Source: Spirochaetia bacterium
Lineage (GTDB): Bacteria > Spirochaetota > Spirochaetia > DSM-16054 > Sediminispirochaetaceae
DNA: 64,000 bases
NCBI GenBank assembly: GCA_021736475.1
Contig: JAIPFV010000003.1
Coordinates: forward strand, 4,724 to 68,723
Direction: 5' to 3'
Part shown: positions 1 to 64,000 of the stretch, in pieces
Layout of the letters: every line of letters begins with the position of its first letter
How positions within the stretch are numbered: position 1 is the first letter of the stretch
Notes under the pieces: generated by a model
Seen by the model: only the letters and a program-made list of their open reading frames with translations
What the model was told of the DNA's origin: nothing
The model's database searches: none
Program-made: the position numbers and the translations under genes

Positions 1-47
1 ACGAACGCGCGCTTGAGCTCTCCCCGCCGGCAGAAGCGCAGCGGATT

Positions 48-1232
48 ATGTGGTATATCTTTGACTGTACCTTCCGGGCTAACACTTCGGAGGCGGTATC
101 CCTGCTGCCGGATGCAGCGGTGCAGTGGCAGGACCCTTCTTATTATTCTGATGTGCTGTACAATCTGATCGATCGCCTGGTCAGCCGTCGCCAGTGGACA
201 CAGATTGCAGTAGTTGCCGATGAACTCTCGCAGGCTGTTCCCGGTGTTGCTTCTGCGCGGGCTGCATATATCTCGGCCCGGGCTGCGGAAGCGGGGTATC
301 TTTCCGCCCACCGTCAGCAGATTATCCAGTGGCTGTATACAGCGGTAAATAACTCGTGGGGTACTGGTGCCGGCCTTTATTACCGTCTGATGGCGGCGGC
401 CGCCCTGGAACGCTACGATATTTCTATCGATGTAATGCAGCCCTCCGATTTCTGCCGGCTGCTGCCGGATCAGGAACCGAAGAGCAGCGGTGTCACCCGC
501 TCCTGGGGCCCGGCGGAGGACGCCCTCATAAGCGGCTATGTCAAGTTTGGGCTGGATGATGAGGCTTACCGCCGCTACGGTACAGACCGTGAATATGTGG
601 CGGGGCTGCAACTTTCCACGGTCAGGGAATGGACGGCAACTCTACAGGCTCGCGGAATGTACCTTGAGTCGCTGCGGATGTTCGGGCGCTATTGCCGGGA
701 TACCCGGGCCAGGATAAGCCGCGAGGATGTTCGACTGCTGTACCCGGCGGCCTACGATTATTTTATTGAGCCACTAACCGCCGAGTATGAACTGCCCCCG
801 CATATCTTCTATGCTCTGGTACGAGAGGAGAGCCACTTTAAAGCGGATATAAACTCTTCCGCCGGCGCGGTAGGGCTGAGCCAGCTGATGCCCTCCACCG
901 CAGAGGATGTGGCCGGGAGGATCGGGGTTTCCATACATACCCTGACCGACCCGCAGTTGAACCTGCAACTGGGAACCTGGTACTTGGCACACCTGGTTGG
1001 CCGTACAGAGAATCTGAGCCAAGCCCTGTTTGCATATAACGGGGGCATTACACGGGTCAGGCGCTGGGTTCGGGATGCAGACGGGGTTCCTGAGGATCTG
1101 CTCCTCGAACTAATTCCCTTTCAGGAAACCTCACATTACGGGCGCAAGGTGCTTGTATCGTCGGTGCTTTACGGGTATTTTTATCAGGATATTGAACCTA
1201 CAAGGCTTATCAAAGAATATTTCGGCCAGTAG
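48..1232 (+). CDS. Lytic murein transglycosylase (SLT domain); true start may lie upstream of the window
   Basis: 394-aa ORF; C-terminal SLT catalytic region 'VREESHFKADINSSAGAVGLSQLMPSTA ... AYNGG'. Confidence 0.8.
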   Translation: MWYIFDCTFRANTSEAVSLLPDAAVQWQDPSYYSDVLYNLIDRLVSRRQWTQIAVVADELSQAVPGVASARAAYISARAAEAGYLSAHRQQIIQWLYTAVNNSWGTGAGLYYRLMAAAALERYDISIDVMQPSDFCRLLPDQEPKSSGVTRSWGPAEDALISGYVKFGLDDEAYRRYGTDREYVAGLQLSTVREWTATLQARGMYLESLRMFGRYCRDTRARISREDVRLLYPAAYDYFIEPLTAEYELPPHIFYALVREESHFKADINSSAGAVGLSQLMPSTAEDVAGRIGVSIHTLTDPQLNLQLGTWYLAHLVGRTENLSQALFAYNGGITRVRRWVRDADGVPEDLLLELIPFQETSHYGRKVLVSSVLYGYFYQDIEPTRLIKEYFGQ

Positions 1233-1261
1233 AAAAAAATAAAGACAAGTTAGGAGTATCT

Positions 1262-2056
1262 ATGACCTTCGTACAATCAATTCTTTTAGGCGCAATGCAG
1301 GGGGTCACCGAATTTTTGCCGGTATCAAGCTCCGGACATTTAGTGGTGTTCCGCCGTTTTATGGCTTTGGAAGATGTCCCAATGCTCTTCGATGTTATTA
1401 TGCACGTGGCAACCCTGTTTGTAGTGTTGATTGTGTTTCGCGACCGGGTAGGGCGTCTTCTTCTGTCCCTGGGGCGAACTTTGATATTCCGCCGCAGCGA
1501 GGAGGATATGGAGAACCTGCGCTTGTTTGGGGTAATAATGATAGCCACCGTGCTGACCGGAGTGTTGGGGCTTGGAATTGAGACCCTGGACCCCGGTGCA
1601 AATATAAAACTGGTGTCGGTCCTGTTCATCGTGACCGGCCTAATTCTGGTGTGGACCCGTTTTCAACAGGGAACGGTGAGCTACGGAACCATCGGAGTAA
1701 AACAGGGTATTTATACCGGTATAGCCCAGGGATTAGGTGTTTTCCCGGGGATATCCCGGGCGGGAATCACTATTTCTGCGGCCCTGATGTCGGGAATGAA
1801 CCGCGAAAAAGCCGGTGAATACTCTTTCCTCATTTCTATCCCGGCAATTCTCGGAGCACTGCTGCTGAAACTCAAGGAGGCAGACGCTCTGTTTGTCTCG
1901 GTTGCCCCGGTAACGGTGGCTGTCGGGTTCTGCAGTGCCTTTATAGTAGGACTGTTAAGTTTACTGCTGCTGCTGAAAATAGTGCACCGGGGAAAACTTT
2001 ACCTGTTCAGTTTCTATCTGATTCCCCTCGGAATTATCGGTCTGGTTATTTTCTGA
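1262..2056 (+). CDS. uppP: Undecaprenyl-diphosphate phosphatase (BacA/UppP)
   Basis: 'GVTEFLPVSSSGHL' N-terminal motif and 'PGISRAGITI' motif; polytopic membrane protein of typical length (264 aa). Confidence 0.93.
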   Translation: MTFVQSILLGAMQGVTEFLPVSSSGHLVVFRRFMALEDVPMLFDVIMHVATLFVVLIVFRDRVGRLLLSLGRTLIFRRSEEDMENLRLFGVIMIATVLTGVLGLGIETLDPGANIKLVSVLFIVTGLILVWTRFQQGTVSYGTIGVKQGIYTGIAQGLGVFPGISRAGITISAALMSGMNREKAGEYSFLISIPAILGALLLKLKEADALFVSVAPVTVAVGFCSAFIVGLLSLLLLLKIVHRGKLYLFSFYLIPLGIIGLVIF

Positions 2057-2069
2057 CGTTCTTGAAAAA

Positions 2070-4592
2070 TTGGTCGATAATAGAAAAGAGGAGGTACGTG
2101 TGCAGCGGCGTGTGATTAAAAGCAGTGCAGCGGTTTTAAGTATCGCTGGCGGATTATATGTGTTTCTATCCCTTATATTCTATTCACTTGGTTTTACTAC
2201 TCTTCCGGATGTAGTTGCCCGGCCGGGACAGTTTTTGGGGCGGAGCTATAGCCTTTTAGCCTATTATGTGCCCCTCTACCTGTGTGCCCTGGGTTTTATG
2301 GTTTTACTGTCCCGATTTATGAAGAAGACCTTGTTTGTTATGACGGCGGCCGTGGTGCCGCTGCTTACCTTTGCGCTGGTCATCCAGCTGACCCTGGGAA
2401 ATTACGGTCCCGCCGCTGGAGTGCTGGCCGCCGCCTTTGGTCCGAAAATAGCAGCCACTCTGATGCTGCTGTTAGGGGCTGCAGAGGTTGTAGCTGTGTA
2501 TATTTTAACGATGCACATATTCGAGGGCGTGCGACTGTTTGCTGCCGAACCAAAACTCCTGAGTGCTCCTGAGGCAGGGTCGGAAAACGAAGAGGAAAAA
2601 GAACCTAAACCGGAAGCTAAACTTGAACCTAAACTTGAACCAGAGCCGGAAAGCAGCGAGCCTATAGAGGAGCTCTATTCAGAGGCTGTGGACGAGGTAG
2701 AAGAGATAGAACCGCAGGAGTGGGAACCCTTTGAAGAACCGAAGGGCGGTATCTCCTTTCCCCATATCCCTGCAGCGCCGAAGTTGAAAATAAACGAAGA
2801 GTACATCCAACCATATTCGGAAGAGCCGATAGAAATCGATTTTGATAAGTTCCGCAATGACCAGGAAGATCACGAAGAAGATTTTGAAGAAGATTTTGAA
2901 GAAGATCTAGAAGATGACCTGGGGTATTACGCTGAGCTGAATGATGCCGAGCTTGATCCGGAACCGGACTTAGAGACAGACTTAGAGACAGAACTGGAAG
3001 ACTCGCCCCCTACGCCATCTTCGCCATCTAATACTGCGACCGGGGATGTGCAGGTGTACGAGGTGGTTAAGGCCGAGCCGGTCTCCCACACCGGGCCGCC
3101 GCCTCCCAAGGGGGCACAACTTCAGCTGCGGGAGGCCAAGCCGGTCAAACGCTTTACCTACAAGAATTACTCGGTACCTGAAGAGGAACTGCTGAAGGAG
3201 TATCCCGACCGTCACTACTGGGTTATCGATGAGGAGACCCGCGAGTGGGCGGAGGTGCTAAAGCACACCCTGGAGGAGTTTAAAATTTCCGCCGAGGTGA
3301 CCGGCATTCAGAAGGGGCCGGTTATTACCATGTTCGAGATTCTTCCGGCACCGGGGGTGAAACTGTCAAAGATAGTAAACCTGGCCGACAACATCGCCTT
3401 GCGTCTGGCTGCCAGCCGGGTGCGTATTGTAGCCCCTATTCCGGGGAAACATGCAGTGGGTATTGAAGTGCCGAACAAAAAGCGGGCCTTGGTATCCTTT
3501 AAAGAGATGCTGCAGAGTGATGATCTGAAGGAGTCGGATAAAAAGATTCCCATCATACTGGGAAAGGATATTACCGGCGAAACTCAGATTGTTGATCTGG
3601 CCCAAACCCCCCATCTGCTTATTGCCGGAGCAACGGGCTCCGGTAAATCGGTCTCGGTAAACTCCATTATCTGCTCGGTGCTGTACACCCGCAGCCCCGA
3701 CGAGGTGCGGATGGTGCTGATCGATCCGAAAATCGTCGAGCTCAAGCTGTACAATGATATTCCTCACCTGCTTACCCCGGTTATCACCGAGGCCAAGCGC
3801 GCCTTCCAGGCCCTGCAATACCTGCTGTACGAAATGGAGCGGCGATATGCGCTGCTCGATGCGCTGGGGGTACGGGATATCGGCTCTTACAACCGCAAGA
3901 TCAAGCGCAAACGACTGGCCACCCAGCCTCTGCCCTACATCATGGTTATTGTGGATGAGTTTGCCGACCTTATGGCTACCAGCGGCAAAGAGCTGGAGTC
4001 GACCCTGGCACGGCTGGCTGCCATGAGCCGGGCGGTAGGCATCCATCTGGTACTGGCCACCCAGCGCCCCTCGATCGATGTGATTACCGGGCTGATCAAG
4101 GCCAATATTCCCTCGCGCATCGCCTTTATGGTGGCCAACAAGTTCGACTCCCGGATTATCATTGACTCGGTGGGGGCGGACAAACTGCTGGGGCAGGGGG
4201 ATATGCTGTTTACATCGGCCTGGAACCCGCACCCCACCCGTATACAGGGAGCATATCTGTCGGAGGAAGAGGTGGAGCATGTAGCTGACTATGTGCGTAC
4301 CCTCGGTGAGCCGGATTATATCGACGAGGATATCTTTTTCGAGGACGACGAAGAGGAGTGGGACGGAGGAGATACTACTGCGGCCAATGACCCTCTCATG
4401 AACAAAGCCCTGGAGGTAGTTGCCAGTGCCGGAAAAGCCTCCGCCAGCTATCTGCAGCGCCGTCTGAAAATCGGCTACAACCGCGCCGCCCGTCTGGTAG
4501 AGGAGATGGAGCATCGCGGCATTGTGGGGCCGCAAAACGGCAGCAAGGCCCGGGAAGTGCTGCACATGCCCGACGAGCACCGTCCCGAGTAA
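2070..4592 (+). CDS. ftsK: DNA translocase FtsK/SpoIIIE
   Basis: N-terminal TM segments, long acidic low-complexity linker, motor domain with Walker A 'AGATGSGKSVSVN', 'VVIVDEFADLM', 'ATQRPS', C-terminal gamma winged-helix 'ASASYLQRRLKIGYNRAARLVEEME'; TTG start in ORF track. Confidence 0.93.
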   Translation: MVDNRKEEVRVQRRVIKSSAAVLSIAGGLYVFLSLIFYSLGFTTLPDVVARPGQFLGRSYSLLAYYVPLYLCALGFMVLLSRFMKKTLFVMTAAVVPLLTFALVIQLTLGNYGPAAGVLAAAFGPKIAATLMLLLGAAEVVAVYILTMHIFEGVRLFAAEPKLLSAPEAGSENEEEKEPKPEAKLEPKLEPEPESSEPIEELYSEAVDEVEEIEPQEWEPFEEPKGGISFPHIPAAPKLKINEEYIQPYSEEPIEIDFDKFRNDQEDHEEDFEEDFEEDLEDDLGYYAELNDAELDPEPDLETDLETELEDSPPTPSSPSNTATGDVQVYEVVKAEPVSHTGPPPPKGAQLQLREAKPVKRFTYKNYSVPEEELLKEYPDRHYWVIDEETREWAEVLKHTLEEFKISAEVTGIQKGPVITMFEILPAPGVKLSKIVNLADNIALRLAASRVRIVAPIPGKHAVGIEVPNKKRALVSFKEMLQSDDLKESDKKIPIILGKDITGETQIVDLAQTPHLLIAGATGSGKSVSVNSIICSVLYTRSPDEVRMVLIDPKIVELKLYNDIPHLLTPVITEAKRAFQALQYLLYEMERRYALLDALGVRDIGSYNRKIKRKRLATQPLPYIMVIVDEFADLMATSGKELESTLARLAAMSRAVGIHLVLATQRPSIDVITGLIKANIPSRIAFMVANKFDSRIIIDSVGADKLLGQGDMLFTSAWNPHPTRIQGAYLSEEEVEHVADYVRTLGEPDYIDEDIFFEDDEEEWDGGDTTAANDPLMNKALEVVASAGKASASYLQRRLKIGYNRAARLVEEMEHRGIVGPQNGSKAREVLHMPDEHRPE

Positions 4593-4596
4593 GGTT

Positions 4597-5088
4597 ATGA
4601 AAAGTAAAGAAGTGAAAAGTGAAGCCCAGGGCCCCTCGGAACGTCCCGATAAACGTCCGTATAAAAAAAATACCGTTGCCATCTTGCTGCTGCTCTCGTA
4701 TCTCTGTCTGACCGCCGGACAGGTCAGTGCTAAACTGGCCGGTATGGTACTTAGTTCTAAGCAGGTTATCTCCGGAATTCCTTCGCCCCAGCTGGCCCTG
4801 GCCTTTGCCTTCGGAACCTATTTCTTTTTTCTCCTGCGCGGGCTGTTGTGGGTCTTTCTGCTGCGGAAGCTCAAGCTTGTGCTTGCCTATCCACTGATGA
4901 GCATCGGTTATATTCTAGTGCTGGCAGTCTCCTTTCTCTTTTTCAAAGAGCCTTTGACAGTCGGCAAGATGGCCGGCGCCCTGCTGTTGATGACCGGGGT
5001 CAGTTTAGTGTCTTACGGCGAAGTGCAACAAAAAAAAGCAGATGAAAAAAGCAACGAAAAGGGAAGTGAAAAGGGCAGCCTATTATGA
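4597..5088 (+). CDS. Small DMT/SMR-like 4-TM protein, ArnE/ArnF-type flippase subunit candidate
   Basis: ATG at 4597 just after the ftsK stop (ORF-track start 4522 overlaps ftsK); hydrophobic EamA-like half-size protein; paired with the next gene by a 4-nt overlap. Confidence 0.6.
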   Translation: MKSKEVKSEAQGPSERPDKRPYKKNTVAILLLLSYLCLTAGQVSAKLAGMVLSSKQVISGIPSPQLALAFAFGTYFFFLLRGLLWVFLLRKLKLVLAYPLMSIGYILVLAVSFLFFKEPLTVGKMAGALLLMTGVSLVSYGEVQQKKADEKSNEKGSEKGSLL

Positions 5089-5432
5089 ATCCCTATATTG
5101 CGTTACTTCTGATGGTGCTGCTCAATACCCTCGGGCAGCTGCTGGTTAAGCGGGGGGCGGTCCGCATCGAAAGTCGCCTCGGCAGGGTACAGCTTATCCG
5201 TTCCATGATCAATTGGCCCCTGGCCCTCGGTGGACTTTCGGTAATTGCCGGTCCCTTGCTGTATATGTACGCCCTCACAAAGGTCGAGCTGAGTGTCGGC
5301 TACAGTTTTTCCGGCCTCACGTATCTGATGGTAATCCTGGGCGGACACATCCTGCTGAAAGAACGTATTACCCTGTATCATGTAATCGGCACTTTGAGCA
5401 TCCTTGCGGGGCTTACAGTCTGGAATCTGTGA
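5085..5432 (+). CDS. Small DMT/SMR-like 4-TM protein, ArnE/ArnF-type flippase subunit candidate
   Basis: 115 aa, 'LNTLGQLLVKRG' N-terminus and 4 predicted TM helices; ATGA overlap with the preceding paralogous-type gene. Confidence 0.6.
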   Translation: MNPYIALLLMVLLNTLGQLLVKRGAVRIESRLGRVQLIRSMINWPLALGGLSVIAGPLLYMYALTKVELSVGYSFSGLTYLMVILGGHILLKERITLYHVIGTLSILAGLTVWNL

Positions 5433-5479
5433 ATTACCTTGATGCGTAAATCTGTAATCTAGTGTAGAGTATTGAAATT

Positions 5480-6859
5480 ATGAACCAACTATCTACTCGC
5501 AAAAAAATCGGCTACGGCATTGGAGATCTCGGGGGGAACCTCTTCTTTACGATAATGGGGTTTTATCTTCTGTTCTATTTTACCGACGTAGCGGGAATCG
5601 CTGCAGGGTTGGCCGGCACGGCTATTATGATCGGGAAGATCTGGGACGCAGTTACCGATCCCACGGTAGGCTATCTCTCGGACCGCAGCAAGTCCCGCTG
5701 GGGCCGGCGTCGACCCTTTATGTTCGCGGGGGCGATAATCCTGTTCTTCGGAATGGGCATTCTATTCATACCCTATGGCGTAACCAGCCAAATCGCCCTG
5801 TTTGTTCTGGCCACCCTGACCTACTGTCTGGTGAATACCGCTTATACGCTGGTAAATATTCCCTACGGAGCTCTTACCCCCGAACTCACCGACGACTATT
5901 ACGAGCGCACCGTACTCAACGGCTTTCGCATGAGTTTTGCCGTGGTGGGAACCTTTGTGGGGGTTTCAATAGTTCTGCCCCTGGTAGACCTCTTTGGCGG
6001 CACGCGGCTTGCATGGACCGGTATGGGCTTGGTTACCGGTGGTATCATGGCCGCCGCCACGCTTACGGTTGTGTTCTCGGTGCGGGAGAACCCTAAACCC
6101 CGGATCCATTCCCAGGAAAACATCTTCAAAAGCTATTTTCAGGTGCTCAGCATGAAGACCTTTCTCACCGCCCTCATTCCCTGGGCGCTCCATATGGCGG
6201 GGGTCAACGTACTGCAGACCTCGCTGCTGTATTACTTTCGCTACATCTACCAAAACGAGGCAGCCTTTCAGATCGCCCTGCCCATTCTGCTGGGAGCGGC
6301 GGTGTTGGCCATACCTGTATGGGTTCGCATCTCAAAACAGATCGGCAAAAAACTCAGTTATAACATCGGCATGCTTATATTCGCTGCGGGGGTCATCCTG
6401 TTCTTCTTTATCGGCCACCGCACGGGAGTTCAGGTCAGCTATGTTATCATGTTCTTCGCCGGACTGGGCTTTGCAACCCATTATGTTATGCCCTGGGCGA
6501 TCGTACCCGACGTGGTCGAATACGATTACGCCGAACGGGGCGTACGGCGGGAGGGGGTCTTTTACGGAATGTGGACCTTCTCCAGTAAAATCGGCCAGGC
6601 TGTGGGCATAGGACTCAGCGGCTGGATGCTGAGCATCTTCGGGTATCAGGAGAGTGTCGCGGGAGTGCAGGCGGCCACCCAGTCGGAAACTGCAATGCTG
6701 GGCATCCGTCTTCTCACCGGCCCCATCCCGGCGGCCTTCTTTATCGCCGGGGTAATCGTGCTGAGCTTTTTTCCCATTACCAACAAGAAGTATCAGGAAA
6801 TTATGAAAAGGGTAGAGCAGATGGAAAAGAAAGCGGAGATACGTGAATACCCAGATTGA
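5480..6859 (+). CDS. Glycoside-pentoside-hexuronide (GPH):cation symporter family MFS transporter
   Basis: 'KIGYGIGDLGGNLFFTIMGFYLLFYFTDV' and 'DAVTDPTVGYLSDR..SRWGRRRPF' are GPH/MelB-family signatures; 12-TM-like profile. Confidence 0.8.
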   Translation: MNQLSTRKKIGYGIGDLGGNLFFTIMGFYLLFYFTDVAGIAAGLAGTAIMIGKIWDAVTDPTVGYLSDRSKSRWGRRRPFMFAGAIILFFGMGILFIPYGVTSQIALFVLATLTYCLVNTAYTLVNIPYGALTPELTDDYYERTVLNGFRMSFAVVGTFVGVSIVLPLVDLFGGTRLAWTGMGLVTGGIMAAATLTVVFSVRENPKPRIHSQENIFKSYFQVLSMKTFLTALIPWALHMAGVNVLQTSLLYYFRYIYQNEAAFQIALPILLGAAVLAIPVWVRISKQIGKKLSYNIGMLIFAAGVILFFFIGHRTGVQVSYVIMFFAGLGFATHYVMPWAIVPDVVEYDYAERGVRREGVFYGMWTFSSKIGQAVGIGLSGWMLSIFGYQESVAGVQAATQSETAMLGIRLLTGPIPAAFFIAGVIVLSFFPITNKKYQEIMKRVEQMEKKAEIREYPD

Positions 6860-7715
6860 TCTTTCAGTTGTAATACCTACCTACCGCAGTGCCGCCCATA
6901 TCCAACCCCTTCTCCTTCGGCTGCTTCCTATTTTGGGGGGAATCCAGGCAGCCTCAGAGGTGATCTTTGTTGATGACGGTTCGGAGCCGGAAAGCCTTTC
7001 CCTTCTGCGCCACAGCATCAGCGCTGCCTCAGGGGCGGATGCACTCTTTTCAGAGGCGGAGTCAGAGACGGGGGCACCGCATCCGCCGGTACTGCGGGCG
7101 GTACTGCTGCAGCCTAACGCCGGGCAGCAGCAGGCTACCCTCTGCGGTATCTGCCACGCCACAGGCCGGACAGTGGTGACTATGGACGACGACCTGCAGC
7201 ACCGCCCCGAAGACATCCCCCGCCTCCTCGAAGCCCTGAGGGCCGGCCCGGCGCTCGTGTACGGGGTACCGGCAAAAGGCCCTGCCCGCCCGCTGCGTCG
7301 GGCCGGTTCGCGGGCCAGGGACCTTATCTTCCGTATAGCCTTCGGCAGGCGGGCGGCAGGAGTCCGTCCCACCAGCTTCCGGGCTTTTCACCGTGAGCTG
7401 ATCGAGGGTCTGTGTCGCGACCCGCGGGGTTTTCTGTACCTCTCGGCGGAGTTCTTCCGGGCCGGTGCCGAGCCCCTCCATCTGTCGGTAGACTACGCCC
7501 CCTCTCCGGCTCATCCCGCCCGTTATCCTTTGCCGAAACTACTGCGGGTGTTTGCCGGACTGACCTTGTACATACCAGTGTTTCCCCGCTTTTTGCGCCT
7601 GCTCTTTGGCGGGGCAAAGTGGAAAGTGGCCGAACGCATCAACTTCGACGGACCTTCGGGGAGTACCGCGGGCAAGGGCAGGAGCCAGAGTGGCCGGAGC
7701 AGGGTGGGGGGCTGA
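6843..7715 (+). CDS. Family-2 glycosyltransferase, ArnC/polyprenyl-phosphate sugar transferase-like
   Basis: 'LSVVIPTYRS', 'FVDDGSEPES', 'PNAGQQQATLCG', 'MDDDLQHRPEDIPRLL' match the ArnC/DPM1-type GT2 pattern; GTG start. Confidence 0.8.
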   Translation: MNTQIDLSVVIPTYRSAAHIQPLLLRLLPILGGIQAASEVIFVDDGSEPESLSLLRHSISAASGADALFSEAESETGAPHPPVLRAVLLQPNAGQQQATLCGICHATGRTVVTMDDDLQHRPEDIPRLLEALRAGPALVYGVPAKGPARPLRRAGSRARDLIFRIAFGRRAAGVRPTSFRAFHRELIEGLCRDPRGFLYLSAEFFRAGAEPLHLSVDYAPSPAHPARYPLPKLLRVFAGLTLYIPVFPRFLRLLFGGAKWKVAERINFDGPSGSTAGKGRSQSGRSRVGG

Positions 7716-8986
7716 TGAAACTGCTCATAGTAGGCGGCGGCCAGGGGCAGCTGCGGGCCATCCGGCGGGCTCAGCAGGCGGGCATCCGGACGGTGGTCTC
7801 GGACATGAACCCCGATGCCCCCGGCGCGGCCATTGCCGATGCCTTTGCCCGGGCGGACACCTTCGACCCCGAGGCCACCGCCGCTGCAGCCCGCTGCCAC
7901 GGGGTCGACGGCATTGCTACATTGGGCACCGATCAGCCGGTGCTTACAGTTACCCGGGCCGCAGAGCAGCTGGGCCTGCCCCGCTGCCTGAGTGTAGAGC
8001 AGGCTCTGGCACTTACCAACAAGCGGTATATGAAGCGCTGGTTCGATGAATGCGGCATTCCCCACAGCCCCTACCGTATAGTGGGCCCCGGGTTTCAGCC
8101 GGGGGAGCTGGAGGGGCTGCGGCCGCCGCTGGTGCTCAAGCCGGTGGACAGCCAGGGCCAGCGCGGGGTGGTGCGTATAGAGTCGGCCGCCCAGGTGGCC
8201 AACTACCTGCCAGAGACCCTCAGCTATTCCCGGGAGGGTTTTGCGGTAGTGGAGGAGTTCTATCCCGGCCAGGAGATCACCTTCAGCGGCTGGGTTCGGG
8301 AGGGACGCATGTTCCCCCTGGCCATCACCGACCGCCTTACCAAGCCCTTTTATCCGCACATCGGCGTTTGCATTGCCCACACATATCCCAGCCGAAGTTT
8401 CGCCAAGCACGGCAGGGAGATTGTGGATATAAGCCGCCGAATTGTGGAGGGCTTCGGTATTCGGCAGGGTCCGCTCTATTTTCAGATGCTAATCGGCCCG
8501 GAGGGGCCGCGGGTAAACGAGGTGGCCGCCCGCATTGGCGGGGCCTACGAGGATGAGTTTATCCCGGCCCTGACCGGAGTGGATATCGACCTGCTGAACT
8601 TCGGCGAGGCCCTGGGCAGTCCGGGTCGACCGGGCGGTATCGATGCCGAAGCGAGCGCTGCCCTGGAGGCCTTTCGCTGCCCCGCCGCCGGGGCGCTGGC
8701 GGTGCTGCTGTTTTTTACCGAGCCCATGGAAGTGGCCGGCGTGGGCTCCGAGGCGGCCCTGCGGGAGATCCCGGGGGTGCTCTCCGCCCGCTACCTGCTG
8801 CAGCCGGGCCGCAGGGTAGGGCCAATGCACAACTCGACGGGCCGGGCCGGGTACGTTATTATAAAAGGCAGCGGCCCAGCTGCGGTCAACCGCAGCATCG
8901 ACAGAGTGTACCGAAGCTTGGTGTTGCGGGACCCCTCCGGCAAAAACCGGGTACTGAACTTTGCCCGGGAGAGCCGCGTAGAATAA
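7715..8986 (+). CDS. ATP-grasp domain protein (substrate unknown)
   Basis: ATG at 7715 overlaps the GT2 stop (ATGA); 'MKLLIVGGGQGQL' Rossmann-like pre-ATP-grasp, 'PLVLKPVDSQGQRGV', 'VEEFYPGQEITFSG', 'NEVAARIGG'. The ORF-track extension 7412-7714 overlaps the GT2 gene and was discarded. Confidence 0.75.
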   Translation: MKLLIVGGGQGQLRAIRRAQQAGIRTVVSDMNPDAPGAAIADAFARADTFDPEATAAAARCHGVDGIATLGTDQPVLTVTRAAEQLGLPRCLSVEQALALTNKRYMKRWFDECGIPHSPYRIVGPGFQPGELEGLRPPLVLKPVDSQGQRGVVRIESAAQVANYLPETLSYSREGFAVVEEFYPGQEITFSGWVREGRMFPLAITDRLTKPFYPHIGVCIAHTYPSRSFAKHGREIVDISRRIVEGFGIRQGPLYFQMLIGPEGPRVNEVAARIGGAYEDEFIPALTGVDIDLLNFGEALGSPGRPGGIDAEASAALEAFRCPAAGALAVLLFFTEPMEVAGVGSEAALREIPGVLSARYLLQPGRRVGPMHNSTGRAGYVIIKGSGPAAVNRSIDRVYRSLVLRDPSGKNRVLNFARESRVE

Positions 8987-9006
8987 ACCTCTGGGAGCAG
9001 AAAAGT

Positions 9007-10092
9007 ATGCGATTAAAAGATATCACAATTTTACTAGCGGTGCTGGTGCTGGCCGGGAGCTGTGGCGGCTCCGAGCCGGCTTCCGAATCCGACCACCAAG
9101 CTTCGAAAGAGCATCCATCCCCCCAAAAAAATCAAAAGACCCTGGTGGTGGCTGAACAGTACGGTTTGGCCTATGCTCCCCTGCAGATAATGCGGGCCCA
9201 GGGTTTGCTGGAGGCGGAGCTGCCGGAGTATGAGGTGGAGTGGCGCCGCCTGGGCAATACGGCGGCGATTCGCGAGGCGATGCTGGCCGGGAGACTGGAT
9301 GCGGGTTTTATGGGGATTCCCCCCTTTCTGATCGGCTACGACCGGGGAATGGAGTGGCGGATTTTTACAGGGCTGTCGGAAGCACCCCTGGGGCTGGTTA
9401 GCGGGGAAGAGGGGCTGCGTAGTCTGGCCGATTTCGAGCCGGATGACCGGATTGCCCTGCCCCAGCCGGGTAGTATTCAACACATTCTGCTGTCCATGGC
9501 TTGTGAGCGGGAGTTGGGCCAGGCCCGGGCGCTGGACGACCGGCTGGTGACCATGAACCACCCCGACGGGATGAACGCCCTGCTCAGCGGCAGGGGAGTC
9601 AGCGCCCATTTTACCAGTCCCCCCTACCTGATGGAGGAGCTGGCGGCGAAGGGGACCCATTTGGTGGTCTCCGGCCGTGAGGCGATGGGCGGCGATTTTA
9701 CCTTTATCGTCGGTGTGGCTACCAACAGTTTGCTGCAGGAGTCGCCCGAGGCGATCGGGGCGCTGCGGCGGGCCCTGGCCCAGGCGGTTTACCTGCTGGA
9801 AAACGAGCGGGAGCAGGTGCTGGAGCTGCTAAGCAGCGAGTACGGGCTGGAACAGGAGACCCTCTCCGGCTACCTTGACTGGGAGGGTATGAAGTACTCC
9901 CAGCAGGTGGCGGGGGTAGAACGTTTTATCGAGTTTATGCGGGCTCAGGACTACCTGGAGAGCTCTTTTAGCGTGGGCCAGGTGCTGGCCGGCTGCGTGC
10001 AGCCCCAGGAGCTGCAGGCTAATGAGCTGCCGGAGTCCAAAGAGCTGCCGGAGCTGCAGGTAAGCGGGCAGGGCGGCACGGATGACGATTAA
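9007..10092 (+). CDS. ABC transporter substrate-binding lipoprotein, NMT1/SsuA/TauA-like
   Basis: Lipobox 'LAGSCGG'; followed by matching permease and ATPase genes. Confidence 0.75.
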   Translation: MRLKDITILLAVLVLAGSCGGSEPASESDHQASKEHPSPQKNQKTLVVAEQYGLAYAPLQIMRAQGLLEAELPEYEVEWRRLGNTAAIREAMLAGRLDAGFMGIPPFLIGYDRGMEWRIFTGLSEAPLGLVSGEEGLRSLADFEPDDRIALPQPGSIQHILLSMACERELGQARALDDRLVTMNHPDGMNALLSGRGVSAHFTSPPYLMEELAAKGTHLVVSGREAMGGDFTFIVGVATNSLLQESPEAIGALRRALAQAVYLLENEREQVLELLSSEYGLEQETLSGYLDWEGMKYSQQVAGVERFIEFMRAQDYLESSFSVGQVLAGCVQPQELQANELPESKELPELQVSGQGGTDDD

Positions 10093-10933
10093 GGGATTGG
10101 CTGTAAGACAAAAGCCGGGAAAACAAAGGCCGGGAAAACCGGCGGCCGCCAACAGGAATAATTTAGGCCGGTGGCGCAGCCACATTTTGTTTTTAGCGGC
10201 GGTGCTGGCGGTCTGGGAGCTGACCGCCCGTTTTAGCGGGGTCTCGCCCCTGCTGCTGCCGCCGCTGAGCCGGGTGATGGGCTCCTTTTGGAGCGACCTG
10301 GGCAGCGGAGTTCTGGGACAGCGGATCGGCTTCTCTCTGCTGATCATCTTCCAGGGGGTGGCCCTGGGTGCCGCCGGGGCGCTGCTGTTGAGTGGGGCGG
10401 TGTGGAGCGGCGGCCGGGCAGCGGCGCGGGTGGTCGATTCGCTGGTGGCCTTTTTGCATCCCCTGCCGGGTATTGCCCTGCTGCCCCTGGTAATTTTGTG
10501 GGCCGGAACCGGCCGCACGGCGGTGCTGCTGATTATCGTTCATTCGGTTATCTGGCCCCTGACCACCAACCTCACCGGAGGCATCCGCGGGGTACCCGAA
10601 CACCTGTACGATGTCAGCCGCAACTACCGGCTGGGTCATCTGCAGATGATGACCCACCTCATTCTGCCTTCTACCCTGCCGTATCTGATCGCCGGGCTGC
10701 GGATAGGCTGGGCCAGAGCCTGGCGGGCGCTAATTGCCGCGGAGATGGTCTTTGGCGCGGCCGGCGGCCGGGGCGGACTGGGCTGGTACCTGTTTCAGCA
10801 GCGGGTGTTTATGGATACCGAGGGGCTGTTCGCCGGAATCCTGGTGATCATGATCATCGGCGTGCTGTTCGAAGAGCTGCTCTTTGAGTCCCTCGAGCGC
10901 AGCACCGTCCGCAAGTGGGGCATGAGCCGGTGA
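10082..10933 (+). CDS. ABC transporter permease (SsuC/TauC-type)
   Basis: Polytopic; EAA-loop-like 'ARAWRALIAAEMVFGAAGG.GGLGW'; overlaps flanking ABC genes. Confidence 0.8.
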   Translation: MTIKGLAVRQKPGKQRPGKPAAANRNNLGRWRSHILFLAAVLAVWELTARFSGVSPLLLPPLSRVMGSFWSDLGSGVLGQRIGFSLLIIFQGVALGAAGALLLSGAVWSGGRAAARVVDSLVAFLHPLPGIALLPLVILWAGTGRTAVLLIIVHSVIWPLTTNLTGGIRGVPEHLYDVSRNYRLGHLQMMTHLILPSTLPYLIAGLRIGWARAWRALIAAEMVFGAAGGRGGLGWYLFQQRVFMDTEGLFAGILVIMIIGVLFEELLFESLERSTVRKWGMSR

Positions 10934-11751
10934 GTGAAGCGAATAAAGCGAGCAAAGCGAACCAACCAGCAGGCGGGTTTCCGCTGCTGCTGGCCGAGCA
11001 GGTTTCATTCGGCTACCTTCACAAACCCCAAGAATCAGATTTGACCGCAGCGCCGGTAATTCATAATTTCTCGCTTTCCGCCGCCGCCGGCGATTTTATT
11101 GCGGTGGTGGGGCCTTCGGGCTGCGGTAAAACAACCCTGCTCAAACTGTTAGGCGGTTTCCTGCACCCCGATGAAGGGCGGGTCCTGTGGCGCGGTGAGC
11201 CCCTGGGCAGTCCCGACCCCAGCCGGGTGATGGTGTTTCAGGAGTTTGATCAGCTGTTTCCGTGGAAACGGGTATGGGCGAATGTGGAATTTTCTCTTAA
11301 GCACAGCCTTAAGCACAGCTTTGAACAAGGCCAGAGGCAGGTTCACAGCCAGAGGGTAGCGGAGATGCTGCAGCAGGTGGGCCTCTACGAGGCACGCAGG
11401 CAGTTTCCATATCAGCTCTCCGGGGGGATGAAGCAGCGCACCGCCCTGGCGCGGGCGCTGGTCTGCCGCCCGGATATGCTGCTGATGGACGAGCCCTTCG
11501 GCAGCCTGGATGCCCAGAAGCGTGAGGAGCTGCAGTGGCTGCTGCTTCGGATGTGGCAGCAGCACCGTTTTGCCGCCCTCTTTGTCACCCATGACATCAG
11601 CGAGGCCCTGTTTCTGGCCGACCGTATTGTGGTGCTGCCCCGGCCGGGCAGCGCAGAGCACACCGAGATTGCGGTTGATCTTCCGCGCCCCCGCGAGCGC
11701 AGCGCCCCCGAGTTCCGCGAGTATTACCGCCGGATCTACGGGCTGCTATGA
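10915..11751 (+). CDS. ABC transporter ATP-binding protein (SsuB/TauB-type)
   Basis: Walker A 'GPSGCGKTT', signature 'LSGGMKQRTALARAL', Walker B 'LLMDEPFGSLD', H-loop 'VTHD'. Confidence 0.9.
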   Translation: MGHEPVSEANKASKANQPAGGFPLLLAEQVSFGYLHKPQESDLTAAPVIHNFSLSAAAGDFIAVVGPSGCGKTTLLKLLGGFLHPDEGRVLWRGEPLGSPDPSRVMVFQEFDQLFPWKRVWANVEFSLKHSLKHSFEQGQRQVHSQRVAEMLQQVGLYEARRQFPYQLSGGMKQRTALARALVCRPDMLLMDEPFGSLDAQKREELQWLLLRMWQQHRFAALFVTHDISEALFLADRIVVLPRPGSAEHTEIAVDLPRPRERSAPEFREYYRRIYGLL

Positions 11752-11790
11752 AGCCTTGTTCAAACCCTATGGGCTGTTATGAAAAACGAG

Positions 11791-12765
11791 CTATGAGCGT
11801 ATTGACCGTTCAAAGCCGCGCAGCTCTTGCGGCAGCCCCTCGTCTTTAGTCACTTGCGCGAACAGGACCGAAGCCAGGCCTAACAGCTGCTCCCGTTGGG
11901 ATTCATCCACGGGTATGTGAAAAAACCGCCCCTTAGGAATGAGCGCAGCAAGCTTGGGGTAGTGCTCTTGCTCGTGAATTTTGTCCTGCACCCCGTTCAT
12001 CACCAGTACCTCTTGTTGGATATGAGGCATTGAGCGGTACAAATCCGCATCCTGCACCTGAATCCCCGAGCGCTTCCACTTCCAAAGAGTAGCGTTATCA
12101 ACAAACAACTCGGCCCGCCGGCGCTGGGTCGGCTCGTTCATACCCTTCAAGGCTATGCGTTTGCCCACCGGCCTAATCAGATTCCACAGCCACAGAGGAA
12201 TGAGGGGAACCACCCACTTCAGCAGCCACTTGGGAAACCAGAGGCTGTGCATGGGATCGAACAGCACCACCGTCGGCGCCGAGAGTATCCGTCGGGCTAA
12301 GCCGTGGGCAAGAATAGTCGAGCCCCAGCAGGTTGCTATCAATGCAAAATCACGCAGTTCCCCCGTATCGGCCGACTGCAGTTCGGTCTGCAGCACCTTC
12401 TGCACATCCCGGGCCAGCTGGTCCATCCCCAGCTGAGCCTTGCGTCGGTCCAGGCGGCTGCTGTTCTTTTCCCGGGTCTCGATGTAATAGCACTCAATCC
12501 GGCCGTTTACCACATCAAAGAAATCTTTGAACCCCTCGGGAATGGTACCCCAGCCGGATACAAATACTACCGGACGGCGGCCAACGGGATTTTTCGGAAG
12601 GTGATGAAACACACGAATCTCCCCGTCTTCAACCGGAAAGTAGTACTCTTTCGTACAGTCGGGATGAAAGAAATCATCTTCCCTTCGAGGCGGGTAGCTC
12701 TCAAACAGCTCTGTCACACGCCGCTGCTCTTCAGCAGAAGTCGCATATATGTCTTCTAAATTCAT
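11791..12765 (-). CDS. Hypothetical protein, alpha/beta-hydrolase-fold-like
   Basis: 324-aa ORF with good coding appearance; 'PVVFVSGWGT' and later 'ATCWGSTILAHG' resemble oxyanion/nucleophile-elbow regions. Weak call. Confidence 0.45.
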   Translation of the reverse strand: MNLEDIYATSAEEQRRVTELFESYPPRREDDFFHPDCTKEYYFPVEDGEIRVFHHLPKNPVGRRPVVFVSGWGTIPEGFKDFFDVVNGRIECYYIETREKNSSRLDRRKAQLGMDQLARDVQKVLQTELQSADTGELRDFALIATCWGSTILAHGLARRILSAPTVVLFDPMHSLWFPKWLLKWVVPLIPLWLWNLIRPVGKRIALKGMNEPTQRRRAELFVDNATLWKWKRSGIQVQDADLYRSMPHIQQEVLVMNGVQDKIHEQEHYPKLAALIPKGRFFHIPVDESQREQLLGLASVLFAQVTKDEGLPQELRGFERSIRS

Positions 12766-12859
12766 GGAATAAAAAATACCATACTTAACGGCTTTGGGGT
12801 ATATTAAAAAAAACGATGTGCTACAATTATAATTACTTTTCTATTTCCTGGAGGTGCCC

Positions 12860-14314
12860 ATGAATTTTCCGTGGAAGCTGTTGGTTGACCTTGGAATAAT
12901 CTCCGCCGCCCTGCTGCTGGCGACCTATCTGCGGGTGAAAATACGGTTCTTCCAGAAGTATTTAATTCCCAATGCCCTTACCGCCGGCTTTCTCCTGCTG
13001 CCATTTTACAATTTCGCAGCTCCCCATTTTAATCTTACGACGGCCGGATTGGGAGCGATGGTCTACCATCTGCTCAGCATCTCCTTTATCGCCATGACCC
13101 TGCGCAGAAACCCCGAGAAAAAGGCTCCGGAAAACGAGGGGCCGGCACCCCAGGGCGGTGACCGGCACGGCCTCTTCGGCACCGTAACCGTGGTGGTCTT
13201 TCAATACGGCATGCAGGCCAGTGTCGGCCTGCTGCTCACCTTTTTCTTTATCAGCACCTTTATTCCCGACCTCTTCCCTGCCATGGGCTTTTTTATTCCC
13301 CTGGGCTTTGCCCTGGGACCGGGGCAGGCGTATGCCATCGGCGAGGGCTGGGGCGCCTTCGGCCTGGTCGACGGCGGAAGCGTGGGTCTTACCTTTGCGG
13401 CTATCGGCTTTCTGTTTGCCTGCTTTGGCGGGGTGTGGCTTATAAACTACGGAATCCGCAAGGACTGGATTTCCGCCGACAAAAAGCAGATTATCCAGAA
13501 CCAGGGGGTCCGCACCGGAGTGTACTCGCGCAGCCAAAAAAGGAAGCTGGGGATGTACCTGACCACCGAGGCCGAGGCGATCGACTCGCTCAGCTACACC
13601 GCCGCTCTGGTGTTTCTGGTGTACTTTGTCAGTTATCTCTTTCTCAAGCTGCTGAGCTATCTGCTGGGCCTCATCGGCCCCCTGGGCGAGGAGCTGGCGG
13701 TTAACCTGTGGGGTATCAATTTCGTGTTTGCCGCCCTGGCGGCCATCCTGGCAAAAAAGCTCATCGGGCGCCTGGACATCCAGTTTACCGTCGATAACCA
13801 CGCCCTCACCCGCATCGCCGGCCTGTCGGTGGACCTGATGGTAGCCTCTGCAGTGGGTGCCATCTCCCTTGTGGTGGTTGCACGCTACTGGCTGCCCATC
13901 ACCGTCATGAGCCTTATCGGCGGCACCCTGGTGCTGCTCACCGTTCCCTATCTCTGTTCCCGCATATTTGACGACAACCGTTTCGACCGACTCATGATCA
14001 TCTTCGGCGGTGTTACCGGCACCATGCCCACCGGCCTGGCCCTGCTGCGGGTAATTGACCCCGACTTCGAAACCCCTGCGGCGGCGGACTACATGTTCTC
14101 GGCGGCGGTGGTTTTTGTAATCCTGATTCCCTTTATCCTGGCAATCAACCTGCCCGCCTACAGCTACACCACGGGCAACCCACTCTATTTCTGGGTCGCC
14201 CTGGGCATCGCCCTTACCTATTTTCTGCTGGGGATAATCGGCTTTATCCTGCTGGCTAAAAAGCGGGCCTTCCGCTCCCCCCACAGGCAGTGGCTGTTTC
14301 AGGACAGCCGCTAG
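12860..14314 (+). CDS. gltS: Sodium/glutamate symporter (GltS/ESS family)-like transporter
   Basis: ATG at 12860 after a GGAGG RBS; 'FFQKYLIPNALTAGFLLL' N-terminal and 'GGVTGTMPTGLALLRVIDP' C-terminal regions resemble GltS. Confidence 0.65.
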   Translation: MNFPWKLLVDLGIISAALLLATYLRVKIRFFQKYLIPNALTAGFLLLPFYNFAAPHFNLTTAGLGAMVYHLLSISFIAMTLRRNPEKKAPENEGPAPQGGDRHGLFGTVTVVVFQYGMQASVGLLLTFFFISTFIPDLFPAMGFFIPLGFALGPGQAYAIGEGWGAFGLVDGGSVGLTFAAIGFLFACFGGVWLINYGIRKDWISADKKQIIQNQGVRTGVYSRSQKRKLGMYLTTEAEAIDSLSYTAALVFLVYFVSYLFLKLLSYLLGLIGPLGEELAVNLWGINFVFAALAAILAKKLIGRLDIQFTVDNHALTRIAGLSVDLMVASAVGAISLVVVARYWLPITVMSLIGGTLVLLTVPYLCSRIFDDNRFDRLMIIFGGVTGTMPTGLALLRVIDPDFETPAAADYMFSAAVVFVILIPFILAINLPAYSYTTGNPLYFWVALGIALTYFLLGIIGFILLAKKRAFRSPHRQWLFQDSR

Positions 14315-14857
14315 GCTCAGCAGCCTGCTGGTCACACAGCCATGTTTCGGAATGGGCGGGGGAGGTCCCCCGCGCTCCATAGCCGCTGGGCCGTCCCCGG
14401 CCGTTCCCGGCCGGGCCTGTGGCCCCGACGCCTCGCCACTTATCCGGCTCCGCTCCTCCGCTCCGCCGGGTGGCTCGGGCGGCTATTCCGCTCCCCCCTT
14501 CGCATTAGCCCAGTCTCAGCGGCTCTTCCTACCTCATCTATCTTGCTAACGTCTATGAAGGCGGGGAAGGGGAAAAATTCGAAGAGCTTGACTACGAATA
14601 TGCAAACGATAGATTCTCCATACCCTTTGGCGAGGTCCTCGATACCGGAGAACTCATAACCCTCGACCTCGCTTTCTGCGATGAAGGGCTCTGTGGATTT
14701 ATGAGTGTCGGTGATAAGAAAAATGAATTGCGCCTTGCAAAACAAGAATAAGAAATGAAAGTTTCACCGGAATAAATAGCAAAGACAGACCCATCACTAA
14801 AGACGTCTAAAGACCTTATTATGTGATGGGTCAGCTATGCTTCACCCGCCAGCCTTA

Positions 14858-15577
14858 TTAGTGGTTCCAGGTAAGGCCGCCGCGCAGTCCAATCCGTGGC
14901 GGCGACATTTCCCCATACTTTTCTGAATCTAATGATGGTACTGGCAGCACTGTAATACCCAAGCGAGTCACAAATCTGAGGTTTTTCCCTAAAGGCAGGC
15001 CGCCCTCGATTCCGAGCTCGAATATAGGTCCTACAGGTTCATCAGCGAGATCATCTACCAGGTTGCTTTCATCCTCATTCTCATCATTGTTAATTATAAG
15101 GTCGGCACCGCCGGCAGCTATACCCGCCCCTATCTCGAAACCGAACACCGGGCTGTAATCACCTGTGCCCAGGGAAAAGCGGTAGCCGTGTTTCAGCATT
15201 AAAAAGCCGGAGGCTGCCATCATGCTTTCGACGGTGCCTGGTACAGTCTCTACACCGTCATCGAACGGAAATTGATCTCCTCCAAGATAAAAATTGGCCA
15301 ACAGTCCAATCTCATACCCGTAGTAAAAACCGCCGCTGCGCGGCACGTTCAGGCCGTTGAAGTGGCGTATATCAATTCCCGGCATCAGCAAAGTCTCACT
15401 TTGATCTCTATCAGGGCCATACTTAAGCTCAAAGAAGCCCATAGTGAGGCCGTAGGAAGGTGAGGCTATCCGCTTCTTCCAGTTCTCTTCTTCAGTTTCC
15501 TCGGACTGTCCGAACACCAGCCCTGCTGTTCCTCCAAGAAAACATACGCCCAATAATAATAAAACAATTCTCCGCAT
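14858..15577 (-). CDS. Outer-membrane beta-barrel protein (unknown function)
   Basis: Signal peptide 'MRRIVLLLLGVCFLGGTAGLVFGQ', alternating hydrophobic beta-strand pattern rich in G/Y, C-terminal 'GLRGGLTWNH'. Confidence 0.55.
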   Translation of the reverse strand: MRRIVLLLLGVCFLGGTAGLVFGQSEETEEENWKKRIASPSYGLTMGFFELKYGPDRDQSETLLMPGIDIRHFNGLNVPRSGGFYYGYEIGLLANFYLGGDQFPFDDGVETVPGTVESMMAASGFLMLKHGYRFSLGTGDYSPVFGFEIGAGIAAGGADLIINNDENEDESNLVDDLADEPVGPIFELGIEGGLPLGKNLRFVTRLGITVLPVPSLDSEKYGEMSPPRIGLRGGLTWNH

Positions 15578-16221
15578 GATTCTGCTCCTTTTCTATAGAT
15601 TGATATTTCCCACTAAGACAAGTATAGCACGAGCTTCCAATTACAAAAGATTAATTTAGCTATTGATTGAGCTCGAGGCCGGCACTTTCTACCTCAAACA
15701 GGTCATTTCCAAAATATCTTAAATACTCTTCCGCCATTAGACTGCGGGCGCTGTTATGCACACACACAAATAACACTCTGTCTTTACTTCCCATAACTGT
15801 ACTCTCTTTTCAAAGGTGGATACTGCCAGTGTGGCTTCAGGAAGGTTAGGCTTTGATGAGATTCCGGTAAGAATCGTGCTATTTAGATAAAATCATCACA
15901 CAATGCCTCAATTTTGGTTTATTAGAAAGCAATAATAGATGTATGATGAGTAAACCCAGTTTGGTTGGCCTTTCATGGTAGGGAATGTGAGTCTAAAAAA
16001 AATGTCAATACTAAAGCGACATTCTCGAAAGGCGATATTTTGTTCTTCGGAAAAATTTCAGGCTTATCGTGTGCGAATAGGACTCTATGAAACAAGAATA
16101 AAATTGATAAATTAAATTTATTGTTTTTATTGGTGTTTTTTTTATATTCAAGGGATAATTAAAGCAATTATCGTGACAGTTAATATTGAAGAAAGAAAAA
16201 CAATCTTTTACTTTATTATAC

Positions 16222-17559
16222 ATGAATGACAATTTTCATATATTAATTGTTGATGATGAAACCGAGATTCTCAGCAGTATAAAAAGGATGTTTCATACGT
16301 CAGCGTATGTTATCTATGGGGTGTCTACAGGGGAAGATGCACTGAACTTTCTTTGTACACATAAGGTGCATTTGGTGGTTTTGGATATGCGCTTGCCCGA
16401 GTCAGATGGTTTGAGTTTATTGGAAATTATCAAAATGAGACAGCCTGAAATAATTGTTCTCATCTTGACAGGATATGCAACTGTGCAGGATGCAGTTAGG
16501 GCTACTCACATCGGAGCGGCCGATTTTATCGAGAAACAGTATCTCAGTGAGCATCTACCCAAACGAATAGAACAGTTTCATCGACTGTGGTTGCTGGACA
16601 GAGAGAATGAACGGTTGCGCCAGGAACTTGCCGAGAAGCATAAACACGGCACTATAGCTGGTAATTCCACCGTAATGCTGAGCCTAAAGGAAACAATTTC
16701 CCGTATAGGTAAAACTGATACTTCGGTGCTGGTGATGGGAAAGACTGGTACCGGTAAAGAACTGGTTGCCCGTGAAATCCATTACCAGAGTCCTCGCGCT
16801 TCAGCTCCATTTGTAGCCGTAGATTGTGCGGCCATCAATGAATCTACCTTAGAGAGCGAGCTGTTCGGCCATGTAAAGGGAGCTTTTACCGGAGCACATG
16901 CTGTCCATGAAGGTCTTATACCAGCAGCCGATGGCGGAACTCTCTTTTTCGATGAGATAGGAGAGCTGCCGATTGCCGCCCAGGCTAAGCTGCTGAGATC
17001 TATACAGGAGCGAGAAATACGGCCGGTCGGAAGTACCAAGACCAAAGCTGTGGATATTCGAGTAGTAGCAGCTACAAACCGGAATCTTCAGGCTGAGGTG
17101 GAACAGGGTAATTTCAGGGAAGATCTTTTCTACCGATTGAATGTGATTGCTCTGGAGATTCCGCCGCTGCGCAAACGCGGTGACGATGTAATTCTTTTGT
17201 TCCGGTTCTTTCTGCGTCAGTTTTTCTTGAAGAGAGAAATGCCGCTAATAGATGTGGAAGTATTTGATATACTCAAGCAGTATTCATGGCCGGGGAATGT
17301 GCGCGAATTGCAGAATGTTGCCGGACATGTGGCCGCCTTTGCTCAGGGATCGAGAATTACACGCAGCGATGTGCCGGCAAAGTTGCTGGAAGCCACCGAG
17401 ATGAATAATCATTCCGAGCCGGTGACCATGGAAGACCAGGAACGCAGTGCTATTCTAAATGCATTGGCTTTGACCGGAGGAAACCGGAGAGCTGCGGCCA
17501 AAAAACTAAAAATTGGAGTTGCCACCCTTTACCGCAAGCTAAAAAAGTATAACATTTAA
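16222..17559 (+). CDS. Sigma-54-dependent response regulator (NtrC family EBP), REC-AAA+-HTH
   Basis: REC 'ILIVDDE...VLDMRLPESDG'; AAA+ '[15 protein letters not shown]', 'ESELFGHVKGAFTGA', '[11 protein letters not shown]'; C-terminal HTH 'RAAAKKLKIGVATLYRKLKKY'. ATG 16222 preferred over the TTG at 16186. Confidence 0.9.
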   Translation: MNDNFHILIVDDETEILSSIKRMFHTSAYVIYGVSTGEDALNFLCTHKVHLVVLDMRLPESDGLSLLEIIKMRQPEIIVLILTGYATVQDAVRATHIGAADFIEKQYLSEHLPKRIEQFHRLWLLDRENERLRQELAEKHKHGTIAGNSTVMLSLKETISRIGKTDTSVLVMGKTGTGKELVAREIHYQSPRASAPFVAVDCAAINESTLESELFGHVKGAFTGAHAVHEGLIPAADGGTLFFDEIGELPIAAQAKLLRSIQEREIRPVGSTKTKAVDIRVVAATNRNLQAEVEQGNFREDLFYRLNVIALEIPPLRKRGDDVILLFRFFLRQFFLKREMPLIDVEVFDILKQYSWPGNVRELQNVAGHVAAFAQGSRITRSDVPAKLLEATEMNNHSEPVTMEDQERSAILNALALTGGNRRAAAKKLKIGVATLYRKLKKYNI

Positions 17560-17565
17560 TAGAAA

Positions 17566-17580
17566 TGGCATGATATTTGC
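17566..17580 (+). promoter_or_regulatory. Sigma-54 (-24/-12) promoter candidate TGGCAT-N5-TTGC
   Basis: 'TGGCATGATATTTGC' lies 7 nt after the EBP stop and about 50 nt upstream of the REC gene at 17630. Confidence 0.6.
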
Positions 17581-17629
17581 TAATCATTATAGTCTCTACC
17601 GGACTAATGTAAAAATATAGGAGTACGAT

Positions 17630-18034
17630 ATGGAGAATAACGGCGGAGATAAAGTTCTCTTTGTTGACGATGAGAGGGAAATCCTACGGGCTTTGAAAAG
17701 ACGATTCCGCAAAGAAACTTTCAGTCTGTATACTGCCGGCGGCGGTGAGGAAGCTCTCGAATTCCTGAAAAACAATAATGTTCAGGTGATTATCAGTGAT
17801 GCCCGTATGGCCGGAATGAACGGTATCGAACTGCTCAGTGAGGTAAAGGGGATTAAACCTGATATTACCCGTATCATTTTTTCCGGTTATGTAGAAACTG
17901 AAGAACTTATGGACGCGATCAATAAGGCAGAAGTATTCCGCTTTATCGCAAAACCCTGGGATGAAGAGGAACTGCTCCGATTCATTTTTGAGGGTATTGA
18001 ACACTATTATTCAAAAAGGAGTACTGACAAATGA
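17630..18034 (+). CDS. Single-domain response regulator (CheY-like receiver)
   Basis: 'VLFVDDEREIL', 'IISDARMAGMNG', 'FIAKPWD' receiver signatures. Confidence 0.85.
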   Translation: MENNGGDKVLFVDDEREILRALKRRFRKETFSLYTAGGGEEALEFLKNNNVQVIISDARMAGMNGIELLSEVKGIKPDITRIIFSGYVETEELMDAINKAEVFRFIAKPWDEEELLRFIFEGIEHYYSKRSTDK

Positions 18035-18993
18035 ATGTAAAGTGTTGTACGGTGTTATCCTTATTGCTGTTTATTTTATTTATTTATACCGGCTGCTATA
18101 TGCAGAACGAACCAATTCGCATTGGTGTGAACAACTGGCCGCCCTGTGAGGTCTGGTATATAGCCGAAGCACAGGGTTTTTTTGGTGATGTTGAAGTGGA
18201 GCTTGAACGTTACTCTGCCTGGCGTGATAACATGAGCAATTTTTATAGAGGAAAAACCGACATTTCGCATGCTACCTATTTTAATGCCCTGTATTATACC
18301 AAAAAAGGAGTTTCAGCCAAGATAGTCATTACCGCCGACACTGTATTGGGTAGCGATGGGTTAGTTGTCGACCGGGCAATTGAGATGCCGGAAGGACTCA
18401 TCGGTAAAAAAATTGCGGTTGAAATTAACACTGACGAACATTTTCTGCTGAATAAAGCGCTTGAGGCATACGGATTAATGGAAGGTGATGTAATTTTAAT
18501 TCCTGCTACCAGTAAACAGGCAATGGAGCTGTTTGTGAACGGAGAAGTAGATGCCTGCTTTACCTATAATCCCTATCTGAATCAGGCCGCCGATTGGGGA
18601 AATGGCACTGTTGTATGGACGACTGAAGACGCGCCCGGCTATATGGAGGATGTGCTGGTAGTGAGCCAGGAAATGTTGAATGAACGTTGCAAAGAAGTAC
18701 AGGTTGTAATAGAAGCCTGGTTCAAGGCTCTCGAGTATATCAAGGCAAATCCCGATACTTCGTACGCACTTATGGCAAAAAATGAAAGGATGAGCCCGGA
18801 GGTTTTCGGGCCCTTCTTTAGTAGTTTTCATTTTTATTCCCCTGAGGAAAATATGAACATTTTCCGTTCGGAAGGATTTCTGCACCGCCTTAATGAGATT
18901 GGAAATTTTCTAGAAGAACATCATTCGAATAATGTTGAAATTGATATGAGTAAAGTCTATACCGATAAAATTATCTCCGGGATTGTGGAATAG
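18031..18993 (+). CDS. Periplasmic solute-binding lipoprotein, NMT1/SsuA-like (probable sensor partner)
   Basis: Lipobox 'IYTGC'; ATGA overlap with the upstream REC gene and 8 nt before the kinase gene. Confidence 0.65.
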   Translation: MNVKCCTVLSLLLFILFIYTGCYMQNEPIRIGVNNWPPCEVWYIAEAQGFFGDVEVELERYSAWRDNMSNFYRGKTDISHATYFNALYYTKKGVSAKIVITADTVLGSDGLVVDRAIEMPEGLIGKKIAVEINTDEHFLLNKALEAYGLMEGDVILIPATSKQAMELFVNGEVDACFTYNPYLNQAADWGNGTVVWTTEDAPGYMEDVLVVSQEMLNERCKEVQVVIEAWFKALEYIKANPDTSYALMAKNERMSPEVFGPFFSSFHFYSPEENMNIFRSEGFLHRLNEIGNFLEEHHSNNVEIDMSKVYTDKIISGIVE

Positions 18994-19001
18994 GAGATAC
19001 T

Positions 19002-20672
19002 ATGATGAGGAAGCTTACCGGTTCGCTGCGTTCTCGTTTCATGCTGTTTATCGGGATGTATGGAATAATCGTCGTGGTAATATTAATTCTTTTTTTTAGT
19101 ATTCATATTGAAAACATAGTAAGACGACAGGTCAAAGAGCAGGCGGCTATGGTAGCCTCATCTCTGGATTGGGCAATTGCCCCCTTGCTGAATTCCGGAT
19201 CGGTTATAGATATCCAGCGACTGTTGGAAAACATCGGCAGTTATCGGCAAATAGTGGCAGTACGGATATACGACTGGAAAGACAAAATAATCGCCTCGAG
19301 CGATTATTCTGATATAGGGAAACATGAGCCGATTGAGATTGTGCAGCGGGTTTTTGAAGGCCATCTGCTTTATGCCACGAACGAAGATTATGCTACCGGC
19401 CTGTATGCACGGGCTGTTCCCATCCGCAGCTCAGATTATTTACAGAGCCAGGGCAGCAATCTTACTCATGTTCTGTACCTGCAGTCGGATGTCACTTATA
19501 TGCAAAATACTCTGGGAGTATTGTTCAACGGAATGCTAGCCCAGAATGTAGGTCTGATAGTTCTGATGCTGCTTACGGCGTTCATCTTTTTTACCTACTG
19601 GGTCTTGAAGCCGTTGAGGCTTTTCATGGAGGCAACCCGCCACATGCAGAAAGGGGAATACCATCAGAAAGTGCAAATCAGCAGCCACGACGAGTTCGAG
19701 ACTTTCGCAAATATGTTCAACTCGATGGCTGAAGAGATCGAAGAAAAAAGGCTAAGTCTTAAGAATTACTCTGAAAAGCTGGAACTGATGGTGCAAGAGC
19801 GCACTCAGGAACTCTCTGATTCGGTGAAAAAGTTGCAAAAGGCAAATGAGACCATTCTGCAGCAGGAAAAGCTGGCGTCGATCGGGCAGTTGGCTGCCGG
19901 AGTAGCCCATGAAATCAACAACCCGGTTGGTTACATTATGAGTAATCTGTCTACTCTGCAGGAATATTTGCAGGTATTAACGCGTTTGTGTGAACAAGAG
20001 GAGACGCTTGAGCAGTCCGTGCTGAATGAAGATTTACCCGGCTCTAAATCCGTCATCAGCTCTATTCGTGATTACAAGCAGCGGGAAGACTATAACTTTA
20101 TTCTAGAAGACGTGGGCCCACTGCTGAAAGCCTCGCTCAGCGGTACGAAGCGGGTGCGCAACATTATTGCCGACCTAAAGGACTTCGCCCGCATGGACGA
20201 GGCCAAACTGGATTTCTGCAATGTCAACGATTCGATAGAAAAGGCGCTGCAGATAAGCTGGAACGAACTGAAGTACAAGAGCGAGGTAGTGAGAAATTTC
20301 GGCAATATACCGTTGATAGAGGCAAATCAAATGCAGCTGACCCAGGTGTTTATCAATATGCTGGTGAATGCCGCCCAAGCTATTGAATCACACGGGACGA
20401 TAACTATAGCTACCCGCAGAGAAGAAAATACAGTTGCGATTGCAATTAGCGATACTGGCCATGGAATGTCTCGTGAGGATATAAAGAGAATTTTTGATCC
20501 GTTTTTTACTAAAAAGAAGGTCGGGCGGGGAACCGGAATGGGGTTATCGATATCGCACGGTATTATTCAACGACACGGCGGCAGTATTCAGGTGGAGAGT
20601 GAACAGGGGAAGGGAACTACATTTATCACTCGTCTTCCCATAAGAGCTACAGAGGAGGGGGATAAGGAATGA
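19002..20672 (+). CDS. Membrane sensor histidine kinase (periplasmic domain-HAMP-HisKA-HATPase)
   Basis: Two TM segments, HAMP-like 'LKPLRLFMEATRHMQKGEY', H-box 'LAAGVAHEINNPVGYI', N/G boxes 'NMLVNAAQA', 'DTGHGMS', 'GRGTGMGLSISHGII'. Confidence 0.9.
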   Translation: MMRKLTGSLRSRFMLFIGMYGIIVVVILILFFSIHIENIVRRQVKEQAAMVASSLDWAIAPLLNSGSVIDIQRLLENIGSYRQIVAVRIYDWKDKIIASSDYSDIGKHEPIEIVQRVFEGHLLYATNEDYATGLYARAVPIRSSDYLQSQGSNLTHVLYLQSDVTYMQNTLGVLFNGMLAQNVGLIVLMLLTAFIFFTYWVLKPLRLFMEATRHMQKGEYHQKVQISSHDEFETFANMFNSMAEEIEEKRLSLKNYSEKLELMVQERTQELSDSVKKLQKANETILQQEKLASIGQLAAGVAHEINNPVGYIMSNLSTLQEYLQVLTRLCEQEETLEQSVLNEDLPGSKSVISSIRDYKQREDYNFILEDVGPLLKASLSGTKRVRNIIADLKDFARMDEAKLDFCNVNDSIEKALQISWNELKYKSEVVRNFGNIPLIEANQMQLTQVFINMLVNAAQAIESHGTITIATRREENTVAIAISDTGHGMSREDIKRIFDPFFTKKKVGRGTGMGLSISHGIIQRHGGSIQVESEQGKGTTFITRLPIRATEEGDKE

Positions 20673-21841
20673 AGCAAGCGGCAATTTTACTGGTCGATGA
20701 CGAACCGGAAATTCTCAACTCGGTATATCGCAGTATACGCAAATGGAGCATCCAGGCGGGGCTCCATATTCTTACTGTCGAATCGGCCGAGGCTGCCGAG
20801 CAAATCGTACAAAGTGAAGATTGGGAAGTGCGGATAACCATCACCGATCAGCGTATGCCGGGCAAGCAGGGCGACGAGTTTGTAGTCAGGCTTAGGGAGA
20901 TAGAGCCGGATGCTGTTCCAATTGTACTGACCGGCTATACTGATGCGGCGGATATCGAAAAACTGCTCAACAGCGAGATTTTTGCCTATATTCTGAAACC
21001 TTGGAATACGGAGCGACTGATACTGGAACTTTCAAAAGCTTTGAAAATGTATCATTTGAAGGTACGGGAACGCAAAGCCCGACAACATATCGAACAGGAA
21101 CTGAAGATGGGAGCTCTTTTTCAAAAGGCTCTTCAGCACAATGTAGTAACACCGCGTAATAAGGATATCGATTTCTTTGTAGACGGTCAGTGTGCCTCGA
21201 AGCTTAATTTCAGTGGGGATTATTATGACATTATTGAGTTGGACAATAACCGATATCTGGCACTAGTCGGAGATGTCGCCGGGCACGGGCTTAACACTGC
21301 TTTTATGGGTGGAATTTTGAAGTCGATAATCTATCCGGAATTCATAAAACCCTTTCTTGCCAGTACATTTTCCCCATCTCGATTTCTGCATGGACTGAAC
21401 TCGAGAATATTAGCTATTACTGAGAATTTGCCTGACATGCTGGTTTCCTTTAGTGCAGCACTAATTGATGTTCGAACCAGGACACTTAACTACTCCAACG
21501 CGGGATTGCCGCCAGCAGTAGTAGTGCGAGATGGAAAGGTCTCCATTTTAGAAAATCGAACCATGCCATTGGGAACTTCACCGAAACTTCAGTTTGAAGA
21601 ACGTAAGTTTGTTTTGGAAAAAGGCGATTGCTGTGTGTTCTATACCGACGGACTGCATCCGAGCGGCAATAGCGGTGAAGGTTTTACGGAACAGAATCTT
21701 TTTAGCGTGTTCTCGAATGCATTCAGCAGCTGTCACTCGGACGCCAGGTGTCATGAAACCGTATTTGCCCATACTAAAAAGCTGCTGCATACCGATTCAT
21801 TTGAGGATGATGTAACTCTGCTCTCCTGTGTATTGAAATAA
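20669..21841 (+). CDS. Response regulator fused to PP2C/SpoIIE-type phosphatase (RsbU-like)
   Basis: REC 'ILLVDDEPEIL...ITDQRMPGKQG...ILKPW'; PP2C 'FSGDYYDIIELDNNRYLALVGDVAGHGLNTAF', 'FYTDGL'. Confidence 0.8.
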   Translation: MKQAAILLVDDEPEILNSVYRSIRKWSIQAGLHILTVESAEAAEQIVQSEDWEVRITITDQRMPGKQGDEFVVRLREIEPDAVPIVLTGYTDAADIEKLLNSEIFAYILKPWNTERLILELSKALKMYHLKVRERKARQHIEQELKMGALFQKALQHNVVTPRNKDIDFFVDGQCASKLNFSGDYYDIIELDNNRYLALVGDVAGHGLNTAFMGGILKSIIYPEFIKPFLASTFSPSRFLHGLNSRILAITENLPDMLVSFSAALIDVRTRTLNYSNAGLPPAVVVRDGKVSILENRTMPLGTSPKLQFEERKFVLEKGDCCVFYTDGLHPSGNSGEGFTEQNLFSVFSNAFSSCHSDARCHETVFAHTKKLLHTDSFEDDVTLLSCVLK

Positions 21842-21844
21842 CAG

Positions 21845-23059
21845 TTAGGAGGCCCGCGGAAGACGCACTGTAAAACAGGTCGACTCTTGATCAGAGTGCA
21901 GAAAGATGTATCCTCCGAAGGAGTTAATTATTACCTGATGTACGGCAGTCAGGCCCAAACCGGTTCCCTGTCCGACCTCTTTTGTAGTAAAAAACGGATC
22001 GAATACTCTGTTCTGATGCTCTTTAGGAATAGCCGGGCCGTTGTTGATAATATCGCAATACACCCAGGTTTCATCTGATCTGGTGTGGATCCTCACTACC
22101 CCGGATTCTGATTTCTCAGCCGCTTCGATGGCATTGAAAAGCAGATTGTTGAACGCCTGAACCAGTTCCTTCATCGGGCCTTTTACAGGCGGTAACGAAT
22201 GGATATTTGTTTTCAGTCGAAGCGAGTCTCTTTCTGCTGCTCGGGTCAGCACGAGAGCTGTATGCAGAGCCTCGTCAACCAAAATTTCACCGTGTTTTTC
22301 TGTTTTTGGAGTTGTGAATATGCTTAAACTTCGAATAATTTCACTCATACGGGAAATTCCTGATTCCGTTTCCCGCCACAGCTCTTTTACATCACTATAA
22401 ATTTCTTCAATTCCATATTGTTCTTTCAATTTACCTATTGTTTCAGCATGTGCGGACATATCGCCCGCTTTCTTCTGTAGTAGTCCTTCGAGGGATTTTA
22501 TGTATTTCTCGAGTTCTTCGAAGTACTCTATACAGGTTTTTAGATTACCCTTTAGGAAACTGAGCGGATTATTCATCTCATGGGCCAGCCCGGCTGCCAG
22601 TGTACCAAGCGAGGCCATATTCTTCTCCTGAGCTAACTGACTGTGCATAGCGTGCAGCTTGGCATTTAAGTCCATAAGCTCCATATTTGTACTCATGATC
22701 TCGCCCTCAAGACGGACCCGCTGGGAGATATCGCGACCAATAATAGTTATTTTGTTCTTATCTGTGATGTGGCTGCTTTCAATTGCTACCGCTTGGTTAC
22801 CATCAATAGTCTTGTACATCACCTCGAATTCCCGTACTTCCGTTTCTTTGTAGAGACGTTCTACTAATACGCGCCAATCTTCAGGATAGCGGTAGAAGTT
22901 GACCAACTGTTTGCCTTGCAGTTGTTCGGCTGAATCGAGACCCAGAAAGATAGCTGCATTCTGGTTACAGTGGATTACAACACTCTCGGGATTTACAATG
23001 AAAACTGGTATTGGTAACCACTTGAGCCATTCAGAAAAATAAGCTGCTGAGTTTATCAC
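21845..23059 (-). CDS. Cytoplasmic PAS-domain sensor histidine kinase
   Basis: PAS region, H-box 'LAAGLAHEMNNPLSFL', 'NNGPAIP', 'GQGTGLGLTAVHQVI'; GTG start abuts the STAS gene stop. Confidence 0.88.
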   Translation of the reverse strand: MINSAAYFSEWLKWLPIPVFIVNPESVVIHCNQNAAIFLGLDSAEQLQGKQLVNFYRYPEDWRVLVERLYKETEVREFEVMYKTIDGNQAVAIESSHITDKNKITIIGRDISQRVRLEGEIMSTNMELMDLNAKLHAMHSQLAQEKNMASLGTLAAGLAHEMNNPLSFLKGNLKTCIEYFEELEKYIKSLEGLLQKKAGDMSAHAETIGKLKEQYGIEEIYSDVKELWRETESGISRMSEIIRSLSIFTTPKTEKHGEILVDEALHTALVLTRAAERDSLRLKTNIHSLPPVKGPMKELVQAFNNLLFNAIEAAEKSESGVVRIHTRSDETWVYCDIINNGPAIPKEHQNRVFDPFFTTKEVGQGTGLGLTAVHQVIINSFGGYIFLHSDQESTCFTVRLPRAS

Positions 23060-23464
23060 TTAATCTGCATCCTTCATCTCGTTATTCGTGCCATCGAGAA
23101 TTGGAAAATGCTTTAGAAACCCCAGCAGTGCAAGCACATCGGTTACTTTGTGCGGTACCTGGCTCAGGAAGAAATCAATACCTTTTGTTCTACATTTAAT
23201 AAGAATTGAGGTAAAACTTCCCACTCCGGTGGAGGAGATATAATCAATATTCCGGCAATTTACTACTATCCGTTCGGGCTGGTGATCGAGCTCATCGATT
23301 ACTTCGAACAGGCTAATAAACTCGTAGCTGTTGCGGGTGTCGAGGTCACCATTCAGGAACAAGGTAAGTGTGATAATCTGAGTTTCAGATGTTTCGTAGG
23401 CTATCGAAAGCCGGTTGTGTTGGGAATTGAATTGTTGTATCTCTTTTTCGAGTATATTGTTCAT
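23060..23464 (-). CDS. STAS-domain protein (anti-sigma-factor antagonist/SpoIIAA-like)
   Basis: 'LNGDLDTRNSYEF...VVNCRNIDYISSTGVGSF...IDFFLSQVPHKVTDVLALLGF'; start at ATG 23464 ('MNNILEKE') preferred over 23518. Confidence 0.75.
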   Translation of the reverse strand: MNNILEKEIQQFNSQHNRLSIAYETSETQIITLTLFLNGDLDTRNSYEFISLFEVIDELDHQPERIVVNCRNIDYISSTGVGSFTSILIKCRTKGIDFFLSQVPHKVTDVLALLGFLKHFPILDGTNNEMKDAD

Positions 23465-23796
23465 GGAATCCCTTATTATTTGTCTTCTTATTTTAAGGTG
23501 AAAAAAAAAAGACTGCAAGTAGTTTGCTGTTTAATCTAATAGTAGGTTGAATAGTATCCGTAATTAAGCTTGTCCTCCATGCCGAAAGCAAAAAAGGGCG
23601 TCTGGACCGTCACAATTCGGGCAAAATAAGTACTTGCGATTTTAAAGACTATGCGAGCCGGCGACTTGCAAAATAAAAGCCGGTTGAGTGAGACTATCAG
23701 AAAATTGCGGCCGTAAAGGCTTGAATCAGGTCTAAAAAAGGCCCATTGCACGGCAAATAACTCTTAAAAATATAAAAAGAGGGACATGTGCGGTTT

Positions 23797-23811
23797 TGGC
23801 ACGAAGCCTGC
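23797..23811 (+). promoter_or_regulatory. Sigma-54 promoter candidate TGGCAC-N5-CTGC
   Basis: 'TGGCACGAAGCCTGC' lies about 245 nt upstream of the REC-GAF gene; the -12 element is CTGC rather than TTGC. Confidence 0.45.
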
Positions 23812-24054
23812 ATTATATAATTTCAGAGGAAGTAGTTTTCCATCGACTTACCCCCCCGTGCGGACGAAGTTGGCGGAACAGCATCCGCTACGGGCGGGGT
23901 TTTTAAAAGGTAGAACGAAGGCGGAGGACGAAAGTTTTGGTGTACGCAGGCTCAATAAGCTCTTGTATGCTGTGAATGCCGGATTGCCCGAAGACGGTAT
24001 TTTAGTGACCAGCTACCGGTACGGATATTATCATGAGAAAGGAAAGGGGGAGAG

Positions 24055-26040
24055 ATGTTTTCACAAAAAAATCCTTATCAGGTTCTGGTTGTAGATGACG
24101 AGAAGGAGACCCTGCTCAGTATTCAGCGGGTGCTGCGTACAGAACCACAGATAGAGGTGCAAACCGCTGCCTCAGCCGACGATGCCTTCAGCGTGCTGAA
24201 AAAACGGCCTATACATGCCTTGCTGGTTGACTGGAGAATGCCGGGCGTTAACGGCGACGAGCTGTTGCGGCGGCTAAAACGGACTTATCCCAGCATTCCG
24301 GCCTGCATGTTAAGTGCCTGCGTCGACCCCCGAACGCTGGATAAAGTGCATAACGAAGGGCTTGTTATCGAATATCTGGCCAAGCCTTTCACGAACGATG
24401 AGCTGCGCAACACTGTCCGCCGTCTGGTCGGCGGGAGTGCAGGCAGCGCAAATAGAAGAGCCGGCGGCGCTGGCGCGGCAGCCGGTATCGATGCTCATGC
24501 CGGAGCCGATGTCAGCACTGGGGCTGCACAAGTCCAGAAGGGTGCTGCCGAGGTTGCGGTAATGCCTCGTGAAGTATACCCCGACCAAGCCCTGAAGTAT
24601 ATGCTGCATGATTCGTTGACGGCCCTCAATGCCGATTCCGGAACCGTGTATGCCGTGGAGGCGAAGCATGAAGGCGGATACGTGCTGGCGTCGTGTGTTA
24701 CGATCAACAGTTCCATTACCATAGACTTTAAGGCCCGTGAGGTGGCGCTGGACACTACCAGCATTCCCGGTTATGTGGCGCTTACCGGCCGGGCGCTTGC
24801 AATTCCCGATGTGTATGATATCGGCACCGATAAAAGTTATTCCTTTGATACCTACATCGACACTATCTACGGCTACCGTACAAAATCGATGCTCTGCATG
24901 CCGATTTTCGATAAAAATGAAATGGTGATCGGGCTCATCGAGGTTGTGAACCGTAAAAACGGTCAGGCCGTATTGGACAGCTACCGGCAGGTTCAGCAAT
25001 ACGTAAAGGCTTTTGACCGCTGGGCGTATTTCGACTTGCGGTCGATTGTCCGTATGGAGTCCTTCGTGCTCGAAAAACAACGGAATAACCGCTTTATACA
25101 TCGGCAGATGGGCGGTTACCAGGCCCCGCTGGTAGCCCTGCTGGCCGAGAGCAACACCGACGCGGCAATTCACGCGGAAAAGGTGGGACAGGTTGCCGCG
25201 GTTATTGCAGCGGGAATCGACAGTACGACGAATTGGCCGTTTGCATCGGAATTCTTTTCCGGGGAGCGCACAGATTTCGTGCGTAGTCTGGCGGTTATGA
25301 AGGAACTCGGAAAAATGTTTCTGCAGAACTCAGTGGTCAGGAAACGGAGCAAGTTGCTGACGCATCAGCGCCGGCAGCTTGATCTGCACATCAATTATGC
25401 CCAGAAGAGCATAGACATCAAGTTTATGAAGCGGGAACGGAATGTGGCTTTGCGGGTGTCCGACGATCAGCAGCGGCGTATGTACCTGTCGGAAATTGCC
25501 GATGAGCGCAATGCGGTGGTGAACAATATTCAAAGGGCCCGGTTAGTCCTGTTTTCGGCAATAGGGGTGCAGAACAGCCCCGGACGGGAACAGATTATGA
25601 ATGCAATAAAAACCCTCAACGAACTTGATCTCTCTGAAACCGGCGAGAACGGCTTAAAAGTGGTGCCCGATTATATTGCAGCCGAACTGCTGAACAACAA
25701 TAAGAGTATCGGAGCGCTGAACCAAAGGCTCGAAACACAAACTCCTATATTTGTATACGAGTCTCTCAACCGGCAGATGCAGAGCGGGAATACTCAGAGT
25801 GAGCAGCCGGATAGGCTTGAAGAACAGATTGTGTTAGTGGCCGAAAAGTTTGTGGTTATAAATTCGGTTCATAGTACGGCCTGCAGGCCGGGCGGACAGT
25901 CTTCCTATAGTAAGGCAATCCTGAAAATCATCAAGACACTCCGCGAGGATGCCCGGAACGGCTTGCTGAACGCTAATATTGTAGATGTGCTGTCGGAGGC
26001 TTTGCTGGATGGCACTATACGGCTTGATCTCTACACCTAA
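24055..26040 (+). CDS. Response regulator with GAF domain and a degenerate HD-GYP-like C-terminal region
   Basis: REC 'VLVVDDEKETL...LVDWRMPGVNG...YLAKPF'; Ala/Gly linker; GAF-like 'SIPGYVALTGRALAIPDVYD...SMLCMPIFD'; then 'IHAEKVGQVAAVIA' and 'MKELGKMF' where HD-GYP proteins have H..RV and HDIGK. Confidence 0.7.
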   Translation: MFSQKNPYQVLVVDDEKETLLSIQRVLRTEPQIEVQTAASADDAFSVLKKRPIHALLVDWRMPGVNGDELLRRLKRTYPSIPACMLSACVDPRTLDKVHNEGLVIEYLAKPFTNDELRNTVRRLVGGSAGSANRRAGGAGAAAGIDAHAGADVSTGAAQVQKGAAEVAVMPREVYPDQALKYMLHDSLTALNADSGTVYAVEAKHEGGYVLASCVTINSSITIDFKAREVALDTTSIPGYVALTGRALAIPDVYDIGTDKSYSFDTYIDTIYGYRTKSMLCMPIFDKNEMVIGLIEVVNRKNGQAVLDSYRQVQQYVKAFDRWAYFDLRSIVRMESFVLEKQRNNRFIHRQMGGYQAPLVALLAESNTDAAIHAEKVGQVAAVIAAGIDSTTNWPFASEFFSGERTDFVRSLAVMKELGKMFLQNSVVRKRSKLLTHQRRQLDLHINYAQKSIDIKFMKRERNVALRVSDDQQRRMYLSEIADERNAVVNNIQRARLVLFSAIGVQNSPGREQIMNAIKTLNELDLSETGENGLKVVPDYIAAELLNNNKSIGALNQRLETQTPIFVYESLNRQMQSGNTQSEQPDRLEEQIVLVAEKFVVINSVHSTACRPGGQSSYSKAILKIIKTLREDARNGLLNANIVDVLSEALLDGTIRLDLYT

Positions 26041-26063
26041 ACAAGGGGGTAACCAGGCTGCCT

Positions 26064-27440
26064 TTATTCGGGGTTGAAGTCCAGCCGTTTGAGCTTGCGG
26101 TGCAGAGTGGCCTCGGCAATCCCCAGCAGCTTGGCGGCTTGTTTCTTGTTGCCCCAGGTCTGATCGAGGGCCCGCTGGATTGCCTGCTGTTCATAGCTCT
26201 CGATCGAAAATTCATCGGATCGTCTTTCGGTAACTGCCGGCGAGTTGCGGACCGCCTCGGGAAGATCGATCATCTGGATTTGGGGCGGCTCGGCAAAGAC
26301 GATTGCCCGGCGAACAACGTTCTGCAGTTCGCGTACATTTCCTGGCCAGGCATACTGCAGCAGTCGTGTCATTGCGGAATCTTCAATTCTGGTTACTTCC
26401 GGGGAATCAGTCAGGTGAAGTGAAAGAAAGTGCTTGAGCAGCGGTTCTATATCTTCAGTTCTCTCTCTGAGCGCCGGTACGTTGATGGTAATGGTATTGA
26501 ACCGGTAGTACAGGTCTTCACGGAATTCGCCCTGTTCGACGGCTTGCTGCAGGTTGCGGTTGGTGGCAGCCAGTATACGTATGTTTACTGAAACCGGTGT
26601 AGTGGCACCGATTGGTCGCACCTCCTGCTCCTGTACCAGCCGCAGCAGTTTGGTTTGCAGTGCCAGCGGCAGCTCGCCGATTTCATCGAAAAAAACTGTA
26701 CCGCCGTCGGCCTCTTGGATTAGACCGTTGTGTGAATGAGTGGCGCCGGTAAATGAGCCTTTCCGGTATCCGAACAGTTCGCTTTCGATGACCGAACCGT
26801 TGATGGCCCCGCAGTCTACCACTGTAAAGGGGTTGTCCTTGCGTTCGCTATGGGCGTGGATCGCGCGAGCCACCAGCTCTTTGCCGGTGCCGGTTTCGCC
26901 CTGAATAAGCACATTCATGTCGGTGTGTCCCACGTTTACGATAGTTTTCTTGAGCCTGAGCATTGGCTCCGAGTTGCCTATTAGTCCGTCAAAGTGAAAA
27001 TGCTCGTTTGTCCGCCGCCGCAGGTCGGACATTTCCTGCTCCAGCTCCCACGTACGTTTTACCTGCGACACTTTGTTTACCAGCAGTTCGTTAGTAATCG
27101 GTTTTTCAATCAGATCTTTGGCTCCCTGTTTTATGGCCTTTACCGCGTCTCGGATGGTTGCGCGTCCGGTGACCATATATACTGGAATACCGGGATTGCG
27201 ATGCTGTATCATCTCCAGAACCTGGTGGCCATTGCAGCGGGGCATGCAGAGGTCAAGCAGAATGAGGTCCGGCGGAGTGTCGTTCAGTGCTCCGAGGGCT
27301 TGCTTGGCATCCTGGAAACACCTCAGGTTGTCTACTATCTTTCTAAGAGTGCGTTTATATACACTCAGACTTTCTTCTTCGTCATCAATACAGAATACGG
27401 TGAATCCGCTGTATATGTTTTCATTGCTTTTTTCTTTCAT
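26064..27440 (-). CDS. Sigma-54-dependent response regulator (NtrC family EBP)
   Basis: REC 'VFCIDDEEE...[11 protein letters not shown]'; '[17 protein letters not shown]', '[15 protein letters not shown]', '[12 protein letters not shown]'; HTH '[21 protein letters not shown]'. Confidence 0.92.
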
Positions 27441-27643
27441 AGTAAGACAATACCCCTGCTAATAACATTAATCAAGATGATTTTTGTTTAAAGAAAACAG
27501 TATTCATTTAGCGGAACAGCTGTAGTATGAGGTTCGAGGAGATGAATGTTACCTTTGAATCCCTCCTATATGAGGTCGTGATTATCCACGCAGTCAGTCG
27601 GTAAGATTCCTTCCACTTTCTCCCCATCTGTTTCCGATCACGG

Positions 27644-27700
27644 CGTACATTGTCCGTACAGTGTCCGAAAACGCGACTCCTACTGTACGATTACCGTACA
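27644..27700. promoter_or_regulatory. Candidate EBP upstream activating sites (CGTACA repeats; palindrome TGTACG-N5-CGTACA)
   Basis: CGTACA at 27644 and 27655 (11-nt phasing: CGTACATTGTC/CGTACAGTGTC) and the perfect palindrome TGTACGATTACCGTACA at 27684-27700, about 170-220 nt upstream of the sigma-54 promoter at 27867. Confidence 0.35.
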
Positions 27701-27866
27701 CCCGAGGCGTCCTTCCGGCGCTTGGGCGTGTCGTCTTATACTGTACCACCCACTGGAAGTGTACTCTCGCAAGAATTATATTGCGGAGATAAATTGTTTA
27801 TGTATAATAAATTGAAAACATCTTTGTACAGGCTTAGTCTAAAAATTAGCCTGCGAAACGGAAACT

Positions 27867-27881
27867 TGGCACGTTACTTGC
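27867..27881 (+). promoter_or_regulatory. Sigma-54 promoter TGGCAC-N5-TTGC
   Basis: 'CTTGGCACGTTACTTGCT'; perfect -24 GG / -12 GC elements and spacing; about 195 nt upstream of ATG 28076. Confidence 0.7.
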
Positions 27882-28075
27882 TAAATATTGGGTACATTGG
27901 ATCTTTGAAACAGTACCAGGGACGGAATACAGCGGAACAAAGAATTGCAGAATCGGCGGCATTCGAAAGGCAATTCCCGAATGTTATTCGGGAGTAAAAA
28001 AAAGGAGCCTACCGAACGGTAGAACTCCCTATCACAACTTTTATAAATTTACTGCATTGTATGGAGGATGTCAAT

Positions 28076-28636
28076 ATGAAGATTCGAATAATTCACATAG
28101 CTCTCGTAGTTCTTTTCGTGTTCAGCTCTGTGGTCGTTGGGTTTGCAGACCCGCCTTCTTCGCTTAGCACCGAGGATTCGATCACTACCGATATCAGTCT
28201 GAGTGTCGAGCCGCAGATCATCGCCCACAAGGGATCTGACATCGTTATGAGCGTGCCTGCCCTCGATGCCTCCTCAGAAGAAGATGAGGGTGGAGCTCTG
28301 GCCTTTGGGTCGGGAAGCATCGGCTACTTTGACAGCAACGCACCGACGACCTTCTCCTTCGAGGCGAACGCGCTGAGCAACAGTGAAAGCGATGGCGACG
28401 ACGTGATGACCACCCGCTACGCGGCGAACTTCTCCGGCTACGACGGAAAAGAGGACGAAGGGTACGCGAGTGGTGACGTGAACAGCGCAAATCTCGATGA
28501 CCTTGACGGGTCTGTAAACATCACTCCCCGCAGCGGACGTATCGACGTAGCGCTCGATGTGGAAGCCGACGTGGAGTGGGGTGACGATGCAGGGCTTTAC
28601 GGCTCGCAGTTCGTCATGACCGCCACAGTCAACTAA
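28076..28636 (+). CDS. Sec-exported protein, paralogue A of an unrecognised family (candidate major structural subunit)
   Basis: GGAGGA RBS; signal peptide 'MKIRIIHIALVVLFVFSSVVVGFA'; shares 'G.G.(I/L)GYFDSN', 'TRY', 'D(V/I)EADV(E/D)W...Y...FV(M/L)TAT' blocks with 30533-31657 and 31662-32420. Confidence 0.75.
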   Translation: MKIRIIHIALVVLFVFSSVVVGFADPPSSLSTEDSITTDISLSVEPQIIAHKGSDIVMSVPALDASSEEDEGGALAFGSGSIGYFDSNAPTTFSFEANALSNSESDGDDVMTTRYAANFSGYDGKEDEGYASGDVNSANLDDLDGSVNITPRSGRIDVALDVEADVEWGDDAGLYGSQFVMTATVN

Positions 28637-28796
28637 GAGGTAGAGAGAAAGCATTTAGCTAAAAACGGACAGAGAGGAGGGGCCCGGGCCCATGCCGACC
28701 CGGGACTCCTCGAACCGATGCCGCCGACTGCAGTGGGGTTCCGTAGTTCGTTCCCATAAGGTACCTGGTAAAATGAGAAGAGCAAGAAGAGCGAAA

Positions 28797-28828
28797 GGCG
28801 CCCCTCAACGTGGGCGCCAATCGTTTTT
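28797..28828 (+). terminator. Rho-independent terminator candidate after paralogue A
   Basis: GGCGCCC-ctcaacgt-GGGCGCC (7-bp all-GC stem) followed by aatcgTTTTT. Confidence 0.5.
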
Positions 28829-28849
28829 CGTAGTGAGGAGAAAACACAC

Positions 28850-30463
28850 ATGAATAGCGTCTACGAGGCCATGACCGATGCTGTTTTCATTGCCGACATC
28901 GAAACAAAGAAGCTGCTCTTCTGCAATAGCCAAGCCGAGACAATGACTGGACGAAGCAGAGATGAGCTCATTGGCATGCAAGCGGAGGACCTGCACCCGA
29001 CACAATTTGCGGAGCCAATCCGGCAGGTATTCGAAGAGAGTAAGGTCAGACTTCCTTCGGTAGAAGATTCCGAAGTTCTCACCGCCAGCGGACGGCGAAT
29101 TCCCGTATTTATAAGCACCTCATTCATCAGATTCGAAGGTAGAGGGGCGTTGCTCGGCATATTCAGGGACATAAGCTCATGGAACGAGGCAGATCTCGAG
29201 CGGAGACGTTTGTGGGCTGCCATCGAGCAGCTCTCCGAGGCGGTGCTCATCACCGACGCCGAAGCCTCTATTATCTACGCAAATCATGCCTTTTTCCGCA
29301 TGACCGGTTACGGGGAGGAGGAAGTCATAGGAATGATTCCGGGCTTCTTGAACAGCGGCGAACAGAACCAAGAGACAGTTGAGGAGATGTGGAAAACTCT
29401 CAGGGCAGGCAGGAAGTGGAAGGGGGAGTTCGTCAACCGGAAGAAGGATGGAACGCACTACATCGACGAGACCGCTATTTCCCCGGTATTCGATCGGGGC
29501 GGAGAACTCGTCAACTACGTCTCGGTGAAACGGGATGTGACCGGCCGCAAAGCCGAGGAGGATCGCAGGAGATTAGAAAGAGAGGAAATGGAGGATGTGG
29601 TGGAGCTCCGGCTGCAAGAGCTCAGGGAGGCTTACGACACCATCACCCTGCAGGAGAAAATGGCCTCCCTAGGCCGCCTCACGGCGGGCATCGCTCACGA
29701 ACTGAACAACCCGCTGCAGTTGGTGAGGATGAATGCAGATATTCTCGCCTACCAGATCCGGGAGATGAAGAGCCTCTTCTCATCGTATCGGGATTATATT
29801 ATGGAACGTTCATGCCCGGATGCCACCTCTTCTCTGCCTGAGGATCTGCAGCGGCTGGAGGAGGAAAGCGATTTCGATACTCGAGATGAGGAGATGAGAA
29901 AGGCATACGAGGTATTGATGAATGGTGTGCAGAGGATGGAGCGAATTATATCGAACGTGCAGAAGACCTTCTCAATCGAGAAGACGAGCGAACAGCAGGA
30001 ATGGGATCTTAACATCGGTATACGTGAGATCGTCGAAATCCTCTACAACGAGTATAAGTACGGGACAAAAGTAGAGGTGTACAGTGAGGGGGTGCTTCCT
30101 CTGATGTGTAACCGGCAGGAAATACAGCAGGTACTGATAAGCCTCATGTCCAACGCTTTTGAGGCGATCCGGAGCATTGGAAAGAGCACGGGTACGGGGA
30201 GCGGAGAAATCGTCATTCGCAGTTGGAGCGGCGAAGAGACGGTCTCGTTCTCGATAAGCGACAACAGTTCCGGCATAGGGCCCGAAGAGCGGAAGAAGGT
30301 CTTCGAGCCGTTCTACACCACCCGCTCGCAGAAAAGTAACACAGGCTTCGGTTTGAGCCTTGTCTACGAGATCGTGGTTAACAGACACGGAGGCACCATA
30401 GCCTTCGAGAACTCGGAGAGTGGCGGAACGTTGGTAACGGTGAGCCTGCCGCGGGGTGTATAA
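28850..30463 (+). CDS. Cytoplasmic double-PAS sensor histidine kinase
   Basis: Two PAS modules ('IADIETKKLLFCNSQAETMTG', 'ITDAEASIIYANHAFFRMTGY...GKWKGEFVNRKKDGT'), H-box 'LTAGIAHELNNPLQ', 'DNSSGIGPE', 'GFGLSLVYEIV'; no TM segment. Confidence 0.9.
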   Translation: MNSVYEAMTDAVFIADIETKKLLFCNSQAETMTGRSRDELIGMQAEDLHPTQFAEPIRQVFEESKVRLPSVEDSEVLTASGRRIPVFISTSFIRFEGRGALLGIFRDISSWNEADLERRRLWAAIEQLSEAVLITDAEASIIYANHAFFRMTGYGEEEVIGMIPGFLNSGEQNQETVEEMWKTLRAGRKWKGEFVNRKKDGTHYIDETAISPVFDRGGELVNYVSVKRDVTGRKAEEDRRRLEREEMEDVVELRLQELREAYDTITLQEKMASLGRLTAGIAHELNNPLQLVRMNADILAYQIREMKSLFSSYRDYIMERSCPDATSSLPEDLQRLEEESDFDTRDEEMRKAYEVLMNGVQRMERIISNVQKTFSIEKTSEQQEWDLNIGIREIVEILYNEYKYGTKVEVYSEGVLPLMCNRQEIQQVLISLMSNAFEAIRSIGKSTGTGSGEIVIRSWSGEETVSFSISDNSSGIGPEERKKVFEPFYTTRSQKSNTGFGLSLVYEIVVNRHGGTIAFENSESGGTLVTVSLPRGV

Positions 30464-30493
30464 AATCTGTACAGCTTAAGCATACCCTTCGCT

Positions 30494-30508
30494 TGGCACA
30501 CTTATTGC
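30494..30508 (+). promoter_or_regulatory. Sigma-54 promoter TGGCAC-N5-TTGC
   Basis: 'CTTGGCACACTTATTGCAAT' lies about 25 nt upstream of ATG 30533; 18 nt are identical to the minus-strand promoter at 37133-37147. Confidence 0.7.
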
Positions 30509-30532
30509 AATAAGAATATTAAGGGATTAGTG

Positions 30533-31657
30533 ATGGAAAATATGAATACAGGAACGAACATACACCACGTACTGATGCACATACTCAATCTCTTTTTACT
30601 CCTCCCCCTCGCGCTCTCCGCTGGGGAAGTGACGGCGGGAATACGGATGGGATTACAGTCGGGAATCGTGGCGCATCCCACGGGGGAGGATATTGTAATG
30701 GAGGTTTCCCCGTTTACTAGCGCAGAGACGGATGTGACGGCCCGCGGTAACGGCTTTCTGGGCTACTTTGACAGCAATGTGCGCACCACTATCACTTACC
30801 AAGGCAACAGCCTGCATCACGGCGATGAGCCCCACACCGATGTAATGTCGACTCGCTACCACGTCCGTCTCTACGGACATGGCTCGGGGGATGTGAACTA
30901 CAGGAGCCCCACAGTGGAAGATGAGCGGATCGAATGGCTTCCGGGCTCGTCGGTAGTGGAACCGAATACGGGAAAAATCTACGTCGACCTCGAGGTGGAA
31001 GCGGATGTCGACTGGAGTCATGGCATAGGACAATATGAGGCGGTATTCGTGCTCACGGCTACTAAGAGCGGCGGAATGAGTGAGGAAGACATTGAACGGT
31101 ATAGCAGTGTCTTCAGTGAATCTAACCAGCCTCACGATGTGCTCATCGCCCCGGAGACCTCTCCGAATCTTTCCCTCTCCGAAGACGTGGAGATCATGAC
31201 TACCTTTATTGAGGAGACCGCCGGCTACCGGAACACGATCGGCTACTTCCTTTTCCCCGAGGAACCGTTGGTGGATATCGGGGAGATAGAGACGAGCTCG
31301 AAGGTACTCTATGAAAACGCCTCCATGGAAAATTCGGGGGAAGAGCTGATACCGGGAGACAGTAGAGACCTTGGCCTATTCGAATCGGAGTTTGACTTGG
31401 GATTCTGGATTGCCAGCGACGGCTATAAGAGGACGAACCCGGAGGTGTACTACAGTATCGATGAGTACAATGCAGACGGACTGCGGCACGTGTCGATTTT
31501 CTCGGACCTCGCACAGAATCGCATCGTCGTCGGATTCGAGGATCTTCCCGGAGGTGGCGACAAGGATTACAACGACGTGCTCATAGGGCTGGATATCTAC
31601 CCGTTTTCAGCTGTGGATCTCGACAACATACCCGACATATCGGAGCTAAGGGAGTGA
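30533..31657 (+). CDS. Sec-exported protein, paralogue B, with C-terminal DUF4114-like domain
   Basis: Signal 'LNLFLLLPLALSA'; family blocks 'GNGFLGYFDSN', 'VMSTRYHVRLYGHGSG', 'VDLEVEADVDWSHGIGQYEAVFVLTATKSG'; C-terminus 'VVGFEDLPGGGDKDYNDVLIGLD' is the DUF4114 signature. Confidence 0.8.
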   Translation: MENMNTGTNIHHVLMHILNLFLLLPLALSAGEVTAGIRMGLQSGIVAHPTGEDIVMEVSPFTSAETDVTARGNGFLGYFDSNVRTTITYQGNSLHHGDEPHTDVMSTRYHVRLYGHGSGDVNYRSPTVEDERIEWLPGSSVVEPNTGKIYVDLEVEADVDWSHGIGQYEAVFVLTATKSGGMSEEDIERYSSVFSESNQPHDVLIAPETSPNLSLSEDVEIMTTFIEETAGYRNTIGYFLFPEEPLVDIGEIETSSKVLYENASMENSGEELIPGDSRDLGLFESEFDLGFWIASDGYKRTNPEVYYSIDEYNADGLRHVSIFSDLAQNRIVVGFEDLPGGGDKDYNDVLIGLDIYPFSAVDLDNIPDISELRE

Positions 31658-31661
31658 GAGA

Positions 31662-32420
31662 ATGATAGACACGGGAACGAAGGGATGTTTTGTGTTGCTT
31701 TACAGCCTCATCCTCATCTTTGGCATACTCTTTGTCCTCCGCGGCGAGCAGGTGAAGACGGGCGTCCACATGGGAGTGCCCGCGGGTATCGTCGCGCATC
31801 CATCGGGAGAGGAGATCATCCTTCATTCGCCTCCACTGTCCGAGAGTGAAGAGGGTGAGGTGACAGCCAAGGGCGAAGGGTATATAGGCTACTTCGACAG
31901 CAATGCCTGCACCATCATCAGCTACGAGGCGAACTGCCTACACCATGGCAAAGATAAGGACAAGGAGGAGATGATCGACCTGCTTCCGACCCGCTACAGC
32001 GTGACCCTCTATGGGCACGGATCGTCGCCGATTCACTACCACAGCCCTACCGTATTGAAGGTGGAGAAGGAAACGCTTCCCGGCTCATCGGTTGTGGACC
32101 CTCATACGGGGAAGATCCACGCGGAGTTGGACATCGAGGCTGACGTAGACTGGAGTCACGACTCTGGAGAGTACGAGGCCGCCTTCGTTCTCACCGCCAC
32201 CGAGAGCGGAGGAATATGCACGGAGGAGATAGCCTACTACAGGAGCCGCTTCGAAGAGGGTCGTATACCCGTGGATCTGGTTAGATTCGCCACTCCAGAT
32301 AACGACAGCTATGTGCTCGATTCCGAAAGGGCATCCTTCGGAGGTGCAGCGGACGAGACGAACATCAAGAGCGAAATCGGCTACCGCCTCCCCGAAAGGC
32401 CGGAAGATGGCGGTGAGTAG
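31662..32420 (+). CDS. Sec-exported protein, paralogue C (B-like, ends where the DUF4114 domain of B begins)
   Basis: 'GEGYIGYFDSN', 'LLPTRYSVTLYGHGSS', 'AELDIEADVDWSHDSGEYEAAFVLTATESGG'; the tail 'SEIGYRLPERPED' aligns to 'NTIGYFLFPEEP' of B. Confidence 0.8.
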   Translation: MIDTGTKGCFVLLYSLILIFGILFVLRGEQVKTGVHMGVPAGIVAHPSGEEIILHSPPLSESEEGEVTAKGEGYIGYFDSNACTIISYEANCLHHGKDKDKEEMIDLLPTRYSVTLYGHGSSPIHYHSPTVLKVEKETLPGSSVVDPHTGKIHAELDIEADVDWSHDSGEYEAAFVLTATESGGICTEEIAYYRSRFEEGRIPVDLVRFATPDNDSYVLDSERASFGGAADETNIKSEIGYRLPERPEDGGE

Positions 32421-32517
32421 AATGATAAGCAGTGATACCGAGACAGTGAAAACGAAGGAGTTGGTAAGAAGAATGTACGCATTGATCAATTGCACAGAAT
32501 ATCGCATCGAAGAGACC

Positions 32518-33732
32518 ATGGAGCGGAGCTCCGGCGGCAGGCTGCAGAGACTGCCCCTCCTTCCTCTGCTTGTTTTTATGTTGATGACCACAGGTCTGGA
32601 TGCCTTCCAGGTTACTCCTGCCTCGAAGGCGATCAGCATGAACCAGGGAACGGAGCAGGTCGTTACCATTCGTCTTGTCGGCACGAAGGATGAAAGGGTT
32701 CTTATCTACCTTGGCGACTACTTCATCGACAGGAGGGGGACCGTCGTCTTCGAGGCCGGACCCGAGATGAACGCGCCCTCGGCAAAAGGGTGGATATCTC
32801 CGATTACTGCAGCTCAGGAGGTCACCTATTTCGACCCGGCGGAGCAGGGTATGATAACAAGAAACGCCCCGGTAGTGGAATTGCAGCAGGGGGAGGTCAA
32901 GGAAGTCTCCTTCAGGGTCGCTCCGCCAGCGGATGCCCAGGGCGAGTACTACGCCACCCTCCACTTCCGTGATCTCACCACATCGACACAGGATGATGAT
33001 ACGCCGCAGGTAGCGATCTACTTTGCCGTGGCGGCCCGCCTGAGCATCGCCATCAAGGGAAGCTTCGTCCCGAGACGCGAGGGAGGCGTGCTTTCCGACG
33101 CGGGGAGCATCCACCAGGGAGAGGGTGCTACCCGCATAAGCACTTCCTTCGAGAACAGTGGCAACGTGCACTTGAATGTGACCGCACTGACGTACATCAG
33201 GCGGGCGAAGGACAATCGGGTCTTTGCAGAGCTGACGCTCACTCCCGCAGGTTCCCAGCCTGATGGGAGCGCATTCATCCTGCCCGGTGGGGTGAGGGAT
33301 TTCGAGGGCTATCTGAGGCGACCCCTTCCTCCAGGCGAGTATGTAGCCGAAACAGTCTACGATTACGGCTCCTACCTGAGGCCTAAAAATAGAGTAGAGT
33401 TTACCGTGGAGAGGGACACGAATGCGGAGTTCATGACCTTCGACTACGAGCCGAAGGAGCTGAAGGTCGTCGGTGCGCCGGGGAGCACCTCGATACGGAA
33501 GATCACGGTCTACAATATGGGTGCAGAGCCGCTGGAACTGCGAATAGACGCTGATGAAGGGCTGCTGCGCATCCTTACTCCCCAGCTTATCATTCCCGAG
33601 GGAAGCTCTCGCAACGTCGGCATCATGTTGCGCGTCCCCGAGGATGCCTCACGAACAAAGATCAATCTCACCCCATCTAGGGGGAGCCCTGCGGACCTGC
33701 TGGTGTTGATCAACGAAACGGGGGAGGACTGA
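32518..33732 (+). CDS. Periplasmic multi-beta-sandwich protein (PapD/MSP- or DUF916-like repeats); chaperone/assembly-factor candidate
   Basis: Signal peptide 'MERSSGGRLQRLPLLPLLVFMLMTTGLDAFQ' (ATG 32518; alternative ATG 32422); three segments with Ig-like strand patterns, e.g. 'ELKVVGAPGSTSIRKITVYNMGAEPLELRID...IIPEGSSRNVGIMLRVP'. Confidence 0.7.
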   Translation: MERSSGGRLQRLPLLPLLVFMLMTTGLDAFQVTPASKAISMNQGTEQVVTIRLVGTKDERVLIYLGDYFIDRRGTVVFEAGPEMNAPSAKGWISPITAAQEVTYFDPAEQGMITRNAPVVELQQGEVKEVSFRVAPPADAQGEYYATLHFRDLTTSTQDDDTPQVAIYFAVAARLSIAIKGSFVPRREGGVLSDAGSIHQGEGATRISTSFENSGNVHLNVTALTYIRRAKDNRVFAELTLTPAGSQPDGSAFILPGGVRDFEGYLRRPLPPGEYVAETVYDYGSYLRPKNRVEFTVERDTNAEFMTFDYEPKELKVVGAPGSTSIRKITVYNMGAEPLELRIDADEGLLRILTPQLIIPEGSSRNVGIMLRVPEDASRTKINLTPSRGSPADLLVLINETGED

Positions 33733-33733
33733 G

Positions 33734-35002
33734 ATGCGGGGTCGCTGCCTGCAATGTGCCCTCCGGTCCGGTCTCCGAGGCAGTCTTCCGATTGCACTGC
33801 TTGCGGCGATGCTGCTGTCAGGCTGTGCTACGCCGATGGAGCAAACCGTCGATACGCCCGATCTCGTGATCTCCCGGCGCTCTGCGGACTCGCCAGATCC
33901 TCTGAAGCAGGAGCTGGTAGCCCGAGGCGCAAAGGATTCGGAAAGGGAAGCGGGGCCGTCGGTCAGCGGCAACTACTTCGACACCGACCTGCGGGCGGTG
34001 CTAATGGAGCTTTCAATGAAGACCGGGATTAATATAATTCCCGACCAGACAGTCAGAGGCATGATTACTGTCAGCTTCGAAAAGATGCCCCTCGAGAAGG
34101 TCCTGCGCATGATCCTCTTTCCCGGGGGTTACTCATTCAAAAAGGAGGAGGGCTACTATCTCGTTGGCAGCGTCGACCCTAAGAATCCTCACACTTCCCG
34201 CCTCATTAGCACCGAGATGCTTCGCACCAACTACGACGCGAAGGAGGTTATCGAGAGCCTTCCTCAGATGTATCGCCCCTTCGTCACCATGGCCGACGGC
34301 ATAGCAAACCGCCTCGTCATAAATGCCCCGGAGCATGTGATGTGGAAAATCAAGGAGTCCATAGTAGCCATGGACGAGCCGAGGAAACTTATCTCCATCG
34401 ACGTGGTCGTGGCGGAGATGAGTTACTCGCAGGCGAACTCACTCGGGGTGGACTGGGACGATCCCATTGTCTCTGTCGACGGGGCAGGCGGTCTTTTCAT
34501 CGAGAACGGCGGCGGTGCGTTCACCGGCAGCCTTACCTCAGAGTTTGTCCTCTCACTCTCGGCGATGTCGAAGAACGGGAGTATCGAAATACGGGCCAAT
34601 CCGAAGATCGTCACGCTCGACGGAGAGACTGCTAAGGTGCAGATCATCGACGAGTATTACATCCCCATCATCGGTAACATAGATGACCTCTCTTCGAGCG
34701 ATGTGAGGAAGATCGACGCCGGCATCAGCCTCATCGTGCGGCCAAGGTTGACGCGGAACGGTGAGATCCTCATCGACATAGAACCTTCGGTGAGCAACCA
34801 GAGCGGCGTATCCATGCAGAGCGCTATGCCCATAATCAACACTCGTCAGGCTAAGACGACCGTCAAGCTCAAGAGTGGAGAAACCTTCATCCTCGGCGGA
34901 CTAATTCAGGAGAGCACACAAAACGAACGCAAGAATGCCGCCCGTAGCACCGCGCAAAGCAAGAAGGAGCTGGTGATATTTATTACCCCCCGGGTTCTGT
35001 GA
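33734..35002 (+). CDS. Secretin-family outer-membrane channel, lipoprotein, short form
   Basis: Lipobox 'LLSGCATP'; N0/STN-like 'NYFDTDLRAVLMELSMKTGINIIPDQTVRGMITVSFEKMPLEKVLRMIL'; secretin domain 'IEIRANPKIVTLDGETAKVQI', 'INTRQAKTTVKLKSGETFILGGLIQ', 'ELVIFITPRVL'. Confidence 0.88.
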   Translation: MRGRCLQCALRSGLRGSLPIALLAAMLLSGCATPMEQTVDTPDLVISRRSADSPDPLKQELVARGAKDSEREAGPSVSGNYFDTDLRAVLMELSMKTGINIIPDQTVRGMITVSFEKMPLEKVLRMILFPGGYSFKKEEGYYLVGSVDPKNPHTSRLISTEMLRTNYDAKEVIESLPQMYRPFVTMADGIANRLVINAPEHVMWKIKESIVAMDEPRKLISIDVVVAEMSYSQANSLGVDWDDPIVSVDGAGGLFIENGGGAFTGSLTSEFVLSLSAMSKNGSIEIRANPKIVTLDGETAKVQIIDEYYIPIIGNIDDLSSSDVRKIDAGISLIVRPRLTRNGEILIDIEPSVSNQSGVSMQSAMPIINTRQAKTTVKLKSGETFILGGLIQESTQNERKNAARSTAQSKKELVIFITPRVL

Positions 35003-36508
35003 CTAATCCAGCCCGTAGTCGCGCATCTTCTTGTAGAGGGTCGATCGGGTAATCCCGAGTATTTCTGCAGCTCGTGCCTTGTTGAGACCTGTGATCTCCA
35101 GAATATGTTGGATGTGCCGCTTCTCGACCTCTCTCATGCTGAGCTCGACGGTGTCGGAGAATTCTGCCTCAGATGCCTTTTCACCGCCGCCTATTCTCTC
35201 CGCTTCCGGATTACCTGATGTGTCCTCGTAACCCAGGGGAACCCGGTAGCCCCTGGTCGTCTCTTCGGGGTCGAAGAGATTTTCTGTGTCGATGACATCG
35301 GAATCGCTTAGGTAGTAGGCTTTCTCCACGATGTTCTGCAGTTGCCGAATGTTGCCCGGCCAGCCATTGCTGCTTCGTTTTAGCTTCTCCAATGACACGG
35401 GTGAAATTGACCTTGTAAGCCCGTTGTTTTTTTTGGCTAGTTTGAGGAGGAACATCGATATCAACAGGGAGAAATCGTCGCCCCGCTCACGCAGGGGAGG
35501 AACGAAAAGGGTGAAGACCTGCAGCCGGAAGTAGAGGTCTGCCCGGAATCGCCTCTCCTCGACGGCTTTCCAGAGGTCGATGTTTGAGGCGGCAATGATG
35601 CGCACATCGGCGCTGCGGGTCACCGTGCTGCCTACCCGCGAGTAGGTCCCCTCCTGGAGGAAACGCAGCAGGCGAGTCTGCATCGCCGGCGTCAGCTCGG
35701 CCACCTCGTCGAGAAAGACCGTCCCGCCGTCCGAGGCCTCGAAGACCCCCTTGGCGGTGTCTACCGCCCCGGTAAAGGATCCCTTCTCGTGGCCGAAGAG
35801 GTGGCTGTCGATAAGGGACTCCTGAATCGCCCCGCAGTTGACGGCGGTGAAGGTCATGTCGCTGCGATTGCTGCGGTGGTAGATTGCGTGGGCAACCAGT
35901 TCCTTTCCCGTGCCCGTCTCTCCCTGGATGAGCACCGGGGCTGAGGTCGGGGCGATCTTCAGGATCTGCCGGTAGAGCCGATGCATCGCCGGACTCTCGC
36001 CTACGAAGAGGTCGAAGTGGAACTGGAGTCCCTCGTCCCATACCGCCGGTACAGGTGCCTCTGCCGGCTCCTTCCTTCGCAGCCTGGCTATTTCGATAAG
36101 CTCATCAACGGTGGAGATGAGGCCCTGCTGGTCCACCGGTTTCTGTATGACCCGCACGGCGGAAGTGCTGTTTATGAGCTCGATGACGAGGTCGAGATTC
36201 ATGTAGGCCGAGAGCATGGCGCAGACCGTTTCGGGGTACAGCTCCTTCACCTTCTTAAGCAGCGACTCGCCATTCTCTCCAGGCATGTTCTGGTCGGTAA
36301 TGAGCACGTCGATGCGCTGCGCCTCGAGAGTGGAAAGTGCCTCTTCGCTACTATGGGCAGTAAATAGCTCGATGGAAGGAGTATTCCTGAAGAGCATTTG
36401 TATCGTGGTGAGGAAATCGATCTCGTCATCGACGAAGAGCAACTGTGTGGCAGCCTGCTGCTGCTTTTTATTAGCAGTCGCCTGAGGCGAATTCTCTGCG
36501 TGGTCCAT
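35003..36508 (-). CDS. Sigma-54-dependent response regulator (NtrC family EBP)
   Basis: REC 'LLFVDDEIDFL...LITDQNMPGENG'; '[17 protein letters not shown]', 'DSHLFGHEKGSFTGA', 'WPGNIRQLQNIV'; HTH 'ARAAEILGITRSTLYKKMRDYGL'. Confidence 0.92.
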   Translation of the reverse strand: MDHAENSPQATANKKQQQAATQLLFVDDEIDFLTTIQMLFRNTPSIELFTAHSSEEALSTLEAQRIDVLITDQNMPGENGESLLKKVKELYPETVCAMLSAYMNLDLVIELINSTSAVRVIQKPVDQQGLISTVDELIEIARLRRKEPAEAPVPAVWDEGLQFHFDLFVGESPAMHRLYRQILKIAPTSAPVLIQGETGTGKELVAHAIYHRSNRSDMTFTAVNCGAIQESLIDSHLFGHEKGSFTGAVDTAKGVFEASDGGTVFLDEVAELTPAMQTRLLRFLQEGTYSRVGSTVTRSADVRIIAASNIDLWKAVEERRFRADLYFRLQVFTLFVPPLRERGDDFSLLISMFLLKLAKKNNGLTRSISPVSLEKLKRSSNGWPGNIRQLQNIVEKAYYLSDSDVIDTENLFDPEETTRGYRVPLGYEDTSGNPEAERIGGGEKASEAEFSDTVELSMREVEKRHIQHILEITGLNKARAAEILGITRSTLYKKMRDYGLD

Positions 36509-36558
36509 TTGCTTATCCTCTTACGTGTATTTGCATTTGTACATGCAGGAAACAATTA

Positions 36559-36573
36559 GCAAGTACTGTGCCA
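36559..36573 (-). promoter_or_regulatory. Sigma-54 promoter TGGCAC-N5-TTGC (minus strand)
   Basis: The reverse complement reads 'CTTGGCACAGTACTTGCT'; it lies about 50 nt upstream of the EBP ATG at 36508. Confidence 0.65.
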
Positions 36574-36717
36574 AGTGAACCATTTTCGAGCCAAGAAAAG
36601 CCGTCTGTGACTAAACCTGTATACCTCTCCGGGCTTTCTGAGGTGGTGTGCGAAGGAGCCCAGCCGGTTTCTCTCTCCAGTGCGGCTATCAAAATGATAG
36701 AATAACTCAAGTTAGTA

Positions 36718-37086
36718 TCAATTTGAAAAACTCCGGCGCCTAGGCAAACGTTGAACCTGCGGCTTACAAGCAGCACATAGGAGAGGACCACCGAGGCCAT
36801 GAGATTTCGCCGGAAGCGGTAGCGAACGTCCATCGAGGCGTAGCGGCGCAGCCAGGTTCCGCACGAAGTCGATAGGCTCCTCATGCAGCTCCCGGTAACT
36901 TTGCGTGAGCTCACGGGCCAGGTCAAAGACCGCATCCCGAACAAACTCGATTTCCCTCTCAGTCCCAGGGCCCTGACCGACCACATTGTCGTCCCCGCCT
37001 GCCTCGTCCGCCGCAGCGGTCAGAACCATATCCGAAAACGCGAATATAAAGAACAGCAGCATCGCCGTAATCCAGAAGTTTTTCAT
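36718..37086 (-). CDS. Small exported protein, unknown function
   Basis: ATG 37086 preceded by a GGAGG RBS; 'MKNFWITAMLLFFIFAFSDMVLTAAA' signal-like N-terminus; sits directly downstream of the promoter at 37133-37147. The C-terminal third is low-complexity, so the 3' end is uncertain. Confidence 0.45.
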   Translation of the reverse strand: MKNFWITAMLLFFIFAFSDMVLTAAADEAGGDDNVVGQGPGTEREIEFVRDAVFDLARELTQSYRELHEEPIDFVRNLAAPLRLDGRSLPLPAKSHGLGGPLLCAACKPQVQRLPRRRSFSN

Positions 37087-37132
37087 TCCATACCTCCAAA
37101 AAAAAATTATTGAATGAGTCGAAAAACTAATT

Positions 37133-37147
37133 GCAATAAGTGTGCCA
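37133..37147 (-). promoter_or_regulatory. Sigma-54 promoter TGGCAC-N5-TTGC (minus strand)
   Basis: The reverse complement reads 'TGGCACACTTATTGCAAT', identical over 18 nt to the plus-strand promoter at 30494. Confidence 0.65.
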
Positions 37148-37387
37148 CCAAGAGACATGACGGCGCGTTTGTGGTCGGAATTTCATTTTGATATACCCAG
37201 AGTTGAGCCGGCTTGCAGAATGAGAGTGCATCTCCGAATAGAGTAGGAGGGTGAGGCATACCGATTGTGTGAGAGTCCTCCCTGCGACACGGAGAGATCT
37301 TGTTATTTATTCCAGTGCAGTAAAATAAAAAATGATATCAGGGGGGGAGACGAATTTTCGCGCATTTCGATTACCGGGGATCCCGCT

Positions 37388-37402
37388 TGGCACGGGCTTT
37401 GC
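37388..37402 (+). promoter_or_regulatory. Sigma-54 promoter TGGCAC-N5-TTGC
   Basis: 'CTTGGCACGGGCTTTGCT' lies about 230 nt upstream of ATG 37633; it is divergent from the 37133-37147 promoter. Confidence 0.65.
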
Positions 37403-37632
37403 TATACAGGGATAGTACATCGAACCGGGCGTCGGCAGAGTGTGTTTCGGCCGCCTGAGCAACGAACCGGTTTTTTTATGCGCATGAGCGGCGCCGCCGC
37501 CCGTGTAGCCGTAATGCCGTCGTGAGCGATCAAAACGATCGCCGCAGGCGGAATGGGAGTGCTGTGCGCTCACCGCAGTCCTGCTCTCATCACTTTTTCA
37601 ATTACAAAAAAACCGGAGGAAGCACTACCACA

Positions 37633-38622
37633 ATGAGCGGAAAAGTATACAGGAAAAGAACAAAAAAAGTTGCCCTGGTCGGCGTTGGAAGAATATCCAA
37701 TCGTCACATAGAGGCCATAGCGTCCGAACCCGGGGTAGAAGTAACCCTGGTATGCGACACCTACGAGGATCTGGCTCGAAAGAAGGCGGGAGAACTCGGG
37801 GTTCCCTACATCACCGACTACCGGCAGATAAGCAAGGTGGCGCCGGAAGTCGACATCGCGGCGGTGCTCACCCCTTCGGGAAATCACCCTACCCATGCAG
37901 CGGAGATCGCCGAGACGACTGATGTGCCGTACATCCTCCTGGAGAAACCCATAAGCCTCACCCTGCGGGAGGCATACGACCTGTTCAACCGGATCGACAG
38001 GGCAGGGAAGGTTCTCCTTCCCGTGTTTCAGAACCGCTACAACCTTCTCGTCTCCTACATAAAGCAGCTCATCGACAGCGGTGTTCTCGGGACGATCTAC
38101 CAGTTCAACTGTAACGTCTTCTGGAACAGGAACAACGGGTACTTTCGCAACAGCTGGCACGGTACTCGGGAGCTCGACGGCGGGGTGCTCTACACCCAGG
38201 CTAGCCATTACGTCGACATGCTCCACTTTTTTTTCGGCGAGCTGGTCGAGAGCAAGGGACTCTGCTCGTCGCTGCGGGGCATGGATGTGCACGACACCGT
38301 CTCGGCGGTCTGCAGGTTTGCCGGCGGTACGGTCGGCTCCCTCAACGCAACCGTCAGCGTGTTCCGAGAGAACTATCTCACCGAGTTCACCCTCATCGCC
38401 GAGAAGGGGACCATTCGCCTCTCGGGAACGAACCTCAACACCATTGCGAACTGGGACGTGGCGGGGATAGAGAAGCCGGACCTGGATTTTTCCATCAACC
38501 ATCAATACGGCCTGGGCCACAACACACTCTACTCCTACATCGCCGGAGAGAAGTGGGCAAAGTTTCCCACACGGCAAGAGATCATATCGGGAATACGGAT
38601 GATGGAGCAGCTGAGCTATTAA
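37633..38622 (+). CDS. wbpB: Gfo/Idh/MocA oxidoreductase, WbpB-like UDP-GlcNAcA 3-dehydrogenase
   Basis: ATG 37633 after GGAGG; 'VALVGVGRISNRH', 'EKPISLTL', 'VFQNRYN', 'WHGTRELDGGVLYTQASHYVDML' parallel the WbpB motifs. Confidence 0.8.
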   Translation: MSGKVYRKRTKKVALVGVGRISNRHIEAIASEPGVEVTLVCDTYEDLARKKAGELGVPYITDYRQISKVAPEVDIAAVLTPSGNHPTHAAEIAETTDVPYILLEKPISLTLREAYDLFNRIDRAGKVLLPVFQNRYNLLVSYIKQLIDSGVLGTIYQFNCNVFWNRNNGYFRNSWHGTRELDGGVLYTQASHYVDMLHFFFGELVESKGLCSSLRGMDVHDTVSAVCRFAGGTVGSLNATVSVFRENYLTEFTLIAEKGTIRLSGTNLNTIANWDVAGIEKPDLDFSINHQYGLGHNTLYSYIAGEKWAKFPTRQEIISGIRMMEQLSY

Positions 38623-38675
38623 ACGTATCGCCGTACAGGCAGGTCGGCCACAACACAAAGGGAGGTGGATACAAT

Positions 38676-39848
38676 ATGAAATTCGTAGACCTAGGACTGC
38701 AGTACTATGCCTACAAGAACGAGATAGATGAGGCGCTGCGAGAGGTCGTCGAGTCCGGCTCGTTCATCAACGGGCCGCAGATTGCCGCTCTCGAGAAAGA
38801 GCTCGCCGAGTTCAGCGGGGCGCGCTACGCCGTAGCCTGCAGCTCCGGTACCGACGCCCTTATGCTGGCTATGTTTGCTTTGGGTGTGAAACCAGGAGAC
38901 GAGATCATCGTACCGGCCTTCTCTTTCATCGCAACCGCGTCGATGGTCTCCTTTCTCGGTGCCATCCCCGTATTTGTAGACGTGGGGCCGGAGAGTTATA
39001 CCATGGATCCTGAGAGGATCGAGGAGAAGATAAGCGAACGGACGAAGGGCATTATTCCCGTTTCCCTCTTCGGGCAGTGCGCCAGGCTCGAGGAGATCGA
39101 GGCCATAGCACGCCGCAACGGACTTTTTGTCCTCGAAGACGGCGCACAGTCCTTCGGGGCTGTCAGGGGAATCGTCGACGGGCCGAGTCACATCGAGCGA
39201 TGCCGGTCCTGCTCCTGCACCGACAGCGACATCGCCGTCACCTCCTTCTTTCCTGCCAAGCCTCTCGGCGGCTACGGGGACGGGGGAGCGGTCTTTACCA
39301 ACGACGCGCAGACTGCCGAGACCCTCCGGAGACTGCGCAACCACGGGCAGGAGAGCCGCTACCGGCACGAGATTATCGGACTAAACGCCCGGATGGACAG
39401 CCTGCAGGCGGCAGTTCTTCTAGTGAAGCTACGCCACTTCTCCGTGGAGATCGAGCGACGTCGCAACGCTGCAGCTATCTACCAGGCCTGCCTCAGCGGG
39501 CTGAGGCAGGTGGAGACGCCGATGCAGGATATACTCAACGAATCAACCTGGGCACAGTATACAATTCGTGTTCCCTACCGCGATAAGGTCCGAGAGGAGC
39601 TCCTGCGGCGAGGAATCCCGAGCGCTGTGCACTATCCTTTGCCTCTGCCTATGCAGAAGGCTTTCGGCGGTTCAGGCCAGAATGTGCGGCGCGGCTACCG
39701 CGTCTCCGAGGAGCTCTCGATGAGCGTTCTTTCCCTGCCCATGCACGCCTTTCTCACCGAAGCCGAGCAGTGTGAGGTCTGCGTGGCCCTCGACGAGGTG
39801 CTCGCCGGCCTGGGCGAAGATGCGATGGCTGAGGTGTCCTATGGATGA
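38676..39848 (+). CDS. wbpE: DegT/DnrJ/EryC1 aminotransferase, WbpE-like
   Basis: 'GAQSFGA', '[22 protein letters not shown]', '[32 protein letters not shown]'; ATG 38676. Confidence 0.88.
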
Positions 39849-40371
39849 GGAAAAAATGAAGTACTTCCTGCACGAGTCAAGCTACGTCGATGCGGGGGTA
39901 GTGGTGGGAGAAGGAACGAAGATCTGGCATTTTTCCCACATCATGTCCGGGGCTCGCATCGGCCGCAACTGTTCGATCGGGCAGAACGTCAACATCGGCG
40001 GGAAGGCCGTGGTGGGCGACGAGGTGAAGGTGCAGAACAACGTATCCATCTACGACGAGGTGCTAATTGAGGACCGGGTCTTTTGCGGGCCTTCCTGCGT
40101 ATTTACCAACGTCGTCAATCCGCGGGCCTTCGTCGAGCGCAAGGACAAGTACAGGAAGACCCTCGTACGTGAGGGGGCAAGCATTGGGGCGAACGCTACC
40201 ATCGTCTGCGGCGTTACCCTCGGCCGCTATTGCTTAGTCGGGGCGGGGGCGGTTGTCACTAGGGACGTGCCCGACTACGCCCTCGTTTACGGAAGTCCTG
40301 CCCGGATTTGCGGTTGGGTAAATGAGGCGGGCGAGAAAGTAGACAGCCCGCCCGATGAAAAGGAATTATAA
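39841..40371 (+). CDS. wbpD: Left-handed beta-helix (hexapeptide) N-acetyltransferase, WbpD-like
   Basis: Hexapeptide repeats '[31 protein letters not shown]', '[17 protein letters not shown]'; start at 39841 or 39856. Confidence 0.75.
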
Positions 40372-40610
40372 TGAAGAAAAACGTATTATTACATCTGGAT
40401 GAGGAAACCTTAGAGATCGCCTTGCAATTCGCCGAGAGCCACGGGATAAGCCTCAGCGACTACGTGGAGCTGCTTATCGAGGAGTCCGTGACTGTGAGAC
40501 GCAGCAACGAACTGTGGATAAAGGGAACGATAGCCAGGATGCAGGCCCGGGAGATACTGAAGGACATGGATCACTACGATGAAGAGCAGGACGAGTATGG
40601 ACCGATATAA
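40371..40610 (+). CDS. Small hypothetical protein, ribbon-helix-helix-like N-terminus
   Basis: 79-aa ORF; ATG overlaps the wbpD-like stop (TAATG); 'VLLHLDEETLEIALQFAESHGISLSDYVELLIEE' resembles CopG/RHH antitoxin-type folds. Confidence 0.4.
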   Translation: MKKNVLLHLDEETLEIALQFAESHGISLSDYVELLIEESVTVRRSNELWIKGTIARMQAREILKDMDHYDEEQDEYGPI

Positions 40611-41925
40611 GAGCGGAGCCGAAGAGCTCCTTGAACGGATCGAGGGAAACGATATTATTATAGGTATTCTGGGCCTTGGGTATGTAGGCCTGCCCCTGGC
40701 GGTAACCTTTGCCCGGGCCGGCGTGCAGGTTATCGGCTTCGAGAAGAACGCCGAAAAGGCGCAGATGGTCAACCGGGGACAGAACTACATTGCCGATGTG
40801 GATGACTCGGAACTCAGCGAGTGTGTGGAGATAGGGCGGCTCGGAGCTACTACCGACTTTTCCCGCCTCGCGGAGGTGGATGCGGCCATAGTCTGCGTTC
40901 CCTCTCCCCTGGATAAGTTCCGCAAGCCCGATATCTCCTTCATCGAAGCCGCCGGGCGGGATATCGCACGCTACATCAGGCGGGGCCCCGGGGTCTTTAT
41001 CTCTCTCGAGAGTACCACCTATCCCACCACCACCGAGGAGACGATGCTGCCGATTCTCGAGGAGCAGGGGCTCGTCCTCGACCGGGACTTCTGGCTCTGC
41101 TTCTCACCCGAGCGGGTGGACCCGGGCAACAAGAGCTGGAAGACGAAGAACACCCCCAAGGTGGTGGGGGCTCTCGGCGCGGAGGCACAGCGCATCGCCA
41201 TGGCCATCTACGGTCGTGCGGTGGAGAATCTGCATGCAGTTTCCAGTCCCCGGGTGGCGGAGATGGTCAAGATCCTCGAGAACACCTACCGGCTTGTGAA
41301 CATATCGCTAGTCAACGAATTGGCCCTCCTGGCCGGCAAGATGGGCATCGACTTCTGGGAGGTGATCGAGGCGGCAAAAACCAAGCCTTACGGCTTCCAG
41401 CCTTTCTACCCCGGGCCGGGGGTGGGGGGGCACTGCATTCCCCTCGACCCCTTCTACCTCGAGCACATCGCCAGGAACTACGACTTCGACCTGACGATGA
41501 TCGAGACCGCCGGGCGCATCAACACCATCATGCCGCACCGGATGGTCGTCAAGATCATCTTCAGCCTCAACAAGCAGGAAAAGTCCATAAAGGGCTCGCG
41601 GATACTCTTCCTGGGGGTCGCCTACAAGGCGGATATCGGCGACGAGAGGGAGTCTCCGGCACTGGAGATTATAAACGAGGTGTACCGCAAGGGCGGGCTG
41701 GTGGACTACCACGACCCCTACCTGCCGACAATTGCCACCGCCGAAGGGATCGAGCTCGAGAGTGTTGAGCTCAACGAAGAAGTTCTTGCCGGCTACGACT
41801 GCGTGGTGATAACGACGAATCACCGCAGCTTCGACGGTCGCTGGATCGCCGAGCATGCAAAGCTGGTGGTGGACCTGCGAAACGTGGTACCCGCCGGCAT
41901 CAACGACCACGTGTATAGGCTCTAA
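40597..41925 (+). CDS. wbpA: Nucleotide-sugar dehydrogenase, WbpA/WecC-like UDP-GlcNAc 6-dehydrogenase
   Basis: 'IGILGLGYVGLPLAVTFA', 'PGPGVGGHCIPLDPFYL', 'GVAYKADIGDERESPA'. Confidence 0.85.
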   Translation: MDRYKSGAEELLERIEGNDIIIGILGLGYVGLPLAVTFARAGVQVIGFEKNAEKAQMVNRGQNYIADVDDSELSECVEIGRLGATTDFSRLAEVDAAIVCVPSPLDKFRKPDISFIEAAGRDIARYIRRGPGVFISLESTTYPTTTEETMLPILEEQGLVLDRDFWLCFSPERVDPGNKSWKTKNTPKVVGALGAEAQRIAMAIYGRAVENLHAVSSPRVAEMVKILENTYRLVNISLVNELALLAGKMGIDFWEVIEAAKTKPYGFQPFYPGPGVGGHCIPLDPFYLEHIARNYDFDLTMIETAGRINTIMPHRMVVKIIFSLNKQEKSIKGSRILFLGVAYKADIGDERESPALEIINEVYRKGGLVDYHDPYLPTIATAEGIELESVELNEEVLAGYDCVVITTNHRSFDGRWIAEHAKLVVDLRNVVPAGINDHVYRL

Positions 41926-41926
41926 G

Positions 41927-42487
41927 ATGGGACGAATGTACGTACAATGGGCACATTTATCGGCGCTGGTTTTCGCGATACTTGCCGCCTCCTGCGCGGG
42001 AGGACCTGCGGCGGCGGAGCAGAATAAGGGCCGGAGGTCTGCTTACTTGAGCAGAAACTGGCACTACGATGTCATTATTACTAAAGAGGGTACCCGCAGC
42101 GAGGGCCGGATCGGAAGGCTTTCCTACCGGGGCTTCGAGATAGATGGGTACTTCGACACGGTGGTCACTGCCTACGGCTGCTACGTCTTTCGCCGGCGGT
42201 CTCAGCTGTGGGGCTTCGGCGGCTACAGGAGTATAGAACTTCCTGCAGAACCACGTGAGATCAAAGAGAGTTTCTCCGCGGCCGACGCAGAACGGGGCTG
42301 GTATTTTGGTGCTTTGTACGAGCGCAAGAGGGGCACACCGGAGTCCTGGCTCTGCATTTCACGCGAAGGAGCCCTCCCGGGCGGCGAGGATATCGAGGCC
42401 TGGATCTACCCCGAGGACATTGCGGATTTTGTTGAGAGCTTCAGTCTCGAGATCCGTCTGCCGACGGCCGAACCGAAGCGGCGATAG
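41927..42487 (+). CDS. Lipoprotein, unknown function
   Basis: ATG 41927 one base after the wbpA-like stop; lipobox 'ILAASCAGG'. Confidence 0.55.
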   Translation: MGRMYVQWAHLSALVFAILAASCAGGPAAAEQNKGRRSAYLSRNWHYDVIITKEGTRSEGRIGRLSYRGFEIDGYFDTVVTAYGCYVFRRRSQLWGFGGYRSIELPAEPREIKESFSAADAERGWYFGALYERKRGTPESWLCISREGALPGGEDIEAWIYPEDIADFVESFSLEIRLPTAEPKRR

Positions 42488-42490
42488 GAG

Positions 42491-42862
42491 ATGGATATTT
42501 CAATTCGATTAAGCTCCCTTGCTTTCCCGGCCTACGCGGTCCTGCTGCTGTTGGGGACGGTGCTGCCGATAAACCCGAGCGGCTCCGCACTGAATGAGAA
42601 CTACTTCCTGCAGATACGCTGGGACTACCTGCTGCATGGGGCGGTCTACTTTCCGCTTCCGCTCCTGCTGTCCCAGGGCGCCCGGCGCCTGACGGCAGCG
42701 GTATTCCTCTCCCTGGCCATCGCCGCTGTTTTCGAGCTGCTGCAGCTGCCGCTGTCCTACCGGACCTTCAATATCAACGACCTGGCGGCAAACTGTCTCG
42801 GCATCCTGGCGGGTGTACCGATCGCGGCGCTTCTACGGCGTCGTGAAAACCAACAAAAGTGA
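42491..42862 (+). CDS. VanZ-like family membrane protein
   Basis: 123 aa, 4 TM-like segments, 'FNINDLAANCLGILAGV' VanZ-type C-terminal motif. Confidence 0.6.
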   Translation: MDISIRLSSLAFPAYAVLLLLGTVLPINPSGSALNENYFLQIRWDYLLHGAVYFPLPLLLSQGARRLTAAVFLSLAIAAVFELLQLPLSYRTFNINDLAANCLGILAGVPIAALLRRRENQQK

Positions 42863-43002
42863 GGACACGTCCATGAAAGGAATTATTCTTGTATGCGGCA
42901 GGGGCTTTGCCTGGTTGTATACGGGAACACCGCAGAGCATGCTCGAGGCGGGCAAGTTCGTAAAGATTATACAGGAGCGTCAAGGCTTTGTGGTCAGTTC
43001 CA

Positions 43003-44283
43003 ATGCTAAACAGTAACTTTGCCCGAAACGTTGCTATCGTTGCCAGCGGGACCGCTGCGGCCCAGGCCATCGGCATGGCTTTTACCCCGTTTATTACCCG
43101 TTTATACGGACCGGAAGCTTTTGGTTTGCTTGGTGTGTTCACTTCACTGACAGGCGTTTTGGTGCCTGTTGCCGCGCTGACGTATCCGATTGCCATTGTT
43201 CTGCCGAAAGAAGATTCAGATGCACGGGGTATTGCTCGCTTATCTCTCTACATTGCCTTTGTTGTTTCGACACTCGTAGCCGTGGCCCTGTATGTCGGTG
43301 GAGAGAAATTGCTAACCCTGCTGGATTCGCAGACCATTGCCCCGTATGTGATGCTGATTCCCTTGTTTATGCTGTTTGCAGCATGTCAGCAGATTGCCCG
43401 CCAGTGGTTGATTCGGAAAAAACAGTTCAGCATCACTGCCAGAGTCGCGGTTTTGCAGGCATTTATCATTAACAGTGCCAAGTCAGGTTTCGGTTGGTTT
43501 AACCCGGTTGGTGCTGTGCTGATTCTGTTAGCCACGGGCGGCCAGGCATTTCATGCCGCAATGTTATGGATAGGGATTCGCAAGAGTAAACATTATCAAA
43601 ATGGTGAAAAACGTGAATCGACAAGCCTGAAGGTATTAGCAAAAAGGCACCGTGATTTTCCAATCTACAGAATGCCTCAAATGTTGGTTAATTCACTATC
43701 ACTGAGTTTGCCAGTGCTGTTGTTGTCGAGTTTTTTTGGCCCAACAGTTGTGGGTCTTTACACCCTTACGCGGAAAGTACTTTGGATTCCGGTTACCCTG
43801 ATCGGTCAGTCTATATCAACCGTATTTTATCCGCAATTTTCTGAAAAAATAAATTCAGGTAAATGTGGGAAAAACTTACTTGTCAAGTCGTGTATAACTT
43901 TAGGGTTGATAGGTTTTTTTCCTTTCCTTCTGTTGTTTATATTTGGACCTGAACTGTTTTCTCTGGTGTTTGGCCAAGATTGGGATGTCTCAGGTGAATT
44001 TGCACGCTGGATGGCCCTTTGGCTATTTTTTGTGCTGATAACAAGGCCGGTCATCGCTGCAATACCTGTGTTGTCATTACAAGGAGTGTTTCTATTTTTA
44101 GAGTTTTTTGCTTTAATTCTTCGAGCTTCAGCGATTTCCATCGGATATTTTTTAGCAAACTCAGCCATGCTGTCTATAGGTTTATTTAGTCTGGTAAATG
44201 TTTTGGTTTACTTAGTATTAATGGCTATTGTTTTAAGAAAATCAGGTGTAACTCCTGGATGTTCGCATCGGGGTACGGCATAA
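43003..44283 (+). CDS. wzx: Oligosaccharide/O-antigen flippase (Wzx, polysaccharide biosynthesis protein family)
   Basis: 'NFARNVAIVASGTAAAQAIGMAFTPFITRLYGPEAFG' typical Wzx N-terminus; about 12 TM segments. Confidence 0.75.
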   Translation: MLNSNFARNVAIVASGTAAAQAIGMAFTPFITRLYGPEAFGLLGVFTSLTGVLVPVAALTYPIAIVLPKEDSDARGIARLSLYIAFVVSTLVAVALYVGGEKLLTLLDSQTIAPYVMLIPLFMLFAACQQIARQWLIRKKQFSITARVAVLQAFIINSAKSGFGWFNPVGAVLILLATGGQAFHAAMLWIGIRKSKHYQNGEKRESTSLKVLAKRHRDFPIYRMPQMLVNSLSLSLPVLLLSSFFGPTVVGLYTLTRKVLWIPVTLIGQSISTVFYPQFSEKINSGKCGKNLLVKSCITLGLIGFFPFLLLFIFGPELFSLVFGQDWDVSGEFARWMALWLFFVLITRPVIAAIPVLSLQGVFLFLEFFALILRASAISIGYFLANSAMLSIGLFSLVNVLVYLVLMAIVLRKSGVTPGCSHRGTA

Positions 44284-44639
44284 ATAATTGGTGCAAAACA
44301 TTTCATTGACGAGGATTAATGACACAAGTCAATTCATAATATTGAAAAGCAGCGTTATATGGAAAAGGACTATGCTGGAGAAGGCTATTTTCAAGATCCC
44401 TTCATTGCGAAATTTACCGGTACAGGAGTAGCTAAATTTGGCTGCTCTAAGATTATTGACGATCGAATTTTCCGAGCATGTGATTGCTTTTGGCAGCTTG
44501 AAGTAGAAATAACTTCGCCATCTGGCAGATGATAAAAGAGAACTCAAAGCGGCAGCGTGTGTGTTAAGCTCGTGGAGCTGATTCAAGTAAGCACAAGTGA
44601 TTGCTCAGAATTTATGATACCTTATTCAGGAGGCAAACT

Positions 44640-45053
44640 ATGGCTGAACAATCCTATAAAATTGATTTTGACGGTTATTGGCGTGAGCCAAACAAGAAAG
44701 GGGTTCCCTCTAAATCTGGCATATACTGCGTTTATGCGTGTACACATAATTCTCAAGAAAAAACAGTAAGCATTCGTAAACTGATATATATCGGAGAATC
44801 AGACAATGTAGTTGCGCGCATTGCTGATCATGAAAAACAATCTGACTGGGAGAGTCATCTGAAATCAGTCGAACAACTCTGCTATAGTTTCGGTCCAGTT
44901 AATCGCGCTTCCCGTGAACGCTGCGAAGCCGCACTTATTTTCAAGCACAAACCACCGGAAAACATCGAATATATCAATTCATTTCCTTATGACCGAACAA
45001 CCATGAATTTGAGGGGAAAAATAGCTTTGCTTGATCCGTCATTCGCTGTATAG
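44640..45053 (+). CDS. Hypothetical protein with GIY-YIG-like motif arrangement
   Basis: AGGAGG RBS; 'SGIYCVY ... LIYIGESDNVVARI ... CEAALI'. The spacing between GIY and YIG is longer than canonical. Confidence 0.4.
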   Translation: MAEQSYKIDFDGYWREPNKKGVPSKSGIYCVYACTHNSQEKTVSIRKLIYIGESDNVVARIADHEKQSDWESHLKSVEQLCYSFGPVNRASRERCEAALIFKHKPPENIEYINSFPYDRTTMNLRGKIALLDPSFAV

Positions 45054-45272
45054 TCAATCTGTGTATCCCCCTGTGTCAGGTACATGCTAGGTGTGGCTTG
45101 TTTTCAGTTGATGTTGACGACAACCCCACCCGCATCAAGTAACTTGAATTTTCAGATGCTCATCGTTATCTGCTCTCAGTGATCATGAAAATCTCCCCCG
45201 TGTTACAGACCTGAATCCTCTTCTATCCGGCTTAAATCTGGGCTTATGAATATTGCGAGGTAGAAAAAAAGA

Positions 45273-46556
45273 ATGATTGTTTTTATTAGGAAAAAAATAA
45301 GCAGATTGAGTGTTGCGAATGCTATTTTTATAATTATATCAATTAATATTTTTGGTGTACATAACTTTGGCACTGATAAACTATTTTTTGTACTTAATAC
45401 TTATGACCTGTTGTTATTGATACTACTTGTTTATTTTACTAAATTATTTTTCTTTAATAGATATGAGCATCTATTGAAAAATGATAAAGGTTTGTATTAT
45501 TATTTTATTTATTCAGCATTTATATTTGTTGTTGTTTTGTCGATGCCGTTCAGGGGTGAAATATCTGTCATTGATTCAGCAAGGGTAGCTAGAGATTACA
45601 TATTATTGATATTAGGTTTAATTGTATATTACGATATATATAAAAACAGTAACCATTTATTTTATATAAAATTATTCATATTTATATCGTTTGTGACTTC
45701 ACTTCAAATAATTGTTAACTCAGTTAATCCATCTCTTGTTGAGAGCTTTTTTCCAGAATTGAGGGCGAGAGAAGGATATAAATTAGGATTTCAGAGAAAT
45801 CATTTATTATCACATGCGATGCTGTTTCCGCATATCTCAACGATATACCTGATTTGTAAATCGCAAATTAAAAAGCTGAAAATGAACGAAACTGCTTTAT
45901 TGTTAATTTTCTTTGTAGCAAGTGGACTGCAAGGTTTTAGAATTTATTTTGTCTCATTAACTGCAATAATTGTAATTGTAAAAATATCAAAAATTAGTTT
46001 TAGAAAAATCTTTCTTTATTTATTCATGGTTCTTGTGTTCGTTCCGGCTATAAATCTATTAGATACTTATTACCTGAATAATCAAATAAAAGGGAAATTT
46101 ATTACTACGATCTACGAAATCTCCGGTAGCAGTCAAGGCACGTTACAAGGCCGCTTTAACCGGGACAACATTTATATGTATCCAATGTTTTATGAAAAAC
46201 CGTATTTTGGATGGGGCTTTATCTATTACGGTTCAGAATATGGAAAAGAAATCGGTATGATGAGAACATCAGAAGATAGGCGGTATAGTCTCTATTCTAT
46301 CGATTCCGGATATCTCACTGTGTTAATTCAGTTCGGAATAATTGGTTCTGTGATTATGCTCCTACTAATTAGTAAGCAACTTAAAATATTAAACACTAAA
46401 AATAATTATCTTAGTTCTACTGTCTTTTGGTTATGGATTTTTTTACTAATGTCACTTCCGACCCATGGTGCTTTTTTCTCTATTCATGGGCTGTTGCCCC
46501 TTTCTATTTTTATGGGGCTCATGGCTCGACCATTATCCGTTGCAAGTTTGTCATAG
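45273..46556 (+). CDS. wzy: O-antigen polymerase (Wzy)/O-antigen ligase-like polytopic membrane protein
   Basis: Extremely AT-rich, at least 10 hydrophobic segments, periplasmic loop 'RFNRDNIYMYPMFYEKPYFGWGF'; positioned between wzx and GT genes. Confidence 0.55.
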   Translation: MIVFIRKKISRLSVANAIFIIISINIFGVHNFGTDKLFFVLNTYDLLLLILLVYFTKLFFFNRYEHLLKNDKGLYYYFIYSAFIFVVVLSMPFRGEISVIDSARVARDYILLILGLIVYYDIYKNSNHLFYIKLFIFISFVTSLQIIVNSVNPSLVESFFPELRAREGYKLGFQRNHLLSHAMLFPHISTIYLICKSQIKKLKMNETALLLIFFVASGLQGFRIYFVSLTAIIVIVKISKISFRKIFLYLFMVLVFVPAINLLDTYYLNNQIKGKFITTIYEISGSSQGTLQGRFNRDNIYMYPMFYEKPYFGWGFIYYGSEYGKEIGMMRTSEDRRYSLYSIDSGYLTVLIQFGIIGSVIMLLLISKQLKILNTKNNYLSSTVFWLWIFLLMSLPTHGAFFSIHGLLPLSIFMGLMARPLSVASLS

Positions 46557-46599
46557 GCTTTTTGTGTTAACCCAAATAGCTTTTCAGTATAGAGGTGTT

Positions 46600-47691
46600 A
46601 TGAAAAAAATTATTATTTACCTTGTCAACTTTAATAAGGGCGGGGCCGAATGGGTCATAACAAATTTAGCGAATACCATGGCCGATAATGGCAGGCCTGT
46701 AACCATCGTGAGTATCAAATTCGGAAACATGTCTACTGAGTTGAGTTCAACCGTCAATTATAAGCATTTTTCAGGGCAATGGCTAAAAGCGTTTTGGTAC
46801 ATGTATCGTAAACTTTGGCTAAACCGTTTTGACGTCATGTTAACAACCCAGCGAGGGGGAACTGTTTTTGCGTACTTATTGAAGATTTTCTCATTTTCAA
46901 AAACAAAGCACGTTGTCCGTGAAGCGGCCTCAAATTTCAACCAGCACTTTGAATCAAAGGGTTTTTTGACTGCTGCTATCTGGCGACGGTTGTTTCGCCT
47001 TTCCTACGGACATGCTTATCGTCTGATCGTTAACAGCGCAGGAACCGGTGAAGATTTAATAAGTGCCGGAATCATATCAGATAAGAGTTACTATCAAATC
47101 GACAATCCTTTGGACATTGATCGTATTCGCCAGAAAGCCTTAATGGAGAATAAATTTACAAAACCGCCTGATATGATTCAAATAGTCACTATTGCCAGAC
47201 TGGTTCCCAAAAAGTGTATTGACGTTCTGATTCATGCTTATGAACGGGTCCGCGTACACTACCCGCAATCGAGGTTAGTCATTGTTGGTGATGGTCCCCT
47301 CAAGGAGGAGCTTGAACAGATTGTGAGTAAACTTGGTTTAAATAATCATGTTGTTTTTGCCGGCTGGTTATCAAATCCTTATCCTGTTTTAAGGGAATCA
47401 AACCTTTTTGTGTTACCATCAAAATGGGAAGGATTCGGGCAGGTGCTCATCGAAGCTCTGGCTTTGGGTGTACCTTGTGTCTCTACGGATACGTCGGATA
47501 GCCCTTCCTACATATTAGACAAAGGACAATACGGGATTTTAGTCGAACCTGAATCATTTGATGGGTTAGCTGCCGGTATTTTACAATCATTGAATCAGAA
47601 CCATAAGGCTTTACGGTTGATTAAACGGGCTGAAATGTTCAACAAACAGGCAATTACTGGAAAATACGAACAGGTATTTTTTCTTGAATAA
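46600..47691 (+). CDS. GT4-family (GT-B) glycosyltransferase
   Basis: 'FNKGGAEWV', 'LVIVGDGPLKEELE', 'LPSKWEGFGQVLIEALALGVPCVSTD'. Confidence 0.85.
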   Translation: MKKIIIYLVNFNKGGAEWVITNLANTMADNGRPVTIVSIKFGNMSTELSSTVNYKHFSGQWLKAFWYMYRKLWLNRFDVMLTTQRGGTVFAYLLKIFSFSKTKHVVREAASNFNQHFESKGFLTAAIWRRLFRLSYGHAYRLIVNSAGTGEDLISAGIISDKSYYQIDNPLDIDRIRQKALMENKFTKPPDMIQIVTIARLVPKKCIDVLIHAYERVRVHYPQSRLVIVGDGPLKEELEQIVSKLGLNNHVVFAGWLSNPYPVLRESNLFVLPSKWEGFGQVLIEALALGVPCVSTDTSDSPSYILDKGQYGILVEPESFDGLAAGILQSLNQNHKALRLIKRAEMFNKQAITGKYEQVFFLE

Positions 47692-47866
47692 AAAGCAAAA
47701 CCTGAAACTACAGTTCCTGGCTCAATAGACAATGATGTAAAAATGAGTACCGACGAAGCGAAAAAGACACACAATTTATTTTATGCTTTGATGGATGATG
47801 TTCGTGTAGCTGCCGAGCTGTGTTGCCCATTATGCCTCCGCTTATTTTCCATAAGTCGAACTTTTT

Positions 47867-49030
47867 ATGAATAATCCAGAAAACACGGATAACACAATAA
47901 ATTTGCTTTTTGCTGGTGACTTTGCACCGCACGGTGGTTACGAAAAACCTGTCATTACCCTCGGTGCAGCTATTTTCGGCGATTTGCAGGAAGATATCGC
48001 TACTGCCGATATAGCATTTTTGAATCTTGAAGCGCCATTGTGCCTTCACGGTAAGCCTATTCGCAAAACGGGGCCTAGCTTGCGGGCGCACCCTGATTGC
48101 TTGCATGCAGTTGCTGATGCCGGATTCAATGTCGCAGGCTTGGCGAATAATCACATTATGGATTATGGCGTCACTGGTTTTGGCGAAACACTGCGTGCTG
48201 TAACGAGCCATGGTTTAAAGGTGTGTGGTGCGGGTCAATATTTGCAGCAGGCACAACAAGCCTGCCATGTTGAAGTTAAAGGCTTGAGGATTGCCTTAAT
48301 TGCAGTCGCTGAGCACGAATTCAGTATTGCATCGAGCGATCATCCGGGTGCCGCGCCGCTTGATTCGATTGATAATGTGTTGCAGATCGAACAAGCTCAT
48401 AAAGAAGCTGACCTGGTTTTTGTCTCGGTTCATGGTGGGAACGAATACTTTCCACTTCCCCGCCCTGGACTGAGGAAGCTTTGTCAATATTTAACTAACC
48501 GTGGTGCTGATGCGGTCATTTGCCACCACACGCATATTCCGGGTGCTTATGAAATTCACGAAGGTAAGCCAATAATCTACAGCTTGGGCAATTTAATTTT
48601 CGACCATCCACACCCCCCCGAAAATTGGGATAAAGGTTATGCCGCAATTCTGAAATACTCTTCGGATACCAGGAAATTCATCGCTTTTAATTTTTTGCCT
48701 TACAGTCAATCAGTTAGCCAAAAGGGTGTCAGAAAAATGTACGGTGATCAAAAAGCCAATTTCCTGCTCCAATTAGATAAATTCTACACCGTCTTGCAGA
48801 ATAATGAACTTTACCTTTCCGAATGGAAACGATTCTGTTTTTCAAAGAAAAACCTTCTGTTGTTGAAGCAGTATTCACCTTTTATGTTTCGTGGAATGAG
48901 AAAAGTGAGTTCAATACTAAATTCTGAAAAAATATTTCTGTTGAATAAGACCAGTAGAAATGTAAAATTAAATATGATTCGTTGCGAGTCTCATCTTGAG
49001 ATGTTGAGAACTATCCTTACAGAAGAGTAG
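47867..49030 (+). CDS. CapA/PGA_cap-family metallophosphatase-fold protein
   Basis: 'LLFAGDFAPHGG', 'AFLNLEAPL', 'GFNVAGLANNHIMDYG', 'VSVHGGNEY', 'VICHHTH', 'YSLGNLIFD'. Confidence 0.65.
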   Translation: MNNPENTDNTINLLFAGDFAPHGGYEKPVITLGAAIFGDLQEDIATADIAFLNLEAPLCLHGKPIRKTGPSLRAHPDCLHAVADAGFNVAGLANNHIMDYGVTGFGETLRAVTSHGLKVCGAGQYLQQAQQACHVEVKGLRIALIAVAEHEFSIASSDHPGAAPLDSIDNVLQIEQAHKEADLVFVSVHGGNEYFPLPRPGLRKLCQYLTNRGADAVICHHTHIPGAYEIHEGKPIIYSLGNLIFDHPHPPENWDKGYAAILKYSSDTRKFIAFNFLPYSQSVSQKGVRKMYGDQKANFLLQLDKFYTVLQNNELYLSEWKRFCFSKKNLLLLKQYSPFMFRGMRKVSSILNSEKIFLLNKTSRNVKLNMIRCESHLEMLRTILTEE

Positions 49031-49045
49031 GTTGAAAAATTTATT

Positions 49046-50080
49046 ATGAAAAAAATTATTTGTCTTACCGATTATCATAATTATTTCGGCAGTAAGTGGA
49101 ATTCTGATCCGTATCGATCCGGTATGGATAAAGAGTACTTAACTCGCTTGTTTTCGGATTCGGGCTATGTCGTCGAATATATATCCATGGCGGAGGTTGA
49201 TTTTTCTGATCCTAAATGGAAAGGGCAACCTGTACTTTACACTTCGTCCGAGGAACATGGTTACCACTACAAAAGTTTCATTGAAGATGTGGTTTTTGGT
49301 CTTGACCGCGCTGGTGCCGTATTGATTCCCAGGGCTGATTTTTTAAGAGCCAATAACAACAAGGTCTATATGGAAATACTGCGCCAGGTGGCCTTACCTG
49401 ATAAATTTAATACGTTAAATGCACAAATATTTGGAACTTACGAAGAACTGGACGCCGTATTAAGTGCAAATCAAGTAACTTTTCCTTGTGTCCTTAAAAC
49501 GGCGTCTGGTGCAATGAGCAGTGGAGTATTCTTGGCGCATGATGAGAATGAATTGCGCCGGCAAGTCCGGAAAATTGGTCGTACAGCACCATTGAAGGTC
49601 ATTCTAAAGGAGAAGGCGAGAAGCTATAAGCATCAAGGGTACAAAACCGAATCGTCCTATCAAGGTAAATTTATCATTCAGCCGTTTGTGGCGGGCCTTA
49701 AAAATGATTGGAAGGTTATTTCTTTTGGTCACAAATATTATTGTTTTGAGAGGCCGGTCAGAAAAAATGATTTCCGAGCGAGTGGAAGTGGTAGCAAAAA
49801 CTACATATATGGATCTGAAACAAAGGTGCCGGAAGGGTTGCTGGATTTCGCACGTGAATTGAAAAATATATTTAGTGTACCAAGTTTATCAATAGATATT
49901 GCCTATGATGGCAATAAACTACATCTTGTCGAGTTCCAAGCGATACATTTTGGTACGGTAGGTCAGGTTAAAAGTAAAGATTTTTACGAATACTGCCAAG
50001 GTAAATGGGAATTGAGGAAAAACATATACGATATAGAGCACGTTTATGTGGACAGCATCGTAGAATATTTAAATCGATAG
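49046..50080 (+). CDS. ATP-grasp-like protein (substrate unknown)
   Basis: 'FPCVLKTASGAMSSGVFLA', 'FIIQPFV', 'LSIDIAYDGNKLHLVEFQ' resemble ATP-grasp strand motifs; weak call. Confidence 0.5.
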   Translation: MKKIICLTDYHNYFGSKWNSDPYRSGMDKEYLTRLFSDSGYVVEYISMAEVDFSDPKWKGQPVLYTSSEEHGYHYKSFIEDVVFGLDRAGAVLIPRADFLRANNNKVYMEILRQVALPDKFNTLNAQIFGTYEELDAVLSANQVTFPCVLKTASGAMSSGVFLAHDENELRRQVRKIGRTAPLKVILKEKARSYKHQGYKTESSYQGKFIIQPFVAGLKNDWKVISFGHKYYCFERPVRKNDFRASGSGSKNYIYGSETKVPEGLLDFARELKNIFSVPSLSIDIAYDGNKLHLVEFQAIHFGTVGQVKSKDFYEYCQGKWELRKNIYDIEHVYVDSIVEYLNR

Positions 50081-50081
50081 C

Positions 50082-50334
50082 ATGAAAACCCTCTTCATCT
50101 AAAGCGGTAACTTTAAAAAACGGTATCAGCTCGATTGTGAAAAATCAGGGCAGTTCCCTGGAAGAATGCGACTTCACAATTGACTGTTGCAGCATTCAGG
50201 ACAATGGCCTGCCGGGTTACCTGAAAAAGAAACACCACGATATTATCCACGTCCATTATTCCTTGTCCGCTTTTACGGACACGCTGGCCGTTTGTCGGCT
50301 GTTGGTTGTTTCGCTGATGGGCAGTGATATCTGA
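50082..50334 (+). pseudogene. Degraded 5' fragment of a GT4 glycosyltransferase (paralogue of 50395-51366)
   Basis: 'MKTLFI*SGN' vs 'MKVLFVSSGN'; after a frameshift, 'VKNQGSSL...IIHVHYSLSAFTDTLAV...VVSLMGSDI*' vs 'IKSQGESL...LIHAHYTLSGWAAVLSK...ILSLMGTDA'. Confidence 0.65.
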
Positions 50335-50394
50335 TCGAATTCGTTTGAATCAAAATTTTCACATAACGATTTAACATAATAAGGTTGTAGCTGC

Positions 50395-51366
50395 ATGAAA
50401 GTTCTTTTTGTCAGTAGTGGAAATTCTAAAAATTTTGATGTAGCTCCCTTCATAAAGTCGCAAGGAGAGTCCCTCGTTGGCCGAGGTGTTGAGGTCGATT
50501 ATTTTACAGTAAAGGGAAAGGGTATCTTTGGCTATTTAAATGCGGCAAAAGAATTAAAAAAACATATAAAAGGGAAAAACATAGATCTTATTCATGCACA
50601 CTATACTTTGAGCGGTTGGGCTGCTGTTTTGTCGAAACCAAGAATTCCAATCATCTTGTCTTTGATGGGAACCGATGCGTACGGTGAGTATGTTGGTGTC
50701 AATAAAATCAAATTTTCCAGCCGATATCTTATTTTTTTAACGTACCTCATTCAACCGTTTGTCAATGCGATTATTTGTAAATCAAAGCACATTGAAAGTT
50801 TTGTGTATTTGAAGAAAAAATCTCAGGTCATTCCCAATGGCATCTTGCTTGACAAAATTAATTGCGATAAGTCGGGTTTTGAAAAAGAATTGGGGTTGAA
50901 TCCTACAAAAAAGCATGTGTTGTTTCTAGGAAACAAAACAAATCGTCGAAAAAACTATCAATTGCTTCAAAGTACCGTAGATAGAATTAATTCAGATGAA
51001 ATTTCTATTGTTGCACCATATCCGGTATCTCATGACCAGGTAATCAAGCATATGAGATCAGTAGATGTGTTGGTGGTCCCATCTTTAATGGAAGGCTCCC
51101 CCAACGTGATCAAAGAAGCCATGGCCTGCAACTGCCCGATTGTGGCGACCAACGTAGGGGATATTGCCTGGTTGTTCGGGGATGAGCCGGGGCATTTTAT
51201 CACCAGTTTCGAACCTGACGATGTTGCGGAAAAAATCCGGAAGGCGCTTGAATTCGCGCAAACTGTCGGCAAGACCAATGGCCGTAAACGGATCATTCAG
51301 CTTGGTCTGGATTCTCAGACCGTGGCCCAACGCATTGTTGCTGTGTATCGGTCGGTTCTTTCCTAG
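50395..51366 (+). CDS. GT4-family glycosyltransferase
   Basis: 'VPSLMEGSPNVIKEAMACNCPIVATNVGD' E-x7-E region. Confidence 0.8.
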   Translation: MKVLFVSSGNSKNFDVAPFIKSQGESLVGRGVEVDYFTVKGKGIFGYLNAAKELKKHIKGKNIDLIHAHYTLSGWAAVLSKPRIPIILSLMGTDAYGEYVGVNKIKFSSRYLIFLTYLIQPFVNAIICKSKHIESFVYLKKKSQVIPNGILLDKINCDKSGFEKELGLNPTKKHVLFLGNKTNRRKNYQLLQSTVDRINSDEISIVAPYPVSHDQVIKHMRSVDVLVVPSLMEGSPNVIKEAMACNCPIVATNVGDIAWLFGDEPGHFITSFEPDDVAEKIRKALEFAQTVGKTNGRKRIIQLGLDSQTVAQRIVAVYRSVLS

Positions 51367-51379
51367 CATTTCATACGCT

Positions 51380-51654
51380 ATGAAAATCATCACCATTATC
51401 GTTGCCAGGCCGCAGTTTATCAAATCAACCACGGTTTCGCGTGCTATCCGCAGACACAATGACCTGAACAGCACAATCGCCAAGGCAACGTCGATTGATG
51501 GAATCATCGTGCATACCGGCCAGCATTTTGACGACAACATGTCCGGGCTGTTTTTCAGTGAGCTAGCCCCCCACACGCCCGATTAAAACCTGGGGATCGG
51601 CGGCGGGTCGCATGGGCAGGCACAATCCTTTAAAAATCATAGGTATTTATTATG
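51380..51654 (+). pseudogene. Truncated UDP-N-acetylglucosamine(uronate) 2-epimerase gene (WecB/WbpI family)
   Basis: 'MKIITIIVARPQFIKSTTVSRAI...IIVHTGQHFDDNMSGLFFSEL...PD*NLGIGGGSHGQ'. There is an in-frame TAA where Tyr is expected, and homology ends about 85 codons in, at the start of the next gene. Confidence 0.7.
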
Positions 51655-52725
51655 AGAATAATGATCGATATAGGTCATCCAGCACATGTGCATTACTTTA
51701 AAAACTTTATCTCCATCATGGAATCCAAAGGGCATGAATTTTTCGTTACCGCTAGAGATAAAGAAGTAACGCATGATCTTTTAAAATTAAACAATATGGA
51801 TTACATAAGCAGAGGGAAGGGGCGTCGGGGCTTATTGGGTAAATTTTTTTATATATTTCAAGCCGATTATATTTTATGGCGATTGGCTAGAAAGTTAAAA
51901 CCCGATATTTTTTTGAGTTTTGCTTCACCATACGCTGCCCATGTTTCATGGCTTATGAAAAAACCTCACATTGTATTTGATGACACAGAACATGCAAAAA
52001 TGGCACATGCGCTGTATGCTGATTTTTCAGATGTTATTTTAAGCCCGAGTTGTTTCCTGGAACCGTTTAATAAGAAACAACTGTTTTTCGATTCATACAT
52101 GGAACTTTGCTATTTACATCCGAAATACTTCAATGCTGATGACTCAATATATGAAGTCTTAGGTTTAACAAAAAAAGATCGTTATGTTATATTACGTTTC
52201 GTTTCCTGGAATGCGAACCACGACATCGGGCAAGAAGGATTTTCAAATTCAATGAAATATCGTTTAATTAATGAAATCGGAAAGTATGCGAAAATCTTCA
52301 TATCCTCTGAGAATAAATTGCCAAAAGACTTTGAAGAATACCGATTAACAGTTTCTCCTGAGAAATTGCATCAAGTTCTTGCTTTCGCAGATTTATATAT
52401 CGGTGAAGGTTCTACAACTGCCTCTGAGTGTTCAGTGTTAGGCGTACCGAATATATATGTGAATAGTTTGAAAGTAGGGCACTGTGATGAGCAGGATAAA
52501 AAATATAACATTTGCCATGTTATAAACGATGAAAATAGTATTCTTGACATATCAAAAAAGATACTAAATACACCTGCGTATCGAATAGAGATAGAAGAAA
52601 ACCATAAAAGAATGCTTGAAGATAAAATCGATATAACAGCATTTATGGTCTGGTTCATCGAAAACTACCCCGAAAGTGCACATATATTGCGTGAGAATCC
52701 CGAGTATCAAAAACGATTCACCTGA
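51652..52725 (+). CDS. DUF354-family protein (GT-B/epimerase-like fold)
   Basis: 'MRIMIDIGHPAHVHYFKNFISIMESKGHEFFVTARDKEV' is the characteristic DUF354 N-terminus. Confidence 0.6.
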   Translation: MRIMIDIGHPAHVHYFKNFISIMESKGHEFFVTARDKEVTHDLLKLNNMDYISRGKGRRGLLGKFFYIFQADYILWRLARKLKPDIFLSFASPYAAHVSWLMKKPHIVFDDTEHAKMAHALYADFSDVILSPSCFLEPFNKKQLFFDSYMELCYLHPKYFNADDSIYEVLGLTKKDRYVILRFVSWNANHDIGQEGFSNSMKYRLINEIGKYAKIFISSENKLPKDFEEYRLTVSPEKLHQVLAFADLYIGEGSTTASECSVLGVPNIYVNSLKVGHCDEQDKKYNICHVINDENSILDISKKILNTPAYRIEIEENHKRMLEDKIDITAFMVWFIENYPESAHILRENPEYQKRFT

Positions 52726-52896
52726 AAAAATTCAATTTTAAGATAAATAACTGCCAGATGCGGTAATGGTTTGGCATTACACACAAAATAACCCGGGACC
52801 TGAATGGAGACCGACGGAAGGATTATTAGAGACGAAGAAGGAAATATAAGAGATGTGATCTTTAGCGTAAGAGATGCAAGGAAAAAAATGTAGCAA

Positions 52897-53541
52897 ATGA
52901 GTAAAGAGAAAGAATTAGAAAGACTATTAAAGGAAAAAGAGAATTTACTCCATGAAGTCCATCACCGTGTTAAAAATCACATGGGTACAATCTCGAGTAT
53001 GATCTCCCTGCGTATAAACACCATTGATAACCCCCAAATACGTGAAGTTCTTGAAGATTTACAGGACAAAGTACACCTTATGCAAAATATCTATCAGTCC
53101 CTCTACACCCGGGAGGATGTAGGGACTATTAATATCTCCTCTTACTTACTACCTGTTATCCATGATATTCAGTATGCCTATATCGACAGCCGGTCGATAT
53201 CGTTAACCACCGATATAGAGGATATAGAAGTTAGTTCAAAACAGTCTTTACCTGTCGGCATAATAACAACGGAGCTCATAAGCAACTCAATTAAATACGC
53301 ATTTACTAAAAACGGAGAAGGGAAAATCCATGTATCAATTCACACAGAAAAAGAGAATGCCGATTTTCTCTGTATCGAAGTCTCCGACAACGGAAAAGGC
53401 ATGCCCCTCGAACTAGTAGAGAATAGAGAATACGGCTATGGGCTCACTCTGGTAGAATCCTATACAAAACAGTTTGACGGAATCATGAGTATACACAACG
53501 CCGGAGGAACAACTGTTCGTGTGATATTGGAGCTGGGATAG
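52897..53541 (+). CDS. Histidine kinase core only (HisKA_2 + HATPase); N-terminal sensor lost
   Basis: 'LLHEVHHRVKNHM' HisKA_2 H-box, 'ELISNSIKYAF', 'DNGKGMP', 'GYGLTLVE'. Upstream and in frame, 'METDGRIIRDEEGNIRDVIFSVRDARKKM' (PAS tail, 52804-52890) is separated by a TAG at 52891. Confidence 0.75.
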   Translation: MSKEKELERLLKEKENLLHEVHHRVKNHMGTISSMISLRINTIDNPQIREVLEDLQDKVHLMQNIYQSLYTREDVGTINISSYLLPVIHDIQYAYIDSRSISLTTDIEDIEVSSKQSLPVGIITTELISNSIKYAFTKNGEGKIHVSIHTEKENADFLCIEVSDNGKGMPLELVENREYGYGLTLVESYTKQFDGIMSIHNAGGTTVRVILELG

Positions 53542-53609
53542 TCTCTATGAAATGGATTTTCAATATATCCTCACCCCTTGCCGTCGGGAATTGAATGAAA
53601 ATTTTTCTA

Positions 53610-53638
53610 TTGACAAACAAAAATATTGTGAATATATT
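53610..53638 (+). promoter_or_regulatory. Sigma-70-type promoter candidate for the TA pair
   Basis: TTGACA (53610) - 17 nt - TATATT (53633), 40 nt upstream of the antitoxin ATG. Confidence 0.5.
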
Positions 53639-53677
53639 AGAATACATAAGAACATTATTTATTCTGGAGGCTATTCA

Positions 53678-53917
53678 ATGTCTAAAACCGTAACACTGCG
53701 ATTAGATGATAAAAGTTATGAAATTATTAAACAACATGCTCAAGCGGATAACCGTCCTTTATCCAACTATATTGAAACAGCTACATTAAAATATATTGAA
53801 GAAATTGACTACGTTGATGATTACGAAATGGAACAGATTTTAAATGATAAAGAATTATTAGAGTCTTTAAGAGACGGCAGTGCTGATGCTGCACATAAAA
53901 AAGGCCGATTTGTTTGA
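53678..53917 (+). CDS. Type II antitoxin (RHH/RelB-ParD-like)
   Basis: 79 aa; GGAGG RBS; 'KTVTLRLDDKSYEIIKQHAQADNRPLSNYIETA'; 4-nt overlap with the toxin gene. Confidence 0.65.
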   Translation: MSKTVTLRLDDKSYEIIKQHAQADNRPLSNYIETATLKYIEEIDYVDDYEMEQILNDKELLESLRDGSADAAHKKGRFV

Positions 53918-54192
53918 TGAATTACCGTATTTTTGAGACTGATTATTTCATTAAAAAAAAGAACAAATTTAATAAAAAACAAAAAGATATTATAGAACAC
54001 AGATTACATCTAAAAGTGTATCCACAACTCTCTGAGCAACCATATTTTGGTAACAATATCAAGAAACTAAAAAATTACCATCCGGAAACGTGGAGATATC
54101 GAATGGGCAATTTCAGGCTCTTTTATGAAATATCTGAAAAAGAAAAAATAATATTTATCACTACTATTAGTACAAGACAACGTGCATATTAG
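53914..54192 (+). CDS. Type II toxin, RelE/ParE superfamily
   Basis: 92 aa; 'WRYRMGNFRLFYEISEKEKIIFITTISTRQRAY' matches the RelE/StbE C-terminal pattern. Confidence 0.75.
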   Translation: MMNYRIFETDYFIKKKNKFNKKQKDIIEHRLHLKVYPQLSEQPYFGNNIKKLKNYHPETWRYRMGNFRLFYEISEKEKIIFITTISTRQRAY

Positions 54193-54794
54193 AGAAGTCG
54201 TTGCTATTGTCACACATTTCTTGAAACCGTCACATAAGAGACCAATGGACTTTACCCACAACACCTACACACAGCTCGTACATGCCCTGAAGGAGCATTG
54301 CTATCCCTTCTACCCCTTTGCCAGCCGTGTTTCCCTCATCATAAACACCCACCCGGAGCACTGGGCGCGCAAAGGAAGCGAGTGGATGCGCATAAAGGCA
54401 GTCAGGACGGTACGGAACGGTGCGAAGCGTGTTTTTTTCCGCAAGCGCTGAAAGCATAAAGACACTAATAAATAAAGGAAAAACCGATGAAAACAAAACT
54501 ACCTCCTACCGGGCCTGGGACAAATACGACGACCTTACCACATTTACCGACCTCGAGAACGAAGATCCTGAAGATATATTTACAGAAATAGACTGAACCT
54601 AACCGAAGGAGACCTCCAGGCTCGCATTCGCATTCCCATTTTGATAAGAGTGATAGAGACCGGTTAGCAAAATGAATGCCGGATGCGGAAGACAGGGAGG
54701 GACACGAATAAAAAATGGGCCTGTATGAGGTCAAAAATTAGCAAATAATCCAAAAAAGTGCCGATCTGTGGCCTTTTCTCAAAAAAATCGAACT

Positions 54795-54809
54795 TGGCAC
54801 GATGCTTGC
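54795..54809 (+). promoter_or_regulatory. Sigma-54 promoter TGGCAC-N5-TTGC
   Basis: 'CTTGGCACGATGCTTGCT' lies about 160 nt upstream of ATG 54969. Confidence 0.65.
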
Positions 54810-54968
54810 TTTACATGGGTAAAGGGGAGCATTCACCTTTGAAGTTCTTTCGGAGGGCAGACCAGCCCTTACGGAACGAAAGCGAAATGCGGCAACAGCC
54901 ACGGTCGGAGTTCTTTTTTCCGGCAGAGATTAATTACCCACCAATATCTTGAAAAGGAGGAAAAAGCT

Positions 54969-55502
54969 ATGAAAAAATTATTAGGAATGTTCTTGTTAGC
55001 TGTTTTTGTGTTCACCGCTGCAGCGGAAGCTAAGGAGAATTATGAATTCGAACATGTGAAAGTAACTACTCGCGACAATAATGTATTAAAGGTATCGGCA
55101 AATGATCAAGTAATAATGTTCAACTACATACAATTCAATTACTTTATTACTGTTTCCAATGCAGAAAAAATGATCGAAATACTGGAAGTTGCCATGGATA
55201 AGCTAACGGAAGAAATAGATTATAGCAAGGATTATGTGACAAACAATAACCCATCGCTTACCAATATCTATAAGGGAGAAGACTATGGATACGATTTTTA
55301 TCTTTGGTCGAAACCAAGAAGGCTTATCCTTTACCTAATAGGGAATGACAACTCGAAAAAACTCACGTTTGAACCCGAAAGTGTGAGACAACTTATGAAT
55401 GCACTTAAAAACAAAGTTGAACTGGTACACATGCTCAAACAGGAACAGGAAGAGTGGATGTGGCCTGAGGAAATCGATGAGAGAATTTTGGAGGTGAAAT
55501 AA
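54969..55502 (+). CDS. Exported protein, unknown function
   Basis: GGAGG RBS; signal peptide 'MKKLLGMFLLAVFVFTAAAEA'. Confidence 0.6.
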   Translation: MKKLLGMFLLAVFVFTAAAEAKENYEFEHVKVTTRDNNVLKVSANDQVIMFNYIQFNYFITVSNAEKMIEILEVAMDKLTEEIDYSKDYVTNNNPSLTNIYKGEDYGYDFYLWSKPRRLILYLIGNDNSKKLTFEPESVRQLMNALKNKVELVHMLKQEQEEWMWPEEIDERILEVK

Positions 55503-56266
55503 TGAAATATACAGTTACACAGAGAAGTATTTTTAGAAGTGTCGTACTCTTTTTTTTACTGATAACCGCTTACAGTTTTCTCGAAGCCCAGTCTTACACA
55601 TATGACGCTTCCCGGCAACCCGAAACGCAACCGGGTGAATCAGTAACCGGTAAATCAATAGAAGAATTGTACCTCTCCTCTACCGTCAGCCTTGATGCCC
55701 TCGGTATCCAACTTGAGGGAGGGACCCCTGACCAAAAGATGCTGGCCATGGCCACCCTGGAAAATCAGATGGAAAGGAATATTGAGGAGGGGAAAGAAGA
55801 TGATATATACAACATTCTCGTTCCCATAGTCGAGAAGGGAGTCCTCGACGTAACCGGAAACGAAAATTCCATTGAGGGATACAACGCCGTTGCCAGAAAA
55901 GAGGCGGTGCGCCTTTTGGGAGTGCTCGGCACCACCACGGCGCGGGACCAGCTGGTACTTACCGTCAAGTACGATCCCGATCCGATGGTGCGGGCGCAGG
56001 CCCTCTTCGGGCTGGGGAAAATCGGCACCGACGATAACGGAGATGTGACCAGAGCCATTGCCAAAATGCTTTTCAAAGAGACACTGCGGAGGCCGCCGAG
56101 CGAGAACGCCGTGTATGCGGGTATTCTGGCAATCGAGCAAATATCCGCCGATCCCCTGAATACGGTCGACGATTATGTACGGGAAGTGCTGGTGGATATT
56201 GCCGCCTGTGGAAGCTGTGTGCGTCTGCTGCGTAATAATGCGCTCAGGGTGCTATCTAAGATGTAA
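55502..56266 (+). CDS. Exported HEAT-repeat protein
   Basis: TAATG junction with the upstream gene; signal-like N-terminus; 'ARKEAVRLLGVLG', 'DPDPMVRAQALFGLGKIG' HEAT/PBS-lyase-type repeats. Confidence 0.65.
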   Translation: MKYTVTQRSIFRSVVLFFLLITAYSFLEAQSYTYDASRQPETQPGESVTGKSIEELYLSSTVSLDALGIQLEGGTPDQKMLAMATLENQMERNIEEGKEDDIYNILVPIVEKGVLDVTGNENSIEGYNAVARKEAVRLLGVLGTTTARDQLVLTVKYDPDPMVRAQALFGLGKIGTDDNGDVTRAIAKMLFKETLRRPPSENAVYAGILAIEQISADPLNTVDDYVREVLVDIAACGSCVRLLRNNALRVLSKM

Positions 56267-56307
56267 ATAGGTGCAAGGATGATTCTCGCCTCGAACCCGG
56301 GAAAAAC

Positions 56308-58038
56308 TCATACCCGTTTCGCGTAGAGCTCATTGTCGAAGGTTAAACGAAAGCTCAAACCGTTTCGTTTAGTCAGGGTAACCGAACCTCCGAGTTGATC
56401 CTTCACGAGACTGTAGACGATTTGAAGACCGAGATTGCCTTGAGTTATGGGATCGAAACCTTCCGGCACGCCTACGCCGTTGTCGCCGATCTCCAAAACC
56501 GGGACCATATTATCTACAAAAAAGAGCTTCACTTCGATAATTCCCTTTCTGCCGTTGGGAAAAGCGTGTTTGAAGGCGTTGCTTATGAGTTCGGTCACAA
56601 CCAGTCCGACAGGAACGGCGATGTCGATGAGTACGGGGATATCGTCCATGGAGTACCGGATAGAAACGTCTGTGAGTTCATCTGAATGAAAATCCTTTAT
56701 TATAAGAATGAGGCTTTCGAGATAGTCACGGAGATTGAGTTGCGAGAGGTCTTCTGATTCGTACAGCTTCTGGTGGGCCAGTGCCATCCCGAGGATTCGA
56801 TTTTCGATTTCCTTAAATGTCGTGCTAAGCTGTGGATCATTCACCTCGTGAGTTCTTAGTCGGAGCATGGAAGCGATAACTTGCATGTTGTTTTCCGTAC
56901 GGTGATAGAGCTCACGCAGCAGGATCTTTTTTTGAGACAGTTCATGTGCAATTTGTTCACTAGTCCGTTTTCGCTCCGTCACATCCTGCAGAGTCCCATG
57001 CAAGCCGGTAATTCGTCCATCCGTATCGTAGACCGGTTTGATGATCGTTGCAAACACGACTAATGTGCCGCCGGCGGTGGTGGCGCGGAGGTCTAACTCC
57101 TTGCTTTCCCCGCTTTCAAGAGCTTTGTCTGCATAGCTCCTGAAAAGCTTTGCCTGCTCAGGAGCGTAGTGGGTGGATGGTTCATCGAATCGAACCGGCT
57201 CCGATTCGGCATCCAATTCGTGAAGACGGTACATTTCATCTGACCAGGTGAAGGTGTCGCCGACGAGATCGTATTCCCAGCTGCCGATTTTTCCCACCTT
57301 TTGTGCCTCTTTGAGCTTGGCTTCACTTTTCCGCAGCTTACGGGACGTGTTCAGGGCGTCTCTCATGGCATCAAAGGCTTTCCGTCGTGATGCTTCCAGT
57401 TCCTGGTTGCTCTTCCGGAGATCGAGTGTGCGAAGTACAATCTTTTCCTCGAGGCCGGCTTGGTGTTCCAGTAATCTCCGTTCGAGATTTTTCTGGAATG
57501 AAATATCCGTCAACGTGAGGCTTACGAATAAATCCCGTTGGGTTCTCTTAGACGCCATATTATTGGGTGAATCGTAGACAAAGGGTGCCATCGAACAAAG
57601 ATAGTGCGTGTCATCGGACGAATTATCGTTAGAAGAAGAGTTAAACATCATGAGATCCTTCTGAACGTGTTCCGAAATACCTCGTTTCAGTAGGGAAGTA
57701 AATTGGGCGTTTACTCCCTCCGGAAGGATATCGATGATCTGTCGGCCCATCACTTTTTCTATGGGTACTCTTATCATCTCCGCGAATCTCCTGTTGCAAT
57801 AGATTAGTGTACCCCCCTCGGAAATAATAGCAGCCCCTTCATGCATCTGTTCGATGAGAATACGATAGGTTGTTTCCGCCGAGGAGAGGGAGTAGATTTG
57901 CTCTCCGACATCAGTCTTCACTACGATTGCATCTACTTCACCGGAGCGTATTGCCGCCAGTGTCTCTTCAAGTTCCTTAAGGCGGGTTCGGAGGATTTCG
58001 TTTTCCTCAGCGAGCCGACAGCCCTCTTCCGGCTTCAT
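56308..58038 (-). CDS. Cytoplasmic multi-PAS sensor histidine kinase (HisKA_2 type), kai-operon output kinase candidate
   Basis: 'AIRSGEVDAIVV' N-terminal coil, two PAS regions, coiled-coil linker, H-box 'LRELYHRTENNMQVIASML', 'ELISNAFKHAF', 'DNGVGVP'; starts 3 nt after the kaiB stop. Confidence 0.88.
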   Translation of the reverse strand: MKPEEGCRLAEENEILRTRLKELEETLAAIRSGEVDAIVVKTDVGEQIYSLSSAETTYRILIEQMHEGAAIISEGGTLIYCNRRFAEMIRVPIEKVMGRQIIDILPEGVNAQFTSLLKRGISEHVQKDLMMFNSSSNDNSSDDTHYLCSMAPFVYDSPNNMASKRTQRDLFVSLTLTDISFQKNLERRLLEHQAGLEEKIVLRTLDLRKSNQELEASRRKAFDAMRDALNTSRKLRKSEAKLKEAQKVGKIGSWEYDLVGDTFTWSDEMYRLHELDAESEPVRFDEPSTHYAPEQAKLFRSYADKALESGESKELDLRATTAGGTLVVFATIIKPVYDTDGRITGLHGTLQDVTERKRTSEQIAHELSQKKILLRELYHRTENNMQVIASMLRLRTHEVNDPQLSTTFKEIENRILGMALAHQKLYESEDLSQLNLRDYLESLILIIKDFHSDELTDVSIRYSMDDIPVLIDIAVPVGLVVTELISNAFKHAFPNGRKGIIEVKLFFVDNMVPVLEIGDNGVGVPEGFDPITQGNLGLQIVYSLVKDQLGGSVTLTKRNGLSFRLTFDNELYAKRV

Positions 58039-58040
58039 AG

Positions 58041-58388
58041 TTATGTGTCTCCGACCTTCTTCAGATCAAGTCCAATGAGCAGCTTGTCCTTGTCCGACAT
58101 GTCCCCGATGATCTTCCGCAATGGTTCCGGGAGTTTTTTAACTAGAGTCGGCACGGCAATTATCTGTTCTCCCTCCGCCAGGGTGGGTTTTTGATAAAGG
58201 TCTACCACGTGCAGATCGTAGCGGCCCCCCAGATGTTCGTCACATACGTTTTTTACGTTTTCTATCGCACGTTTTGACGTGGTAGACATTCCGGCCACGT
58301 ATAGGCGTAAGACATAGTTAGAGGCAGTGGATTCTGAAGATACGAGGGCCTCATACTCCTCAGTGTTCATTTCATCATTGTTATGCAT
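58041..58388 (-). CDS. kaiB: Circadian clock protein KaiB homologue (copy 2)
   Basis: '[85 protein letters not shown]'. Confidence 0.9.
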
Positions 58389-58722
58389 CTGCTGCCTCTT
58401 GTGTAAGGGGTTGTATGTCTAGTCCCACTAGTACTTTCTCCTCGTTCGACAGGTCGCCGATGATCTTCTTGACCGGTTCCGGCAGCTGGCGTATCAGCGT
58501 AGGTACGGCGAGAATTTGGTCACCCTTGGCGAGTGTCGGGTTCTTGATGAGGTCGATGATTTTGATCTGGTATTTCCCCTTGAGGTGTCGTTCACAGATC
58601 TGCTTCAAATTGCGGAACGCAGCAATCGATTTCGGGGATTGTCCGGCAACGTACAACTTCAGAATCCAGATGTCATCGCTATGTGCTGCATGGTTGTGCT
58701 CTTGTGAGAATGTGTCGGACAT
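58381..58722 (-). CDS. kaiB: Circadian clock protein KaiB homologue (copy 1)
   Basis: '[85 protein letters not shown]'; 8-nt overlap with copy 2. Confidence 0.9.
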
Positions 58723-58725
58723 ATG

Positions 58726-59637
58726 CTACTCCCCTATGCCTTTTTTGCTTTCCAGCATGCCCTGCCGCCGTAGCTGGGTTTGTTCGAACTGCCGGGTGAG
58801 TTCATCGATCTCGTTCTGCGTCTCTATTTCATCGGCTTTCATTTGTATCTGGGTGAGCTCGATCTGCGATTCCGCCGCCTTCTTCTTCCTCTGGAGCGTG
58901 TTTTTCAAACGATCGATCCTTGTTTTAAGCATTTCGGTCTCTTCCTCGTCAATTTGTTCCTGCACGTAGCGGGCCGAGCCGGTCAGAATTCCCTCCGTTC
59001 CCAGGTAGACTTCCTTGAGCTGGACTCCATGGGAAGTGATGAGGAACTCCCGTATTTGATTCGAATTGGCGATCCCACGGGATTTCAGCACGTACAGTCC
59101 CCGGTTTCGCTCTCCGTTTTCCTCGATGTCGCGAAGCAACAACCACGAATCCATGAGAGAGGAGATACCGACATCAGTCCCCGCTTCCGCTAGGGTTCCC
59201 GATGTAAGGGCGGTGAAGTAGCCGGTTACCGGCTTGGCCTTGAGAAAATCGATCAGTCGTGTCAGCATAGACTTGACTTCCAGTTCGTTCTCGTTGGACA
59301 GATACGCATTGATTGGATCGATGATCACCACCGAAGGTCTGTACTCGGAGGTAAGACGGTGAAGCATAGTGAGGTGTGATTCCAGACCGTATATGCTGAC
59401 CCGTTCAGAATGGAACTTCAGGAGCCCGGATTGCTCCCATGACGACAGATCGAGTCCGATCGAGGAAAGATTTCTCTTTACCTGGGTACCCGATTCCTCG
59501 AAGCTGAGGTACAGGACCTTCTCTCCTCGTCGGCAGGCAGCATCCGCTATGTGACCGCACAAGCTCGTTTTTCCGGTTCCGGCCGTACCCGAAACGAGTA
59601 TGCTGGTTCCGTGGTAGAATCCTTCCCCCCCGAGCAT
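58726..59637 (-). CDS. kaiC: KaiC-family ATPase, CII-like half only plus coiled-coil tail; apparently 5'-truncated
   Basis: 'LDEMLGGEGFYHGTSILVSGTAGTGKTS', 'VLYLSFEES', 'VVIIDPI', 'GISSLMDSWLLLRD', 'VLKSRGIANSNQIREFLITSHG'. The in-frame upstream sequence loses KaiC similarity within 5 codons and hits a TAA at 59701-59703. Confidence 0.8.
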   Translation of the reverse strand: MLGGEGFYHGTSILVSGTAGTGKTSLCGHIADAACRRGEKVLYLSFEESGTQVKRNLSSIGLDLSSWEQSGLLKFHSERVSIYGLESHLTMLHRLTSEYRPSVVIIDPINAYLSNENELEVKSMLTRLIDFLKAKPVTGYFTALTSGTLAEAGTDVGISSLMDSWLLLRDIEENGERNRGLYVLKSRGIANSNQIREFLITSHGVQLKEVYLGTEGILTGSARYVQEQIDEEETEMLKTRIDRLKNTLQRKKKAAESQIELTQIQMKADEIETQNEIDELTRQFEQTQLRRQGMLESKKGIGE

Positions 59638-59676
59638 CTCATCCAGAGTGTACCGCCACAGATGAATTGACCAAAA

Positions 59677-59734
59677 TCCACACCTGGTTTGACCAAATTT
59701 TTAACTTTTTTCCACACCTGGTTTGACCAAATTT
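59677..59734. repeat. Perfect 24-bp direct repeat x2 (10-bp spacer), plus a partial third copy at 59667-59677
   Basis: TCCACACCTGGTTTGACCAAATTT at 59677-59700 and 59711-59734; TTGACCAAAAT at 59667-59677. Confidence 0.9.
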
Positions 59735-59769
59735 CCGTGTTTTTCCCTGCCTAAGCTTGCTTTTTCGTG

Positions 59770-60858
59770 CTATCTCCATGAACCGTCAATATAGACTTTT
59801 CTCGAAACGGATCCGTCTCCCGGATTATACAGCAAGTGCTCTTGTCCGTTTATCGGATTGCTTGGGTATGTAGGAGAAACACCGTCCCAGTATGATAATG
59901 TTCCTACGATAGCGCCGTTGATTCTATGCGCTACAAGTTCAGCGTTTCTCGGCGATTGATGGTCTCTAATTTTTACAGACTCCATGTAGTTGATAGCCCC
60001 ATCCATGATCACTACATTGTCTAAAACCCCCTTAAAGTACCTATTATCAGCCCTTCCAAGGTAGTTTAATCCGTCTTGAGTGTTTATTGCTAACGAGAAG
60101 GGAGCCGACTCGACGGTGTCTATAAAAGAGATCCAATCAGTACCATTGTAATAAACTTGAATGAAGTGCCATATATTGTCATTAACTAATGTGGAATTAA
60201 TCTCATACAAACCCCCCAAATATCTCACCGATAACTTCCCGTCGATTATCTCAATTGATGTCTCGGATCCCAATTGTACAATAGGTCCGCCGTCAGAAGT
60301 TTTAACGGCGCAAGAAAAGCCTCTCTCTGCGTTAGATCTGAACCCGTAATCAGGCAAAGTCACGTAGTCGTATTCCCCGTTCATCTCTATTGCTTTATGA
60401 GTGATCCCTTGTACTCTTTTTAGGGATCCGACAGTCCCTGTGTATGTATCATAGCCGTCTATTAGCTGAGCGTTTGGAATGAGTTGAAGAGTGTATGAAA
60501 TGGATCTCACAATGGGTTGAACCCCGTTAGAAACAAAAGAAACGACAATATTCAGCGTGTGAGTTCCTGCTCCTATCGAGATTTCCGCCCACTCTCCTTC
60601 CGGTAATATAGGCCCTCCTATGCCAAGAGAAAGGTTTAACTTAGTGTTTAAATTCTTGTTGTAATCTACGTCGATTTTAACCCAAAGCGACTGCTCCGGA
60701 AGGACGGAAACTTGAATTGGACGTATCGCTCTTACTTCACGCTCAATAGAATGGTTAGGGAGGCCGTACAACCTGCCGGTGTTGCCCGATATTGATGCGT
60801 AGAATCTTGGAGACTCGTAACTAACTGATGCGCCATAGACGGCGTTACCAATTATCAC
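59770..60858 (-). CDS. LamG/concanavalin-A-like lectin-domain protein (tail-fibre/receptor-binding candidate)
   Basis: 'FSCAVKTSDGGPIVQLGSE..IEIIDGKLSV', 'DNIWHFIQVYYNGTD', 'YLGRADNRYFKGVLDNVVIM' follow the Laminin_G_3 pattern. Confidence 0.6.
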   Translation of the reverse strand: MIIGNAVYGASVSYESPRFYASISGNTGRLYGLPNHSIEREVRAIRPIQVSVLPEQSLWVKIDVDYNKNLNTKLNLSLGIGGPILPEGEWAEISIGAGTHTLNIVVSFVSNGVQPIVRSISYTLQLIPNAQLIDGYDTYTGTVGSLKRVQGITHKAIEMNGEYDYVTLPDYGFRSNAERGFSCAVKTSDGGPIVQLGSETSIEIIDGKLSVRYLGGLYEINSTLVNDNIWHFIQVYYNGTDWISFIDTVESAPFSLAINTQDGLNYLGRADNRYFKGVLDNVVIMDGAINYMESVKIRDHQSPRNAELVAHRINGAIVGTLSYWDGVSPTYPSNPINGQEHLLYNPGDGSVSRKVYIDGSWR

Positions 60859-61154
60859 TGTATAAGCTCCTCCTCCTCTGCTACGGTCATACCGATGCGG
60901 TCAAGGAGGTTTCCTGGCATTATTCCCCATACTTCTTGATAGTATTCACTGCCCTCTTCCGCGGACCCTTTGTCCACTACTCTGTGGGTGGCGTCGTTTA
61001 TACCGTCAGCCTCAGATTCCAGCTTTCCGGCAAGCACCCATCCCTCTCTGTTTTCAATTGCCCGTCGGATAAGGCTCTTCGTTTTTTCCGCGTTAATTTC
61101 CAGTGCATTGATAACATCTTGTTTACTGTTGATGTGTTTCGGATATCCTCTCAT
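60855..61154 (-). CDS. Hypothetical phage-region protein
   Basis: 99-aa ORF with a 4-nt overlap onto the LamG-like gene; no recognisable motif. Confidence 0.5.
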   Translation of the reverse strand: MRGYPKHINSKQDVINALEINAEKTKSLIRRAIENREGWVLAGKLESEADGINDATHRVVDKGSAEEGSEYYQEVWGIMPGNLLDRIGMTVAEEEELIQ

Positions 61155-61165
61155 TTCATTTCTCC

Positions 61166-61477
61166 TTAAGTAAATGTATAATATCTATCCACCTTTTGTA
61201 TTTTGGTTGCAAAAGGTAAGTATTCACGATATTTCCCGATCTGGCCGATCAAGACCTCAGACCCCGTAAACAGGACGCATGGATCATCATCTCCGTCGAT
61301 CGTAAACTGCAGCGTCATATATCTGCTTCTGCCCTCGTCCTTGTATCTACTCTCTTTGACCCGCGCATCATGAACGGTTATCTCGAGGTTTAAAACCTCG
61401 TCTATTCTCTTCTTTTTTCCCTCAATAGGCTTATCATCTCCGGCGAAGTCGGAGAATCTATGCACAGAGCCCATCAA
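61166..61477 (-). CDS. Hypothetical phage-region protein
   Basis: 103-aa ORF overlapping the RT 3' end by 20 nt; no recognisable motif; it does not look like a helical Avd. Confidence 0.5.
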   Translation of the reverse strand: MMGSVHRFSDFAGDDKPIEGKKKRIDEVLNLEITVHDARVKESRYKDEGRSRYMTLQFTIDGDDDPCVLFTGSEVLIGQIGKYREYLPFATKIQKVDRYYTFT

Positions 61478-62474
61478 TTTCCTCCTTTATTTCGTCAATA
61501 TGCATGGCTTGTCTTAGGTTGTAGGCATTAGCCCACCGAAGCCACCCCTCAGTAGAAGAGACAACAGATCTCGCTCTTTTTGCGTCTACTAACCCCTTAT
61601 TTATCTCCCATCTTAGGTGTGATATTCTTTTCTTCACTCTTCTTGCCGTGCTTTTTCTCACTAAAACATATTTTGCGAAATGCCTATATCCCACGAAATC
61701 TACACCCTGAGACACCGGATATACTCGATCCTTAGAAAGAGTAAGTTTGAGGCTTGATTTCAGAAACTCTCTTATCTGGTCCTGAAATTCTCGAAGAGCT
61801 TTTTTTGAATGAGAGAAAAGGAGAAAATCATCGTTGTAGCGTACATACCCTTCAGGCTTAAGGGTGTGGCGAACGTATGTGTCGAGTTCGTTGAGTACAA
61901 GATTCCCGATCCATTGGCTGGTCAGATTGCCGATAGGAATATTCCGGTCACCAGGAAATGATCGAATAATGTCCTCCATTATCCATAGGACCCATTGATC
62001 CTTTATCTTTCGTTCAACAATATTCATCGCCACGTCATGGCTGATCGATGGATAAAATTTCTTCACATCGCCCTGCAGACAATATCCGCCACGTCTCACA
62101 TTTTCCATTACCAATCTTGAGGCACTGTGCTGCCCTTTCCCTGGTCGGCATGCGTGAGAGACTGGATCGAACATCCGGTCCCAAATAGGAGCTATGACCG
62201 CCATTAGTGCATGCTGGACTATCCGATCAGGAAAGAACGGGAGAATAAATATTTCACGTTCTTTTGGCTCATACACCTTTTTACAGCGATACTCTGCGGT
62301 AGAAAAAGTTTGATCGGCCATCATACACCGAACTTCCTCCAGTGCAAGCTCTTTTCGGATTTCTACTTCTTGCACGGTGTTCTGCCAGGTCTTTCCTTTT
62401 TTTGCTCTACTATAGGCGAGCTCGATGTTCTCTTTGGTAATTATCTTTTCTTTGAGATTCCCATATCTTTTCAT
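61458..62474 (-). CDS. DGR reverse transcriptase
   Basis: Start 'MKRYGNLKEKIITKENIELAYSRAKKGK' (ATG 62474); 'FYPSISHD'; DGR-specific 'IGNLTSQWIGN' ((I/L)GxxxSQ); catalytic 'VRYNDDFLLF'. The ORF-track extension to 62888 is read-through of TR/VR. Confidence 0.9.
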   Translation of the reverse strand: MKRYGNLKEKIITKENIELAYSRAKKGKTWQNTVQEVEIRKELALEEVRCMMADQTFSTAEYRCKKVYEPKEREIFILPFFPDRIVQHALMAVIAPIWDRMFDPVSHACRPGKGQHSASRLVMENVRRGGYCLQGDVKKFYPSISHDVAMNIVERKIKDQWVLWIMEDIIRSFPGDRNIPIGNLTSQWIGNLVLNELDTYVRHTLKPEGYVRYNDDFLLFSHSKKALREFQDQIREFLKSSLKLTLSKDRVYPVSQGVDFVGYRHFAKYVLVRKSTARRVKKRISHLRWEINKGLVDAKRARSVVSSTEGWLRWANAYNLRQAMHIDEIKEEIDGLCA

Positions 62475-62601
62475 GATTTTTATAATGTGTTGCCGGACTT
62501 TCGCTATAACTACTAACCCGGCAACACCCCCGTTTTGTATTCGGCCATTCGGCCAGGCCGGTACAGCCAGCCGTAGGGTCAGCTCAGCTAACGCCTGCGT
62601 A

Positions 62602-62716
62602 TCCGTGACGCCCCGCCCCGCGTTATTCGCATTCAGATTCAGCGCGGCATTATTCGCATTCGCACTGCGTGAGCCGCAGTTCGCACTGTTGGACCAATTC
62701 ACGCTGAAGTGGGAGC
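62602..62716 (-). repeat. DGR template repeat (TR)
   Basis: 115-bp gapless alignment to 62793-62907; Asn(AAC)-rich in the coding frame ('NWSNSANCGSRSANANNAALNLNANNAGRGV'). Confidence 0.9.
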
Positions 62717-62767
62717 TATGTGCTGTACCAGCCTCTATATTCATACTAAATATCCTTGGGACCCGCT

Positions 62768-62784
62768 GCAGCGTCAAGCGCTGC
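62768..62784 (-). other. Hairpin just 3' of the VR (DGR target-recognition stem-loop candidate)
   Basis: The coding strand reads GCAGCG-CTTGA-CGCTGC; it overlaps the stop codon of the variable protein. Confidence 0.5.
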
Positions 62785-63994
62785 CCTTCGGCTCCGCGAC
62801 GCCCCGCCCCGCGCCATTCGCACTCAGAATCAGCGCGGCATGAGTCGCATGCGCACCGCGCGAGCCGCAGTACGCACCGTCGGACCAATTCACGCCGAAG
62901 CGGGAGCGGTTCGGCATCGAATAGTCTTGTCCAGCCACATTTACATCGTTCGCATCAAAGTTGTTGCCCCAGGAGGACCGAGAGTTGCTCGTAGAATCCC
63001 TGCCCCACTGATATTGCACACCGGTCATGTCCTCCATACCGATTAGAGATACGATTCTCTGGCCGTTTGTAGCAACGTGACCGCCGGTATTACCGGGATC
63101 AGCAGACCCGGAAATGTTTACCCCCTGCGGCGACCCGAGCGACATATTGACGTGCTCTTGTCGACTGATACTCATATAGCCGACGGCTCCGAGGTCCTGG
63201 TCAAACCTGTTTGCATGAAACTTTTCGAGACTGGTGCCATCTGCGGGATCTGCGCCATATACGCTCACCAGTTTTAATTGGGCTGCATCCCATGACGGTA
63301 GATAAATCATACCCCACCTATTATCTTTAGGTGAGAAAACAGCACCCTCTCTGGAGGCCCCTTCATGAGGTCGGTGTAGTATATCCTGCACGGAATGAGG
63401 AAGGATGTCTCCAACCAAAAACCCCTCAAGCCAGTGTTTTACATCCCCGTTACTGAGAGATTGCTCGGCTGCAAAGGCTTCATTAAAGTAGTCTTCATCC
63501 TTTCCTCTATTCTCGTATGGGTATACGTCGGTGCCGATATCCGCGCAAAGGCAGTGGAACTGGCCGACTTTGCGGGAATTGTCGGCGGTGTAGCCAGACG
63601 GGAATGTACTATTTGCCGATAAAATGAAGACCGGCACATATCCCGCTTCGGGCTCGCAAGCGTATATGTAAAAATCTTGTCCTGCTCTATTTGCCGGTGT
63701 CGTCCAGTCGGTTGTAAGGTCGTCCCAGGATGCGGTCTCGTTTAATCGGATCTCTATCTGTGACTCGAGCACGTACCCGTAGCCGTTTATATTAACCGTT
63801 AACTCGTCCGGAGAAACGAGGGTGTACCTGTCGGATCCAGTGTTGCCTTTTACTCTCCATCTAATGTTTCGCCCGTAATGGCCAGGTACGGATGCGGCGG
63901 CCAGTTTTCCGTTTATCGCTTTTTGAAAGTCCGCTACGGCCGCGTAGCTGTGATACAGCTCCACCCCTTCGTATGCCGCGTTAATTATCTGCAC
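62774..63994 (-). CDS. DGR variable (target) protein, Mtd-like receptor-binding protein with C-terminal CLec-type VR; possibly 5'-partial
   Basis: C-terminus 'GVNWSDGAYCGSRGAHATHAALILSANGAGRGV' is the diversified copy of the TR; the GTG start at 63994 has no upstream stop before the window end. Confidence 0.85.
   Translation of the reverse strand: MQIINAAYEGVELYHSYAAVADFQKAINGKLAAASVPGHYGRNIRWRVKGNTGSDRYTLVSPDELTVNINGYGYVLESQIEIRLNETASWDDLTTDWTTPANRAGQDFYIYACEPEAGYVPVFILSANSTFPSGYTADNSRKVGQFHCLCADIGTDVYPYENRGKDEDYFNEAFAAEQSLSNGDVKHWLEGFLVGDILPHSVQDILHRPHEGASREGAVFSPKDNRWGMIYLPSWDAAQLKLVSVYGADPADGTSLEKFHANRFDQDLGAVGYMSISRQEHVNMSLGSPQGVNISGSADPGNTGGHVATNGQRIVSLIGMEDMTGVQYQWGRDSTSNSRSSWGNNFDANDVNVAGQDYSMPNRSRFGVNWSDGAYCGSRGAHATHAALILSANGAGRGVAEPKGSA
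62793..62907 (-). repeat. DGR variable repeat (VR) at the 3' end of the target gene
   Basis: 15 mismatches to the TR, all at TR coding-strand adenines; shared GC-rich 3' block GGGGCGGGGCGTC (IMH-like). Confidence 0.9.
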
Positions 63995-64000
63995 TTGAGT

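What the first reader, a model, noticed from the sequence alone, without database searches (positions are those of the whole stretch)
61458..63994. Complete diversity-generating retroelement with adenine-only TR/VR differences targeting a receptor-binding-type protein
**TR/VR alignment.** TR (62602-62716) and VR (62793-62907) align over 115 bp without gaps.
- I count 15 mismatches. Every one is at a plus-strand T, i.e. a coding-strand A of the TR (15 of 27 TR adenines).
- All 88 non-adenine positions are identical.
- In protein terms, the TR encodes 'NWSNSANCGSRSANANNAALNLNANNAGRGV' and the VR encodes 'NWSDGAYCGSRGAHATHAALILSANGAGRGV'.

**Other DGR elements.**
- Both repeats end in the same GC-rich block (GGGGCGGGGCGTC, IMH-like). 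They then diverge.
- The VR side forms the hairpin GCAGCG-CTTGA-CGCTGC across the stop codon.
- The RT has the DGR hallmark 'IGNLTSQ'. Its catalytic box reads YNDD rather than the usual YMDD/YADD.

The system looks active or recently active.
Basis: partly seen in the sequence, partly recalled or inferred. Interest (0 to 1): 0.75.

Follow-up and report, generated by a model that had tools for sequence, protein, structure and literature searches.

The report
Phage protein-diversifying retroelement without Avd
This is a genuine diversity-generating retroelement in a prophage of a Spirochaetaceae genome: it rewrites the tip of a tail-fibre protein. It is an ordinary member of a known kind, except that it and its relatives lack the usual helper protein Avd and instead carry two small conserved genes next to the reverse transcriptase.

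Summary
On the minus strand, TR (62602-62716) and VR (62793-62907) align without gaps over 115 nt. All 15 mismatches are at TR adenines, and all 88 other positions are identical (P about 7e-12).

- **Target:** the VR ends a homologue of the Bordetella phage tail-fibre protein Mtd. It has 482 aa, and its start lies beyond the window.
- **RT:** 338 aa (61458-62474), a full-length homologue of Bordetella bRT. Its YNDD box is normal for its clade.
- **cis elements:** the GC-rich IMH/IMH* block and a VR-flank hairpin are present. The hairpin stem covaries in close relatives.
- **Spacer RNA:** the TR-RT spacer folds into a structured RNA with strong covariation support.

Two small genes follow the RT instead: ORF1 (61166-61474) and ORF2 (60855-61154).

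- ORF1 is next to a DGR RT in almost all of about 110 loci found through ORF1 alone.
- It stays next to the RT when gene order changes, and is fused to the RT in some proteins.
- Its predicted fold is OB-like, not Avd-like.

Activity of this copy cannot be tested here. A close relative shows VR changes at TR adenines only, between otherwise identical contigs.

Verdict: a new member of a known kind, with a testable lead on Avd-independent DGRs.

The parts
62774..64000 (-). Target gene, an Mtd-like tail-fibre / receptor-binding protein. Only residues about 75-482 lie in the window; the start is about 222 nt beyond position 64000.
   Evidence: Pfam mtd_2nd 2.9e-14. phrog_11262 tail protein 1.9e-32. 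phmmer to Mtd 1yu3/1yu1/1yu4, with the C-terminal stretch aligned to the Mtd VR. Full 482-aa gene in L001, preceded by a GpJ-like tail protein.
62793..62907 (-). Variable repeat (VR), covering the last about 38 codons of the target.
   Evidence: 115-nt ungapped match to the TR with 15 mismatches, all at TR adenines. It is the only other match to the A-masked TR in the window.
62793..62812 (-). IMH: the GC block GCGGGGCGGGGCGTC plus GCGGA at the 3' end of the VR.
   Evidence: Identical to the TR block at 62607-62621. The tail differs at one base, G versus A.
62768..62784 (-). VR-flank hairpin GCAGCG-CTTGA-CGCTGC. The target stop codon TGA (62774-62776) lies in the loop.
   Evidence: Coordinates. 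The loop is invariant and the stem covaries in relatives: GGCCGCG/CGCGGCC in L003 and L010, CGCCGCG/CGCGGCG in L005. It is identical in L007.
62602..62716 (-). Template repeat (TR), with IMH* at 62602-62621.
   Evidence: It has 27 A, 10 AAY codons and 14 variable codons, none of which can become a stop. That allows about 1e15 DNA and 1.5e14 protein variants.
62475..62601 (-). TR-RT spacer, a structured part of the DGR RNA. Helices: H1 62575-77 / 62528-30; H2 62567-72 / 62556-61; H3 62551-54 / 62543-46; H4 62516-27 / 62487-98; H5 62509-10 / 62503-04. Conserved motifs: CGGAUAC, which starts in the TR tail (62599-62605), AAUACAAAAC (62532-41), UAGUAG (62510-15) and CGAAAG (62498-62503).
   Evidence: 31-sequence alignment A3: 26 pairs, 93.8% of cells paired versus 39-53% when slid, covariation 0.64 versus at most 0.20, 0 of 500 shuffles as high. 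All 26 pairs form in the window. Sub-threshold Rfam matches to Phage_DGR (25.7 bits) and RT-17 (23.3 bits) fall here. RT-17 passes its gathering score in L039 and L043.
61458..62474 (-). DGR reverse transcriptase, 338 aa, with IGNLTSQ and YNDD.
   Evidence: RVT_1 2.1e-14. phrog_1423 2e-106. bRT structure 8ub7 1.5e-42 over residues 2-321. Motifs conserved in 120 homologues.
61166..61474 (-). ORF1, 102 aa, pI 6.1. It overlaps the RT stop by 17 nt. Candidate DGR accessory protein with a predicted OB-like beta-barrel.
   Evidence: No Pfam or NCBIfam hit. Adjacent to an RT in 77 of 80 ORF1-anchored viral loci, in 28 of 30 informative genome loci and in 67 of 78 informative RT-anchored loci. Order is reversed (TR-ORF1-RT) in four loci where a TR was located. 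RT-ORF1 fusion proteins P0227, P0272, P0327 and P0271. AF2 pLDDT 83. Best Foldseek hits in BFVD are viral RT proteins.
60855..61154 (-). ORF2, 99 aa, pI 4.8. Second conserved small gene of the cassette; fold unknown.
   Evidence: Found in 131 of 198 loci by iterative HMM. It lies directly after ORF1 in 102 loci and directly after the RT in 11 loci that lack ORF1. L188 is an in-frame RT-ORF2 fusion. The AF2 model is poor, pLDDT 54.
59770..60858 (-). LamG / concanavalin-like protein, 362 aa. Its start overlaps the ORF2 stop. Probably a phage tail or adhesin component and the last phage gene before the host genes. It is not part of the DGR proper.
   Evidence: Laminin_G_3 4.2e-6, just under the Pfam cut-off. 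A 29%-identical homologue sits in the same place in L010. KaiC-like and KaiB genes follow.

Best explanation
The locus is a phage-type diversity-generating retroelement at the tail-fibre end of a prophage in a Spirochaetaceae genome.

**Shown**
- The minus strand carries, in order: an Mtd-like target gene ending in the VR; IMH; a hairpin that holds the stop codon; the TR with IMH*; a 127-nt structured spacer; a bRT-like RT; and two small genes, ORF1 and ORF2. ORF1's start overlaps the end of the RT.
- TR and VR differ only at TR adenines.

**Inferred from the Bordetella BPP-1 model**
- The TR-plus-spacer RNA binds the RT and is copied into cDNA, with misincorporation opposite adenines.
- The cDNA replaces the VR, guided by IMH and the hairpin.
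- This changes 14 codons (10 of them AAY, none able to become a stop) on the ligand-binding face of the tail fibre, and so alters host range.

**Inferred from comparative data**
- This clade works without Avd.
- ORF1 (OB-like, presumably binding nucleic acid or the RT), and probably ORF2, are its accessory subunits.
For: **The DGR itself**
- TR/VR statistics. No other VR in the window or the upstream contig.
- Target homology to Mtd, including the VR stretch. A GpJ-like tail protein lies upstream.
- RT homology to bRT with intact motifs.
- Hairpin stem covariation. Spacer RNA covariation and Rfam RT-17 / Phage_DGR matches at that position.
- Codon design.
- The same architecture with A-only TR/VR pairs occurs in about 58 relatives. 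L008 and L009 are 100% identical for 1 kb on each side and have identical TRs, yet their VRs differ at TR-A sites.

**No Avd**
- Only 57 nt separate the target stop from the TR.
- ORF1 and ORF2 have no Pfam hit.
- ORF1 is modelled as a beta-barrel, not a helical bundle.
- None of 32 small proteins of the complete relative vir525 hits an Avd family.
- Wu et al. (PMC5758913) report Avd-less lineages.

**ORF1 and ORF2 linked to the RT**
-.
Against: - No read-level or population data exist for this VR. The only independent assembly (L002) is identical.
- A->G makes up 10 of 15 changes, which is not an even A-to-N spectrum. The sample is small and has been through selection.
- The prophage is cut by the contig end. 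No lysis or integrase genes follow the cassette here, unlike in L003 and L005. It may therefore be a remnant.
- The role of ORF1 and ORF2 rests on gene neighbourhood and fusions, not on any assay.
- The ORF1 fold assignment is weak against solved structures (best E 0.24).
- Avd proteins are poorly conserved, so a divergent Avd elsewhere in the unseen part of the prophage cannot be excluded.
- The C-type-lectin fold of the target was not modelled.
Confidence: 0.85

Rival explanations
1. The DGR is a relic. The cassette sits in a decaying prophage fragment and no longer retrohomes. The A-only differences record past activity.
For: - The contig ends inside the GpJ-like gene.
- After ORF2 and the LamG gene, the host KaiC-like and KaiB genes follow directly. 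Relatives have lysis and integrase genes there.
- Two assemblies carry the same VR.
Against: - All ORFs are intact and all RT motifs are present.
- There are no non-A mismatches in 88 positions, and TR and VR share a perfect IMH block.
- All 26 spacer RNA pairs are intact.
- The two assemblies appear to come from the same sample.
Confidence: 0.2
2. ORF1 and ORF2 are ordinary phage genes, for example tail-assembly factors. They travel with the tail-fibre module and play no part in retrohoming. This DGR needs only the RT, or uses a host factor.
For: - The function is unknown and nothing matches in Pfam, NCBIfam or PADLOC-type resources.
- Wu et al. warn that genes shared by related phages can mimic accessory genes.
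- ORF2 is absent from about a third of loci, and 12 of 78 informative RT-anchored loci lack ORF1.
Against: - Adjacency holds from 30 to 83% RT identity, while the other neighbours change.
- ORF1 moves to the other side of the RT and stays adjacent.
- In-frame RT-ORF1 fusions occur in four cluster representatives, and one RT-ORF2 fusion was found.
- In 79 of 80 RT-anchored loci at least one of the two genes is present.
- ORF1's start overlaps the RT 3' end in most loci.
Confidence: 0.2
3. The two repeats are an ordinary duplication that diverged by point mutation, next to an unrelated retron or group II intron RT.
For: NCBIfam gives sub-threshold similarity to group II intron and retron RTs.
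Against: - All 15 differences at one base type has P about 7e-12.
- The adenines sit at codon positions 1 and 2 of AAY codons.
- The RT's best solved relative is the DGR enzyme bRT.
- The NCBIfam scores are far below the cut-offs (125 versus 300).
- Dozens of relatives show the same pattern.
Confidence: 0.01

Closest known systems
Bordetella phage BPP-1 DGR (mtd-avd-TR-brt)
   Same: - The target is an Mtd homologue, and the VR covers the same C-terminal stretch.
- The RT is homologous to bRT over its full length.
- Adenine-only TR/VR differences, a GC-rich IMH/IMH* and a hairpin after the VR.
- A structured RNA between TR and RT. Its conserved single-stranded stretch followed by a long interrupted stem recalls the 'Thumb Ring' and bRT-binding stem of the BPP-1 RNA.
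   Different: - No avd. The target stop and the TR are 57 nt apart.
- No conserved stem-loop directly after the TR, where BPP-1 has its Avd-binding stem-loop.
- Two small non-Avd genes follow the RT.
- The hairpin loop is the pentaloop CTTGA containing the stop codon, not a GNRA-type tetraloop.
- The catalytic box is YNDD instead of YMDD.
ANMV-1 archaeal virus DGR (adtA-TR-RT; Paul et al. 2015, PMC4372165)
   Same: - Same order: Mtd-like target, TR, RT, then an ORF1 homologue (38% identity over residues 5-102 of ORF1, tblastn) directly after the RT.
- An A-only TR/VR pair.
   Different: - The RT is only about 34% identical, and the host is archaeal.
- The ORF1 homologue is annotated as hypothetical.
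- The small ORF between adtA and the RT is simply the TR read as protein.
- No ORF2 homologue was detected by tblastn.
Avd-less DGRs of Wu et al. 2018 (architecture A, TR-RT; 'Lineage 3'; accessory classes Avd, HRDC, MSL, CH1)
   Same: - A target-TR-RT core with no avd.
- The paper infers an Avd-independent mechanism.
   Different: - ORF1 (about 100 aa, pI about 6) and ORF2 (about 100 aa, acidic) match none of the four described classes in size or description. CH1 is 160-169 aa.
- I could not check whether they equal the paper's tentative 'PAG1-4', because its supplements are not held.
Rfam RT-17 (RF03020) and Phage_DGR (RF03022) RNA motifs
   Same: - They match the TR-RT spacer at the same place.
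- They share the AAUACA, (U)AGUAG and CGAAA elements and the enclosing stem.
- RT-17 passes its threshold in the distant relatives L039 and L043.
   Different: The window scores below both gathering thresholds: 23.3 versus 40.4 bits, and 25.7 versus 50 bits.

Membership tests
Diversity-generating retroelement (DGR) | TR/VR repeat pair whose differences are confined to TR adenines | tested here: met
   15 of 15 mismatches are at A, and 88 of 88 non-A positions are identical.
Diversity-generating retroelement (DGR) | RT of the DGR clade with intact catalytic motifs, including the [I/V]GxxxSQ motif | tested here: met
   bRT (8ub7) E 1.5e-42 over residues 2-321. IGNLTSQ, YNDD and GDVKKFYPS are conserved in homologues.
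Diversity-generating retroelement (DGR) | VR at the 3' end of a protein-coding target, in frame, with adenines at codon positions 1 and 2 (AAY codons) | tested here: met
   26 of 27 A lie at positions 1 or 2. There are 10 AAY codons, and no variable codon can become a stop.
Diversity-generating retroelement (DGR) | IMH at the VR 3' end with a non-identical IMH* at the TR 3' end, plus a downstream inverted repeat | tested here: met
   A shared 15-nt GC block followed by divergence. A hairpin with a covarying stem in close relatives.
Diversity-generating retroelement (DGR) | Accessory variability determinant (Avd) gene (present in 74% of DGRs, so typical rather than universal) | tested here: not met
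   There is no room between the target and the TR. ORF1 and ORF2 have no Avd Pfam hit. The ORF1 model is a beta-barrel. The complete relative vir525 has no Avd hit. The rest of this prophage is unseen.
Diversity-generating retroelement (DGR) | Ongoing VR diversification in a population | not testable with these tools
   The only second assembly is identical. No match to the A-masked TR was found in the metagenome or viral collections. It is shown for the relatives L008 and L009 only.
Mtd (major tropism determinant) family of tail-fibre proteins | Mtd second (beta-sandwich) domain | tested here: met
   PF21916 E 2.9e-14, 53.8 bits against a cut-off of 24.6. It aligns to Mtd residues 96-144.
Mtd (major tropism determinant) family of tail-fibre proteins | C-terminal C-type-lectin fold carrying the VR | tested here: inconclusive
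   Only a weak sequence alignment to the Mtd C-terminus including its VR (domain i-Evalue 1.9), plus phrog_11262 coverage to the C-terminus.
Mtd (major tropism determinant) family of tail-fibre proteins | Mtd N-terminal domain (PF18454) | not tested
   The N-terminus lies outside the window. The precomputed list for the full 482-aa protein shows only mtd_2nd. The relatives L003 and L004 do carry Mtd_N.
Rfam RT-17 / Phage_DGR RNA | Score at or above the family's gathering threshold | tested here: not met
   23.3 versus 40.4 bits and 25.7 versus 50 bits. A clade-specific structure is nevertheless well supported.

The most novel reading that the evidence does not exclude
ORF1, and with it ORF2, is a previously unrecognised class of DGR accessory protein that takes the place of Avd in a large, widespread clade of phage and archaeal-virus DGRs. 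ORF1 is an OB-like beta-barrel of about 100 aa, with about 1000 cluster representatives. It is usually translationally coupled to the RT and sometimes fused to it. If so, this clade builds a differently organised RT-RNA particle, which would explain how 'Avd-independent' DGRs work.
Probability: 0.5. Interest if true: 0.7.

Novelty: new member of a known kind. Interest (0 to 1): 0.45.

Why it matters
The DGR itself adds one more phage tropism-switching cassette, here in a Spirochaetaceae prophage, to tens of thousands already known. That is useful for annotation but not surprising.

The wider value is in what travels with it. About a quarter of catalogued DGRs lack Avd, a protein that is essential in the Bordetella model, and how they work is an open question. 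This locus and about 200 related ones point to two specific small proteins and a defined RNA fold. These can be tested directly by co-expression, cDNA assays and structure determination. They could also yield more compact or different DGR toolkits for targeted mutagenesis.

Tried and rejected
- **Exact look-up of the 338-aa RT:** found nothing because the public gene call is 428 aa and runs through the TR. The source contig was found through the LamG protein instead.
- **A-masked TR pattern:** no further copies in the window, the JGI metagenomes or IMG/VR, and none in the extra upstream 3.4 kb. So there is no remote VR and no population series.
- **L002 as a population comparison:** it is identical to L001.
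- **VR-flank hairpin as single-stranded DNA:** not stronger than shuffles (z -1.1). Support comes only from stem covariation in close relatives. Most distant relatives lack a perfect hairpin of 5 bp or more.
- **MFE fold of the TR plus spacer alone:** uninformative (z -1.7).
- **ORF1 against solved structures:** no significant match. The OB-fold proteins among the hits are all weak.
- **ORF2 model:** too poor to use (pLDDT 54), with no fold matches.
- **Literature:** searches for an OB-fold or other non-Avd accessory next to DGR RTs found nothing relevant. The supplements of Wu et al., which might list this gene as a 'PAG', are not held.
- **Small ORFs between RT and ORF1 in six distant loci:** acidic and unrelated. 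Not pursued.
- **YNDD as an inactivating or unusual change:** rejected.
Full report
**1. The observation**

I read 60800-64000 and listed the ORFs. All relevant genes are on the minus strand.

TR 62602-62716 against VR 62793-62907 is 115 nt with 15 mismatches. Every mismatch is at a TR adenine (15 of 27), and all 88 non-A positions are identical.
- If 15 mismatches fell at random, the chance that all hit A is 7e-12.
- The spectrum is A>G 10, A>C 3 and A>T 2.
- The adenines sit almost only at codon positions 1 and 2 (26 of 27).
- The TR holds 10 AAY codons and 14 variable codons, none of which can mutate to a stop. That allows about 1e15 DNA and 1.5e14 protein variants.
- Both quoted peptides, the GC block, the hairpin across the stop codon, IGNLTSQ and YNDD are all present at the stated places.
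- A search with the TR in which every A is replaced by N finds only the TR and the VR in the window. A looser scan also finds nothing in the 3.4 kb of contig upstream. There is one VR.

**2. Where it comes from**

The window is part of contig JAIPGH010000001.1 (77.9 kb) of GCA_021736245.1, a Spirochaetaceae MAG.

- The contig supplies the missing start of the target gene (482 aa). It shows a 1049-aa GpJ-like tail protein upstream, cut by the contig end.
- Downstream of the cassette lies a LamG-like gene, then host genes: a KaiC-like ATPase, two KaiB genes and a histidine kinase.
- So the DGR sits at the tail-fibre end of a prophage, or of a prophage remnant.

**3. The parts**

*Target.* Evidence that it is an Mtd-type protein:
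- Pfam Mtd second domain, 2.9e-14.
- PHROG 'tail protein', 1.9e-32 to its C-terminus.
- phmmer hits to the crystal structures of Bordetella Mtd. The C-terminal stretch FGVNWSDGAYCGSRGAHA...SANGAGRGV aligns to the Mtd VR.
- The C-type-lectin fold is therefore inferred, not modelled.

*RT.*
- It starts at the ATG at 62474 and has 338 aa. The longer ORF and the public 428-aa call merely read through the TR.
- It aligns to the solved bRT (8ub7) over residues 2-321 at 1.5e-42.
- In 120 homologues the catalytic box is YCDD or YNDD, so YNDD is normal here.

*IMH and hairpin.*
- TR and VR share GCGGGGCGGGGCGTC. They then differ (ACGGA versus GCGGA) and diverge.
- The hairpin loop CTTGA, which contains the stop codon, is invariant. 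The stem changes in a compensatory way in the closest relatives: GCAGCG/CGCTGC here, GGCCGCG/CGCGGCC in L003 and L010, and CGCCGCG/CGCGGCG in L005.
- Most distant relatives lack a perfect hairpin.

*Spacer RNA.*
- The 127 nt between TR and RT are highly conserved in the 83%-identity relative L007.
- They give sub-threshold matches to Rfam Phage_DGR and RT-17. RT-17 passes its threshold in two distant relatives at the same position.
- An alignment of 31 spacers gives a five-helix structure (26 pairs).
  - 93.8% of cells are paired, against 39-53% when the partners are slid.
  - The covariation score is 0.64 against at most 0.20.
  - 11 of the 12 pairs in the main stem change on both sides.
  - None of 500 shuffles reaches these values.
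- All 26 pairs form in the window.
- The layout is a conserved single-stranded AAUACA stretch, then a long stem enclosing UAGUAG...CGAAAG, just before the RT. It recalls the 'Thumb Ring' and bRT-binding stem of the BPP-1 RNA.
- The position directly after the TR, where BPP-1 has its Avd-binding stem-loop, is variable and partly deleted in this clade.

**4. No Avd, but two RT-linked small genes**

Only 57 nt separate the target stop from the TR, so there is no avd in the usual place. Two small genes follow the RT:
- ORF1: 61166-61474, 102 aa, pI 6.1. Its ATG overlaps the RT end by 17 nt.
- ORF2: 60855-61154, 99 aa, pI 4.8.
- Neither matches Pfam or NCBIfam, and PHROGs gives only a marginal hit for ORF1 (phrog_33397, unknown function, E 0.0025).

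Evidence that ORF1 is linked to the RT:
- ORF1 has conserved motifs (RFSDFA, FTGSEVL, IDRYYTF) and 54 close homologues.
- A profile search of 1.84 billion cluster representatives finds 1017 hits at E<=1e-3.
- Searching IMG/VR with ORF1 alone gave 125 loci. In 77 of the best 80, an RT homologue (35-64% identical) lies immediately upstream. In most loci ORF1's start overlaps the RT's 3' end by 8-26 nt.
- About 58 of these loci also have an A-only, or nearly A-only, TR/VR pair.
- In 33 loci from MAGs of many bacterial phyla and methanogenic archaea, an RT is adjacent in 28 of 30 informative cases.
- In eight of those loci ORF1 lies on the other side of the RT. A TR was located in four of them (L109, L110, L111, L114), giving the order TR-ORF1-RT.
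- Starting instead from the RT, 67 of 78 informative IMG/VR loci have ORF1 directly after it.

Evidence for ORF2:
- In the loci that lack ORF1, the gene directly after the RT is an ORF2 homologue.
- An iterative HMM finds ORF2 in 131 of 198 loci.
- At least one of the two genes is present in 79 of 80 RT-anchored loci.

Fusions:
- Four cluster representatives are single proteins with an N-terminal RVT_1 domain and a C-terminal ORF1 domain: P0227, P0272, P0327 and P0271.
- One locus (L188) has an in-frame RT-ORF2 fusion.

Structure:
- AlphaFold models ORF1 with pLDDT 83 as three strands, a helix, then two strands. That is an OB-like barrel, not the four-helix bundle of Avd.
- Solved structures give only weak matches, several of them OB-fold ssDNA binders.
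- In the viral structure library the best matches are proteins annotated as reverse transcriptases, of 602, 493 and 324 aa (E 6.6e-7, TM 0.69). That again points to fusions.
- The ORF2 model is unreliable.

Other points:
- The complete circular relative vir525 has no Avd-family hit among its 32 small proteins.
- The published ANMV-1 archaeal virus DGR has the same layout, with an ORF1 homologue annotated as hypothetical. Its small ORF between target and RT is just the TR read as protein.
- Wu et al. 2018 recorded that about a quarter of DGRs lack avd and proposed an Avd-independent mechanism. Their accessory classes (Avd, HRDC, MSL, CH1) do not fit ORF1 or ORF2.
- I found no paper describing these genes. 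I could not read that paper's supplementary list of tentative accessory genes.

**5. Is it active?**

For:
- All ORFs, RT motifs and RNA pairs are intact.
- There is not one non-adenine difference between TR and VR.
- In the related phage pair L008/L009, the 1 kb on each side and the TR are 100% identical, while the VRs differ at several TR-adenine sites only. The Avd-less, ORF1-bearing design therefore works in nature.

Against, or unknown:
- The only second assembly of this locus is identical and probably comes from the same sample.
- No variants were found in public collections.
- The lysis and integrase genes that follow the cassette in relatives are missing here. The prophage may be defective.

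**6. Verdict**

This is a real, apparently intact, phage-type DGR that diversifies an Mtd-like receptor-binding protein.

As a DGR it is a new member of a well-known kind, in the same clade as a published example (ANMV-1).

That by-product is the interesting part. ORF1 and ORF2 are candidate accessory proteins of an Avd-independent DGR clade, with a covariation-supported RNA partner. I put about 0.75 on ORF1 being a functional DGR component. I put about 0.5 on the fuller claim that it is an unrecognised Avd substitute.

Noticed in passing
window 59677-59744 (also 59655-59688): Two tandem 34-nt repeats (TCCACACCTGGTTTGACCAAATTT...), plus a weaker third copy, lie in the intergenic gap between the last phage-like gene (LamG) and the host KaiC-like gene. 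The independent Logan contig L002 ends at window position about 59714, inside this repeat. It could be the prophage-host junction, an att or arm-type site, or a regulatory repeat.
   Followed up: partly
window 58726-59637 (-): The KaiC-like gene has a single ATPase domain (303 aa) and is followed by two KaiB genes and a PAS/HisKA_2 histidine kinase. The reading frame continues upstream of its ATG with '...RYTLDE', which fits the KaiC consensus. The gene may therefore be 5'-truncated at the phage junction.
   Followed up: partly
window 52482: There is a single-base difference between the window and the public contig copy L001 (minus-strand G here, T in L001). It is the only mismatch in 14,231 overlapping bases and is unrelated to the DGR.
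   Followed up: no
window 61458-62888 (-): The public annotation calls the RT as 428 aa ('reverse transcriptase/maturase family protein'). It starts upstream of the TR, so the TR is translated as a false N-terminal extension. Homologues and the alignment to bRT put the start at 62474. The same artefact appears in several relatives, for example P0002, P0021 and P0227.
   Followed up: yes
L008 vs L009; L017 vs L018/L019 (IMG/VR contigs): These are near-identical phage contigs from different samples. They have identical or near-identical TRs, but their VRs differ at TR-adenine positions. This gives natural evidence of ongoing diversification in this Avd-less clade.
   Followed up: yes
L049, L052, L065, L067, L075, L082, L085: In these distant relatives (RT about 35-38% identical), an extra small acidic ORF of 70-130 aa lies between the RT and ORF1. 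Its function is unknown.
   Followed up: no
window 59770-60858 (-); L010 5737-6699: A LamG / concanavalin-like protein overlaps the ORF2 stop. A 29%-identical counterpart sits in the same position in L010. It may be a second adhesin or tail component co-transcribed with the DGR.
   Followed up: no
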